A stretch of 64,000 bases of DNA, taken from positions 1,302,001 to 1,366,000 of the forward strand of contig NC_089430.1 in the NCBI RefSeq assembly GCF_026210795.1, written 5' to 3'. A program made the position numbers and the translations under genes. Shown here in pieces: positions 1 to 64,000 of the stretch; the first letter of the stretch is position 1; each line of letters opens with the position of its first letter. This DNA is from Rhizophagus irregularis. Its lineage: Eukaryota. Under the pieces are notes generated by a model. That model made no database searches and was not told the DNA's origin. It saw nothing but the letters and a program-made list of their open reading frames with translations.

Positions 1-2850
1 AAGATCTATAGCTTATTGGAACGAGTTTGTGGTATATTCGTTCTATTTTCACTTTATTTATTTTATTTGTTTTAAGTACAACATTAACGTTGTTTTCGTT
101 TATTCTCTTTTTAGGAAACTTCCCAGAATGGGTTTGAGGTAATATATTACGGTCAACTTTATTTTTGAAGTAATTTATTGTTTCACTTTGTTAAACCCAA
201 CAAATAAACTTACTCTTCTTATTTTCTTTTTTTCTTGATTCAGGATGTTCAATATTTTACCTCATTTTGGGTAGGATATTTGATTTTTATCTAATATACA
301 AGTTAGAATTCGACATAATGAACCCTTCGATTAAATAAAAAACAATCTTCAAATCAAGGTAAACATGAAATTCATAGTCGTTATATCGAGTTCTGATTGT
401 AATCTTTAATACAATCATTTTTTAACGATCGAATGTTAATTTTTAATAGGTTTGTTATGTAATTTATAAGTTAACTTTAAAAAAGACTGAACTTTGGCAC
501 TAAGGATTATGGCCCTACGGTCAAAATCCTGAAGGGAGCCTTATGTCGAAAGCCGTTGGTGCCCAGCAGAGAAAAGTATTGCTTCGAAGTTTTCGATAAA
601 TGTCTCTAATTTGAATTGAATGATCCTCAAAATATTCACTTAAGAGTAAGTTTTAATTCATTAGCAAACCAATACAAATTCGATAAAATAAATTTATTGA
701 TCAAATTACGTACTTTTTTATTAATAGAGTAACAGGAAAGATTATAAGTCATTAATAGATCTCTATTCGTTACTTCATCGTTAAAATAAATTCGTTGATC
801 AAATTATTTTTTTATTAATAGAGTAACAGAAAGATTGTAAACCATTAATAGAAAAATAATTCAAGGAATCAAATAAAAATAATAATAAAAAAAAAGGAAA
901 TAATTTTGATACCAAAAATTAAAGTAATACCTAACAATAATAATAACAATAATAATATTCATCTTAAAATGTGTGCATTTAAAATAAAGGGAGTACTAGA
1001 TCGGCATAGCCGAGTCATTTGGTCAACGTTATTTAACTTGTTTCTGGTGTGTAGGGAATCACATTTGTGCATTTTATCAGCATCTCAGCATAGGATTTCC
1101 ACCGATGTGCGTTCGGAAGATGTTCTTAACAAGAAATGACGATGATTTCGATTTAGAATATACAGTAGATATCAAAATTTTATAACATATTTTCAGAGCG
1201 TAATTTACCGAATTTAATTTCTAAGAACTAAAAATTAATTCGCCATTTTTTATGCAGTCGTAGTAGCCGCAGCTTCAACGTGATAAATGATTGTCGTGAT
1301 TATATTTTGTATCACCCTGCAAATTATTTATTTTCATATTAATCTCCGTTCCAACTCTTACATAAGCTCTATCAATCTCCGAAGAGAAGAGTTATCTTAG
1401 CGTCATTTAAATAACCTTTTTTTAAAAAAAAGGCTATTTGTTTTTAAAGGTTATTTGTTTTCTTAAAAAGTATTTGTTTTTTTTAAAAAAAAATAAAAAA
1501 ATTTGTTTTTAAAAAAAATTTTTTTTTTTTACATAGCACAAGAAAAAAGGAAAATTAATAATCATTTTGTAAATATTTATTTATTTAATATTTTCTCTTA
1601 CCATTTCCCTTTATAGTTAATAAGGTATAACAATGAACACTAATTGATAATCATAAAACGCATTATCTATATTATCTATATTGTCATATGCAAAAAGAGT
1701 TTGGTGCATGAACTTCCAAGATGACGCTCCTTTTTTTTTTTTTTTTTTTTTAAAAAAAAAATAAGTTTCCCACGCAAAAATAAAGAACGTCAATGTTTTA
1801 ATGTCTCAAATAATCTGTAATAACTGGTTGGATATATTACGAAAATGCAGGGGTAACTCACAATATACAAGTATCCGGATATCGGCATTTTTATAATTAG
1901 AGTTTTTATACTTTATAAAAAAAAAAATGATTGATGATGAGCAGAGAAATATATAAATTATTAAAATTAAATAATCCTTGAAACTTCCAAATTTGCTTTA
2001 ACATTGAGATACTGTACATGCACAATGACAACAAATCATTCAACATATTAATTTTAATATGTAACGTGCGTCTAATATTATTTGTGGCGTAATGAGAAAT
2101 GAACTTCTAAATGTTAAATTATATTGCGTTATATGAATTAGGAATTTCGGATGAAATATGATTTTCATATTCATATGATCCAAATTAAGGTTTGCCCTTT
2201 AAAACCCTTTTGTATCTATTATTTTGAATTTTGATAATCTTTAACCTAATTCGGTTTGGTGAATTTGGGGTCCCTCGTGGGAAAATTAACGAACGTACTG
2301 TATAATGTATTGTTCTCTTTGAAACATTTAAAAATAGAAAGTGCAACTGAGAATTTAAAATGAAAAATCTTAACTTTGGTTAGGAGGAAATAGTAATGAT
2401 TAGTCGATTATTGTATAAATAAATATTTTATAAAATTTTTTACAATTAATTTTTTTTTTTTTTTTTTTTTTTGTTTCAAAACCATAATTAAGTCCGTTTT
2501 TGGTCAAACCGATTGTCAAATTCGGATCCGTAATAAGTTTATTTATTAATCAGAATGATGTCATTATATAATATAAATAATGATAATAATTCACAATCTC
2601 GCGTGGTGTGGCTTGAATGTTTAATATAATAAACTATATTTACATACCTAATATATTTCATTATTTGGTAAATATATTTATATGTTTTTGGGTTTATATT
2701 TTCTTTGTTTGACAATTTAGTTATTAATCGGCGAACAATGATCAAGAAAGATATAAGGGGGGGGGCTTCTTTCTTTTTTTTTCCTTCTTTTCTTTTAAAA
2801 TTTTTTATCATTCAAAAAATTCTTAAATTTTTCTGAAACCACTTTTCAAG

Positions 2851-3881
2851 ATGTCTAATCAATACCTTAAAACTTTTAAAACAGCTCAAGAATCAAAAAC
2901 ACTTTTTGGTGGAACCCCTAAGCAAGAACAGTACGACACTATTTTATTTACTATTTAAAAAAATAAAAATATATTTAATAATTATTATTAATAATATTAT
3001 TTTTATTATTATTGTTTTTTTTCTTTCTTTTTTTTTTACTTATATTTTAGTAAAATAAATGAGCTAGAAAAAAATGAAAATAAAGCAGGACCTGCCGCTG
3101 CTTCCTCTGGCCAAGAAAAGGCACCTTCTAGTTCTCAACCACTTGAAGCTCAAACATACGATAGTGACGGCGGAAAGACATTCCTTCCCATCCCCAATGA
3201 CCAAGTACATGATTTTTTCTTGGAGGCGCGTGGTAAATTTGAATTTATTTGAAACTTCAGTTTTTTTTAATTAAAGAAACAAGCTTTTATTAACCATTTC
3301 TTCTTTTTTTCATAGATTCAAACCTAGAGAATTCCGGACTCTCTAGTCCACCTAATCAAAACGCCAGAATCACTTTAATTTTGAATGATCCTCAAACATA
3401 CGATAATGGTGATGGTCATCAAACTCATGATGAAAGGACATCCGCTACCATTCCAAATCCTCAATCGCATGATGGAAGGTCATCCGCTACCATTCCAACT
3501 CCTCAATCGCATGATGGAAGGTCATCCGCTACCATTCCAACTCCTCAATCGCATGATGGAAGGTCATCCGCTACCATTCCAATTCCTCAATCGCATGATG
3601 GAAGGCCATCTAATTATTATGCAAGAATCCCATCGATTTTGAATGGTCCTCAAACGCATTCCCTCTCGCATTACCCCTCTAATTATTATGCAAGAATCTC
3701 ATCAATTTTGAATGGTCCTCAAACCCTTCCATCACTCCAGTGGGTCTTAAATAATCCTAATGAAAGCAATGATGATATTCTTCCACCTATTTACAATAAT
3801 CCTACACCTCAACAAATTCATTTACGTACCCTCGAGCCTGACCATGAGCCGGATGTACCAAAATTACAATTTCAGTTGTAA
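2851..3881 (+). CDS. Tandem-family repeat protein, copy 1 (~275 aa, 3 exons: 2851-2930, 3051-3232, 3316-3881); unknown function
   Basis: ATG at 2851 (MSNQYLKTFK...GGTPKQ); GT-AG introns with consistent phases (2 then 1); exon 3 joins ORF 3381-3881. 14-aa repeats SHDGRSSATIPTPQ, YYARIPSILN motifs, ends PKLQFQL. Same exon structure as the paralogs. Confidence 0.8.
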
Positions 3882-6800
3882 ATAGAATCTTCAATCTAGT
3901 TCTTCGTAACATTATCTTAGATGCCGCATTTTTTATGCCGTGATCTAAAAATTTTTCAAAAACATGTAAATAAATCATTGAAGATATCATATAAATAATA
4001 AAAAAAAAAATGAATTCGAATTTTTCCAAGTGATTAAACTATGAATTGTCACACACGTGCTAATTTAAGTAATATATTAATAATCTAAAATAATGATTGT
4101 GATTTTAAAAACTAAATATTTTTTACCTTCAAAAGTATCAGCCGGGAATCAAATATCCATCCACAAATTAAATTGTATCATCCGCGAAGAAAATATTCTT
4201 TTTGGTCCACTTTTAATGATACACAAATTATCAATGATCAAAACAAAAACCTTATCGTTAACAAAACGTAAGTTTTATAAAAAGATAATTATGTTTACCT
4301 TATGGAATTATCTTTAACAGTAAATAATATTTGAAACATTCCGAACGAAGTCCAGTTTATAAAGTATATCCAGTTATCAATAGTAATGATAAGACTTTCA
4401 TTGAAAAACGCTAGAATAAAGCCAAAAAAATAATTAATTAGTCCAAGTAAGAGATTATCAGTTAGATTTTTGAAAACAGCGTCAGGAAAAATAATGCATA
4501 GCACAGATTCTTTAGAATTTCTGCTATGCAACTCAAGACTACCTCATCCTTGCAAATTAATTAAAAATAATTTTTTTTTATAAAATAGTATTGAGATATA
4601 AAAGTCTCTTCAAGCTAAGACACCTCTTTTATGTGACCTTCAGAATCTTTCACACTTAAGTATGGACCTGTGAGACATTGCGCACGGACTGAAAGTGAGT
4701 ATAGAAAAGGTTATATTCTAACAATTCATATGCGAAGAAGTACTCGTAATCCTCATTAAAAGTGAATAGAAAAAATGTAAAACGGGAAATTTATAATAAT
4801 GCAAATTTTTTTCTAAGTAACTACGAGTATTTCTAAATTTTGGGAGTTATTGATAAATAATAAGGAAAGCATTAATAAAGAGAAATTAATTTATTTCCAA
4901 AATTTGAGAAGTTGTAGATTAAACAAGGTAAGTTTTTATTTAAGTTTGATGCGAGGATGTTCTTCCACGTTGTGTATTACGTTCTTTGAACGAAATCTAC
5001 ATTTTGAACTTCCTTAATTGGTGTTAAGCACGAATAAATTCCCAAAAAACAGTTTTGAAGCTGCGCTTTTTACGTAATTATTAATTTTTACTGGGACAAA
5101 TTTTTTTTTTTATAGTAGTTCCTTTACAGCTTTACTGTTTTATAAAGTAATTCACAACATAAAATTTTTAACTATTCTGTTTTCACACTTTAGTCATAAT
5201 CTTGACTATTAAAATCTACGAAATCATTTTAATTATAAATATTGAATTTCAAAAAAATTTAATGAAAACAAAAGAGAAAAAATTAACTACTGGCGGTATT
5301 GAAACGAAGAACAAGATTATATATATATATATACATATTTGTACTTTTATGAAAAAAAAGACAAATATTCAATTTCTTCTTAATTTGTCTTATCTAAAGG
5401 GTGATGAACATTACTGCATTACTGAAAAGGGACCGTTATACAGTCATAAGTGCCGTAATTGATTAGTGATGTCTGTTTATCTAAAAATGCGTCAATAACG
5501 TAACTTCTGATAGTCATGCACTTATAGTACCATCTGATTGAGTACCTTGTCAGTTATTGATATCATTGAAGTTGTTGAACACAATGTTCTGTATTCCTTT
5601 AAACAAAGAACAAAAGTTCTTACAAAATTATTTATATACTACTCGATATCGATGACTGCAACGATTAAAACCACAAAATGAGAATTTGCACTATGAAAAA
5701 AATGTTATCTTTCGATTTATACAGGTAATAAAAAAAATTTTGACTCTCTATTGGAATTAATAACAAGAAATCTAAAAACATCATTATGTAAAATATTTTA
5801 AATGATTAAAATACGTATCAAAAATTGATATTTTGCAGGCTCTATAGATTTGGGACTTAATTTCCCAATTCTAAAATATGTCAACTAGTGATAACTACAC
5901 AAATGGTTTAAGTATTGATGAACTCAGAAATTTCATCAAATCTACATATTATTTAGCGAAATTTCCAAATGTGAAGAACAAAATTTTGTTTGTTTTCCTT
6001 TCCAATATACATATCTGAAGTTATAAATAGTAAGTAAAGAAATTATTTTTTACAAAAGAAAACGCGTAAATGATTAAATGGACTAAGAAATATACTAAGA
6101 TTTTGTGTTACACTTAACCTATCAGGAGATCAGGAGACAAGACCGGTCTAGAACTTTCCTAATATGATGTAGTATGCATGCCGATTATTGATTAAAGCTT
6201 AGAATTTCTTTAAATCGTCACAAGAAATTGGTTTACTCTCAGTTTTGGTGAAGGAATTTTAAAATAAGTTCAGTTTTGGTTCAGTCCGTACTCATACAGT
6301 AGGTCATTCTTTTTTTTAGGGACAAATTCTAGTTTATTGTAACGAGTTTGTTGGTATACTTTTCGTTATTCCTTTTTTAGGAACATTTTATATAGATTCT
6401 TTGAAGTATGTTCGTTCAACTTCTGATGACTCCCTTTTTTAATGAATTACATTTACATCATTTCGTTTATTTGTTCTCTTTAGGAAGCTTCTTGGAATGG
6501 TTTTGAGGTATTATATTTGGTCAACTTAATTTTGAAGTAATTTTTGTTTCATTTGTTAAATCTAACTAACTTTACTTTTCTTTTTTTCTTGAATTAGGAT
6601 GGATTTCTAGGAACGAGAGATGAAATGTTAGGAGTTCCCTTTTTTAGATATTTTATTTTTGATTTTGTCTTTTTTGGAAGGATATTTGATTCAAGATAAT
6701 AATGAAATTAATACTTCTCACTATAATATTTAATATAAACCTTTTAACGTTTGAAAGGATAAATCGAATTAAATGTTCCTCAAAATAAGTAACTGACCCC

Positions 6801-9132
6801 CTGTAATTTTAAAGTTAAGTAACAACTCCCATTAAAATTTTTTGAGATTCAAGTATAATATTAACCCTGATAATGTGTAAAATAACAGACTTATATAATA
6901 CATAAATCAAAAGTTAGATGATCAGGCAAATTTTGTGTCTTAAAAAAATTATCATCTTTTGCATGAATATTTTCATTCCTTCATTATTTCATTCTCTAAC
7001 CTTTTAGTATATATATATTGATATATATATTGATATAATAATTTTACACATTTCTCTTTCCTTTCATTTTTCGCAATTTTTGAATGATTTTGAGAATTAT
7101 TAATTTTATGCAGCATTTACTCTAAGTTTTCTTTGTCAAAAATCTCCCTTTTATAGATACTATGCATAAAATGGGTATTAGGGTTCTGCTGCTGAAAGCA
7201 AATTAGCAAATTGGTTTACTAAATCTCAGAGCAAAAATCGTTATAAAATGGATTTTTTGAAAATAGTATTATTTTCTTTTATTATTATTAAGTCTAAATT
7301 TTATTTTAGTTCAATCGCACAAAAACTATTTTGGATAATTTATTAGGAAAGATCGACATTTTGCAGCTAAAATTCATCGACCTGATTTATATATTGTGCA
7401 TATGACTCACCTAATGATCGGAATGACATTCCGATCATCAGGTGAGTCGATCTGCGACCAGGCCTGTACGAGTAAGCCTCAATTCATACATTGTAAAATA
7501 ATAATAATAATAAATAAAATAAATAATTAAAGTAACACTTAATAATAATACATCTTCTTCTCCTCCCTCTCCTCTACCTCATTCTCTTCTTCTTTCCCTC
7601 CTTCTATTCATCTTTCGCAAAAGCAATTCAGCTTCCGAATTAAAATATGGATAACAAAGATTTTATCGTATTTTCAGAGCGCAATTTGCGGAAATATCCG
7701 GATTTGTTTTTCAACTCAAGAATTAAATTCGATATTTTATATTTACCGCAGTAGCCGCAGTAACTGCCTCTGCAAAACAACCAATTTTTAATGATCGAGA
7801 GGGTCATCTTACCCCGCTGACGAATTCATTGTGGTTCAAAATCAATAAATAATGCCATGTTGTTGTTTAATTTTTCACATAACGGCGGGAAGAATTTTTA
7901 AACACTTTCATAAGTTCTATTCTAGCTTGTTTTGACATTATTAAGAAGTTTTTTTTAAAAAAATTTTTTTCTTTTTTAGAAACTGAAGAAATCCTTATTG
8001 TAATTGTTATATTTGGAATAGTTTAAAATATAAATAAATAATTAATTGTTTATTATTGTTTTGTAACCAGTTTTTTTTTAAAAAAAAAGAAAAAAAGAAA
8101 AAAGAAAAAATTGAGAATGCTTGAATTTTTTTTTCTTTTTTTTTAAAAAAACAATGGTTGAAATTTTTTTTTAAACATTTCCGCTTAAATCGAAATTACG
8201 TATATTATTACGTAAATTTTTATTATATATGGCGATATATAAACATGAATTGTTTATTACTATAAGACTATATCTGATATATAATAAACAAATATGCAGG
8301 ATTCAAAACTAAGAGTGGGGGAAAAATCAGACGTTTTGTACAATGTATTGTGGCGCATTTGCAGCGCTTTAATTGGAACAGTTTATTAGCTTTATTTATT
8401 TTTAGAGAAATATTGTGGGCCATGTATCGCTTAAGAAATATTTTGTTAGTATACTGTATACAGTATCGGATTCGCAAAAGAAAATCAAATGACTAATATT
8501 TCAAATTAGTATATGATGTTAAGTTCCGTCTTTTCTCCGGAAAAAACCTTTCGCATCTCTAGTATCGTTCACAAAAAATTTTAAATTGTAATTTAAAAAT
8601 CGATTACTCCCACGCCCCTATTCTTAACAAACAAGTCTAACACCACGTTGACGCATTTTTGTTTCACATTTGTCGAAACATACCGTATTCTTCCGTCGAA
8701 ATGGATTAAGTCCGTTTTTAGTTAAGACGATTATCAGTAAAGCCTATTATGTCATGAATCATTGTTGTTATGTAAATAATTATGCAAGATTCAAGAGTTT
8801 AACTTTAATATCACACAATGCTAATTTAAATCCGTAATATTCATTATGCATATATTTTTAATATAAATCATTTATTGAAAATTGTTAAATTTATATATAT
8901 TGTATAATTACATTATATATTAGTTTAGAAATCAACAAAGTAAAAACTAAACACAATATTAACTACATTTGATCATTGTTTGTGCAATTTAGGAGCTGCA
9001 AACAAAAAAAAAAAAATGACTTATAAAAAAGTTTGTTTTTCATTTTTTTATTTCTCATTTCAAAAAATTTTTTGAAAAAAAAAATCAGCATTTAATAAAA
9101 AATTAGAAAACCTACCACTTTTTTAGTAAAAA

Positions 9133-10037
9133 ATGTCGTCACAAAATCAGAACCAACCCTCTCATAGAATTTATAAATCAACTAAAGAACAAAACAAAAT
9201 CCTTGGTGGAACCCCTAAGCAAGTCCAGTACGATATATATACCATTTTATTTACAACTTTGAGTACAAAAAATATATATCCACAATTTTTTTTTCTTTTT
9301 TTAGTAAAATAAATGAACTAGAAAAAGGTGAAAATAAAGCAGGGCCTGCCGCTGCTTCCTCTAGCCAAGAAAAGGCACCTTCTAGCTCTATTGAAGGTGC
9401 TACAATCCATAATCTACCACTCGAAGCTCAAACACACGATAGTGACGGTGGAAAGATATTCCCTCCCATCCCCAATGCTCAAGTACATGATTCTGCCTTG
9501 GGGGCGCGTGGTAAATTTGAAATTATTTCGAAACTTCAGTTTTTTTTAATTCAAGAAACAAATTTTTATTAACCATTCCTCCTTTTTTTTGTAGATCCAG
9601 CCTTACAGAATTCTGGACCCTCTGGACCACCCGACAAAATCACTTCAATCTTGAATCCTCAAACATACGATAATGGTGATGGACATCAAACTCAAGATGG
9701 AAGGACATCCGTTACCATCCCTAATCCTCAAACGCATGATGGAAGGTCATCTGCTACCATTCCAAATCCTCAATCGCATGATGGAAGGTCATCCGCTACC
9801 ATTCCAAATCCTCAAACGCATGATGGAAGGCCATCTAATTATTATGCAAGAATCCCATCGATTTTGAATGGTCCTCCAACCCTTCCATCACTCCAGTGGG
9901 TCTTAAATAATCCTAATGAAACCAATGATGTTATTCTTCCACCTATTTACAATAATTCTACACCTCAACAAATTCATTTGCATACCCTCGAGCCTGACCA
10001 TGAACCGGATGTTCCAAAATTACCATTTCGGTTGTAA
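9133..10037 (+). CDS. Tandem-family repeat protein, copy 2 (~247 aa; exons 9133-9227, 9305-9510, 9595-10037)
   Basis: MSSQNQNQPSHRIYK...GGTPKQV; introns at positions and phases homologous to copy 1; exon 3 in frame with ORF 9651-10037; ends PKLPFRL. Confidence 0.8.
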
Positions 10038-13000
10038 GTAGAATCTTCAATCTAGTTCTTCATAACATTATCCTAGATGCCGCATTTTTTATATCGTGAT
10101 CTAAAAATTTCTCAAAAATATGTAATAAATCAAAAATTTAATTGAAGATAATAATAAAAAAAATATTCATAGGTTAATCACTTGAGTTAACATTTGTCAC
10201 ACACGTGCTAATTTAAGTAATATATTAATAATCCACAATAATGATTGTGATTAAACTAAATATTTTTTACCTTCAAAAGTATCATCCGGACCAAATCAAA
10301 TATCCCTGATCCACAAATTAAATTGTATTAACCGCGAATCAAAAAGATGGCAATATTCTTTTTGGTCCAATTTTAATGATGAATAAATTATCAATGATCC
10401 AAATCGTTAACAAATACGTAAGTTTTATAAAAGGATAATTATGCATACCTTACGGAATTATCCTTAACTGGTAAATAAGTGTCCTGAATGTCATTCAACT
10501 TACAAAGGAAGCGTATTCGGTTATCAATAGCAATGATAAGACTTTCATAGAAAAACGCTAAGGTGAAACAAAAAAAATTAATTAGTCCAAGTGAGAGACT
10601 ATCAGTTTGATTTTTTAAAACAGCATCAGGAAAAATAAAATGCAAAGCATAGATTCTCAAGAAATTCTATTATGCAACTCAAGACTACCTTGGCAAATTA
10701 AAAAGTAAACTTTTTTAGACTGAAAGTAAGTATAGACAACTAACAATTACGTGCAAAGAAGTACCGTACCTCTCTCATCAAAAGTAAACAGAGAAGTGTT
10801 AAACGGGAAATTTATAATAATGTAAATTTTTTTATAAGTAACTACGAATATTTTTAAATTTTTGGAGTTATTGATAAATAATAAGGAAAGCATTGATAAA
10901 GAGAAATTAATTTATTTCCAAAATTTGAGAAAAGTAGACTAAACAAGGTAAGTTTTTATTTAAGTTTGATGCGAAATGTACTTCCACGTTGTGTATTACG
11001 TTCTTTGAACGAAATCTACATTTTGAACTTCCTTAATTGGTTTTAAACACCAAAAATTAGTTTTGAGGCTGCACTTTTTACGTAATTATTAATTTTCTGA
11101 GACAAAAAATTTTTTTTTCATAATAGTTCCTTTACTTTTTTATAAAGTAATTCACAACATAAAATTCTCACAACTTTAGTCATGATCTTGATTATTATAA
11201 TCCTGATTATTAAAATCTACGAAAGTATTTAAATTATAGATATTGATTTTCAAAAAAATTTAATGAAAATAAAAGAGAAATATTAACCACTAGCGGGTAT
11301 TATAGTGATATATATATACATATTTGTACTTTTATAAAAAAAAACAAATATTCAATTTCTTCTTAATTTGTCTTATCTATGGTTACTCTATGGGACCGTT
11401 ATACAGGTTATACAGTCATAAGTGCCGTAATTGATTTGTGATGTCTGTTTATCTAAAAATGCGTCAATAACGTAACTTTTGATAGTCTTGTCCGTATAGT
11501 ACCATCTGATTGAGTACCTTGTCAGTGATTGATATCATTGAAGTTGTTGAACACAATGTGCTGTATTCCTTTACACAAAGAATACTACTCGATATCTATG
11601 ACTGCAACGATTAAACAAGAAATCTAAAAACATCATTATGTAAAATATTTTAAATGATTGAAATGCGTATCAAAAATTGATATTTTGCAGGCTCTATAGA
11701 TTTGAACTGAGTTTCCTAATTCCAAAATATGTCAACTCCACAATAAGTATTGATGAACTCAGAAATTTCATGTTTTATACATGAAATTATAAATAGTAAG
11801 TAAAAAAATTATTTTTTTACAAAAGTCACAAGAAATTGTCATACATTTACTCTTAGTTTTGGTGAAGGAATTATTTTTTTTTTTAGGAACATATTATATA
11901 GATTCTTTTAAGTATGTTCGTTCAACTTCTAACTCACTTTTTTAATGAATTACATTTACATCATTTCGTTTATTTGTTCTCTTTAGGAAGCTTCTTGGAA
12001 TGGTTTTGAGGTATTATATTTGGTCAACTTAATTTTGAAGTAATTTTTGTTTCATTTGTTAAATCTAACTAACTTTACTTTTCTTTTTTTCTTGAATTAG
12101 GATGAATTTCTAGGAACGAGAGATAAAATGTTATGAGTTCCCTTTTTTAGATATTTTATTTTTGATTTTATCTTTTTAGGAAGGGTATTTGATTCAAGGT
12201 AACAATGAAATTAATATTTCTCGCTGTAATCTTTAATATAAACCTTTAACGTTTGAAAGGTTGAATTGAATTGAATGATTCCTCGTAATATTCACTTACG
12301 AGTAAGCCTCAATTCATACCTTTCTAAGATTATCTCATTGTAAAATAATAATAATAATAAATAAATAAATGATCATTTTAAAGTAACAGGAAATTTTTAT
12401 AGGAAAAGATAATCAAATAATAAAAAAAAATAATTAAAGTCTTAATAATAGTAATACTTTTTTACTTAATGAAGGGAATAGATCGGCGCAGTTGATTTAT
12501 TCGACCAACATAATTTGGTGTGGAAAATCACGTTTTGAAACGTCTCCCTCTCCTCTTCTCTACTTCTTCTCCTCCCTCCTCCTCTTCTTCTTTCCCTCCT
12601 TCTATTCATCTTTCGTAACAGCAATTCAACTTCCGAATTAAAACATGGATAACAAAGATTTTACCGTATTTTCAGAGCGCAATTTACCGGAATAACTGGA
12701 TTTTTTTTTCAACATAATTAAATTCGATATTTTATATTTTGCCGCAGTAGCCGCAGTAACTGCAGCCTCAGCATAAGTCAAATGATCAAGAGGTTCGCGA
12801 CAAGCAAAAAAACAAAATTTTTTTATTGAGTTATAGTAAATTCAAACTAAAGAAAACCCATAAAAAAAACTTATAATTTAGGTTGGTTATTCAACTAAAT
12901 TATAATAACCCCAGGTAAAATAAATAAATAAAGAAAGAACTATATACTGTAATTGTAAATAATGTATCATCTTACCTCGCTGACGGATTCGTTGTCCAAA

Positions 13001-13408
13001 ATCAATGCCATGTTATTGTTTAATTTTTCACATAACAGCGGGAAGAATTTTTAAACACTTTCATAAGTTTTATGATAGTATTATCAACCTCCGGAGTGAA
13101 GAGTGCTTGTTTTGATATTTTTATGAATATTTTTTTTTAAATTTTTTTTTTTTTTAGAAACTAAAGAAATCCTTATTGGTAATTACGTATTCTTTGTTTG
13201 TTTGTTTGTTTGTTTATACATCTTAGTCGGAAAAATATATTTGGAATAGTTTAAAAAATAAATAAATAAATAATAATATTATGAGTTTAATTATTGTTTT
13301 GTAATACAACAGTCTTTTTTTTTAAAAAAAAAGAAAAAAGAAAAAAATAAGAATGCTTGAATTTTTTCTTCTTTTTTTTAAAAAAATTTTTTTTCTTTTA
13401 TTTAAATT

Positions 13409-13441
<33 letters not shown>

Positions 13442-14186
13442 CAGAAAAAAAAGGATAAAAAATAAAATGGTTGAATTTTTTTTTTAAAAAAAACATTAGA
13501 TTTTTTAGAAAAATATTGTGGGCCATGTATCGATTAAGAAATATTTTGTTAGTATACTGTATACAGTTTCGGATTCGCAAAAAAATCAAATGACTAAATA
13601 TTTCAAATTAGTATATTAAAGTTCCGTCTTTTTCCAGAAAAAACCCGGAGAAACCTTTCGCATCTTCATTCACAAAAAAATTGATTACTCTCACGCCTCC
13701 TCTTCTTACAAAACAAGTCTAAAACCTTGATCACGTTGCATTTTTGTTTTGAGACAAATGTTTTTAGTTAAGACGATTATCAGTGAAAAGGTTATCTATT
13801 CATTCACATGATGTTATGAAATCATTTGTTGTTATTTAATTTATTTAATAATGTAAATAAATGCAAGATTCAAGAGTTTATCTAATATTACAATGTTACT
13901 CTAATTGAATGGTTCGGTCCGACCCGCAACATTCATCATACATAAATTGATAAGTTTATATATTGTATAATACATTATATATTAGTTTAGAAATCAAAAA
14001 AGTAAAAACTAAACATAATACTAACTACATTTGATTAGGAACTGTTCAAATTTCATAACAAAAAAAAAAAGACTTATAAAAAAAGGTTTATTTCCATTTT
14101 TTATTTCTCATTTCAAAAAATTTTTTGAAGAAAAAAAATCACAATTCAAATAATAATTAAAAAACCTACCACTTTTTTAGTAAAAA

Positions 14187-15476
14187 ATGTCGTCACAAAA
14201 TCAGAACCAACTCTCTCGTAGAATTTATAAATCAACTCAAGAACAAGAAAAAATCCTTGGTGGAACCCCTAAGCAAGTCCAGTACGTATACTATTTTATT
14301 TTACAACTTTGAATACAAAAAATATATATCCAACAATTTTCTTTTCTTTTTTTTAGTAAAATAAATGAACTAGAAAAAGTTGGAAATAAAGTGGGACCTG
14401 CCGCTGCTTCCTCTAGTCAATTATATTATGCACCACCGCACCATAGTAGTAAAGAAAAGGCACCTTCTAGATCTATTGGAGGGGCTACAATCTATAATCT
14501 ATCACTCGAAGCTCAAACACACGATAGTGACGGTGTAAAGACATTCCCTCCCATCCCTAATGCTCAAGTACATGATTTCGCCCTGGAAGCGCGTGGTAAG
14601 TTTGAGAAACTCCATTTTTTTTTTAATTAAAGAAACAAGTTTTTATTAACCATTTCTTCTTTTTTTGTAGGTTTCGCCTCGCAAAATTCTGGACACTTGG
14701 ACTTGAGTGATAAGTATGATGGAAGGCCATCTTCTAGTCCACCTTTCTCCAATCATTACGCAAAAATCACTTCAATTTTGAATGATCCTCAAACATATGA
14801 TAATGGTGATAGTCATCAAAGTGATCAAACTCATGATGGAAAGGCATCCGCTATCATTCTTAATTTTCGAACGCATGATGGAAGGCCATCTTCTAGTCCA
14901 CCTTTCTCCAATCATTACGCAAAAATCACTTCAATTTTGAATGATCCTCAAACATATGAAAATTGTGATGGTCATCAAAGTGATCAAACTCATGATGGAA
15001 AGGCATCCGCTATCATTCTTAATTTTCAAACGCATGATGGAAGGCCATCTTCTAGTCCACCTTTCTCCGATCATTACGCAAAAATCACTTCAATTTTGAA
15101 TGATCCCCAAACATATGATAATGGTGATGGTCATCAAAGTGATCAAACTCATGATGAAAAGGCATCCGCTACCATTCCAAATCCTCAAACGCATGATGGG
15201 AGAACATCCATTAATCCTCAAACATATGGTAGGTGGGCATCTTCTAGCCCCATCCTCTTGCGTTATTCCTCAAATTATTATGCAAGAATTTCATCAATTT
15301 TGAATGGTCTTCAAACTCTTCCGTCGTTCCCGTGGTTCTTAAATAATCCTAATGAAACCAATGATGTTTCCCTTCCACCTATCTATAATAATTCAACACC
15401 CCAACAAATTTATTCACGTACCTTTGAGTCCGACCATAAACCGGAGGATTTAGATTACCATTTCGTTTATAAATGA
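14187..15476 (+). CDS. Tandem-family repeat protein, copy 3 (~379 aa; exons 14187-14281, 14357-14595, 14671-15476)
   Basis: Same exon/phase structure; exon 3 has three ~53-aa repeats (DGRPSSSPPFSNHYAKITSILNDPQTY...). Confidence 0.8.
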
Positions 15477-18347
15477 GAGCCCGATCATAAACCGGAAGAT
15501 TTAGATTACCATTTCGTTTATAAATGAAGTCTTCATTCTTCTTTTTTTATAATATTATTCCTTTTTTTTTTAAATAAAATAAATATTTACATTGGCGTAT
15601 TTTTAATTCAGAAAAAATTATATTTTTAAAATCTAAAATTTCTTTTAAGTAAATTGTAATTTAACAAGAATATTTCTCCCGTTAATACGCGTGTAAACAT
15701 CGTGCCTGCGTCATCTGTTTGTAGTATTTCTTGTTATAAGGTTTACTGGTTTAGCAAGTATTGGGATTGTTCGAATAAAATATTCTCTCAGCTAACTTGA
15801 TCCACGCATCACGGCTTTTGAAGAGTATCCACTAATCGAAGAGGCAACGATTATTCACTGATCCACTTTTTAATGATACATGTGTTATCAATGATATAAA
15901 TAAAAACCTAATCGTTAACAAATACGTAAGTTTAATAAAAGGATAATTATGCATACCTTATGGAATTATCCTTAACCGATAAATAATATTGAAGCGTCCT
16001 TCAACTTACAAAGGAAGCGTATTCGGTTATCAATAGCGATGATAAGACTTTCATAGAAGAACGCTATGGTGAAGCAAAAAAAAAAATAATTATAGTCCAA
16101 ATGGGAGACTGTCAGTTTGATTTTTAAAACAGCATCAGGAAAAATAAAATGCAACTCAAGACCTACCTTATCTTGGCAAATTAAAAAGTAAACTTTTTTT
16201 TTTTTTCTAAAACAGTATTGATATATAAAAGTCTCTTCAAGCTAAGATACTGCTCTTATATAAACCTTCGGAATATTTTATACTAAGTATGGACCTGTGA
16301 GACATTGCTCACAGACTGAAAGTACTGTAAGTTTAGACAAGGATATATTCTAACAATTTATATGCGAAGAAGTACCCTACCTCTCATTAAAGTGAACAGA
16401 GAAGTGCAAAACGGGAAATTTATAATAATGCAAATTTTTTATAAATAATTATGAGTATTTCTAAATTTTGGGAGTTATTGATAAATACTAAGGAAAGCAT
16501 TGATAAAGAGAAATTAATTTATTTCTTAAATTTGAGAAGTTGTAGAAACGTAGAAGTTTTTATTTAAGTCTGATGTGAGAATGTACTTTCACGTTGTGTA
16601 TTACGTTCTTTGAACGAAATCTACATTTTGAACTTCCTTAATTGATGTTAAGCACGAATAAATTCCCAAAAAATAGTTTTTGAGCCCGCACTTTTTACGG
16701 TTAAATATGAGAGTAATTATTAATTTATTGAGACAAAATTTTTTTTTATAATAGTTCTTTTACTGTTTATAAAGTAATTCACAATATAAAATTTTTAACT
16801 ATTTTGATTTTACACTTTAGTTATAAAATTCCGATTATTAAAATCTGCGAAAGCATTTAAATTGTAGATATTGGTTTTTAAAAATTCAATGAAAATAAAA
16901 GAGAAAAATTAACTACTGGTGGGTATTGAAATGATATATATATACATATTTGTATTTTTATTAAAAAACAAATATTCAATTGCTTCATATTTCTAATAAT
17001 GGTCCACATTACTGTTATACAGTCGTAATTGATTTGCAATGTCTGTTTATCAATAAACGCGTCAATAACGTAACTTATGATAGTCATGTTCGTATGTAAG
17101 ATTTGTGTTACTTCAGGAGACATGACTGGTCTAGAACTTTCCTAATATGATGTAGTATGCGTGCCGATTATTTGATTAAGTTTTAGAATTGGTCATTTGC
17201 GAATTTTGGATAAACTTTCTTTTAACTTACTATTGTCACAAAAATTGGCATACATTACTCTTAGTTTAGGTGAAAGGATTTTAAAATAAGTTCAGTTTTA
17301 GACCGGTCCATACTCATAAGACATTTTCGGTCATTCTTTTTTCTAGGGACGAATTCTACAGTTTATTGTAACGAGTTTATTGGTGTATTTGTTCAATTTT
17401 CACTTTTACTTATTTTATTGGTTGTTTTTGTTATTCCTTTTTTAGGAGCATGTTATATAGATTCTTTGAAGTATGTTCGTTCAACTCCTTTTTTAAGAAT
17501 AATATTTATATTTTAGGAAGTTTCTTGGAATGGTTTTTGAGGTAATATATTTGGGCAACTTAATTTTGAAGTACAGTAATTTCTATTTTATTTGTTAAAT
17601 AATCAAACGAATTGGGATGGATTTCTAGGAGCGAGAGATGAAGTGTTATAAGTTACCCTTTTAGATATTTTATTTTTGATTTTGACTTTTTGAGAAGGAT
17701 ATTTGATTTATTTTAATTTACAGCTCAGAACTATCAAAAATTTATAAAAAAAAATGAAATTGGTATTTCTCAATATAAACATTTTAAGTTTTAACCCGAT
17801 TTAATACGATTTTGAAAGGTTAAATGATCCTCAAAAATATTCATTTAAGGTAGAGTAATTATCAATTCAATTATCTTTCTAATAATTTATTTGATAAATC
17901 AAATTCGATTACCTCATTGTAAAATAAAAAGTTATTATAAGTAACAGGAAAATTATAAATCATTTTCTGTTATAGGAAAAAAAACAGTTCAAAGAATTAA
18001 CTGACAAAAAAAAATATAAGAAAAAATTTTGACAACAAAATTAAAGTACTTAATAATAATAAAAAAAAAGGACTTCTTAAAAGATTAAATAATAGATCAG
18101 CGCAGCAGATTTACTTCGGTAAACGTTATTGTTGCTGTTATGCAAAAAATCACGTTTGAACGTTTCCTTCTTGACTTTTTCCTTCTCTTCTTCTTTCTCT
18201 CCTTCTACTTCTTCTTTCGCAATAGCAAACCAGCTTTTCAAAAGGTTTCAACATATTTTCAAAACGCAATTTACCGATTTTTTTTTTTCAATAAATTCGA
18301 TATTTTATATTTTGTTGCAAGTCGCAATGGCCGCAGTAACTACAGCC

Positions 18348-18573
18348 ACCCCAGCGTAAAAAAAAATGTCACGAAATGGCCGGCATTACGCAACTTGACT
18401 GATAGTAAGTGTGGCGCTCATGTGACGGATAGTGCGTGACGAATAGGATTTTGTTTACTAAAAAAATTTCCAGAAACTTATGAAAAATGGAAACAAGGAA
18501 GGGCGTGACACCGGTGATGAAAAATCTCACGTGATTTTTCGTGACATTTTTTTCAGGTTACGCTGGGAAAATC
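18348..18573. mobile_element. ~226-bp MITE-like insertion
   Basis: Imperfect inverted repeats CCCAGCGTAA..AAAAAAATGTCACGAAA / TTTCGTGACATTTTTTT..TTACGCTGGG; flanked by 8-bp direct repeat CTACAGCC (18340-18347, 18574-18581); absent at the homologous site of the previous unit (~12755 GTAACTGCAGCCTCAGC). Confidence 0.75.
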
Positions 18574-19559
18574 CTACAGCCTCAGCATTCTAAATCATCA
18601 TTATCAAAGAGGAAAAGTTTTCATCAATTTAAAATAAATTCAAACTAGAAAAAAAACCCTAAAAAATTAAATTTTAATTTATACGATCTGGGTCGAGTTG
18701 GATTTTCCCGTTCAAGTCCTTCGCGTTGCAAGCGTTACGTGATTTAGTGATCTACGTGTCATTTATTTATTTGGCATATTTCAGGGGTCTAATAGACATT
18801 CAAAAATAGGAAATAAAATTGTCGATTGTGACAGGGACAAAACCAAATTTTGCTAGTAAATAGTCCTTCGCTAACGCTTCGGACAATAAATAAAGAATTA
18901 TATCGTTGATGGATTCGTTGTAAATACCATGTCATTCTTTAATTTTTTCATAATCTTTACATAACGACAGGAAAGATTTTCATCACTTCTATAAACTCTT
19001 TGATGGAGTATTATTTAATCTCCCGAAGTAAAGAATGTTTGTTTTGAAAAGCTTTGGGGATCTTCCAGAAGAAAACGGGATTTGTACTATGTAACATATG
19101 TTTATTAGGATATGATCAGGCATTGATGTTTATACATATAGTCAGTAAAATATAATGCATGCATGACATCTTTTTTTTTTAAAAAAAAAAGAAAAAAAAA
19201 AGAATGGGTTGATCTTTTTTTCTTTTTAATTTTTGAAGTTTTCTAGTATTTTATATATATAGTATATTATTTTAGATGGATAATTTCATATACTGTAATA
19301 CGAATTAAACATCTTGAATTAACAATATATTAAATATTACTTTCAGAACTTGATATATTGTAATGACTATGTAAATATGTAATATAACGAATCCATTTTT
19401 TAAGAGTTTATCCTTATTGTATATATGAAGTATGAACATATAAAAATCGGTATAATAAACAAATTTTGGTGAACCAGGAGTTCATTATATCTAGAGAAGT
19501 TAACGGTTCGGTCCGATCATTATCCAATCAAAATTAGGATTTGGGTGGATTGAATAATT

Positions 19560-20920
19560 TTCAAAGAAAGTTCTACATTCACGTCCTCCTCGACCAAGGC
19601 CGAAGCTATGGCAATAGCAACAGCATTAATAACGTGTTCACATTATAGTAAAGTTACTATATATACAGGATTCAGCAAATTGTATTTTGGCCTATAATTA
19701 CATAAACAACACATTGGCTTCTCAAAGAAAAAATTAAAAATTGACTCTCATTTAATTTAGCGTTTCATAAAACAAATGATCGATTTGAAACGTCTCCGAA
19801 TCTCTTTAATAAAAATTATTCTAATGATCAATACACCAACATGGCGGACGAGTTAGCAAGTTCTCTACTCCCGATATATATCATCCCTGATGCGCTCTTG
19901 GGACAATATGGTCCGTTAGACAGAGACATACACAAATGGGCCAAACAAATTACAGAAGCCTTCACTTTTTCTTCATTCTTCAACAATACATCTATTCTCC
20001 TATATTTAAAAATTTAACATAACAGAAATTGACTGGCGGGACTCTTACAGAACAATGGTTAGAATCAAAAATAACTGAAGATAGATGTAATGAAAAGAAA
20101 AACTTTCTGTATCAAGCTCCTCAACAAAATCCTTCCAGCGGGGACATATTACAAAGACTGAAAGACGCTATCCAAATTTGTATCTTTCCGACGACATTTT
20201 ATGTCCTTTATGCATCCAAGAGAAAGAATCAAATAGACACTTGGGATTTTGTCAAGCCTTATTATCAGATGTTAACCGTATGATACGCTCTCAGAAATTA
20301 TTTTTACAAGTATACATTCCGGCAGACGCGTTAGACTCCGTCTTACCCGTAGTGTTAAATTGATCTCCGCTCTTCAAGGAAGTCGTTAACGATCATCACA
20401 TCAGTTGATACCTCAAGAATTAACAAACCTAGTTTACAGCTTTATCAAAAAATACAAGGAACGCAAACGATGTTATACTTGTTATACTACGGCTCCTTAA
20501 CGACAGAACTTACTAACTCAAGGACACGCACGAACAACAATAGGTCTACTAGTCATTTATGCTACCTCAAATTATTTACACTTGGGGATTGGACTAGTAT
20601 TGAACTTCTTATGTTAAACAGCATAACAATATGAATTCATTTATAATAAATAGATCACTGAAATATTTTAGATTTCTTTTCTTTTACTTTTTTTCATTTA
20701 GATTCTGTATTTCATTTTATTCTAGCACTTCTTTTAATAATTTGGTTAATCCCGTTATTTTGTAGTTCTGTTTATCTTGGTTACAATAACAGGAAGGACG
20801 ATTCCTTCAGGCTTCTGGAGAGTTAGATCTTAAAGATATTATAGATTTGAATATTTTTAGATAGATTTTCACTATAAGCTTCTATTCTTGTCTACATTTC
20901 AAAAATAAAAAATAAAATAA
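19560..20920 (+). mobile_element. Degenerate 3' fragment of an RNase H-containing LINE
   Basis: ~19586-19685 reads SSTKAEAMAIATALITCSHYSKVTIYT/DSANC (RNase H, frameshifted), paralleling the intact-order motifs at 23388-23636; many stops; ends in AAAAATAAAAAATAAAATAAA at ~20901-20920. Confidence 0.65.
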
Positions 20921-21178
20921 ACAAGTAAAAATTCTAAAATCTAAATAATACATTAAAAACTTAATAAATCTAAAATTAAATCTATTTTTTTATGAAATTC
21001 TATTACTAAGTTCTAATACTATTCTAATCAAATGGAGCTTTTAATTGAGTATAATTTTGTTTGATAAGATGAAAATTTCGCATGCGCATGTGATATTATT
21101 TCCCATCCAATCATTGGTTTTAAATTTATCATTAGCCAAAAGTCAATTCCACAGATCGGAAGTTAAAAAGGCTTTTAT

Positions 21179-21917
21179 TTATAACCGAAACGATAATTTT
21201 GGATCATCCGGTTTATGATCGGGTTCAAGAGTACGTAAATGAATTTGTTGATGTGTTAAATTATTGTAAATAGGTGAAAGAGAAACATCATTAGTTTCAT
21301 TAGGATTATTTAAGAACCACGGGAACGATGGAAGAGTTTGAGGACCACTCAAAATCGATGGGATTTTTGCATAATAATTAAATGAGTAACGCAAGAGGAT
21401 GGGACTAGAAGATACCCTCCCACCGTATGTTTGGGGATTAAAGATGATAGTGGATGTTCTTTCATCATGTGCTTGAGGATTAGGGAAGGTAACGAATGCC
21501 CCTCCACCGTGAGTCTGAGGTCCATCACCGTTATCGTATGTTTGGGAATCATTTAAAATCGATGTGATTTTTGCGTAATGATTGGAGAAGGGTGGGCTAG
21601 AAGATGTTCTTCCATCATGCGTTTGAGAATTATGAATGATGGCAGATTCCCTACAATCATCAGATTGAGGTCTATCACCATTGTCGTATGTTTGAGGAAC
21701 ATTCAAAATTGAATCGATTTTCGCGTAATGATTGGAAAAGGGTGGACTAGTAGATGTTTTTCCATACATACCACCCAAGTCCAAGAGTCCAGAATTATGC
21801 AAGGCGAAGTCTACCAAAAAAAAAGGAACGGTTAATAAAACTTGTTTATTTAATTAAAATAACTGAAATTTTGAAATAATTTTCAAACATACCATTAGCC
21901 CCTCCAATGGAGCTAGA
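21179..21917 (-). pseudogene. Tandem-family repeat protein, copy 4: inverted, 5' part lost at a LINE junction (exon 3 21810-21179; exon 2 remnant 21917-21893)
   Basis: ORF 21179-21817 is homologous to exon 3 of copies 1-3 (HYAKITSILN, LPSFPWFLN, PKLSFRL). The exon 2 remnant TCTAGCTCCATTGGAGGGGCT matches copy 3 and abuts the LINE A-rich tail. Confidence 0.75.
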
Positions 21918-24900
21918 TTTATTTTATTTTTATTTTATTTCAGAGAGGAGTAACCAATGACAAAAACATATAAGAAGTAAACTACTATACAGAAGAAACT
22001 ATACAAATATGAGTACTGTGGCTATACATCCCTTGAGCTTATCAAAGGACCTCACCCTCCGGGCGACACTACTCTAACAGTAAAACTACGCTACTGATAA
22101 AGGGTTCAAACAAAAAGAGAAAAATAAAGCACCTAATAAAAACCCTAAGTATCTATAAAAAGAAAGATTAATAAAAGTATAAGTAGGTAGTTTGGTAACT
22201 AGAGATTATAGCCCGTTGGGCTTAAATATGAAATAAAAATAAATTTTTATATATAGATGAATGAAAGTGCGAAAGATCATCATTAAGAGATGATAGCCAT
22301 GGTAAATTATGCATAAAATTGGATGACGTTAAATATATCCAAAGGTTATTATTATCTATTAGTCTTCTCGTATCATTGAGAGGACAATGATAGCCTTGAT
22401 CCATGCGTGGTGTGGGTGTCGTACGTGATTGCGAATTCGTTTGATTTTCTTGACGAAAGTTATGACGATAGTTGATAAATGATTTCTTCGATAGGTTTAA
22501 TGATTTCTTCATTTGTTTCCAATGAAGAGTTCTATATTTCCAAATTTTCTCGTATAATTCTCGATGTAATTCAAATAAAAATTTTAATAAATTTTTTTTT
22601 GTCGTATGTTTATTGATTTTTGCTGCTTTGAATGGGTATGTGAGGTCCGATGGGACAAAATTCAAAAGTAGGCTGTGTAGTTGAGGAATATCCTTTATCT
22701 GATTAGGGGTTTTTTGATCCATTTGAAAATAGGATTACGCGTAATATGATCTGAATATAACGCATATAAAGAAGTAGATTCCGATGTGATAAGTGTTTTG
22801 TATTTCTCGTAAAATGTGGCGAATATTGGTGTAATGATGGAGAGTACTTGTGGGCAGTTCCATAGGTGGTTGTTTGTTTCTATATAAGAATTACAGAGGA
22901 AACATGTGTTATTATCTTTGAGTAATTCTGGATAGTTGCGATTGAGAATGTCCAGTGTTGGTAAATTGTTACTAGAACATTTAATACGCCAACTGACGTG
23001 TTTAGAGTATTTTTCGCTGGTGGGTTTTATGAAAGGGTTATATTTGAACCATAGTTGCGAAAATTCCCAATCGATGATATTATCTAGGGTGTAATCTTTG
23101 AGTTTGTGTAAGTTTTGGTGAGATAGATGTTGTTCGAAATATTGGAAATTAATAATTCTTTTTAGTGTTTTACGTATATTGCAGTCTATAATAATAGAGT
23201 CGTTGAATGTCAAATGACATGGTTGAGTGGTAAGGTGTTGTACGTTAATTTGAAAGAATTCTTTAAATGAAGTTCCTTCTTTCGCTAATAAATCGGCGGC
23301 ATCATTTAAAGGATGTCCTGAATGTGCTTTGACTTTAAATAATGAAACGTTCAATTTCAGTTGGTTGATAATATGTTTTATCGTATTTTATAAGACACAA
23401 TTGTTCAATTTTTGAAATCGTCTGGCTGTTAATTTTGGGGAATATAGTGAATTGAAGGTCGCAATACAGCTTGCTGAGTCGGTGTAGATATGTATATTAC
23501 TATTAGGAGGGCATACTATTAATGATGTTAATATGGCTACTAGTTCAGCTTTTGATGAGCTTGGCCATTCTTTGCATGATCCTGAGTATTTAATATTATC
23601 TGCAAGGTTGGATGTAAATATCCAACCATAACCCATAATTGGGATTTCATTGTCTCTATTAAGCGATCCATCTGTATAAAATTCAAGATTAGTATAAGAT
23701 GAAAGTGATGAAGTAATTTTTAGTAAGGTATATGTAAAGAATCGGGAATAACTAATTGTAATATAAGATTACGATTAATAAGGTGAATATTTTGTAAATC
23801 TATTTGTTGTTTTAAATTAGATCGGTATAATAAAGGATCATTAGGTATAAAATTGGCGTTTGAGGGGCGTGTATTTCTTATATTAAAATCTATAATAACT
23901 TTTTGTTTAATGGTAGAAAATTGTTGATTACATTTGTAATAGGGTTTGTTATAATTTTGAAAATTTAAATTGCTTTTCGAAATATTAATTATTATAGTTG
24001 AATCAGAAAGTGAGGTAATGTAACAAGTGTTAGAATGTCTATTATTAAGTGTACAAATTTCTGACAAATTACATCCATTACATTTAGATAAGTATGTAGG
24101 ACGTGAACGTGGAGTTAAATTCGAATGTGATGGGTGTGAATCAGTAATATGCGTAAAATGTTCGAAAGTAATAGTTTGGTGATGATGATAAAAGTGTTGT
24201 TTTTCTATGACTCTCCCAAAGATTACATTATTAGTGTGAGGGCACCAATATGCTATCCATATATTTTTGATTCGTGTAGTATTTGTACTTTGAGGAATAA
24301 TTTTAGGACGTGTGATCAACGGATTTTGCGTTTTGACTGGAGGTAAGTCAAAATTGAGGCGTAGATTATGTTGGTTGATGACTATGTTGTCGTGTAGATA
24401 TTTATACCATCCTGGTGATCGACCTTGTTTGTTGGTAAGAGATTTTTTAATTTCTTTCCATGTTTTGAGAAATAAGCCATCTACGGTAATAATTTGTTCA
24501 AGAAAGAATATATCTTTGTTTTTTAACGATTTTACAAAATTAAAAAATTGATTAGAATGTATAAGATATGGTGATATGGGGTAGGTTCCTCCTTTTGTGT
24601 TAAATTTGAAAGAAAATTTAAATTCTAATTTATAATTATGCATAATGCATAATAAATTTTCTATTCTATTTAGTTTTTTAGAAGATGTATCTAAATATTT
24701 TGTGGTAAAAAAAAGATCATTGGTCCATAATCTGGATTGTGAATATAAAATTAGATATTCTATAATATTACGTGTTAAAGGGCTGTTTGTTTGTGTGTTT
24801 AAAAGTGATGTTTGTGATAAAAATTGGTGATCCCAAATATTTAAAATATTAGGATATATTTGATTATGGATAATTGTGTTGTAAATAGAACGTAATAATA

Positions 24901-25508
24901 ATAAGGAAGATTTATAAATGGAACGTAATGTTCTATTAAAATTATTACAAATATGAGGTAAAATGATGAAATGTTGACATAAATATTCGATCCTTGGTAT
25001 AAGAACCTTATTAATAACGTAAATAACATGATCGTGTGTAATTCTTTTCTTTCGCAAGTTAGAACTTGTATATTTTAATAATCTATTGATTTTGTTAATG
25101 GTGAATGTGAAATTGTTGTTAGTGTTAACATATATACCTAGTATTCTTTCGTTACTAATAGGCGGTATAATGTTGATATTAACTATGTCTAAGGATGGTG
25201 CCGTAATTGGGCAATTGCGGATTAATTGCGGATCTGCAATATTGCGGATTTGCGGATTTCAGAAGTCCAAATATCCGCAAATCCGCAAACCGCAATTATC
25301 CACAAATCCGTAAAAAATCCGCAAATTAGCCAATTAAATACTGTATCACGATCATTACTCAATCTATATATTTATATCGAATCATCAAATTTAGTATTAT
25401 TACTCACTCTATTATAATATAATCAATTTATAATGCATCAAAACATCAAAACAATTGTATCTAAATTCTTCTTTTTCTATTTACTTTTTTCAACAATTTA
25501 TTATTAAA

Positions 25509-27990
25509 ATGTCAAAAACACCTTCTTCGGCTTTTAATTTAAAGATTCGTGGAAAAAAAGTTGAGCTATTGCCTGAAGACGAAGAATTAATTTCGTTAGC
25601 ACTGTCAATTATTTGGACTAAGTCTAATAAAAAAATTGAATCATGTAATTTTGACCAAGATAAAGTAAGATTATCTTTCAAAAAGAATGAGGGACGCGTT
25701 TATTTTGACTTGCAAGAATCGGCTTTAGATTTTACATTCATCAATAAGGTATTCCATAAGGCCCTTTTTAAATGATTTTGATTTCGCTTATAATTTTTTT
25801 TTTCAGTCCACCTTTTTCCCTTGAATTTTCGTTTCTGGACAATTTTGTCCACTTTTTTTGTCTCGTTTCTGGACAATTTTGTCCACTTTTTTTTTGTTCT
25901 ACCTTTTTCTCGTTTCTGGACAATTTTGTCCACTTTTTTCTGTTCTACCTTTTTCTCGTTTCTGGACAATTTTGTCCATTTTTTTTTGTTCCACTTTTTT
26001 CCCTTGAATTTCCGTTTCTGGACAATTTTGTCCACTTTTCGTTTCTAGACCACTTTTTTCTCTTGGTATCAGAACCATTTCATTTTAGAACAAATGATTT
26101 CATTTCTGAACAAAATTCATTACTTTTTAGGGTAATTTGGCTGAACTTGAACGCTACAAATCGCTATATGAATTATATAAAGGTAGATACGAAGTAATTC
26201 GTTTACAGGTAAATATGTGAATGAATTTTAATATTTATATCTTAATTTTGTTTATATTTTATTTGTTTATTTATATATTTTCTAATAATAGCCAGAAAAT
26301 ACACGTTCAACTACATCTGGTACAACTGGTAGCGTGAATGAATCATTAAGAGAATTGTTACAATATTCAACACCCGAACACACGTGCCTAGAATCCTCTC
26401 CCAGCTCGTCATTATATCTTAAACCCAATGATTCAGAACTTGCCTGTGTGTTAAACAGTGATTTATCCATAAATAATCTTTCTACTTCTGACACTGAAAC
26501 AAAAATTTGGTCGAATTTGAATATACGCTGTATCAAAAAATTTGGCGGACAAGATCACATAAAAAATGATGTTTCTATTTCTGACATAATGTGGGCCAGT
26601 ACAACCTTACCTGCGTACCGCAGCTGGAACACAATGAAGAATTATTATGATGACATTGATGAATGGATCGCAAAAATTAGTAGCTTCTGTAAGTTAAATT
26701 TATCAAATTCTGAAATTGTTCTTGATTATTATATTTTTCTTATAATATTTATATCTAAATTTTCTAGGTACTGCTAATGATGATGAGGATAACAATTTTC
26801 AACCTACTGAAGCTGCAAATTCAAGTTCTACTAGGGATGAATCTGGCAACAGTGAAATTAATTAATTTAACCCACCTTCACAATACAAAGTAGTTCCAGC
26901 ATCAGCACGAGCATCAACCACGGAAGTTGAAACATCGATGAAACCACCAACAAGATCAATAACATCTAAAGTAAAATTAGCAACACAAGTGCCAACTAGA
27001 GAAGTGATAGTATCTATAGAACCACGGGTACCAACTTCAGAAATGAAGTCATCGGCGGAGGTACCTCCAGAAATGACATTGGCGAAATCAGTGGAATCAA
27101 GTGTGGCAGAATCACAAGTACCTTCAGAAATGGCAGTGGAGGAATCAGCAGAATCAGCAGAATCACAAGCACTAGCTTCAGAAATGGAGGAATCAGAAGA
27201 ATTAGAAGCATCAACATCTGTGTCGTTATCAAAATCCATTGTACGAAAACGTAATTTCTCAGATGATGATGACGACGACGATGATAAAGCCAAATTATTA
27301 AATTCTACCCAATTGTTATTATTCAAAAAGGGAAAGAAACTTCACGATATTTTGTTAGCAGATTCATCGTTTAATGGCGAACTCATTGCTTCTGAAGAAT
27401 TAAAAGTATCAGATATATCCAATGACTTAAATGAAATGCTGAAAGTTGACCCAGTCAAAATCGTTGATGAGAAATCTGCTAAAGATCGAATCGATCAATG
27501 GCGAAGGCAAGAATTACAATGTGAAAATTTTGTTATAGCCGCTGAGTCTTTTAATTTATTACATTTGGTGTTCTTGGTCCAAATTTATGATGATCTATTT
27601 AAACTTGGAGAAAAATTAAGAACTGACCCTAATAATAATATAAAAACTACAAAATCTTGGGTTATTCAGTTCATGCGGTCTGTGCTTAAAATTGGCGACA
27701 AAATGGAACAAAGGAATAGGGTAGGATGTGATCGATTACGAAGGTTATTTAATGAAGGAATCACGAGTACGCAACTTGCGAAAGCTGGGTGCCATAAGTG
27801 CGATTTTTTCGTTAAACAAGAATATTATGAAGTATTTTTGTCCCAAGTTCCTACATTAGAAACTCGTCAATCAATTTCAAGTTTGTCGAACGAACGTCTT
27901 TCTGAAATCTTGTCTACTGCTAATCCAGATAGTACTGCACAAAAAAAAAAGAGAAGAGTTGAATTTATGGGGAGGAATTCATTAATATAG
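25509..27990 (+). pseudogene. Second (cargo/accessory) gene in the hAT element, unknown product; exons ~25509-25748, 26131-26208, 26292-26688, 26768-27990
   Basis: GT-AG junctions link ORFs 25455, 26334 and 26938 in one frame; one in-frame TAA at 26863-26865; S/E-rich linker then a helical-looking domain (NRVGCDRLRRLFNEGIT..GCHKCDFF). Confidence 0.65.
25800..26050. repeat. Tandem array of quasi-palindromic TCTGGACAATTTTGTCCAC units inside the hAT
   Basis: About 5-6 copies; same motif also at ~28216-28290. Confidence 0.9.
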
Positions 27991-28407
27991 CGGATAAATA
28001 AAAAAAATAGTGAATACATTGAATATGTTGGTTAGTGGGTAATATCATTATCAACAAAGAAGCATGTATTTTATATTGGCATAAGTTATACGCGTTAGAT
28101 AGATAATTAAATGTATAGATAATTAAACGTAACATTTACATATTTTCAAATTGCACAGGGAAGCTTCTGTCCAAAGTTTCTAAAGCAAAAAAAAGTAAAG
28201 TTTTCTGATTATAAAGTGGACAATTTTGTCCAAAATAAAAAATAAAGTTTTCTGAATACAAAAGTGGACAATTTTGTCCAAAATAAAAAGGGAGGACAAA
28301 ATTGTTGATATGCATTATAAAATACTATCAAATTTATTAGATATTAAATGTTCACAATAAGTACAAATATGAATATTATATAGGCAAAATAAAAGTCAAA
28401 AAAAGAA

Positions 28408-30763
28408 TTAGTTTAATTGTTCCGGATCCCATTCCTCTTCGCCATCACTATCATATCTTCGAGTAATAGTTGGAAGTATAGAATTATCAATAAAGACCCA
28501 TGGTCCTAGATCTACCGTGCTTTCAATATCTAATGTTTCATCATTCATATTTGTTTCATCAGATTGATGTTCATTAAAACTATCATCATCATTCTCACTC
28601 ATAATTTCTTCTTCTTCTTCAAATACTGTATTCAGCATGAGTTGAATATCATCATCTAACTTTGAACTGCTATCACCGTTACTTGTATAATTTAAGTCTT
28701 TTTTAGCATGTTTGAGAGAATAAAGATATATTTTCGCCATTGTCTCTATAGTTTCTGGTTGCAAATTTATACGTCTCTTACCAAAGAGCCATCCCATGGC
28801 TGAAAATAATCTTTCACAACTTGCCGAGTGTGGGGTTATTGAAAATATTACTTTAGCTAGCCACGAAAGAGAAGAAAATTTCCCATCAACTATGGAATTC
28901 CACCAATGGTAAGCTGTGTCATGAACTGAATAAGACGTGTTATATGGTTCAGAATTATCAAAGTATGCACGAAGTTGTGCATCAAGTTCTAATCCAGAAT
29001 TTTTTTTATGCCCAAGGTTTTTCCAGATTCGAAGGGCACACTTTCTAAGACGCTCAAATTGATTATCACGCATTCCATGTCCTAACAAATTTGCAAATTT
29101 ATATTATTAAATGAATTTAAATAACAATAAAAAAATAATTACCTTGGTATTTAGGATGAAGGAAGAAACCTAACAAATAGATATCCTCGTCAAACTCTTT
29201 ATATCTATTAAAAAAATATTTAAAATTAAACATTAATTTTGAATCTTCTATTAAAGATACTAACCTAATACATTACCGCTTATTAAAAATGCTAATACAA
29301 GAGTTTCTTAACTCTTTATAATCATCAGTTGGCATTGACTTAAAAAATGCTGCGATACGAAGAAGATGCAGATAACAATCTGCTAAAGTTACATTACTTC
29401 CTTCTAACATGAGAATTGCTTTTTTTATCAGCTCCAAAATATCCGATAAAATATGAATGTCATCAAAAAACCCTCTTTTTTTCAAAATTGCTTTTACAGC
29501 TTCATTAGAGATTTCGCGTTCATGATTGTCCAGGACCTAATTGAATAAACATTTTTGTATTAGGTTTAATTATTATTAATTTAAATATAAAGTATATGTA
29601 CATGTAATAAAGCATCTTTTAATCTGTACACCGAAGATGTACATTCATGGACTGTCGTCCATCTTGTTTTGATGTACGTTTTCAGCCCTCTACCTGCAAT
29701 ATTTTTTGCATCAATCGCTTCTTTAAGCCAAGTGCTGGCAAGGGTTGAATTTTTGAAGTATCTTGTTAAAATATTTGCTCGTTTTACAAGACATTTAACT
29801 TGATCTACTTTGACAATATCACTACTTATCAGATTGATGCAATGGGCGATGCATCGTATATTGATAATGGATGGATATTCATTCGTGATTATTCAACGGG
29901 CACCTGCGACATTGGCAGCATTGTCACTGACAATAGCGACAATTTTGCTTATACCCACTTTACAAATTATATCATTTATAACTTTTGATAAATATTCAGC
30001 GGTATGTGAATTTTTAGAAAGGTCTTCAAGTTGTAATAGATATTCCTTTCTCGATGGTGTCAGCAAAATAAACGCCCATAAGCTATTCCCTCGAGGGTCT
30101 GTCCAACCATCAAGAGCTAATAAAAAATATATGGATAGTTATTTTTTTAATAAAATATTTTGAAGCAATTATAGAAATTATAGATTTACCGATAGTAAAA
30201 TTAGACTCTTTTTCTAATTCATTGTTGACTCGTGCATTGATTCTGGATAATTCCGCCTCCAATAAAGTACCGTTTAGTACTCGTCGCGAAGGTGGATCGT
30301 ATCCTGGCTCCAGCGCCTTTATCATATCGATAAACCAAGGATTATCGATTGTGCTAAAGGGTATGTTGCACATCACGTAGGCTTTCGTTATCACCCGGTC
30401 TAATTCATCACTCCGTCCTTTTTCTATTTTACCTCCTCCGTAAAAATTCTTAATTCCCATTTGTCGAACCCTTTTGTTAGGATAATCTGATTCATCTTCA
30501 TCTGCGCTTTCTTCCTCTTCTTTACCAAGATTTTTCCCGACAATTTTGGCAAAATACAATGAAACATCATCGGGGCATTTTTTACAGTGGTTTGCCAAAT
30601 GTGCACTGAGGACTTGGGGCCTTCCTTGTCTCCAGTATTGTCGACAGTAACTACACGTCGCTGAATAGTGTCCTCTCGACTGCATGTTACCTTGTATCAT
30701 ATGATTACACCATACATCTGATGGTGGTCGACCTTTGCTTACTTTAGAAGGACCGCTTGACAT
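28408..30763 (-). pseudogene. hAT transposase (zf-BED, DDE, C-terminal dimerization region), ~5 exons, with a premature TGA
   Basis: BED finger CSYC...HLANHC; after intron 30189-30117: ALDGWTD, VSDNAAN, RCIAHCINL, KTRW; C-terminal HSASCERLFS. In-frame TGA at 29895-29893 in exon 2. Confidence 0.9.
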
Positions 30764-30919
30764 GACGTTATAAAGAGCAAAACTTGAAATTAAAAGAGTT
30801 TGTCATCAATATCGTTTTAAAGTTTGATTTAGTAGTACAAGATGTTGATTGATTAAGATCACGCCTAATTGTAAATTGTGAAGTTTAAATTTCAATAATG
30901 TGAAAATTTGTAAATTTAA

Positions 30920-31230
30920 CTGGACAAAGAGAAAAATTGAACAAAATTGTCCAGAAACAATACGAGGAATAAGGTGACCAGAAATGATACAAGAAAAAAA
31001 AGTGGACAAAATTGTCCAGAAGCGATGGATGTCCAAAAATGATAGAAAAAAAGTGGACAAAATTGTCCAGAAGCGATGGATGTCCAAAAATGATAGAAAA
31101 AAAAGTGGACAAAATTGTCCAGAAGCGATGGATGTCCAAAAATGATAGAAAAAAAAGTGGACAAAATTGTCCAGAAGCGATGGATGTCCAAAAATGATAG
31201 AAAAAAAGTGGACAAAATTGTCCAGAAATA
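30920..31230. repeat. Inverted counterpart array (~51-bp units, GTGGACAAAATTGTCCAGAAGCGATGGATGTCC) upstream of the transposase
   Basis: Directly visible repeats, reverse complement of the 25800-26050 core motif. Confidence 0.9.
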
Positions 31231-32722
31231 TTACGAGTAAAAAGTGTATAAAATTGAATCAAAGAAGTCTTGGTATAGCATGATATCATCATCAGATGAA
31301 ATTGATTGTGATGAATAAATAGTATGTTTAATTCAGTATAATAACTTTGACAAAAAAAAATTATAAAAATAACACTTCTAATTTCAACAATTTTTAATAT
31401 GTCGGGATGACGAATTCTTTATTTTGAATTGATGGTTTTTTACTTGATATTATTTTATTTAACATTGCGGATTTGCGATACAGTATTGATTTACGGATTC
31501 ATTGCGGATTTGCGATACAGTATTGATTTGCGGATTCATTACAGACTTGCGGATTCATTGCGGATTTGCAATACAGTATTGATTTGCGGATTCATTATGG
31601 ACTTGCGGATTCATTGTGGATTTGTGATACAGTATTGATTTGCGGATTCATTGCGGACTTGCGGATTCATTGCGGATATGCGGATTCATTGCGGATATGC
31701 GGACTCATATGCGCAATTCAATTCTTAAATCCGCAATACTGCAGATTTGGAAAAGCAATTTCAGCGCCATCCTTAACTATGTCATTTCCAAATTTGATCA
31801 AGATATGTTGTTTTTTGTTGATTTTAAAATCATTGGTTAAAATTTTGGTCTTATCTTTATTAATTTTGATATTTGCTAAAGCATAGAAATCATCAGCTAT
31901 AGCCAGATTATTTTGTAAGTCCTTAAGGTTGGTAGCGAACCATGTTGTATCGTCTAGGTAGCCGAGTAATTTGATTTCAATTAATTTTTCATGTAAATCA
32001 TTTTTTCTGAATATATTTCGTGGCATCGAGGCGTAAAGTTTGTATCCTGAGAATGTGGAGTCATTGATTGCTTTGAACATGGGATCATAATAGATAACCC
32101 ATAAAAGAGGTGAAATGACTTCGCCTTGAATGATACCATTTGTCGTGGTATATTCAGATCCATAACCGAAAGGAAGTATGATTTTATTTCTATAATTTGA
32201 AAATAATTTGTTAATAAATGAGATTAATATTTCTGGGATATTAATCCTTCTTAATGCTAATTTCAATAAGTCGAGGTCTACTCTATCGTATGCTTTACTT
32301 AAGTCTTGAATAGCTAAGAAAAACGGGTTTTTGGTATCATGCTGATGATCAATGATTGCTTGTATTTGTAGAATAATTTTGTTGCAAGATGCTCCTTGTA
32401 CTCCTGCTTGGTTGTTGTGTTGGAGTATTTGGTTGTTTGATAGGTAATGGTTTAAACGACCGTTGATAATTTTTATTAATAATTTTCTAATGCAATCTAA
32501 TAAGATTATAGGTCGCGTTAAATTTATATCGTAGTTCCACCATTGTGGTTTCGGGATTGGGTAGAGGTAGGCGAGTTCAAATTGTGACGGAATTATGCCA
32601 TTTTCAAGACAGTTGTTGAATAGGGATAATAATTCTTCTAGTATCTGTAGCGGAAGTTTTTTGATAATTTCATTGGAGATGTTGTTAGGGCCTGTTGCTT
32701 TCAAGTAAGAGGTCGTCTGTTT

Positions 32723-35700
32723 ACCTTATCTTAGAAAATCAATTAAAAAAATATGTTTTTTAAAAAAATAGTATCGACATATAAAAGTCTATTCAAGCTA
32801 AGGCACTGCTCTTATATGGACTTTTAGAATCTTTGTACCGAATGAGACATCGCGCACAAACTGAGAGTAGGTATTCTAAAATTCATATATACAGACAGTC
32901 AGACACAGACGTTGTTACTGTACACTTCATTAAATTGACAGAGTAAGGTAAACCAGGAAGTTTACAATAATGCAAATTTTTTATAAATAACTACGAGTAG
33001 TTTTAAATTTTGGAAGTCATTGATAAATAATAAAGAAGGCGTTGATAAAGAAAAATTAATTTGTTTCCCAAGTTTGAGAAGTTGTGGAAATGTAGATTAA
33101 ACAAGTTTTATTTAAGTTTGATATGCGGCGTTGAAATCTGCATTTTGAACTTGCCTTAATTGGTGATGAGCTTGAAATAACCAGTTTTTTTGAGGCTGCA
33201 AATCTTAACGGTTAAATTAATTTAGCGAGAGAGTAATTAAACGTAAATTTTTTTTAGAGACAAAGATTCAAAAATTTTTTTTTTTTTACAATAGTTCCTT
33301 ATTCTTTTACAAAGTAATTTACAAAATAAAATTTTTGACTGTTCTCTTTAATCAAAATTCTGATTATTAAAATCATGAAAGCATTTAGATTAATAGATAT
33401 TGATTTTTAAGAAATTTAATGAAAACTAAAAAAGAAATAATTAACCATTGGTGGGTATTGAAACGAAGGACAAGACATATATAAGTATATCGTGCAATTT
33501 CTTAATTTGGCTTGTCTAATGATCATTGTTGAAAAGGGGATAGTCAATTAGTCATGTTTCATATGATTGGGTACCTTATTGGTTATATTGACATCATTGA
33601 AGTTATTGAATACAATCCCCTTTACAATATTATTCATATATCTAGATGACTGCTACGATTAAGCCAAAAATGTGATAATTTAACCAAGAAAAAAAAATAT
33701 TATCTTTGATTTATACAGGTAATAAATATCGATTCTCTTCTTTTGTCTTTATTGGAATTAATAGCAAGAAATCTAAAAAAGCACTTTTGTTTTATTTGTT
33801 TACAAGTTTTTTCTTTTTTTTTTTTTGTTTATTCCGTTGCCGTTTCTTTAATATGTCATGATTTCTATATATAGAATTTGAAACGTAGTAAATGTAATGA
33901 TTTCTCCAAATCTCGTGCTTCCTGTTTCGCGGGCCAAAAATTATCTTATTAAATGCTCTTTTTAGCTTGCTTTATACATATTAGATTCAATTGTTGTAAA
34001 GTAATGTTGAGAAGACCATCAGATAGTTGTGCAGACGCAGACTCTATAGATGTGGACTCTAAGCTTTTCTATTATCTCATAATTCCAAAGTATAGCACTT
34101 CACGGGTTAAGTATTGATGAACTTAGAAATTTCGTCAATTGATCCTACATGTTGTTTTGTGAAATTAAATTAAATTCTTCATTTTTCCAAATATTTTCCT
34201 GATTATTTCTTTACTGTTTTGCATATTTCTAAAAATAAAAAGTCATAAGTTAGTAAATCGTGACGTACAATAGTATAAATAAAGCAGTAAAACTGTCAAA
34301 CGTATACAACACCTACAATCTCTAATGCATTGTAATACATCTCATTTTAAATAAAACTAAAACCAAACAAGGTTAGATATAAAAATCATAATAGGAAACA
34401 AAGAACCAAACTCACTATAAAAAAGGAAGGAAAAAAAACGATACAAAGTATCAATCTCGATAGAATGATGTGAAACCCAAATATGCAACTTTCTTCACTG
34501 TTATAAAAATAGTTTACTCAAAAAGTTTGCGTAACATTTTTATTTACAAAAAAGTATTTAATATTATACTTTTAATATTATTATAAAATAAGTTTCATTA
34601 ATATCCTTTTCCAATTTCCAGCATACATATCTAGAAAAGTCTCATAACGAGAGACGGTTTACCTAAATAAGAAGACCGGTCTAGAACTTTTCTAATATGA
34701 TGCAGGTTATTACGTAATTATGAAACTTTGATCAGCTCACAACTGGTTATGTTACACACCATCACCGTACATCGTGCGACAACTCTAGTTTTTTTTGTAT
34801 TCATGTAAATTAAAGGTCTCTATAATTTTTCGAATTTTGGATTGATTTTATTCATCTCTAAATTAACTTCGCAAGAAGTTACCATACATTTACTCTTAAT
34901 TTTGGTGAAGGGATGTTAAAATAAGTTCAGTTTTGGTTCAGTCCTAGAACATTCATAGGACGTTTTCATTTATTTTTTTCTAATGACGAATTCTACGATT
35001 TATTGGGCGAGTTTGTGTATCATATTCGTTCTATTTTCACGTTTATTTTATTTATTTTAAGGATGACATTGACTTTGTTTTCGTTATTCCTTTTTTTAGG
35101 AACGAGTTATCATATAGATTCTTTGAATTATGTTCGTTCAACTTCTGCCTCCTTTTTTAAGTATGACATTTACATCATTCCGTTCATTCTCTTTTTAGAA
35201 AGCTTCTTGGAATGGTTTGAAGTAATATATTTGGTCAACTTTATTTTGAAGTAATTTTTGTTTCATTGTTAAATTTAATTAACATACAATAACTTTTCTT
35301 TCTTTTTTTCTTGATTTAGGATGGATTCTAGAAACGAGAGATGAAGAATTATTCCCTTTTTAGATATTTTATGTGATTTCGTCTTTCTGGGCAGGATATT
35401 TGATTTACACAATATATAGTCAGAACTTGGTATAATCAGTCCAGTTTAGTTCTTACTGTAATACTTACACTTTTTTAAAACGATTTAATACGATTTGAAA
35501 ATTGAATAATCTACTTAAAACCCGATAAATCAAATTCAATATACTGAAGTAGCATGAAACTTATAAATCATATCAAATAAAAAAATATATAAATTTTGAT
35601 AAAAAAATTAAAGTAACACCCAATAATAATAAAAAAAAAAACTTTTTAAAATTTAATTGTGCGCATTTAAAAGTCGGAAATTATCTTGTACATTGCATCA

Positions 35701-37560
35701 ACATCCCAATATGGGATTTTCGATGTTCCCAGAAAATTGATACTTTCGATTTGAAATATAGATATCAAAAATTTTAACATATTTTCAGTGCGTAATTTGT
35801 CGAATTTAATTTTTTTAACCTTTAAAATAATTAGAGATTAAATTAGGCATTTTTTATTGTGCTGCAATAGCCGCGGCTTTAACATATCAAATTGATTATC
35901 AAGAGTCCGTGACAAAATGATTTGTCGTGATTTATATTTTATATCACTCTGCAAATTATTAATAATCTCATAAAGGTTTGGACATCTCCATGAATACCAT
36001 TTTTTATTAAAAACCCTTATTGTAATTTATCGTCAGTTTTTCGAAGACTACAGTATGTTGTACCAATCTTTGTCTGCTATAGTTAGATCAAGATTTTTAT
36101 CAGCGAAGTTATTTTCACTCATAAATCATAAACACGTTTTAACGCAAGATTCACGTTAACTGTTTATTTATATATGAAGCCGGTAAAATAAATTTGGAAT
36201 AATGCATGCATGACTCTTCCATAGTTTGAGGTTTATCTATTTTATATACCGTATTTTATTGAAATATAAAGCACGAAATAAATTCCCCCCAAAAAAAAAC
36301 AGTTTTTGAGCGAGGTTACACTTTTTACAAATCTTGATGGTTAGTGAATAATTATTAAACGTAAATTTTATTGAAACAAGAATACAATAGTTCCTTACTG
36401 TAAATTCGTAACTGATTTTCTATTTATACTTTAGTCATAATTAAAATCTATGAAAACATTTAAATTAATAGATATGATTTTCAAAATATCTAATAAAAAC
36501 AAAAAAAAATTAACCACTAGCAGCTAGTGGGTGTTGAAGGTTAAATAGACATACATATATACATATTTGTACTTGTATTAAAAAACAAATATTCAATTTC
36601 TTCTTAATTTGGTTGTTCTATGAACATTGCTAAAATTGGGGACCGTATACAATCCTAGGTGCCGTAAGATGTCCGTAATGCGTCAATAACGGTTTTTGAT
36701 GAACAATATCATCTTATTGGTACCTTGTCAGTTATTTGAATACGAAGTGCTATATTCTTTTACACAAAAAACAATTTTTTTTACAAAATTATTTACATAC
36801 TACTCGATATCAACGACTGTAGTGGTTAAGACCACAAAATGAGATAATTTATATTACGAAAAAAAAATATTATCTTCGATTTATATACTGTAGGTAATTA
36901 AAAAATTCTTGAAATTAATAATTATTTTAAATTCTTTAAATGATTAAAATTGTTTAATATTAGTCAAAAATCATTAAAATAGATTAGCGTATCTAAAATT
37001 GATAATAGGGAAATGACTTTTGTTTTATTCATTTCATATCTTTTCTTATTTATTCCGTTGCCATTTCTTTAATCTGTCATATTTCTATTTACACCTAGAA
37101 TTTGAAACATAGTGAAAGTAATGATTTCGCGCTTCCCATTTATTAAATACTTTTTAAGCTTGCATTATATTTAGATCCAGTCGTTGTAAAAGTAATGCTG
37201 GAAGCATGTGAAAACGATCTTGGTATATCAAGATATTTGTAGAAAACCTGGGATAATTTTGTTTTCATTATTTGTTTTGCGAAAATTAAATAATAATAAA
37301 AGGGAGTAGGAGTATCAGATAGTTGTGAAGTCTCTATAAATGTGAACTCTGAGATTCTCCATTATCTCCTAAATTCAAAGGATGACAACTAGTGATATCT
37401 TCATTATCAACAAATGGTTTAAGTATTGATGAACTCAGAAATTTCTACGTGTTTTTTTTTGCGAAATTAAATTCTTTATTCCAAATGTTTTCACGATTAT
37501 TTTCTTTACTGTTTTTGCATATTAGATAAGAAGTCACAAGTTTGTAAAAGTTGCATACAA
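32723..37560. repeat. Further gene-less/partial copies of the tandem unit, in + orientation
   Basis: 32723 onward matches the downstream flank at ~4545/16165 (ATATAAAAGTCTxTTCAAGCTAAG); ~34900-35970 matches ~6240-6720 and 1-1330; ~36265-37560 repeats part of the flank again. No family coding exons were seen. Confidence 0.8.
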
Positions 37561-39309
37561 TATTGTATATAAAGCAGTAGAACTGGAAAGAAAAAAATGA
37601 AAATATGATATGTAGGAGTCACATGGTGACCCAGGTCGCCGATCTCATTTTCCCTGTTACATCGGTCGCAATTCAACAATTCAAATAAGATTTGACAAAT
37701 AAACTAAATATTGACATTTACGGGTGCAGAAATGGGTTAATCATGTAAAAATAAAGGCTATATATAAAATTGACCCTAGAATTCCGGCAAGGTACGGTCA
37801 AAAAATTTATCATCTCTTTCAGGGCCGGGATTATAATAATGCCAGCCAGTATCTAAAGAAGGAAATGATTTTCTGACTAGAATTATCAATTATTTTGGCC
37901 CGTTCTACGCACTTCAGCATGACTTTTCCGGGTCTCTAAGATTTACGGAAATATCATACAAAAATCAAATTATGGGTAATCCAAAACTAGTATTTTTTTT
38001 TCAAATAATGAATAATTAAAGAGTACAATAAAACAATAGTATATAATCTTTTTTTTTTTTATTAGATTTAGATTTGACGATTTTTTTTTGCAGATTTAGT
38101 GTATTTTTTAAAAATAAATAATTATTTAAATTCATTTTTATCAAAAGGTATAATTTTTGAGATCTTTTTTTCGTCAGAATTCAAACAATTTCGAACGATT
38201 ATAGAATTGATTATTTTTTTTATTAATTTTAACAATTTTTTTTTTTGCAAAATTAATATAATTTTGAAATTTAAACACTTTAATATTTGTATAGTTATTA
38301 TTAACAACAATTATTATTACTATTTTAAAATTAAGATGTCGTCATCTCATATGGAACACCCTTTTATAATTAAGTTAACTTGTTAAATTTATATAATTTT
38401 TTATAAATATAAGAATGTTATATAATATATTAAATATTAAATTTAAAATTTAAAATTTATTCAGATAAATAAATTAAAGAATAAATACTGAGAAATAAAG
38501 ATGAAAAAAATGCTAAATTAAAGTTTTTCTATAAATTATTAAAATTAATAACTACATAATAAATAATTAATGAGAAATTAACATTAATATTCCTTTTCGA
38601 AGAAATAAAGCTCAAAATTATACGATATATTCTAAATATAATATTTTATATTAAAGTTCGAATTCCAAATAAAGGTCTATCAACAATTTATTTAAATATT
38701 AAAATCCACATGTTATTAAAGATGTGATTTATTTATTTATTGATCCTTACAAAATGAAAATTTAAAGTCATAACTAAGATTCTGTAAATATTTGTTTTAA
38801 CAAACTAGGATACGGAAACCGTTATTAAATCTGAAGTGCTTCGTCACGTGACAGTATATATACCTTACTCCTTCGTTACACTTCGGACTAATAAATAATC
38901 AGAATAATTTGTTTTAATATATTATAAATTTTTTTTTTTTACTTTTTGTATTCACAAATTATTTTCGGATTTGGTAATACGATATTTCCACAAAATTAAT
39001 GATTTCTTTCTCAAATTTCCAAATTCTCTTTTGACTAGTAATAATCAAGTTTAACTTAAACTCACGTTACCTATTATGGAATTAAAATAAAAACCGCATA
39101 TGGCAAGCATCAAAATTAAATTTATTTGTCGATCCAGATTATTGTGTGTATTTTAAATCTTGAGATCATTGCAATATAAAATAATGTTTCAGTGAATTAT
39201 TTTTGTTTCACCCCTATTTTTTTTCATTCTTTTTTTCTTTTCTTTATTGTTATTATTATTTTGTAGTTTTTACATACGAATTAATAACTTAATCAATTAT
39301 TTATTAAAA

Positions 39310-40931
39310 ATGGATAAAATTAAACTAAGTGATGATGTATTTGAACGAATAAAAGATTTTGTCAATTGGAATTTGACTAAAGAACAAAATTCATTAATTG
39401 ATAAACTAATAACAGACGAAAAATTAAAAGAACTTTATAAAGAACATGGTTTATGTAAAGAATGTAAGCAGCCTAATACTAGTTATTATAGTTGTTGGCC
39501 ATGTATTTTACAACATTTTAAACAAAATTTCAAAAATTGGACAAGTGGAAATCATGATATTGATGAATTTATTAAAAAAGTACAATTAAAAGCTAAACAT
39601 GTAGATCAAATCGTAGAGTGGATTGAATATGATAAATTTGAAGATGTTGAATATTTAGCAAAAGGGGGATTTGGAACTACTTTTAAAGCAGTTTGGAAAG
39701 ATGGAGATATTCGTGGATATGATGATCAATGGAAAAGAAAAGGTGAAACAAAAGTTGCTTTAAAATGTTTATATAATTCACAAGAAATTACAGCAGATTT
39801 TTTAAAAGAAGTAAGATATTTTCTTATGAATCTTCATTAGTCTTTATAAATATTAAACTAACTATAATTTTATTTTAAGATTGAATCAAATATTTTAGTA
39901 TATTCTTCTGGTTGGACAGTTCGTTGTTTTGGTATTACCAAAGATCCAAAAACAAATAATTTTATGATGGTAATGGAATTAAAAGATGGTAATTTAAGAC
40001 AACATTTAAATAATAATTTCATTTCGCTGAGTTGGGACCAAAAATTGTGGAGTTTACAAAGTATTGCAAATGGTCTTAAAGATATTCATAATAAAGGATT
40101 AATCCATCATGATTTTCATTGTGGGAATATATTAAGTAATTTTGGTCAAAAAGCTTTTATTACCGATTTAGGATTATGTCAACCAGCAAATGCCAAATCC
40201 TCTCAAAATAGTAATAAAGAAATATATGGAGTATTACCTTATGTAGCACCAGAAGTTTTAAGAGGAAAAGAATATACACAAGCAAGTGACATTTATGGAT
40301 ATGGAATTATTGCATATGAAATTTGTACAGGTTTCCCTCCTTATTATGATATGGCTCATGATGAATTCTTAACAATGAAAATTTGCAATGGGCTGAGGCC
40401 AAAATCCAATTATAAAATTCCTCAATTAATTTTTGACATCATTAATCAATGTTGGGATGCTGACCCTTTAAAACGACCTAATGCGGGTGAATTGCAAGAA
40501 TTAACATATAAATTATATAATGATGTCTTTAAAGTGGATTCTGTAATTTATGGACAAGTTAAAGAAACAGATGATATTAATAAAAAGTTATTGTCTTCAA
40601 TAGTTCAATCACCATCATCATCTACCAGTAATCTCTTATATACAACACATCCTCAAGCAGTTTATACAAGTAGACTTTTGGATTTTAAAAATCTTCCAGA
40701 ATCCAAAAATGTGGACAATGATGATTTAGAATATTCAGGTAATTTTAATTAAAAATAATTATTTAAATCTATTTAGAGTAATAATAATTATTCTTTTATT
40801 TTACAGTTTCCTTAAAAATGGATTTTACTAAACTTGATATTAATTCTAAAGGTAATTTCTTTGTATGTGATTTTTTGATTTATTAAATTTTAATTAAGCT
40901 ATTTTTTTTTGTTATAGATGAAGGAAATTAA
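39310..40931 (+). CDS. Protein kinase (tyrosine-kinase-like type expanded in Glomeromycotina); exons 39310-39810, 39880-40738, 40807-40851, 40918-40931
   Basis: AKGGFG, VALK, HHDFHCGNIL, TDLG, LPYVAPE motifs; N-terminal CKEC..CWPC and NFKNWTSGN..ID.FI..WIEY; HPQAVYTSRLLDF tail; all introns GT-AG and in phase. Confidence 0.92.
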
Positions 40932-42849
40932 AACCCATTTACTTTAATTGAAAATATTTAGTATATAAAAAAAAAGCATATCAGATATAATTTTATCTTG
41001 AACTTGAGGATATTTTTTATTATTCAGTTATTTTGGAACATTTTGGTGGAAATATAGTAAACTGAAACTCAATTTATTTAATAAAAAAAAAAAAATTTTT
41101 AAAATTTACTACAATGTTAATCTCCAAATATGAATATAGATAACATATTATATTAAATTATCTAAAATATTAATAAGTATTATGGTGAATAACTAAGTTT
41201 AACGTAAAAATTACTTTTCTGTGACATCTTTATTACGTTAGAAAACACCCACAGACCCACTAGTGGCTTAATAAATTATTTTGTATGTACGTTATATAAG
41301 AATGATTCTAAATAAATTGTAGATTATTGCGAAATAAAAAATTATTCTTTGATACGTTCTTTATAATAGAAAGTATTGGCTTTTTATTTTAGAAGTTTGA
41401 ACCGATTAACATTAATAGATGATTAATATGGTTATCCAGTTTGGGCATCTCAAAAATCGGTTAATCGATTAAAATTAATGATGCAATCCAAAAATGATGA
41501 AATTTCGGTCACATATTCTCCAAACTCTAATTTTAACAAATGGATTTTTTTATTAATGTTTTAATAATAAAATTAATTAAATATGGCTTCATGCAACTAG
41601 TTATATGAATAAAAACAAATTGGTACAATCTACAGCCAAAAAATTTTTTTAATATTTTTTATAATCGATTATAGATTATAAAACGTACACAATCATATTG
41701 ACTTATATAACCTTTAATGCATTATACATTAATAAAACTAGAATCAAACAAGGTTTATACCCGACCAAAAACAAAAACAATGCAAAGTATCTGTCAATCT
41801 TGATAAGTCTTCTTTGATGATCGATTTCGATGTGAAACTTGAATATGCAACTTTCTTAATTGACTATACTGTATCTCTTCACTCTCTTGATAGAATTACG
41901 ATTACTCTTAACTTTCGAAAAATTCACGAACCAATTTTCTTACAATGTTAATATTTCAAAGTAATAAAATTTTGTAAAAAGTGATCATATTATATAATAT
42001 TATGTTTTAATATTTTAAATAAATTTTGTTAATATACTTTTCCAGTTTCTAGCATACTTATTTTAATATTTTATACAAAGGAATAAAACATAATAAACCG
42101 CGTAAATATTAATGGATTAAGTAATATACCAAAAAATGGCAAAAATTATGTGTTATCTAAGTTTTTTTTATTAAAATATAAAATAAATAAAATGCATAAT
42201 CGCTTGAGAACTTGGATTTTTTTTTTCATCAGAAATCAAGGCAACTTGTTTTTAAATTAAATTCAATTTTGTCATATTATCTAAATTTCAATATTTTTTT
42301 TTAAAATTCAAAATTTAATCATTTATTATATTCAAATTCTGTTAAACTATGTCTTAAAGAGTAAATTATATTAGGATAGTACTGATTTGGAAGTTAATAT
42401 TATGACCTTAATAATAATGATTTTTTAAAAATAAAAATTAATAAAATAAATAAGAACGAGAAATTTTCTTTAAAGCAATATGTATCCGCCTCAATTCATG
42501 ACATCGATGATATTGATTTCATGTAATACATGCAGTTATCACATGATATTATAAAATATAAACTATTTTTATTGGATAATTATCTTAAAGGTAACATTAT
42601 TTGGCAACTGTCCCTATCACGTCAGTGACTTAATAAAAATTTTAATTGGCTGATTTTTCAATTTTGATCAGTTAATTTTTTTATTTCACAAAGAATATTT
42701 TATTTGCGGTAAAATTTTATTTGTTAAATACAATATTAAAACTATAAAATTATACACTTGTGGATTTAAAAATTATTTTATTGGTTATGTTTCATTGATT
42801 AGAGAAATAAAAATTAACGAATTTATTTTGAGAAACTTAACAATAATGG

Positions 42850-43500
42850 TAAGAAATAAATAGTGATAAAAAAAAGAAAAATTGCAATGATAAAATGAGA
42901 AAAATGCCAATAAAAAGCAAAAAAGGAAATAAGAAGATATAACGTTAATAATAGTGAAAGAAAAAAAGGAAACAAAAAGAAATGATGTGGATGGGATGAA
43001 AAGAAAAGTAATGAAAAAAAGTGTAAAAAGGATAAAAGGAAGTGTAAAAAGATGATAAGGTGAAAGGAAAGTGAAAGGGAAATAAAAAAGAAGTGAAAAG
43101 GGTGATAGAAGATGAAAAAAAAGTGAGAAAGAAAATAGTAAACAAAAAGGAAGGATGATAGGAGACGAAAAAGAAGTAAAAAGGATGATGATGAACAAAG
43201 GGAAGTGAGAAGGAAGTGTAAAGGGTGATAGGGGAAGAAAAGTAAGAGAGAATAATAATGAAAAATAAAAAAAATAAAGGATGATGGAGAATAAAAAAGA
43301 AGTAAAAAGGAGAAGGAAATAAAAAAATAAAGGGCAAAAAAGAAGTGAAAAGAATGATAGAAGACGAAAAAAAGTGAAGAAAAAACAATCAAGAACACCA
43401 CTCATAAAAAAAGGAATAAAGAAAAGACTGATTAGTATTATTTCAAAATAAAGTGAAAAAGTAATAAAAGCAAGAAACATATAAAAAGTAATAAAACAAG
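42850..43500. repeat. Purine-rich (A/G) low-complexity tract
   Basis: Nearly C-free A/G tract that generates F/L/S-rich spurious ORFs in all three minus frames. Confidence 0.8.
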
Positions 43501-43590
43501 AAAGAAATACCTCAAATAAAAAGAAGCCATCCCATTATTTCAGGAAAAAAATAAAGTTAGCGTTAGTAATAAAGTAAAGAGTAATTAAAT

Positions 43591-43984
43591 TAGAGGTTGG
43601 AACTGGTTAAGCTTAACCGGTTAATTAACCGGTTAAAATGCTGAAAATATTTGTAATTCTGGCCAAATTTACAGTGCCGGCCAGAATTATAAATCACGGG
43701 ACTTCGGAAAAAAGTTTAGCCACTAGGTAAGATATCAACGGACCATTCGGACCAAGTGGTGAAATTTTTGTGTTATATAAAATTCATAATGCGGGTCGAA
43801 ATCCATAGTGCCGGCCAGAAATTTTGGCCTGAATTTCGTCTTTCAGCTAGAGTTTCGTTTCGATAGTTAGAGTTTTGGTCTGGCCTAATTTTGGCCGGGA
43901 TTAAAAAATATATTTGATGCTAATCCTGGCCGAATTTTAATGCGGACTAGGATCGAGTTTTAACCGGTTAATTAACCGGTTAAG
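43591..43984. mobile_element. MITE-like remnant with palindromic inverted ends
   Basis: CTTAACCGGTTAATTAACCGGTTAAAA at 43612-43638 and its reverse complement ending at 43984; internal GCCGGCCAGAA repeats; no TSD identified. Confidence 0.55.
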
Positions 43985-44553
43985 ATTTTAAGACTTTTTT
44001 AAATACAACAAAATAATGGAAAAACCAAAAAAATAAAGTCATATTCAAGTCGAAATAGCACTGCAATAAAAAAAAACAAACATTTATCAAATGACGCGAT
44101 GATCATGTTTGTGTAGCAAATCAGAAAATATTAAATTTATTACATAATCAGGGGTCGCCAATTACATTTTAATATAAAAAAAAAATAAAAATTTGAATTT
44201 GTAATTTACGTAATTTACTGACCTGACCAGAATATGAAAACTGAATTTATAACTTCGTATTGCCTTACGTATTAAGAAATTTTTTTTGTTTTATTTGTTT
44301 TATGAATTTTGCTGTGCAACAATGTGGCTTGATGACTTTGATAATTGACATACGTTTTAGACATATATGCAAAATTTGTTTGTTATACATACTTGTACTT
44401 ATGATCAATGCTTTTGAGCATAATGCATTTTGCATAAATATTATTACCATATATACCTATACTAATAAAGGCGTTTAATAATAAAATAAAGAAAACAAAG
44501 ATATTTACATTATCTTTTCCAGTCAGAAAGAATTTTAATATAATTATATAGTA

Positions 44554-47500
44554 ATGGCTTATAGAGGTAATAATCATATATAATATAAACATTTAATACA
44601 GTTAGAATTCTAATATTTTTAAATAAATTTACAATATAATAAAACTGGTTTTTGGCAATATTGAATTTGAAGGAAGCAGTTCTGAAGAATTTGAAGGAGT
44701 TGGCTCTGAAGAATTTGAAGGAAGTAGCTCTGAGGAATTTGAGGAATCTAAAGGTATATTAAACATGCTAAAATACTAAATTTTTATTTGTAAATACATT
44801 TAAATATTATCTATAATTATACCTTATATAATATACAAATATAGCTCGTAAGTTAATAGGTTATCTTATAATTGAATAATGATAAATTACTCATCATTTT
44901 TATTACTTCATGTAATTAAATAATTCATTTAATGATTAATAATACTATAGTCAGTAAGTTATTAGTTATTTAAATTTTTAATTCTTTACTTTGTTTATTC
45001 TACATAATATTCAAATAACTAAATTTTTTATTTATAATTATTAATAATTAATTGTATTACAGATGGTAAGTTACAATATAATATTTATTTTGCTTAATAT
45101 TTTATATAACTCAACTAATTATATTCTTAATTTAAACAACTAGATTGTAAGTGATATATTTAATTTACAGTAAATATTTTTATATTATATTTATATTTAA
45201 CTAATAATTAATTATAATACTAGGGCGTAAGTTATAGATGTCTATATATCTATTATATCTATTATTTATATATTTTAAACTAACCAAATTCATTATTTAA
45301 AAAAATTATTTTGTAATTTATTTTAGTTCGTAAGTTATAAGTTATTTATTTAATTCTATTATTACTTATTGTTACATACAATATTTACATATATATTATA
45401 TAATTTAAACTAACTAAATTCTTTATTTGAAAATTATTTAATAATATAGGGAGTAAGTTATTTATTTAATTCTATTATTACTTATTATTATAATATTACA
45501 TATAATCTAAACTAATTAAATTCTTTATTTAAAAAATTATTTAATAATATAGAGAGTAAGTTATTTATTTAATTCTATTATTACTTATTGTTATAATATT
45601 TGCATATAATTTAAACTAACTAAATTCTTTATTTAAATAATTATTTTGTAATTTATTTTAGTTCGTAAGTTATAAGTTATTTATTTAATTCTATTATTAC
45701 TTATTGTTATTACATATAATTTAAACTAGTAATTAAATTCTTTATTTGAAAATTATTTAATAATATACTAGGGAGTAAGTTATTTATTTAATTCTATTAT
45801 TACTTATTATTATAATATTTACACATAATTTGAACTAATTAAATTCTTTATTAAAAAAATTATTTAATAATATAGAGAGTAAGTTATTTATTTAATTATA
45901 TTATTAGTACTTATTGCTATAATATTTACATATAATTTAAATTAACTAAATTTTTTATTTAAAAAATTATTTTTGTAATTTATTTTAGTTCGTAAGTTAT
46001 AAGTTATTTATTTAATTCTATTATTACTTATTGTTATAATATTTACATATAATTTAAATTAACTAAATTCTTTATTTATAAAATTATTTTATACATAGAT
46101 GGTAAGATTACACCACAACTAATGTAGGATGTCAGGAAAATAGATGTCAGGATTTTGTCTGACATTGATTTATTCAATTCTATCATTACTTATTGTTACG
46201 TTACAATACTTACATATAATTTAAACTAATTAATTCTTTATTTATAAATTATTTTATAGATGGTAAGTTATTTATTTAATTACTTATTGTTATAATATTT
46301 ACATATAATTTAAATTAACTAAATTCTTTATTTAAATAGATCGTAAGTTATAAGTTATTTATTTAATTCTATTTTACTTATTGTTATAATATTTACATAT
46401 TTAAACTAATTAATTATTTTGTAATTTCTTTTATTTCTTTTAGTTGGTAAGTTATAAGTTATTTATTTAATTCTATTATTACTTATTGTTATAATATTTA
46501 CATATAATTTAAACTAACTAAATTCTTTATTTATAAAATTATTTTATAGATGGTAAGTTATTTATTTAATTCTATTATTACTTGTTGTTATAATACTTAC
46601 ATATAATTTAAACTAACTAAATTCTTTATTTAAAAATTATTTAATAATATAGAGCGTAAGTTATTTATTTAATTCTATTATTACTTGTTGTTATAATATT
46701 TACATATAATTTAAACTAACTAAATTCTTTATTATTATTTTGTAATTTACTTTAGTTCGTAAGTTATAAATTATTTATTTAATTCTATTATTACTTATTG
46801 TTATAATATTTATATATAGTAATATAAACTAACTAAGTTCTTTATTTAAAAATTATTTAACAATATAGGGAGTAAGTTATTTATTTAATTCTATTATTGT
46901 TTATTGTTATAATATTTACATATAATTTAAACTAACTAAATTCTTTATTTAAAATAATTTTTTTAGTTGGTAAGTTATAAGTTATTTATTTTAGCTCTAT
47001 TATTACTTATTGTTATAACACTTACATATAATTTAAACTAACTAAATTCTTTATTTAAATAGATTGTAAGTTATAAGTAATTTATTTAATTCTATTATTA
47101 TTTATTGTTACAATATTTACATATAATTTGAACTAACTAAATTCTTTATTATTATTTTGTAATTTACTTAAGTTCGTAAGTTATAAGTTATTTATTTAAT
47201 TCTATTATTACTTATTGCTATAATATTTGCATATAGTATTTTAAACTAACTAAGTTCTTTATTTAAAAATTATAGGGTGTAAGTTATTTATTTAATTCTA
47301 CTATTATTTATTGTTATAATATTTACATATAATTTAAACTAAATAAATTCTTTATTTTAAAAAATTATTTATAGATGGTAAGTTATTTATTCAATTCTAT
47401 TATTACTTATTATTATAATATTTACATATAATTTAAATTAAATAAATTCTTTATTTTAAAAAATTATTTATAGATGGTAAGTTATTTATTTAATTCTATT

Positions 47501-50500
47501 ATTACTTATTATTATAGTATTTATATATAATTTAAACTAAAAAAATTCTTTATTTAAAATTATTTAATGATATAGATTGTAAGTTATTTATTTAATTCTA
47601 TTATTATTTATTGTTATAATATTTACATATAATCTAAACTCTTTATTTAAAAAATTATTTATAGATGGTAGCCTATTTATTTAATTCTACTATTACTTAT
47701 TGTTATAATATTTACGTATAATCTAAACTAACTAAATTTTTGATTCAAAAATTATTTATAGATGGTAAGTTATTTATTTAATTCTATTAGGTGCTGTCAG
47801 ATATTACCTAATATTTTAGGGGAGGGGGTAACTAAAGATCTTAGGTTACATACAAGACTATATAAGCAATTGTATATATAACATATCTTACCTAGGGGAG
47901 GGGGGTAAGCTCTTATATTAAAGTGATATTAGGTAATATCTGACATCTGACAGTGCCTTATTACTTATGTTATAATATTTATTATATTTACATATAATTT
48001 AAACCTAACTAATTCTTTACTTATAAAATTATTTTGTAATTTTTTTTTAGTTGGTAAGTTATAAGTTATTTATTTAATCTATTATTAATTGTTATAATAT
48101 TTACATATAATTTAAACTAAATAAATTCATTATTTTTATAGATGGTAAGTTATTTAATTAATTCTATTATTACTTATTGTTATAATATTTACATATAATT
48201 TAAACTAACTAAATTCTTTATTTAAAAAATTATTTAATAATACAGAGTGTAAGTTATTTATTTAATTCTATTATTATTTATTGTTGTAATATTTACATAT
48301 AATTTAAACTAACTAAATTCTTTATTTAAAAAAATTATTTATAGATGGTATGCTATTTATTTAATTCTATTGTTACTTATTATTATAATATTTACATATA
48401 ATTTAAACTAACACTTATAAAATTATTTAATAATATAGAGAGTAAGTTATTTATTTAATTCTATTATTACTTATTTATATAATATTTATATATATGTTAA
48501 ACTAATAAATTCTTTATTTAAAAAATTATTTAATAATATAGAGAGTAAGTTATTTATTTAATTCTATTATTACTTATTGTTATAATATTTGCATATAATT
48601 TAAACTAACTAAATTCTTTATTTAAATGATTATTTTGTAATTTATTTTAGTTCGTAAGTTATAAGTTATTTATTTAATTCTATTATTACTTATTGTTATT
48701 ACATATAATTTAAACTAATTAAATTCTTTATTTGAAAATTATTTAATAATATAGGGAGTAAGTTATTTATTTATTAATTCTATTATTACTTATAATTTTT
48801 ACATATAATTTAAGCTAACTGAATTCTTTTATTTAAAAAATTATTTAATAATATAGAGAGTAAGTTATTTATTTAATTCTATTATTACTTATTGGTATAA
48901 TATTTACATTTAATTTAAACTAACTAAATTCCTTATTTAAAAAAATTATTTAATAATATAGAGAGTAAGTTATTTATTTAATTCTAATATTACTTATTGT
49001 TATAATATTTGCATATAATTCAAACTAACTAAATTTTTGATTTAAAAATTATTTAATAATATAGGGAGTAAGTTATTTATTTAATTCTATTATTATTTAT
49101 TGTTATAATATTTACATATTATTTAAACTACAACTAAATTCTTTATTTAAAAAATTATTTTGTAATTTCTTTTAGTTGGTAAGTTATAAGTTATTTATTT
49201 AATTCTATTATTACTTATTGTTATAATATTTACATATAATCTAAACTAACTAAATTCTTTATTTAAGTAGATTGTAAGTTATAGTTATTTATTTAATTCT
49301 ATTATTACTTATTGTTATAATATTTGCACATAATTCAAACTAACTAAATTTTTAATTTAAAAATTATTTAATAATATAGGGAGTAAATTATTTATAAAAT
49401 TCTATTATTACTTATTGTTATAATATTTACATATGATTTAAACTAACTAAATTCTTTATTTAAAAAATTATTTTATAGATAGTAAGTTAGTTATTTAATT
49501 CTATTAGGTGCTGTCAGATATTACCTAATATTTTAGGGGGAGGGGGTAATTAAAGATCTTAGGTTACATACAAGACTATATAAGGAATTGTATATATAAC
49601 ATATTTTACTTAGGAGAGGGGGTAAGCTCTTATATTAAAGTGATATTCGGTAATATCTGACAGTGCTCTTATTACTTATTGTTATAATATTTACATATGA
49701 TTTAAACTAACTAAATCTTTTTTTAAAAAATTATTTTATAGATAGTAAATTATTTATTTAATTCTATTATTACTTGTTGTTATAATATTTTTATATAATT
49801 TAAACTAACTAAACTCTTTATTTAAATAGATCGTAAGTTATAAGTTATTTATTTAATTTATAATTTAAACTAACTAAATTCTTTATTTAAATAATTCTTT
49901 AATAATATAGGAAGTAAGTTATTTATTTAATCTTATTATTACTCATTGTCATAATATTTGCATATAATTTAAACTAACTAAATTCTTTATTTAAAAAATT
50001 ATTTAACAATACAGAGTGTAAGTTATTTATTTAATTCTATTATTACTTATTGTCATAATATTTGCATATAATTTAAACTAACTAAATTCTTTTAAAAAAT
50101 TATTTTGTAATGTTCTTTAGTTGGTAAGTTATTTATTTAATTCTATTGTTATTTATTGTTGTGATATTTACATATAATTTAAACTAACTAAATTCTTTAT
50201 TTAATAAATTATTTTTTAGATAGTAAGTTATTTATTTAATTCTATTATTACTTATTGTTATAATATTTACATATAATTTAAACTAAATAATTTCTTTATT
50301 TAAAAAATCATTTTGTAATTTCTTTTAGTTAGTAAGTTATAAGTTATTTATTTAATTCTGCTATTATATTTGTTATAATATTTACATATAATTTAAACTA
50401 ACTAAATTCTTTATTTAAAAATTATTTAATAATATAGAAAGTAAGTTATTTATTTATTAATTCTATTATTACTTATAATTTTTACATATAATTTAAGCTA

Positions 50501-53500
50501 ACTGAATTCTTTTATTTAAAAAATTATTTAATAATATAGAGAGTAAGTTATTTATTTAATTCTATTATTACTTATTGGTATAATATTTACATTTAATTTA
50601 AACTAACTAAATTCCTTATTTAAAAAAATTATTTAATAATATAGAGAGTAAGTTATTTATTTAATTCTAATATTACTTATTGTTATAATATTTGCATATA
50701 ATTCAAACTAACTAAATTTTTGATTTAAAAATTATTTAATAATATAGGGAGTAAGTTATTTATTTAATTCTATTATTATTTATTGTTATAATATTTACAT
50801 ATTATTTAAACTACAACTAAATTCTTTATTTAAAAAATTATTTTGTAATTTCTTTTAGTTGGTAAGTTATAAGTTATTTATTTAATTCTATTATTACTTA
50901 TTGTTATAATATTTACATATAATCTAAACTAACTAAATTCTTTATTTAAGTAGATTGTAAGTTATAGTTATTTATTTAATTCTATTATTACTTATTGTTA
51001 TAATATTTGCACATAATTCAAACTAACTAAATTTTTAATTTAAAAATTATTTAATAATATAGGGAGTAAATTATTTATAAAATTCTATTATTACTTATTG
51101 TTATAATATTTACATATGATTTAAACTAACTAAATTCTTTATTTAAAAAATTATTTTATAGATAGTAAGTTAGTTATTTAATTCTATTAGGTGCTGTCAG
51201 ATATTACCTAATATTTTAGGGGGAGGGGGTAATTAAAGATCTTAGGTTACATACAAGACTATATAAGGAATTGTATATATAACATATTTTACTTAGGAGA
51301 GGGGGGTAAGCTCTTATATTAAAGTGATATTCGGTAATATCTGACAGTGCTCTTATTACTTATTGTTATAATATTTACATATGATTTAAACTAACTAAAT
51401 CTTTTTTTAAAAAATTATTTTATAGATAGTAAATTATTTATTTAATTCTATTATTACTTGTTGTTATAATATTTTTATATAATTTAAACTAACTAAACTC
51501 TTTATTTAAATAGATCGTAAGTTATAAGTTATTTATTTAATTTATAATTTAAACTAACTAAATTCTTTATTTAAATAATTCTTTAATAATATAGGAAGTA
51601 AGTTATTTATTTAATCTTATTATTACTCATTGTCATAATATTTGCATATAATTTAAACTAACTAAATTCTTTATTTAAAAAATTATTTAACAATACAGAG
51701 TGTAAGTTATTTATTTAATTCTATTATTACTTATTGTCATAATATTTGCATATAATTTAAACTAACTAAATTCTTTTAAAAAATTATTTTGTAATGTTCT
51801 TTAGTTGGTAAGTTATTTATTTAATTCTATTGTTATTTATTGTTGTGATATTTACATATAATTTAAACTAACTAAATTCTTTATTTAATAAATTATTTTT
51901 TAGATAGTAAGTTATTTATTTAATTCTATTATTACTTATTGTTATAATATTTACATATAATTTAAACTAAATAATTTCTTTATTTAAAAAATCATTTTGT
52001 AATTTCTTTTAGTTAGTAAGTTATAAGTTATTTATTTAATTCTGCTATTATATTTGTTATAATATTTACATATAATTTAAACTAACTAAATTCTTTATTT
52101 AAAAATTATTTAATAATATAGAAAGTAAGTTATTTATTTATTAATTCTATTATTACTTATAATTTTTACATATAATTTAAGCTAACTGAATTCTTTTATT
52201 TAAAAAATTATTTAATAATATAGAGAGTAAGTTATTTATTTAATTCTATTATTACTTATTGGTATAATATTTACATTTAATTTAAACTAACTAAATTCCT
52301 TATTTAAAAAAATTATTTAATAATATAGAGAGTAAGTTATTTATTTAATTCTATTATTACTTATTATCATAATATTTGCATATAATTTAATCAAACTTAA
52401 TTATTTATTTAAAAATCATTTTATAATTTCTTTTAGTTGGTAAGCTATAAGTTATTTATTTAATTCTATTATAACTTATTTTCATAATATTTACATATAA
52501 TTTAAACTAACTAAATTCTTTATTTAAAAATACAGAGAGTAAGTTATTTACTTAATTCTATTATTACTTATTTTATAATATTTGCATATAATTTTAAACT
52601 AACTAAATTCTTTATTTAAAAAATTATTTTAATAATATAGAGAGTAAGTTATTTATTTAATTCTATTATTATTTATTGTTATAATATTTACATAAAATTT
52701 AAATTAACTAAATTCTTTATTTAAAAAAATATAGATGGTAGGTTATTTATTTAATTCTATTATTACTTTATTTACATATAATTTAAACTAATTAAATTCT
52801 TTATTTAAAAAATTATTTAATAATGTACTAGAAAGTAAGTTATTTATTTAATTCTATTATTATTTAATGTTATAATATTTACATATTATTTAAACTACTA
52901 ACTAAACACTTTATTTAAAAATTATTTTGTAATTTCTTTTAGTTGGTAAGTTATTTATTTAATTCTATTGTTGCTTATTGTTATAATACTTACATATAAT
53001 TCAAATTAACTAAATTTTTTATTTAAAAAATTATTTTGTAATTTCTTTTAGTTAGTAAGTTATAAGTTATTTATTTAATTCTATTATTACTTATTGTTAT
53101 AATATTACATATGATTTAAACTAACTAAATTCTTTATTTAAAAAATTATTTTGTAATTTCTTTTAGTTGGTAAGTTATAAGTTATTTATTTAATTCTATT
53201 ATTACTTATTGTTATAATATTTACATATTATTTATTAAACTATTAACTAAATTCTTTATTTATAAAATTATTTTATAGAGAGTAAGTTACTTATTTAATT
53301 CTATTATTACTTAATGTTATAATACTTACATATAATTTAAACTAACTAAATTTTTTGTTAAATAAATTATTTTTTAGATAGTAAGTTATTTATTTAATTC
53401 TATTATTACTTATTTTTATAATATTTACATATAATTTAAACTAACTAAATTATTTATCTATAAAATTATTTAATAATATAGCTTGTAAGTTATTTGTTTT

Positions 53501-55102
53501 TTCTATTGTTATATACTTTATAAATATTTATTGTTAATTGAATTATATTTATATAAAAATAAAATTTCTATTACTTTAGCTGGTAAGTTGTGAAATATAG
53601 GTTATTATTATATACATTTGTACAAAAACTAAGACATTTATTATTAAATTTCTATTTAAATTTTAGCGTAAGTGTTGATTTTAATCTTAAATTTTAGTGT
53701 AATTTTTAATATAAAACTTCAATATTAATTTTAATTGTTAAATTTATATATAGATATGAAAAAAGTGGAGATGCAATTATGGATAATTTTATTTTGGAAA
53801 ATAAATTAAAATGGTTTCCTTATGATGAATTTGAAAATGTTGAATATCTTGATAAAGGAGGATTTGGTACTATATACAAAGCTATTTATAAATATAATAA
53901 AGTAGTTCTTAAATGTCATAATAATTTATTAAGTGAAAATTTAAATGAATTTTTAAATGAAGTATGATAATCATATATTATTTATTTTTTTAATTTGATT
54001 TATGCTTTATTTATATTAATATGTATTATTACTTTTTTATAGTGGGAATATCATAAAAGTTGTTTAAGTTCACATGATATTATTTATTTTTATGGGTTTA
54101 CAAAAGACCCAGATACTTTAAAATATATGGTAGTAATGGATTATGCAAATAAAGGTAATTTAAGAGGAAACTTAACAAGAATAATCAAAAGAGGTTGGAA
54201 TAAAAAATTATATATGTTATTTGGAATTATTTCTGGACTTAATGATATACATAAACAAAATCTTATTCATTGTGATATTCATGATGGCAATATTTTAAAT
54301 CATAATGAAAGTAAAGTTTATATTAGTGATTTAGGATTATGTAAACCTTTAAAATCATTTTTGAAAAAATATGATATTTATGGTGTTATACCATTTATGG
54401 CACCAGAAGTTTTAAGAGGCAATTCTTATACTCCGGCTAGTGATATATATAGTTTTTCTATGATTATGTGGGAATTTATTTCTGGGGTACCACCATTTAA
54501 TAATAGAGCACATGATTTACAACTTAGTTTAAGTATTTGTGAAGGTGAACGTCCTGAAATTATTGAAAATACTCCACAATGTTATGTAGATTTGATGAAA
54601 AAGTGTTGGGATGAAAACCCATTAAAAAGGCCATCTTCTAAAGAAGTGTTGAATATTATTAAAGCATGGATTTTTCGTCCAGATAATGTGTTTGTTGAAT
54701 ATATTAATGAAGAATTAAAATGCAATATTATTGAATTTATAAATGCGCCAATTGGGCATAACAATAATCTTGCTACTGAATCTCATCCACAAGCATGTTA
54801 TACAAGTCGCTTACTTGATTTTACTAGTAGACAGTTGAATGAAAATCTTGAAAGTAGAAATTCACAAGCTTTTTATTCAATTCAATCTACTAGTGAAAAA
54901 GTGAATGAAGAAAGTGAAGATTCACAAGCTAGTGTAAAAGTGAATGAAATGCTAGTAAGTAAAAATTTGGATGATTGCATATTTGATTTGAAGTCATTAG
55001 GTATGTAGTATAATATATGAAAAGAATTAATTTTGCAAATTATTTATTGTAAATTAAGTTTATTTATTTGATTATTTAGATATTAAAGCAGATAAAAAAT
55101 AA
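44554..55102 (+). CDS. Protein kinase with an N-terminal region encoded by 81 three-nt microexons plus one 1-nt exon (~88 exons in total)
   Basis: Exon 1 44554-44566 (MAYR+G); acidic exon to 44753 (EFEGSSSEEFEGVGSEEFEGSSSEEFEESK, phase 1); microexons 44845-53582; 1-nt exon 53667; kinase exons 53754-53961, 54043-55000, 55080-55102 (KGGFG, VVLK, HCDIHDGNIL, SDLG, PFMAPE, HPQACYTSRLLDF). The kinase part is secure; the 5' model is inferred from splice signals and frame closure. Confidence 0.8.
47790..47957. mobile_element. MITE with TTA TSD (PIF/Harbinger, Tourist-like) in an array intron, copy 1
   Basis: Ends GGTGCTGTCAGATATTACC / ...CTGACAGTGCC; inserted in ATTCTA-TTA-TTACTTA with TTA duplicated. 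Confidence 0.8.
49507..49668. mobile_element. Same MITE, copy 2
   Basis: Same sequence, same position within the intron unit, TTA on both sides. Confidence 0.8.
51190..51352. mobile_element. Same MITE, copy 3
   Basis: Near-identical to copy 2, 1683 bp downstream (part of a higher-order duplication). Confidence 0.8.
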
Positions 55103-58100
55103 CTAGTAATTATTTGTGTTTTTAAAAGAATTTATAGTTATTTCGTAAGTGATATTTGATGTCATACATTGAACAGAAATTGTTATTTAGATTTATTTAA
55201 ACACTAAGGCTAGTAAAATATTTTACAATATTCTTAGTTTGTAATTTAAATAATTCTTTTTTTTTATGTTCTATTCATACATGTATTCTCTTTTTTTTAG
55301 AATTATTTTAAACACTAAGGTTAGAGTAGTAAATATTTTACGAATTTCTTAGTTTGTAATTTAAATAATTCTTTTTTTTTTTAACTTTTCCAATTATTAA
55401 ATATAAATTATCAAAATAATTCCAATGTATAAAATCAAAAATAAATAATGTAAAATTTTTTATATTCATTTCAATGGCTAATTGTATTTTATTTATATTG
55501 TTAAAACCTGCAAAAATATTCTTTATTTATTTAAGAAATTATTTTATTAAGATGACATTATACATAATTATTTTAACTTTATAATAAGCATTGACAGGTA
55601 GTCCAATGGTCAAATTGTAAAATATTTATTAGAAATTTTTTGTTTATAGCATTTGTTAACATTTCCTGATAAATATTTATATGGAAAATATCCAGCATGT
55701 CTAAGTGTTAATTTTACACAGAAAGTTGTCTTTGTCCTGTAAATAAATAATATTCTTAATAATCTTAACACCTTCACATTTGATAATTGATTTTTTAATT
55801 TATATCCTATAAAAAATTTTTATTACTGGTTGATTATATATACAAGTTTTTTGGATTAATATCCATGAAAATAATCATTTACAGTATTAGGCTTTTTCTA
55901 GAAATAGGGATAATACAAATAATGTACCAACTAGTTGAGCTGACAAAAAATTTTTTCACTGACATCTAAAATTGAAAATATAATATTGAAAATATAATGC
56001 AAGTATATAATTATAATAACAATAGAAGTAAAGAAAGCTATAAGTATGGTGATATTAATTGAATTCTTAGTAATAATGATGAATTAATATATATCACGCA
56101 CATGATACAGTATTTAAATAAACAAGCTGCTATACTGGAACTCTTTCCGCCGATCATCATGTCCACAAATTCCAGGACGGAATAAAAGGTGGAAGAGTTC
56201 AAAAAGTGCCTAGTAGAAGTAGATTTTTAATGCATTTCACCATAACCAACTGTTTATTCACTTCTTTACGAACAATTGGATATAAGTTTTAGTGGGTGTT
56301 ACCTAATAGTTTTCTAATTTTTCACCCAACAATTTCTTCCTGTCAGCAAAAGGTGGCGACCCAAAAATAGGGCCAAGTAGGGCAAGACGTTGCTCCATAA
56401 GTTTTGATAGGAAGTGGTACAAAAGGTCGTGAAAATAAAAAAAAAAGATAAAAGGACTTTTGGATTTTTGTTTCTTGGGAATTTTCGCCAAAAATATTTT
56501 TCGGTCGGCACAGCAAAATTTTAGCACGCGATTAGAATCCAATTAGATCAATGAATGATAAGGTGATTTTTTTGTGACACGAAATATAGATCAGCAAAAA
56601 TTTTAGCGATCTTGGGAAAGCGCAGAAAGTCACGTGATTGGATTAATCTTATCCGCAGTTGCAGGTAAACCGTGAAAACCATAGATTCTATATAGAATTA
56701 ATTACCAGTGTTAGTCGGCTTGGGAAGTTAGATTTGTATGTTTTGGGGCATTTTTATTGTTATATTATATAGTTTTAGTATGTTTAGTTTATTTAGTTTG
56801 ATTAAGCCGTAACATATTTGCATATACGTGCGTAATGGTAGTTAAATACAAGAATTTTAGATAAAGCTGGTTACGTTAGTCATTACTTCGTTTTATTATA
56901 CGAAGATTTTGGCATGGAGAGGTTTAGTATAAACTAAATTTCAATGTATTTTTTGTATTTTAACATGTAATATATTCTTCTACATTTACTAGATAAAAAA
57001 TGCGTTTATCAATTAAAAAAAAACAATCTTCTATACTAATGTGAAATTTGAGTCACTATAGTAAATAGTAATGCATGTGATTTACAATTTTTAACGAAAT
57101 ACTTTTTTACTAAACAATAATAAAAGAAATATAAAAGAATTAATAAAGAAATGCAATCAATTTAAGAGTGAAATTAAATAAGATACACTCAAAGATCAAT
57201 GGTAGGATACATCAAAGGTTAAAGGGAGGGATATACTAAAGGTATTTATACCTAAAGGTCAAGAGCAAGATGCACACTACTAACAGGAGACCATATAAAA
57301 TTCCATCCTTGGAGTGAAAACTGATCTACAAGTCTAAAAAAATCCTTTAAGCTGATTTTTACAGAAAAAACATTAAACTATCCATTTCTATAGTCCAAGA
57401 CTCTTAGTTGATAGAAAATGGATGATAATATTCATATTTGATCTTAAGATGATAAAAAGAATTACAATGAGAAAAGAGAATATGTAATTTTATTTGAAAA
57501 CCTTTATAGTATATAAAAGATATGGTATTATTTTTTAAAAATCTTTCTTTCATTTTTGCAAAAGAAATAGAGAAATAAAAAATAAAATAAAATAACGATT
57601 TTACACTTTAAGCCAAAGAACCGAAAAATCGCTACGTTGATTAGTTGAATCAATTAAATATAGCGGAATATACACAATTAATTAATTTATTAAATATCAT
57701 TGAAAATAAAGATTCTTACCTTATTAATTAACTATTACTTATTAATATAAGTGGAACTTACCAATCAGCTGAGATAAGTTCAAACCACCCAATCCTAGAC
57801 CTTTAATATCAAAATTATATAATTATATATTTAGTAACCATATCACATTATCACATGTAGTATTTAGAATAACTTGTATTGATAAGACATTTTATTTTAT
57901 TAAAATTTTCCATTGATAGAATAATTTATTTTGAGGTAGGATGTGAGTGTGATATTGCATGTTTGCAATAATTAAAAAGCTTTTAAAAACTTTATGCATT
58001 TCATAGGCTAGGTTTCACACTTTGTATTTTTGCGATATATTAAACTAAGAAAGACCTTTTGATCTAATAATATGTAAATTATATTAGTTGATACGTAGTC

Positions 58101-59067
58101 ATATGTAGTGTTATTTAGTAATATGGATATTATGTATAAAATATGCAAGTTAAACAATAGAAAGAATAAGTAACCATAGCTCCGTAATTAAAGTAAGAAT
58201 AAAAATATAAGGCGTTTACATTGAATTGTTCTAAAATTAATTTCATGTATAAAATAAATGAAATTTTGATAATTTCATTCTAAATATTTCTTTTCGTTGG
58301 ATAGTAATTATAAAAAGTGAAGTAATTTCTCTAATTTCTCTACAAAAATGATCAACTAGTTAAATATTTGGGAAATAGGAATTTCATTTTAGATAATGAA
58401 AAAATCGTAAAAAATATATACAGTATACTATCCCAATAAAAATTTACGCAAAGGGACAAATAAGGAAATTTTCTTTTACAAATTTTTAAGATCAGGAAAT
58501 TCGAGAATTGATAAAGTACTATATTAAACTGATATTATAAAGTTTCTTTTATATATACTATATAGATAAGTAATGTACGTACTGTAAATAAAATACTTTC
58601 ATTTTTTAATACTATTATTAAAGGATATAATAAATTATAAAAAGGAAGTAACAAAATTTACAGCGTTTGTCAACAAAGAGATATAATAGTTTTCTCTTAC
58701 ATTCATAGATCGTCAAAAAAACATTCTCTGTAAAATTTATTTTGTTACGTCATCTTTGCGTCAATGCCGATTATCAAAATTTTCTTATAAATATTATAAA
58801 TATTATAAATCTATAAATCTCATTTCTTGTTTTCTGTGTTGAAAATATTTTCCAAATATATTTCTCCCGCTATATAGAAATTTCATTAAAAAAAAAATAA
58901 ATAAATAAACAATAAACAATTTACACTCTAGGAAAAAAAAACCTTTTTTTCCATTATTCTCTTCTCTAGAATATAGCGGAAATAATGGCAGTATTTTGCA
59001 GCTTCAACACCTTTACCAACAAATTACCTTAAATCAGATTAATGTTTTTTTCATACCCGGGAAACAC

Positions 59068-59298
59068 CAGGACCCAGAAATATATATAAAAGGGTCAGGT
59101 TTGAGTAATTGAGTTTGCGTACTTTGAACTAAAAAAATCACCTTTTTAGATAATTTTTGATAATGCCAGTCAGAATTTTATTTTCTATTATAGTAACCGA
59201 CTGACATTATCTTAATTCCGGCCCTGAAAAAATGCGTACAGCCCATAGCAAAAAATTTTTTTCATAACCTAACCCTATATATATATTTCTGGGTTCTG
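59068..59298. mobile_element. ~231-bp MITE
   Basis: TIRs CAGGACCCAGAAATATATATA..AGGGTCAGGTT / AACCTAACCCTATATATATATTTCTGGGTTCTG; direct repeat AAACAC on both sides (59062-59067, 59299-59304); internal hairpin GATAATGCCAGTC...GACTGACATTATC. Confidence 0.75.
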
Positions 59299-59550
59299 AA
59301 ACACTCGATATTTAGGAATAGGTATAACAACAATGTCTGGTACACTCCATATACGCGGTTGCTATTAAAAATATTACATTTGATCGATCTAAAAAAATTC
59401 TTGTGAAAAAAATTGTTGTAAATCAATCAATATATTTATGACAATCTTAAACTGAATTTAGATTTATTTACCTTGAATTTGAACATAATTTGAAAAAGTA
59501 CAATACACACTAATCAAGAAATAAGAGTTAGACACCTTAAGGTCCCTATG

Positions 59551-62500
59551 TATGGCAAGCCGAGCTGGACTAAACTATCAGGCATTGGGCGGGTGAAAAA
59601 TCAAGCATGGATTGACAAAATGTTACACCGTGCCTGACATTTTACCTGTTCATGCTTGATATTCATCTGTCCGTGCTTGATATTTATCTGTACGTGTTTG
59701 ATATTTTTATCTGTTCATGCTTGATGTTTATCTATCACGTGCTTGATATTTTTATCTGTTCATGCTTGATGTTTATCTGTTCATGCTTGATGTTTATCTG
59801 TACGTGCTTGATGTTTTATCTGCACGTGCTTGATGTTCTATCTGTACGTGCTTGATGTTTATCTGTACGTGCTTGATATTTATCTGTACGTGCTTGATGG
59901 TTTTATCTGTACGTGCTTGATGGTTTTATCCGACCATGCTTGACATTTTTATCCGTCCGTGCTTTATGTTTTTATCCATCTGTGCTTGATATTTTTGTCC
60001 GTCTGTGCTTGATGTTTTTGTCCAACTGTGTTTGATTTAATCCAACTATACTCGATAATTTTATCTTTGTCAAAAATTAGTTTCTTTGTCAGCACAGGGT
60101 TGATATTTTATTGGTCACATGTTTTTAAGTTTAGCGTAGTTTTAAAAAAAATTTTTTTTTTATTGGCTTTTTTTTATAAACAAATTTTGTAGAGAATTTT
60201 TATTTTTAATATAGGCAAAGGCTTTGTTTGGTAGAATTTCTTTGGGAATTTTTAATAAGATTTTTTTTGATAAAAAATTTCGTTAGAAAATTTTTTTCAT
60301 TGATAGGGACATTTCTGAGTTTTTTTTTTTTGATGATAATAATTTCGTTAAAAACTTTTATTTGATAGAAATTTTATTGGAGAATTTTTTTTTAATAAGA
60401 TTTTTTTTTTGACATATACTTAATTTGTTGGAACAATTTTTTTTAACAGGAGAGATTTTTTTTTTTGATAGAGAATTAATTGAAAATTTTTTTTTTTTGT
60501 AGAAAATTATTTGAAGAATTTTTTTAATAGGGAAGATTTTTTTTTTGATAGATAATTTCGTTACTAGAAAATTTTTTTAACTAGTGAGATTTTTTTTGAT
60601 AGAGAATTTCGTTAAGAATTTTTTTTTAATAGGACTGAGGGAGTTTTCCTTGATAAAGAATTCTTTTGGAATTTTTTTTAATAGGTGAAAGTATTTTTGA
60701 CGGAGAATTTTATTAGAGAATTTTTTTTTTTTTTTGATAGAAATTTTCAACATAGAATTTTCTTTTTAATAGGTAAGATTTTTTTTTTTTTGATAGATCA
60801 TTTCGTTAATAATTTTTTTAACAGGAGATTTTTTTTTTGATAGAAAATTTCGGTAAAGAATTTTTTTTTAGAATTTTTTTTTTAATAGGAGGGAAGTTTT
60901 TTTTTGATAGAAATTCTTTTGAGAACTTTTTTAAATAGGTAAGAATCTTTGAATTTTTTTTTAATAGGGAAAATGTATTTTTTGATGGAAGATTTTCGTT
61001 AGAAATTTTTCTTAATCAGGGATATTTTTTTTTTGATTGAGAATTTCATTAGAGAATTGTTGGTTGAAAAGTTTTTTTATTTTTTTGATGGAGAATTTTG
61101 TTAGAAGTCTCAATAGAAAATTTTATTGAAAATAGTTTTTTTTTAATAAGGGTATTGAGAATTTTGGCTTGAAATTTTTTATTTAATAAAGAATTTCATT
61201 AGGAATCTTTTTTTTTTATAAAAAATTGATTGAAAATTTATTGGAAATTTTTTATTAAATTTTACAATTTTAATAAATTTTTGCTCCTCTTCGTCATCCC
61301 ATAACTTCTTTTAATCTTCCATCGCTCCTTTTCGTCTCCCATCACTCCTTTTCGTCTCCCATTGCTTCTTTTCGTCTCCCATCACGCCTCTTCGTCTCCT
61401 ATCACTCCTTTTCGTCTCCCATCACTCTTTTTTGTCTCCCATCGCTCCCTTTCGTCTCCTATCACTCCTCTTAATCTTCCCATCACTTCTTTTCGTCTCC
61501 TATCACTCCTTTTCGTCTCCCATCACTCCTCTTAATCTTCCCATCACTTCTTTTCGTCTCCCATCACTCCTCTTAATCTTCCCATCACTTCTTTTCGTCT
61601 CCCATCACTCCTTTTTATCTCCCATCACTCCTCTTCGTCACCCATCACTCCTCTTCGTCACCCATCACTTCTTTTCATCTCCCATCACTCCTCTTCGTCT
61701 TTCATCACTTCCTTTTGTCTCCCATCACTCCTCTTAATCTTCCCATCACTTTTTTTTTTATCTCCCATCACTCCTCTTTGTCTCCAATCACTTCTTTTCG
61801 TCTCCCATCACTCCTTTTCGTCTCTCATCATGTCCTATTTCTCCTTTTAGTTTCCTATCACTTGATTAAGAAAAATTTCTAACGAAAATCTTCCATCAAA
61901 AAATACATTTTTCCTATTAAAAAAAAATTCAAAGATTCTTTACCTATTAAAAAAAGTTCTCAAAAGAATTTCTATCAAAAAAAAACTTCCCTCCTATTAA
62001 AAAAAATTCTTAACGAAATTCTCTATCAAAAAAAAATCTCACTTGTTAAAAAAATTTTCTAGTAACGAAATTATCTATCAAAAAAAAAATCTTCCCTATT
62101 AAAAAAATTCTTCAAATAATTTTCTGCAAAAAAAAAAAAAATTCTCAATTAATTCTTTATCAAAAAAAAAAATCTCTCCTATCAAAAAAAAATTGTTAAG
62201 TACATATCAAAAAAAAATCTTATCAAAAAAAAAATTCTCCAATAAAATTTCTATCAAATAAAAGTTTTTAACGAAATTATCATCAAAAAAAAAACTCAGA
62301 AATGTTCCTATCAATGAAAAAAAATCTTATTAAAAAAATTCCCAAAGAAATTCTATCAAACTAAGCCTTTGCCTATATTAAAAATAAAAATTCTCTACAA
62401 AATTTGTTTATAAAAAAAAGCCAATAAAAAAAAAAAAAATTTTTTAAAACTACGCTAAACTTAAAACATGTGACCAACAAAATATCAACCCTGTGCTGAC

Positions 62501-63016
62501 AAAGAAACTAATTTTTGACAAAGATAAAATTATTGAGCATAGTTGGATTAAATCAAATACAGTTGGACAAAAACATCAAGCACAGACGGACAAAAATATC
62601 AAGCACAAATGGATAAAAACATAAAGCACGGACGGATAAAAATGTCAAGCATGGTCAGATAAAAACATCAAGCACGTACAGATAAAACCATCAAGCACGT
62701 ACAGATAAATATCAAGCACGTACAGATAAACATCAAGCACGTACAGATAAAACATCAAGCACGTACAGATAAAACATCAAGCACGTACAGATAAACATCA
62801 AGCATGAACAGATAAAAATATCAAGCACGTGATAGATAAACATCAAGCATGAACAGATAAAAATATCAAGCACGTACAGATAAATATCAAGCACGGGACA
62901 GATGAAAATCAAGCATAAACAGGTAAAATGTCAGACACGGGGTGACATTTTGTCAAGCCATGCTTGATATTTTATCGCACAATGTCTGATAATTATGTCC
63001 AACTCGGCTTGCCATA
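59551..63016. mobile_element. Non-autonomous foldback element (~3.47 kb) with >1-kb inverted arms
   Basis: TATGGCAAGCCGAG... at 59551 and ...CTCGGCTTGCCATA at 63016; arms ~59551-61020 and ~61861-63016; flanking direct repeat CCCTATG (59544-59550, 63017-63023); ~20-bp subterminal repeats GTGCTTGATGTTTATCTGTAC; no credible ORF. Confidence 0.92.
61285..61860. repeat. Pyrimidine-rich ~20-bp minisatellite (CCCATCACTCCTCTTCGTCT) in the foldback spacer
   Basis: More than 20 degenerate copies visible. Confidence 0.9.
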
Positions 63017-64000
63017 CCCTATGTCTTAGCAAGCAGTCTTACCTCAAACGTTTTTTGATATGAATAGTGAAGCTTTTGATAAAGTTAATTAACGTCCCAC
63101 AAACCTGATTTACTTGTATGTAAAATTAAAATCCTTTGTTTTGATGACTCCCGTAGGTGCTAACATTTGAAGCAAATACTGTGATATGGATTTTCTTCTG
63201 CGGTAGAACAAAAAATATGTTAATTAGAAAGCAAATAATCACTTTTAAACGGTCACGTTATAATGTTAGGGAAATAATTATAGGAAGAAATTTCTTTGGT
63301 GATAAATTTGCGGCTGATATGAAAGATTCTATGGATTACTTTTCTGACTCCAATTAAATAATTATTACTAATAGAGATATACGAAAATATATTTTGGCCG
63401 TGTAATATGTTATATTTTTTCATTTTTTTGCCTTCTCAGTTTTCCATCAGATTTCTTCTGGTTCTTCAATTTTTTTTGTTTTTTTTTCTTTACAATAATA
63501 ATATTTATTTAATTCTCTTTCAAGTTTTTACCTTCCTTTTATAAAAAATTTAATTTTAATTTAATACTTTAAGAGTGCGCTTAAATTTTTTTTTTTTAAT
63601 ATTTTATGCCATACTAGCAGTCTCGCACCGGGGTCAATGGACTTGAACCATATAATAAATTATGCACAAAATTAGATATCAAATAATCAACACTTATGAT
63701 ACTACTAACCTAACAGAGTCGTGTTACACATTACACAATTCAAATTAATTTATACAAGTAATCTAAAACATCTTTAATTATAAAGATTATAAATATTAAA
63801 AGATATTATCTATTGATAATTTAAGTGCACAATTCAATTTTATTTTATTTTCAGAAATGATTGTAGCATGAATATAATATTAGATACTTCAAGTCCAAAA
63901 GAAAAATGCCATCTTGAATAATTTTTATGGATAGTATAGATTTATGAAATATTTCCTATATTTCATCTCTAATTAGTCACATAATTGTCTCAAATCAATC

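Follow-up and report, generated by a model that had tools for sequence, protein, structure and literature searches.

An 8.7-kb array of 81 tandem units, each contributing a candidate three-base exon, lies in a 64-kb stretch of the Rhizophagus irregularis genome (the whole of the DNA analysed, hereafter the window), within a gene that, judged by its sequence, is a member of the protein kinase superfamily and of a TKL-like Rhizophagus expansion. The array lies where an acidic first exon gives way to the kinase exons. Its triplets, together with a one-base exon, close the reading frame into the kinase, and the same layout recurs in most related loci. We predict, with about an even chance of being right, that the array is spliced unit by unit to yield an 82-residue linker in which half of the residues are charged. 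Its units probably do form a true series of codon-sized exons, built up by tandem duplication, and the phase logic found across the family argues for constraint on the frame and the splice signals.

Anatomy and growth of the array

44845..53582, forward strand: array of 81 three-base exons and 80 intron units (GTAAGT...CTAAC-like...TAG), from TRF, pattern search, and unit comparison
53583..53666, forward strand: 84-nt penultimate intron that has diverged from the core, from the sequence and comparison with the core unit
53668..53753, forward strand: last intron, 86 nt, from the sequence and comparison of metagenome loci

Each of the 81 triplets between 44845 and 53582 is preceded by AG and followed by GT (81/81 junctions), with 80 intron-like units between them, and the order of the triplets and the peptide they encode reproduce exactly the list given in an earlier note on this DNA. 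A search of the 64-kb window for the junction pattern AG-NNN-GT[AG]A[GA] yields 95 matches, 79 of them within 44845-53580 and 14 outside 44500-55200. The total of 81 is obtained by subtracting one of the 79, which at 49619 sits in a MITE-like insertion, and adding three further junctions with variant donors (47665 GTAGC, 48345 GTATG, and 52735 GTAGG). Unit length is 80-123 nt in 77 units and 161, 263, 264, and 289 nt in four units with insertions; because the insertions account for these four, no array junction is missing.

Among the 83 introns of the gene model, which have a median length of 100 nt, 73 carry a GTAAGT donor, while the acceptor is TAG in 77, CAG in 5, and AAG in 1. The CTAAC-like block contains two columns that are invariant in 76/76 units. 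Many intron columns outside the signals are conserved to the same degree as GT and AG, so that splice signals are not singled out by conservation. The introns had been described as near-identical, but their mean pairwise identity within the array is 78%, and TRF reports 70-80% matches with 11-13% indels. While indels are common elsewhere in the array, the spacer between acceptor and donor is always 3 nt. That the triplet varies is borne out: no other position of the unit varies as much, with 19 different triplets vs 1-15 different 3-mers at other offsets, as determined from junction-anchored counts, since a MAFFT alignment of the units misplaced their ends. The last ~15 nt of the intron are about as variable as the triplet, so that mutation or recombination where intron and exon meet is indicated rather than selection on the codon.

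Open reading frames of at least 45 aa are absent from both strands of the array, except for the edge of the first exon and one within a MITE, and so the array does not encode a conventional repeat protein. Rfam families give no match on 43500-56000. Within the array, a large block duplication and three insertions are recognized:

49065..50647, forward strand: 16-unit segmental duplication, copy 1, identical to 50748-52331 in 1583/1584 aligned columns
50748..52331, forward strand: 16-unit segmental duplication, copy 2, from the alignment to copy 1
47790..47957, no strand assigned: MITE-like insertion with inverted ends of ~20 nt, within one intron unit, from the sequence
49507..49667, no strand assigned: second copy of the MITE-like insertion, within an intron unit, from the sequence
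51190..51351, no strand assigned: third copy, brought by the 1.58-kb duplication, from the sequence

Edge units are 60-73% identical to a core unit, core units 74-100%, and TRF detects a higher-order period of 418 nt. The dynamics of the array are thus satellite-like, with a recent block duplication, a homogenized core, and diverged edges. They bear on a reading that we consider possible but rate lower than splicing unit by unit, according to which the family layout may be real while at this locus the first exon is broken and the repeat has run away, being either absent from the mRNA or removed wholesale. If expressed, the kinase would then have its transcription start just 5' of 53754 and use the ATG at 53779 for translation. 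The very recent origin of the 1.58-kb duplication, the MITEs, and the pattern of core and edges, as seen in neutral satellites, all speak for such a dead repeat. On the other hand, none of the 81 junctions is damaged, nor is the one-base exon described below, and no stop interrupts the 82-codon frame. Moreover, with consensus donors and acceptors every 100 nt, it would be unusual for an 8.9-kb intron to be excised whole.

A mobile intron, either an introner-like element or a transposon, that inserted repeatedly next to itself is a very improbable origin of the array. It would fit the intron units of three related loci (L005, L010, and L012), which are 71-76% (best 83%) like those of the window and hence about as similar to them as the window units are to one another, despite kinases of only 59-69% protein identity. 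However, the core of the unit matches the 64-kb window 57 times vs 0 expected, and 57/57 matches lie within the array and on one strand; the units lack terminal inverted repeats and target duplications, adjacent triplets differ as target-site duplications would not, and the 418-nt period together with the block duplication indicates amplification in place. Outside the window, related intron units were seen, among the loci compared, only in arrays of related kinases. A mobile intron was rejected on the absence of core copies outside the array in the 64-kb window.

Reading frame from the first exon to the kinase

44554..44580, forward strand: relic of the family start (ATG GCT ...), in a frame that closes after 9 codons; resembles the MAL.. 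start of public models P0012 and P0016
44627..44753, forward strand: acidic first exon with 24-nt EFEG-type repeats, open without an ATG, from TRF and tblastn to the N-termini of relatives
44754..44844, forward strand: first intron, a diverged edge unit (GTATAT...TAG), 60% like the core unit
53667..53667, forward strand: predicted one-base exon, C, from frame arithmetic and flanks conserved in relatives
53754..53961, forward strand: kinase exon 1 with glycine loop and VAIK-type lysine, from the sequence and the alignment of relatives
53962..54042, forward strand: intron between kinase exons 1 and 2, from the RNA joint 53961->54043 and GT..AG
54043..55000, forward strand: kinase exon 2 with the catalytic core, from Pfam and the identity of relatives
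55080..55102, forward strand: predicted short last exon, terminated by TAA, from the sequence and the end of P0004 (..SLDIKTDKNN)

Pfam assigns the kinase to PF07714 (E 7e-34) and PF00069 (E 1.1e-32), and the glycine loop, the catalytic HxD, and the APE motif are visible. Its best relatives are Rhizophagus irregularis kinases with 83-84% identity. Between the two kinase exons, the joint 53961->54043 is covered by 14, 19, and 16 reads in three polyA runs, reads that may stem from paralogs.

In the first exon, TRF finds 3.5 copies of a repeat with a period of 24, and tblastn matches the exon to the N-termini of P0012, P0016, P0122, P0089, and P0042. The array thus occupies the site at which, in relatives, the acidic EFEG-repeat first exon joins kinase exon 1. 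The final base of the first exon, directly followed by the donor GTATAT, is one base of a split codon. Joining the triplets after 44753 gives an 82-residue peptide free of stops. In sum, one carried base, 243 bases of triplets, one further base, and one base of kinase exon 1 make 82 codons without a stop. The earlier note had the array run without a stop straight into the kinase. Freedom from stops holds, but the kinase frame additionally requires a one-base exon that the note included in its reading but did not list, namely the C at 53667 (TTTAG-C-GTAAGT); without this C, the frame misses the kinase and meets a stop in exon 1.

Several observations concern this predicted one-base exon. TAG-N-GTAAGT occurs nowhere in the 64-kb window except at 53667, and a DNA contig of run X15 spans 53508-53709 with 1 difference. 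The flanks TTTAG and GTAAGT are invariant in the window and in four related loci (L001, L002, L005, and L009), while the base between them varies (C, A, A, T, and A in the five loci). At the same site, L010 and L012 carry a four-base exon. In loci with a one-base or four-base exon, kinase exon 1 opens with one base of the split codon, whereas in the other subfamily, represented by 13 arrays, it opens with two bases and the extra exon is lacking.

Codons of the predicted linker straddle the junctions. When the order of triplets in the arrays is shuffled (3000 shuffles), a mean of 3.5 stops is obtained vs 0 observed, and 1.5% of shuffles reach 0; for the array of the window alone, 7.8% of shuffles are likewise stop-free, which makes this a weak test for the single locus. 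Frame 0 is open as well, with 0 stop triplets among 135 vs 5.0 expected, an openness that translation in the straddling frame leaves unexplained. Both frames may be open because the triplets descend from a small number of founders.

Upstream, the EFEG frame is interrupted twice, by TAG (44603) and by TAA (44624), and it contains no ATG in 44627-44753, leaving the long reading frame without a usable start. Nor was an upstream coding exon with an ATG found in 41500-44760. A long frame that lacks its start codon is what a broken first exon in front of a dead repeat would look like. The same can be said of the coincidence of the largest arrays, the 81 units described here and the long run of P0037, with disturbed first-exon frames.

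Related loci and RNA reads

The layout was compared in 80 related kinase loci from soil metagenomes. In twenty-nine of these, the sequence reaches 250 nt or more beyond the 5' end of kinase exon 1, and here at least one junction is present in 26 and a chain of two or more, of the kind found in the window, in 20. Across 20/20 arrays, the straddling frame is that of the kinase and lacks stops, and in 20/20 the next frame contains stops. Some relatives show possible decay: in L005, a TAA lies in frame behind the homologous acceptor, and dead units are found in L041, L050, and L002. Both kinase exons are matched in 53/80 loci, of which 51 separate them by 60-642 nt; L080 has a gap of ~6 in a partial match and L067 has its exons matched out of order. 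Among these 53 two-exon loci, no clear cDNA copy was found.

In public Rhizophagus gene models, triplets of the array type seem to be incorporated into the protein. P0012/P0127, P0042, P0123, P0016, and P0037, which like the window gene belong to the kinase family and have the first exon in common, contain linker stretches, short or long, that resemble concatenated triplets, their exon structure, unlike that of the window gene, being deduced from peptides. P0123 can be aligned through its N-terminus to the window linker in the straddling frame with a z of 5.1, a score reached in 0/200 shuffles. P0012 and P0127 (NCBI prefixes PKY.. and GBC..) have in common three extra residues between the two exons, which, reasoning from the peptides, fits two triplets. 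P0037 differs from the window frame in that its triplets are read in the other open frame and kinase exon 1 is skipped; this model looks like a compromise of the software. The clusters of 9 public models contain only NCBI, UniRef, and EukProt database records and no transcript-derived copies, and the models may have been produced by software with no RNA behind them. An annotated start near 53779 had been anticipated, and the closest annotated relatives indeed begin at the Met that corresponds to the internal ATG 53779 in kinase exon 1. Such starts at an internal Met are also what one expects of a kinase expressed independently of a dead repeat.

Reads of runs X21, X22, and X23 (polyA) and X15 (DNA) were aligned to 53480-55000 at 90% likeness. 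Only 8/1492, 12/1624, and 14/1710 reads of the three polyA runs are at least 99% alike. Most RNA reads are 90-95% alike to the window, and their origin is therefore almost entirely paralogs. At 53770, the base of the window is seen in 2/20 reads of X23, 0/18 of X21, and 0/8 of X22; nearly all reads have the base of a paralog there. No locus-specific RNA read was found in 53480-55000 in the three polyA runs, and no loose read end was seen at 53754 among the reads listed. The lack of locus-specific reads, together with a depth of zero over 53480-53734 in X21 and X22, adds to the case for a repeat excluded from the mRNA. Against it, about two reads of X23 lie on 53582-53683, and there may thus be some transcription across the last introns.

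Proposed splicing, known parallels, and significance

In the mechanism that we propose, fungal spliceosomes acting by intron definition would join each near-consensus GTAAGT donor to the next TAG about 100 nt on. Neighboring introns are probably spliced sequentially, because three bases are too short to accommodate two spliceosomes simultaneously. The array would have originated from a phase-1 intron and grown as a cassette of "intron plus codon" by in-register tandem duplication or unequal crossing-over, each unit adding one codon. Occasionally, a donor might be paired with a later acceptor, and codons would then be lost in frame. Since the start codon is lost and locus-specific RNA was not found, the array has likely been over-expanded recently, and its long form is likely produced at a low level, if at all; the kinase could still be produced from the ATG at 53779.

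Skipping any subset of three-base exons keeps the frame and alters the split codons at the new joints. Extended to a diversity generator, this arithmetic suggests that variable skipping would place a large repertoire of N-termini on a constant kinase, as in an immune-like or non-self sensor, a role that we consider improbable. The triplet varies more than any other part of the unit, the kinase family has undergone huge expansion (1331 proteins at E <= 0.001), and codon-sized microexons with alternative splicing as a means of diversification are described for the NACHT-ankyrin (nank) genes of Tuber melanosporum (PMC4986451). By contrast, the first exon lacks a start codon, and the linker is of low complexity, 51% charged, and without sign of a binding fold. 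As linker length among relatives ranges from about 2 to 81 codons, a spacer fits better than a recognition surface. For the window locus, the case for a splice-level repertoire and an immune-like sensor role is one of arithmetic. We likewise regard as unlikely the wider proposal that glomeromycotan fungi build the N-terminal linkers of a large kinase family from one codon per exon, with selection maintaining the frame even through the conserved one-base exon, unequal crossing-over resizing the chains, and skipping supplying every multinucleate fungus with a multitude of in-frame isoforms per locus, as a diversification at the level of splicing independent of that in Tuber.

Among the published cases considered, Tuber nank is the closest and likewise combines several three-base exons in a row with an expanded fungal gene family. 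The host gene differs, a glomeromycotan protein kinase here and an ascomycete NACHT-ankyrin there, and the window has 81 units in one array, a conserved one-base exon that closes the frame, and a structure read from DNA alone. For the one-base exon, Arabidopsis APC11 provides a parallel, a single-nucleotide exon proven by expression assays (Guo and Liu, 2015; PMC4674806). In both genes, one base needed for the frame lies between the acceptor AG and the donor GT. Unlike that of APC11, the exon in the window is deduced from frame arithmetic and the flanks in five loci, and it ends a chain of three-base exons. Our literature search on Rhizophagus and arbuscular mycorrhizal fungi found no paper on such arrays, in line with the earlier note, which knew of none for kinases of Glomeromycotina.

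If spliced as predicted, the array would exceed every known run of one-codon exons in length and would contain a second natural one-base exon, thereby providing a stringent natural test of the spliceosome on exons that lack room for exonic signals. The annotated start is probably too far downstream in many public models of Rhizophagus kinases, and repeat masking would conceal real coding structure in genomes of this type. As the layout is found in most related loci from soil DNA, duplication of "intron plus codon" may regularly lengthen linkers in this phylum.

Array and kinase gene in the window

The array (44845..53582, + strand) comprises 81 predicted three-base exons (triplets) separated by 80 intron-like units, and an intact kinase lies downstream of it:

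53754-53961, + strand, kinase exon 1
54043-55000, + strand, kinase exon 2 (Pfam PF07714, E 7e-34)
end at 55102, + strand, short last exon, predicted from the sequence

The kinase gene itself has no record in the protein collection searched. Its top database relatives are Rhizophagus irregularis kinases with 83-84% identity, and one R. diaphanus model reaches 90% identity over 74% of the kinase query, which points to a Rhizophagus-like glomeromycotan as the origin of the window. The closest public models (P0001-P0004) begin at the Met equivalent to 53779. An acidic EFEG-repeat first exon precedes the kinase in models P0012, P0015, P0016, P0042, and P0089 and was placed by tblastn at 44648-44749; therefore, the array occupies the family's junction between first exon and kinase exon 1. 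An EFEG-repeat exon of this kind is likewise found at the start of P0122, a non-kinase DUF8211 protein of R. irregularis, which suggests exon shuffling of the acidic module. The reading frame from the ATG at 44554 is nine codons long. The EFEG frame contains TAG at 44603, TAA at 44624, and no ATG as far as 44753; a search of 41500-44760 for an upstream coding exon found none. In this copy, no normal ATG is available from which the long protein could start.

At 39311-40000 (+) lies another kinase gene, a member of the 'WTSGN' subfamily. A single continuous exon, free of a triplet array, encodes its N-terminus, which has a Cys-rich motif; relatives with and without an array are thus found 14 kb from each other. 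Upstream of the array gene, a tandem repeat of purine-rich 123-nt units (1.9 copies, 43074-43311) is overlapped by a 231-aa Phe/Leu/Ser-rich minus-strand ORF, which is probably spurious.

TRF resolves ~45.4-53.5 kb as one tandem array whose periods are 99-105 nt, together with a higher-order one of 418 nt. In the window, AG-NNN-GT[AG]A[GA] has 95 matches, 79 of them within 44845-53580 and 14 outside 44500-55200. One of the 79, inside an inserted element, was dropped and three variant-donor junctions were added, and this curated count returned all 81 triplets that the earlier note had listed, in identical order. Units measure 80-123 nt in 77 cases; the remaining four are longer because they carry insertions, so that no junction is lost. 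The predicted gene model contains 83 introns of 100 nt median length, with the donor GTAAGT in 73 of them, 3' ends in TAG (77), CAG (5), or AAG (1), and, in 60/83, a CTRAY word lying 8-70 nt upstream of the 3' end. In the unit alignment, two columns of a CTAAC-like block are invariant in 76/76 units. G+C content is 13.8% in the array versus 26.1% in the window. The unit core, searched against the window, yields 57 matches (0 expected), all on the + strand and within the array. Rfam gives no family match over the array region, and no ORF of at least 45 aa was found inside the array besides the first-exon edge and one within a MITE-like element. By junction-anchored counts, the triplet is the most variable spot of the unit (19 kinds), with the intron's final ~15 nt nearly as variable. 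AGA, AGT, and AGC triplets (17/81) place an AG directly after the acceptor AG; acceptor use two bases on would give a one-base exon and a frameshift, a predicted NAGNAG-like hazard or switch.

Frame closure by a predicted one-base exon

A single base of a split codon stands at the end of the first exon, and a single completing base at the start of kinase exon 1; consequently, a direct join, or the 81 triplets alone, would be out of frame. For the frame to close, the C at 53667 must be retained as a predicted one-base exon, flanked by introns of 84 and 86 nt (TTTAG-C-GTAAGT). The motif TAG-N-GTAAGT occurs once in the window, at this position. The peptide proposed in the earlier note includes this C, whereas its triplet list omits it. 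Among related kinase loci on soil-metagenome contigs, L001, L002, L005, and L009 carry a predicted one-base exon at the equivalent place with invariant flanks, and the base itself differs over the five loci, window included (C, A, A, T, A). A predicted four-base exon takes this position in L010 and L012. In all seven, kinase exon 1 starts with one split-codon base, while in the 13 arrays of the 'WTSGN'-type subfamily it starts with two and there is no extra exon. That one frame is closed in three distinct ways would make little sense unless the chain is, or at least in the family's past was, read through. In L005:500-530, an in-frame TAA follows the homologue of the window's acceptor at 53753; L005 would either use a later acceptor (ACTAG) or be a pseudogene.

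In 20/20 arrays the kinase lies in the straddling frame, composed of the last base of one triplet and the first two of the next, and this frame is stop-free in all, while the following frame contains stops in 20/20. When triplet order was permuted within arrays, with duplicated blocks counted once, the kinase frame's 0 stops compared with a shuffle mean of 3.5 and were reached in 1.5% of shuffles; for the window array alone, 7.8% were equally stop-free. Frame 0 likewise has 0 stop triplets in 135, against 5.0 expected from position frequencies, which straddling-frame translation does not explain. Descent from founder triplets (TTG, ATG, AGA, GGA) may account partly for both stop-free frames. 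As frame 0 is also open and founder descent is to be reckoned with, we weight the phase logic above the stop counts. Frame 0 of the triplets reads as a hydrophobic Gly/Leu/Ile/Met-rich peptide.

Growth of the array and its relatives

Likeness to a core unit is 60-73% for introns 1-6 and 81-83 and 74-100% for the core units; taken pairwise, introns share 78% identity on average. The array contains two copies of a 16-unit block that agree at 1583/1584 columns, and one of three MITE-like copies (~165 nt, ~20-nt inverted ends) was carried along with the block:

47790-47957, MITE-like element within intron units
49507-49667, MITE-like element within intron units
51190-51351, MITE-like element within intron units

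The element has no copies elsewhere in the 64-kb window. An additional ~60-nt insertion lies at about 46110-46170. Edge divergence, block duplication, the copied element, and the pattern of intron and triplet variation fit in-register tandem duplication with some homogenisation; the growing cassette would be an 'intron plus codon' originating from a phase-1 intron. That the array is a mobile intron we regard as very improbable.

Compared with the units of the window array, those of L005, L010, and L012 show 71-76% likeness, their kinases being only 59-69% identical as protein; a 28-nt core around the branch-like CTAAC is identical between the window array and L005. Such likeness across divergent kinases could reflect either paralog homogenisation or constraint on intron sequence. 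Decayed units also occur: a TAG triplet whose next donor is mutated to TT (L041:380-400), an ATG triplet followed by CT in place of GT (L050:890-900), and units with weakened donor or acceptor (L002:120-170). Microexons lost in this way seem to have been absorbed into the adjoining intron.

One metagenome-contig scan gave 80 related loci, with both kinase exons matched in 53. The two matches are separated by 60-642 nt in 51/53, as in genomic DNA; in L080, which is matched partially, the gap is about 6, and in L067 the exons are matched out of order. The start of exon 1 was matched in 45 loci, and in 29 of them the contig extends 250 nt or more upstream. Of these 29, 26 contain one or more YAG-NNN-GTRAR junctions and 20 a periodic chain of two or more; the longest chains have 9-10 units, and most chains are ended by the contig edge. 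Among public models, the N-terminus of P0123 can be aligned in the straddling frame with the window linker (score 41, z 5.1, reached by 0/200 shuffles). P0012 and P0127 (NCBI prefixes PKY../GBC..) each have three extra residues between first exon and kinase, which, judged from the peptides, fits two triplets. The R. diaphanus model P0037 follows frame 0 over a long stretch and leaves out kinase exon 1. An intron is read as coding sequence in P0015 and P0089.

Expression and status of the window copy

Reads from three raw polyA RNA runs (X21, X22, X23) were placed on 53480-55000 (1492, 1624, and 1710 per run). Most are 90-95% alike to the window, and 8, 12, and 14 are at least 99% alike. X21 and X22 have no reads over 53480-53734, X23 has a depth of about one read there, and base 53770 is the paralog base in 18/18, 8/8, and 18/20 reads. 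The exon 1-exon 2 joint occurs in 14, 19, and 16 reads, which may come from paralogs, and among the matches listed for the three runs none has a loose end at 53754. Expression of this locus in the sampled polyA runs is very weak at best. Contigs of DNA run X15 match 53508-53709 with one difference; X15 may be the window's source sample, so they are not independent support.

With such expression and no normal start codon, a dead satellite at this locus is a serious, if less probable, reading. The earlier note's view of the array as a diversity generator through hypervariable splicing appears unlikely to us. We give roughly even chances to a genuine, predicted chain of short introns and codon-sized exons, spliced singly, cassette-grown, and over-expanded here. 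Its introns would be removed one by one, and the long form of the window copy would perhaps no longer be translated.

Our literature search found no description of arrays of this kind for Rhizophagus or for arbuscular mycorrhizal fungi. The nearest published case is that of the Tuber melanosporum nank genes, whose codon-sized microexons are described as alternatively spliced (PMC4986451); a proven one-base exon is described for Arabidopsis APC11 (PMC4674806). The present array is set apart by its size, its kinase host family, and its conserved, predicted one-base exon.

Follow-up and report, generated by a model that had tools for sequence, protein, structure and literature searches.

The cytosine at position 53667 is probably, with a rough probability of 0.55, a genuine one-nucleotide exon, namely the original first base of a kinase exon that would have been cut off by the gain of an intron. 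This predicted one-base exon is plausible, conserved and unproven. Positions are those of the window, a stretch of 64,000 nucleotides of Rhizophagus irregularis DNA (GCF_026210795.1, NC_089430.1, positions 1,302,001-1,366,000, forward strand), and all gene features described here lie on its plus strand. If the C is spliced in, one more one-base exon stands beside the few known fungal cases, and its birth is traceable because paralogs with and without the extra intron coexist and the origin of an exon by intron gain beside a splice site thereby becomes visible, which bears on how ultra-short exons arise.

The kinase gene and the single base at 53667

The kinase locus of the window matches an annotated protein of R. 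irregularis DAOM 197198 and is identical to its public model, P0225. Kinase exon 1 (53754..53961) starts with A/TAT GAA AAA AGT GGA and translates in this frame as YEKSGDAIMDNFI... (YEKSGDAIMDNFILENKLKWFPYDEF...GGFGTIYKA...). It is followed by an intron inside the kinase (53962..54042), across whose junction P0225 is identical and before which paralog RNA reads end at 53961, by kinase exon 2 (54043..55000) with the catalytic core and C-terminal tail (PF07714 7e-34, PF00069 1e-32), by a 3' intron (55001..55079; P0225 ends ...KSLDIKADKK) and by the last coding exon (55080..55102), AT ATT AAA GCA GAT AAA AAA TAA. The features of a TKL-type Rhizophagus kinase were found, that is PF07714/PF00069, the lead-in FGKSGNxIDxFI...WIPY and the tail HPQAxYTSRLL, and among 1315 relatives the best ones, from R. 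irregularis and R. diaphanus, score 83-90%. P0225 starts at the in-frame ATG 53781 (MDNFI) and ignores the upstream module.

The single base lies within TTTTAG/C/GTAAGT at 53662-53673 (...aaattttAG C GTAAGTgttg...). GTAAGT starts at 53583, directly after the triplet CTG, and again at 53668, and AG ends at 53666 and at 53753, such that both sides of the C carry complete splice signals and stretches of a size ordinary for introns of R. irregularis. The upstream intron (53583..53666, 84 nt) reads GTAAGT ... AAACTAAG ... TTTTAG, and the lineage-specific downstream intron (53668..53753, 86 nt) contains a YTRAY-type TTAAT; AAACTAAG and TTAAT were both recognized as branch points by eye. Motif, coordinates and both introns agree with the preliminary description of this DNA.

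The same holds for its phase arithmetic. The upstream exon ends with AAA G (phase 1), the intervening triplets keep this phase, and the kinase exon, starting A/TAT, needs two bases, which are provided when the C (53667..53667) becomes the middle base of a GCA codon (Ala). With the C, the chain from ATG 44554 to 55008 has a length of 0 modulo 3 and gives a 497-aa open reading frame to the kinase stop, which is fully open only if one micro-exon with a weak donor (ATG, 48345..48347, donor GTATGC) is used to avoid an in-phase TAG. Without the C the length is 2 modulo 3 and the first stop is met at amino acid 125, 18 codons into the kinase exon. The predicted mRNA that includes the C would read ...CTT CTG C ATATGAAAAAAGTGGA, and skipping of the C would shift the frame and end translation at that stop. 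The idea that the exon acts as an on/off or quality-control switch received no support and is speculation.

By itself, the AG-N-GTAAGT motif is not beyond chance, YAG-N-GTAAGT being matched once in the 64-kb window (both strands) against 0.74 matches expected, and at least once in 52 of 100 shuffled sequences. It is more than chance because of its position, its strand, its conservation in relatives and its fit to the phase.

Conservation of the motif and probable gain of the second intron

Twenty metagenome loci with kinase exon 1 were found; a search of genome contigs and viral contigs with this exon gave only chance matches. Among the twenty, the subfamily of the window is represented with upstream DNA by just two loci, the closest ones, L001 (62% amino acid identity) and L002 (67%). 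Both read tttAG-A-GTAAGT about 85-95 nt upstream of the acceptor and then A TAT GGA / A CAT GGA, and the conservation of AG-N-GTAAG in paralogous kinase loci, which the preliminary description had proposed as a check, was therefore seen in two of two loci; together with the window, all three subfamily loci with upstream DNA keep AG-N-GTAAGT at the same position. In the three-way alignment, 11 of the 12 columns of the motif block are invariant and only N varies (C in the window, A in L001 and L002), compared to 32/77 columns in the interior of the first intron and 40/79 in that of the second (42-51%), and 34/47 at the exon start. This conservation could partly reflect common descent and so amount to effectively one origin. 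A second kinase subfamily with intron-unit arrays of its own (L003, L004, L005, L007, L010, L012) has a kinase exon that starts with AT AAT AAA and needs only one nucleotide, and no one-nucleotide spacer is present there. Three loci do need such a spacer, and among the arrays examined a true one-nucleotide spacer is confined to their last junction. An upstream reading frame of L001, encoding a kinase C-terminus, would be in frame via GTGATA + CAT + TTG + A; as it also ends at a TAA six codons on, this was treated as a possible coincidence (1 in 3).

These data bear on two other explanations. It is improbable that 53583-53753 is a single 171-nt intron, or that the array is removed in larger pieces, with the C skipped, the transcript out of frame and NMD-prone or non-coding, and AG-C-GT a by-product of the tandem origin. 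Simultaneous recognition of 3' and 5' splice sites only 1 nt apart is sterically unlikely, given the footprints of U1 and U2AF, and this speaks for a single intron, as does a second, degenerate copy of the motif within 53668-53753 (ttttAG-T-GTAATT near 53697), which suggests local duplication. However, an unused internal motif is not expected to be invariant in 11 of 12 columns within an intron conserved at 42-51%, skipping would introduce a stop after 18 codons of a kinase frame that is otherwise intact, and one-nucleotide exons are spliced in Arabidopsis and Fusarium. Far less probable still is a sequence error or recent 1-nt indel in an A-run, by which the frame gap would be spurious and the real start would be ATG 53756 (ATGAAAAAAGTGG), giving MKKSGD... 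with one more A and no upstream exons. Although this ATG lies in the +1 frame and is directly followed by a run of six A, L001 (ATATGGAACTAGTGGA) and L002 (ACATGGAACTAGTGGA) lack an A-run but share the frame relation and the upstream AG of the window, and paralog proteins have F/Y-G-K-S-G-N after varied residues rather than M-K-K.

The origin of the one-base exon is suggested by paralog proteins, whose models read through introns. Five of them (P0015, P0017, P0042, P0075, P0090) read ...LNSYLNLE/FGKSGN, where LNSYLNLE corresponds to the 3' end of an intron resembling intron 1 (in this frame the window gives ...LNFYLNFS), which implies a direct run into AG/AA TTT GGA, as judged from read-through protein models and not from paralog DNA. 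Eight others (P0033, P0036, P0078, P0167, P0170, P0180, P0183, P0194) read ...IIQIYR/FGKSGN, equivalent to AG/A TTT, and thus have an intron-2-like end, for which the window reads ...LIVKFIYR/YEKSGD. The intron 53668-53753 is accordingly present in the window, L001, L002 and these eight paralogs and absent from five, a division into two classes that for the paralogs rests on protein read-through models and not on their DNA. From the two read-through endings it follows that N plus A TTT of the eight-paralog class equals AA TTT of the five-paralog class, and C53667 most likely once opened the kinase exon as its first base and was severed by the gain of intron 53668-53753.

A similar situation is found at the other end of the array. 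There, G + CTC + the next intron reads ARKLIGYLIIE, which is the read-through tail of eight paralogs (ESK-ARKLIGYLIIE), and three paralogs read ESK-GILNMLKY, equivalent to the intron 44754..44844. In the eight paralogs nothing separates the micro-exon CTC (44845) from the N-terminal exon, and the same process of intron gain appears to have split CTC off by means of this extra intron.

Under the favored explanation of a one-base exon, a 3' splice site would already have been in place when the extra intron 53668-53753 was gained one base farther downstream, and the two introns flanking the C would be removed one after the other, each by intron definition. Once one of them is removed, a splice site that the other can use may be restored, much as in recursive splicing, but with one base being kept. 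In long Drosophila introns, recursive splice sites consist of juxtaposed AG/GTAAGT, and stepwise removal regenerates a splice site. The site at C53667 resembles such ratchet points in that a 3' splice site abuts a 5' splice site, but ratchet points leave no nucleotide, whereas here one nucleotide (three in the array) would be kept and translated; no 0-nt AG/GT junction is present in any array examined, the spacing being 1 nt at the C and 3 nt in the array.

The upstream array of intron-like units

Upstream of the C, an array (44845..53582) consists of intron-like units of about 105 nt (GTAAGTTA...ACTAAC...YAG), each followed by exactly 3 nt, the last triplets being CTT (53482-53484) and CTG (53580-53582). 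It contains 75 strict AG-NNN-GTRAG junctions and 7 with weak donors, and YAG-NNN-GTAAGT occurs 71 times against 0.54 expected, the sequence being a tandem repeat; insertions resembling MITEs are found within array units. From the array, 59 units of 85-125 nt were extracted, 47 of them distinct. Within the window array the splice signals are not better kept than the rest of the unit, nearly every column being 80-99% identical over the 47 distinct units, and only the last approximately 12 columns and the triplet vary. Blocks common to both unit families are GTAAGTTATTT, the branch-point region TAATTTAAACTnAACTAA and a T-rich end with TAG, which is suggestive only. In the window and in 10 metagenome loci, all copies of the units that were seen stand in tandem, upstream of kinase exons.

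The array follows an acidic exon with EFEGS repeats (44673..44753) that ends ...GAA TCT AAA G/GTATAT in phase 1, as delimited by frame, stops, acceptors and homology. The open frame itself begins at 44627, and 44673 is the sole frame-compatible acceptor. The exon is homologous to MALNNDKVSGNIEFEGS...ESK of P0012, P0015, P0090 and P0043, annotated paralogs in which the EFEGS...ESK module and the FGKSGN kinase form one gene. A putative first coding exon, ATGGCTTATAGAG (44554..44566; MAYR + G), precedes GTAATA and is homologous to paralog N-termini beginning MALNNDK.... Its use at the window locus is uncertain, because the homologous stretch downstream has in-frame stops up to 44626, which could be bypassed solely by a hypothetical intron, 44567-44672, whose 3' end is poor. 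The N-terminal exon is thus damaged relative to the paralogs.

The preliminary description had taken the phase arithmetic as independent support that the array is coding, and this support turned out to be weak. A fit of phase has a prior of 1 in 3, and when only strong donors are used codon 63 of the array frame is an in-phase TAG. Avoidance of stops in phase 1 is not significant, either in the window (1 stop against 2.89 expected from shuffling of triplet order, P = 0.155, or about 0.16) or in L012 (1 against 2.43, P = 0.20). Read in phase 0, the window array has no stop, whereas two TGA triplets interrupt that of L012; phase 2 is full of stops. Among related arrays, L012 contains a TAA in phase and L015 a spacer of 2 nt, and therefore not every array is an intact frame.

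Protein records were also inspected for traces of splicing. Annotated linkers that look spliced before FGKSGN (DGK, ARK, ACK, MSK, LSK) were rejected as such traces, because at least some of them are read-through or fudged junctions (DGK = AAA GAT GGT AAG, ARK = GCN CGT AAG). None of 102 shorter proteins searched for spliced, transcript-derived reading frames spans N-terminus, linker and kinase, and the jgi and ena reading frames are genomic, since all run into introns (...LNEFLNEV). P0037 reads the array triplets in phase 0 and has a frame-shifted N-terminus. In public models of the kinase family, translation begins at an internal ATG, introns are read as coding, or the N-terminal frame is shifted (P0037, P0225). 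Most likely this is because predictors are unable to place exons of 1-3 nt, and databases therefore probably carry wrong N-termini for this kinase family, which is large and expanded in Rhizophagus.

Three polyA RNA-seq runs with the same species label were mapped to 53440-55100. Reads at least 99% alike to the window locus numbered 9/160, 11/159 and 14/184, and at many exon positions nearly all reads had paralog letters (for example, at 54288, 10/10 and 13/14 in X21). Across 53720-53775 the depth was 0-0.16, and among the joints and loose ends listed for the three runs none lay at 53753/53754. The window kinase locus is weakly expressed at best in these runs.

Such a scarcity of locus-specific reads would also fit a 5' module that is a relic, the remains of a once-spliced region (an intron-derived satellite), with the kinase, if made at all, translated from the internal ATG 53781 or the locus a young pseudogene and the C unused. 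This explanation, which we regard as unlikely on the whole, agrees with the start at MDNFI of P0225 and of the closest paralog models (P0001-P0004), with the in-frame stops of the N-terminal exon, with the in-phase TAG that is avoided only through the weak GTATGC donor, with the MITE-like insertions and with the sister arrays that carry a stop or a 2-nt spacer. On the other hand, the kinase frame is intact over 390 codons, paralog homology extends upstream of the ATG to the acceptor (YEKSGDAI compared to FGKSGNxI), most paralogs lack a Met there (IIDDFI), such that the family needs an upstream start, and conservation is higher in the AG-N-GTAAGT block than in the exon.

If the C is an exon, the 3-nt micro-exons of the array may have arisen in a like manner, through the gain or duplication of introns at most a few bases away from splice sites already present. 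A tentative extension of this would regard the 5' region as a self-expanding array of autonomous introns, whose units of about 105 nt would each be spliced alone, leaving 3 nt, and whose copy number would set the length of a charged linker rich in K/R/D/E/I between the acidic N-terminal module and the kinase, the one-nucleotide exon and CTC being born as intron copies land within 1-3 nt of splice sites. If true, this would be a previously undescribed way of exon creation and protein-length evolution by tandem intron duplication, with two or more kinase subfamilies of arbuscular mycorrhizal fungi showing it. Compared with the predicted one-nucleotide exon, which ties it to a coding frame, the array of 3-nt exons is the more unusual feature. 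In the literature collection searched, nothing on Rhizophagus micro-exons, introners, tandem 3-nt exons or tandem-repeat introns of Rhizophagus kinases described such arrays. Introner-like elements of fungi are near-identical introns that multiply and are dispersed across unrelated genes. Like them, the array comprises many intron copies that are nearly identical, about 100 nt long and equipped with an intact GTAAGT, branch point and YAG, and new introns are placed beside old ones, but its units stand in tandem within kinase genes (as seen in the window and 10 metagenome loci).

Known exons of one nucleotide

One-nucleotide exons had been called very rarely documented, which is true, although fungal precedents exist in CYP621A of Fusarium and in Coprinopsis. 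The one-nucleotide exon of Fusarium CYP621A was found by the same phase-1/phase-2 logic and confirmed by SRA reads (PMC12940212). As described there, phases are reconciled by AG-N-GT within an apparent single intron, the motif is conserved and in an intron-poor homolog the base is contiguous, all as proposed here; yet N is always G (AGGGT) and belongs to a conserved catalytic motif, whereas in the window and its relatives the base is C or A, belongs to a linker of low complexity and ends an array of 3-nt micro-exons. In Arabidopsis, the single-nucleotide exon of APC11 lies between two ordinary introns, is spliced constitutively, as was shown with GFP fusions, and was missed by annotation (PMC4674806). 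Likewise the predicted exon of the window is situated between two ordinary introns and was missed by annotation, but APC11 is a plant gene with no repeat array. Long-read annotation of Coprinopsis cinerea revealed 13 exons of 1 nt, 57 of 2 nt and 27 of 3 nt (PMC12230235). Fungal spliceosomes can thus handle exons of 1-3 nt, whose omission leads to premature stops, but the micro-exons of C. cinerea are single and scattered, whereas the window has dozens of putative ones in tandem within one gene.

Splice signals and reading frame at position 53667

The sequence surrounding C53667 (...aaattttAG C GTAAGTgttg...) contains GTAAGT donors starting at 53583 and 53668 and AG acceptor dinucleotides ending at 53666 and 53753, and kinase exon 1 (53754-53961) begins at 53754 with A|TAT GAA AAA AGT GGA. 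The arrangement TTTTAG|C|GTAAGT, described earlier as a predicted one-nucleotide exon between intron 1 (53583-53666) and intron 2 (53668-53753), is therefore correct as written. Taken alone, the motif YAG-N-GTAAGT is not beyond chance, with one match in the window versus 0.74 expected from shuffles, and a phase match between the upstream and kinase exons has a prior of 1 in 3. The weight of the case comes from the comparison with related loci and not from the motif alone. Inside intron 2, at 53690-53700 and about 30 nt after the first junction, a second, degenerate copy (aaattttAG-T-GTAATT) is a hint that a local tandem duplication played a part in how this intron arose.

The acidic EFEGS-repeat exon located 5' of the array ends with ...GAA TCT AAA G|GTATAT at 44753, in phase 1, and shares homology with the N-termini MALNNDKVSGNIEFEGS...ESK found in the annotated Rhizophagus kinases P0012, P0015, P0043, and P0090. 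Because these paralogs join the same N-terminus to FGKSGNxIDDFI...kinase, the counterpart of which is YEKSGDAIMDNFI in the window, the N-terminal module, array, and kinase form one gene architecture, in agreement with the assumption of the preliminary description that array and kinase belong to one gene. When the exon pieces were joined by coordinate with a script, the length including C was a multiple of three, and the frame was kept whatever number of triplets was removed. If C53667 is left out, a stop codon ends translation after 18 codons of the kinase exon. If only strong donors are used, an in-phase TAG (AGT then AGA) appears at codon 63; it vanishes if the intervening micro-exon ATG at 48345 (donor GTATGC) is used, which leaves an open frame of 497 codons. 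The array would encode a charged linker of low complexity with a high content of K, R, D, E, and I; no significant avoidance of stops is seen in the array. In the N-terminal exon, in-frame stops occur up to 44626, and joining it to the ATG at 44554 requires a hypothetical intron (44567-44672).

Conservation of the junction and probable origin of the base

When metagenome contigs were scanned with kinase exon 1, 20 loci were returned, and the two closest, L001 and L002, were the only ones of this subfamily that included upstream DNA. Both contain the AG-N-GTAAG motif, the conservation of which had been proposed as a check, in the form tttAG-A-GTAAGT; an acceptor lies about 85-95 nt further downstream and precedes A TAT GGA or A CAT GGA. 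In the alignment of the window, L001, and L002, 11 of the 12 columns of the block TTTAG-N-GTAAGT are invariant and N alone varies (C, A, A); invariant columns number 32/77 in the interior of intron 1, 40/79 in the interior of intron 2, and 34/47 at the kinase exon start. A functionless motif internal to an intron would not be expected to outlast the exon. L001 is a rearranged or fused locus: at positions 1-245 it encodes the C-terminal portion of a further kinase domain (...EAKEVDNNLPI), which joins the middle of an array-type intron unit without a break; two triplets, the 1-nt junction, and a kinase exon follow, and the two ORFs would share a frame via a weak GTGATA donor.

Many database proteins of this kinase family are read-through models or plain ORFs and therefore spell out the genomic sequence upstream of FGKSGN. 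Five of them (P0015, P0017, P0042, P0075, P0090) read ...LNSYLNLE|FGKSGN, and since this matches the end of window intron 1, which in the matching frame reads ...LNFYLNFS, their genes appear to pass from an intron-1-like end directly into AG|AA TTT GGA, with no second intron. Another eight (P0033, P0036, P0078, P0167, P0170, P0180, P0183, P0194) read ...IIQIYR|FGKSGN, matching the window intron 2 end ...LIVKFIYR|YEKSGD, that is, AG|A TTT GGA. The exon-opening 'AA' of the five-protein class would thus correspond to 'N' + 'A' in the eight-protein class. These protein strings are most simply explained by the gain of an intron between bases 1 and 2 of the kinase exon, which would have orphaned the first base. 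The micro-exon CTC (44845) appears to be a parallel case in the same gene, a tiny exon separated by an intron that adjoins an older splice site: G at 44753, CTC, and the next intron together read ARKLIGYLIIE, and 8 paralog models end with ESK-ARKLIGYLIIE, so that the N-terminal exon of those genes simply ends with these three bases. Another three paralog models end with ESK-GILNMLKY, which equals window intron 44754-44844.

Proposed splicing and known one-base exons

Each intron would be recognized by itself, as is usual for short fungal introns. Because introns 1 and 2 could not be engaged simultaneously, they would be removed in sequence; after the first removal, the remaining intron would again be bordered by a normal splice site. 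Recursive splice sites work in a similar way, but here one base would stay and give the codon G-C-A. What is directly observed is a pair of complete splice signals with 1 nt between them, together with the phase fit and the conservation; the sequential removal is inferred. The preliminary description stands in its observation and in part of its interpretation; its proposal that C acts as a switch is speculation, the sole fact bearing on it being that skipping breaks the frame. The one-base exon is a conserved and well-reasoned prediction, and we put the chance that C53667 is in fact included by splicing, if only in those paralogs of this class that are expressed, slightly above even (about 0.55).

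One-nucleotide exons are already known. A constitutive one is established in Arabidopsis APC11 (PMC4674806), one in Fusarium CYP621A was found by the same phase-1/phase-2 reasoning as applied here and confirmed by SRA reads (PMC12940212), and a long-read annotation of Coprinopsis cinerea contains 13 exons of 1 nt (PMC12230235). Compared with these cases, the present one is set apart by a base that is C or A and not G, that lies in a linker and not in a catalytic motif, whose origin can be traced in paralogs, and that closes a series of 3-nt exons arrayed in tandem; the literature searched contained no account of an array like this.

Arrays, kinase locus, and transcripts

The array (44845-53582) consists of near-identical tandem units of about 105 nt, each resembling a complete intron (GTAAGTTA, ACTAAC-type branch point, T-rich end with YAG), and exactly 3 bases separate each unit from the next GTAAGT. 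Of the AG-NNN-GTRAG junctions, 75 are strict, and a further 7 have weaker donors; the units fall into three subtypes distinguished mainly by the final ~12 bases and the triplet, and a recent internal duplication of ~1684 bp is evident from the triplet series 49065-50645, which recurs at 50748-52329. As all unit positions are about equally conserved within the window array, it is young or homogenized and carries no sign that splice sites are under selection. Insertions inside units at 47790-48010, 49500-49660, and 51190-51350 have inverted ends (ggtgctgtcagatattacctaatatt ... aatatctgacagtgc) and resemble MITE-type elements; they stretch the affected 'introns' to 200-350 nt, and one bears a GGG-GTAAGC pseudo-junction.

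Eight further metagenome loci (L003-L005, L007, L010, L012, L015, L017) contain arrays of a related but diverged intron unit, likewise with 3-nt spacers (28 in L012, the array of which has an in-phase TAA). The two unit consensuses have in common GTAAGTTATTT, the branch-point block, and the T-rich end with TAG, with indels in between. In the six with an intact last intron (L003, L004, L005, L007, L010, L012), the array precedes the exon of a different kinase subfamily, which opens with AT AAT AAA... and needs one upstream base, and a 1-nt spacer is absent; L015 and L017 have a long insertion in the last intron. These arrays stand in place of a CxxC region that the relatives L006, L008, L009, and L016 encode contiguously. 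Among all arrays examined, strict junctions have 142 spacers of 3 nt (75 in the window, 67 in the loci), one of 2 nt (L015), and, setting aside overlaps with AGN triplets, three of 1 nt, each of them at the final junction in a locus where the kinase exon requires two bases. This distribution fits a frame constraint, but only two independent lineages stand behind it.

The fungal DNA of the window is AT-rich, with a GC content of 13-17% over 44-54 kb and 25-34% elsewhere. The kinase located 3' of C53667 has PF07714/PF00069 domains and 1315 relatives at E <= 1e-20, the top-scoring among the matches listed being from Rhizophagus irregularis, R. diaphanus, R. clarus, and a few unnamed JGI/NCBI entries. 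The locus comes from R. irregularis DAOM 181602 (= DAOM 197198) or a near-identical strain, because protein P0225 of that strain is identical to the window translation in its first 79 residues and, by eye, in its C-terminal 64 residues up to a short final exon past the 3' intron. This public model (compared with window 53781-55102) takes the internal ATG 53781 as its start, joins 54097 (GTTTAC) to ~54829, excising the entire catalytic core, and ends via the 3' intron 55001-55079, reading ...KSLDIKADKK; among the read joints listed for the polyA RNA-seq runs, none supports the 54097-54829 junction.

Three polyA RNA-seq runs with the same species label, mapped on 53440-55100, gave 160, 159, and 184 reads, only 9, 11, and 14 of which were at least 99% alike. 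At many positions nearly all reads have other letters and therefore come from paralogs, and depth over 53720-53775 was 0-0.16. Against the one-base exon stand this low depth, the start of the public model at the internal ATG, the N-terminal in-frame stops, the non-significant stop avoidance, the TAA in L012, the 2-nt spacer in L015, and the even conservation of the unit positions in the array. This kinase copy may therefore be in decay, even if paralogs keep the architecture functional.

Gene predictors do chain 3-nt micro-exons, sometimes wrongly, since public models (P0037 from R. diaphanus, P0043, P0027, P0129, P0138) hold G/I/L/M/R-rich stretches resembling chained 3-nt exons; in P0037, the triplets are read in phase 0, the N-terminus is frame-shifted, and kinase exon 1 is skipped. 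A second kinase paralog on the same strand (39312-40930; 40-48% amino acid identity) has a contiguous N-terminal CxxC...CxxC region joined directly to WTSGNHDIDEFI, with neither an array nor an intron at this joint. An element of ~370 bp at 43590-43990 carries the palindromic repeat AACCGGTTAATTAACCGGTTAA at both ends, and just upstream of it (42860-43400) lies a purine-rich low-complexity tract with a 123-bp period.
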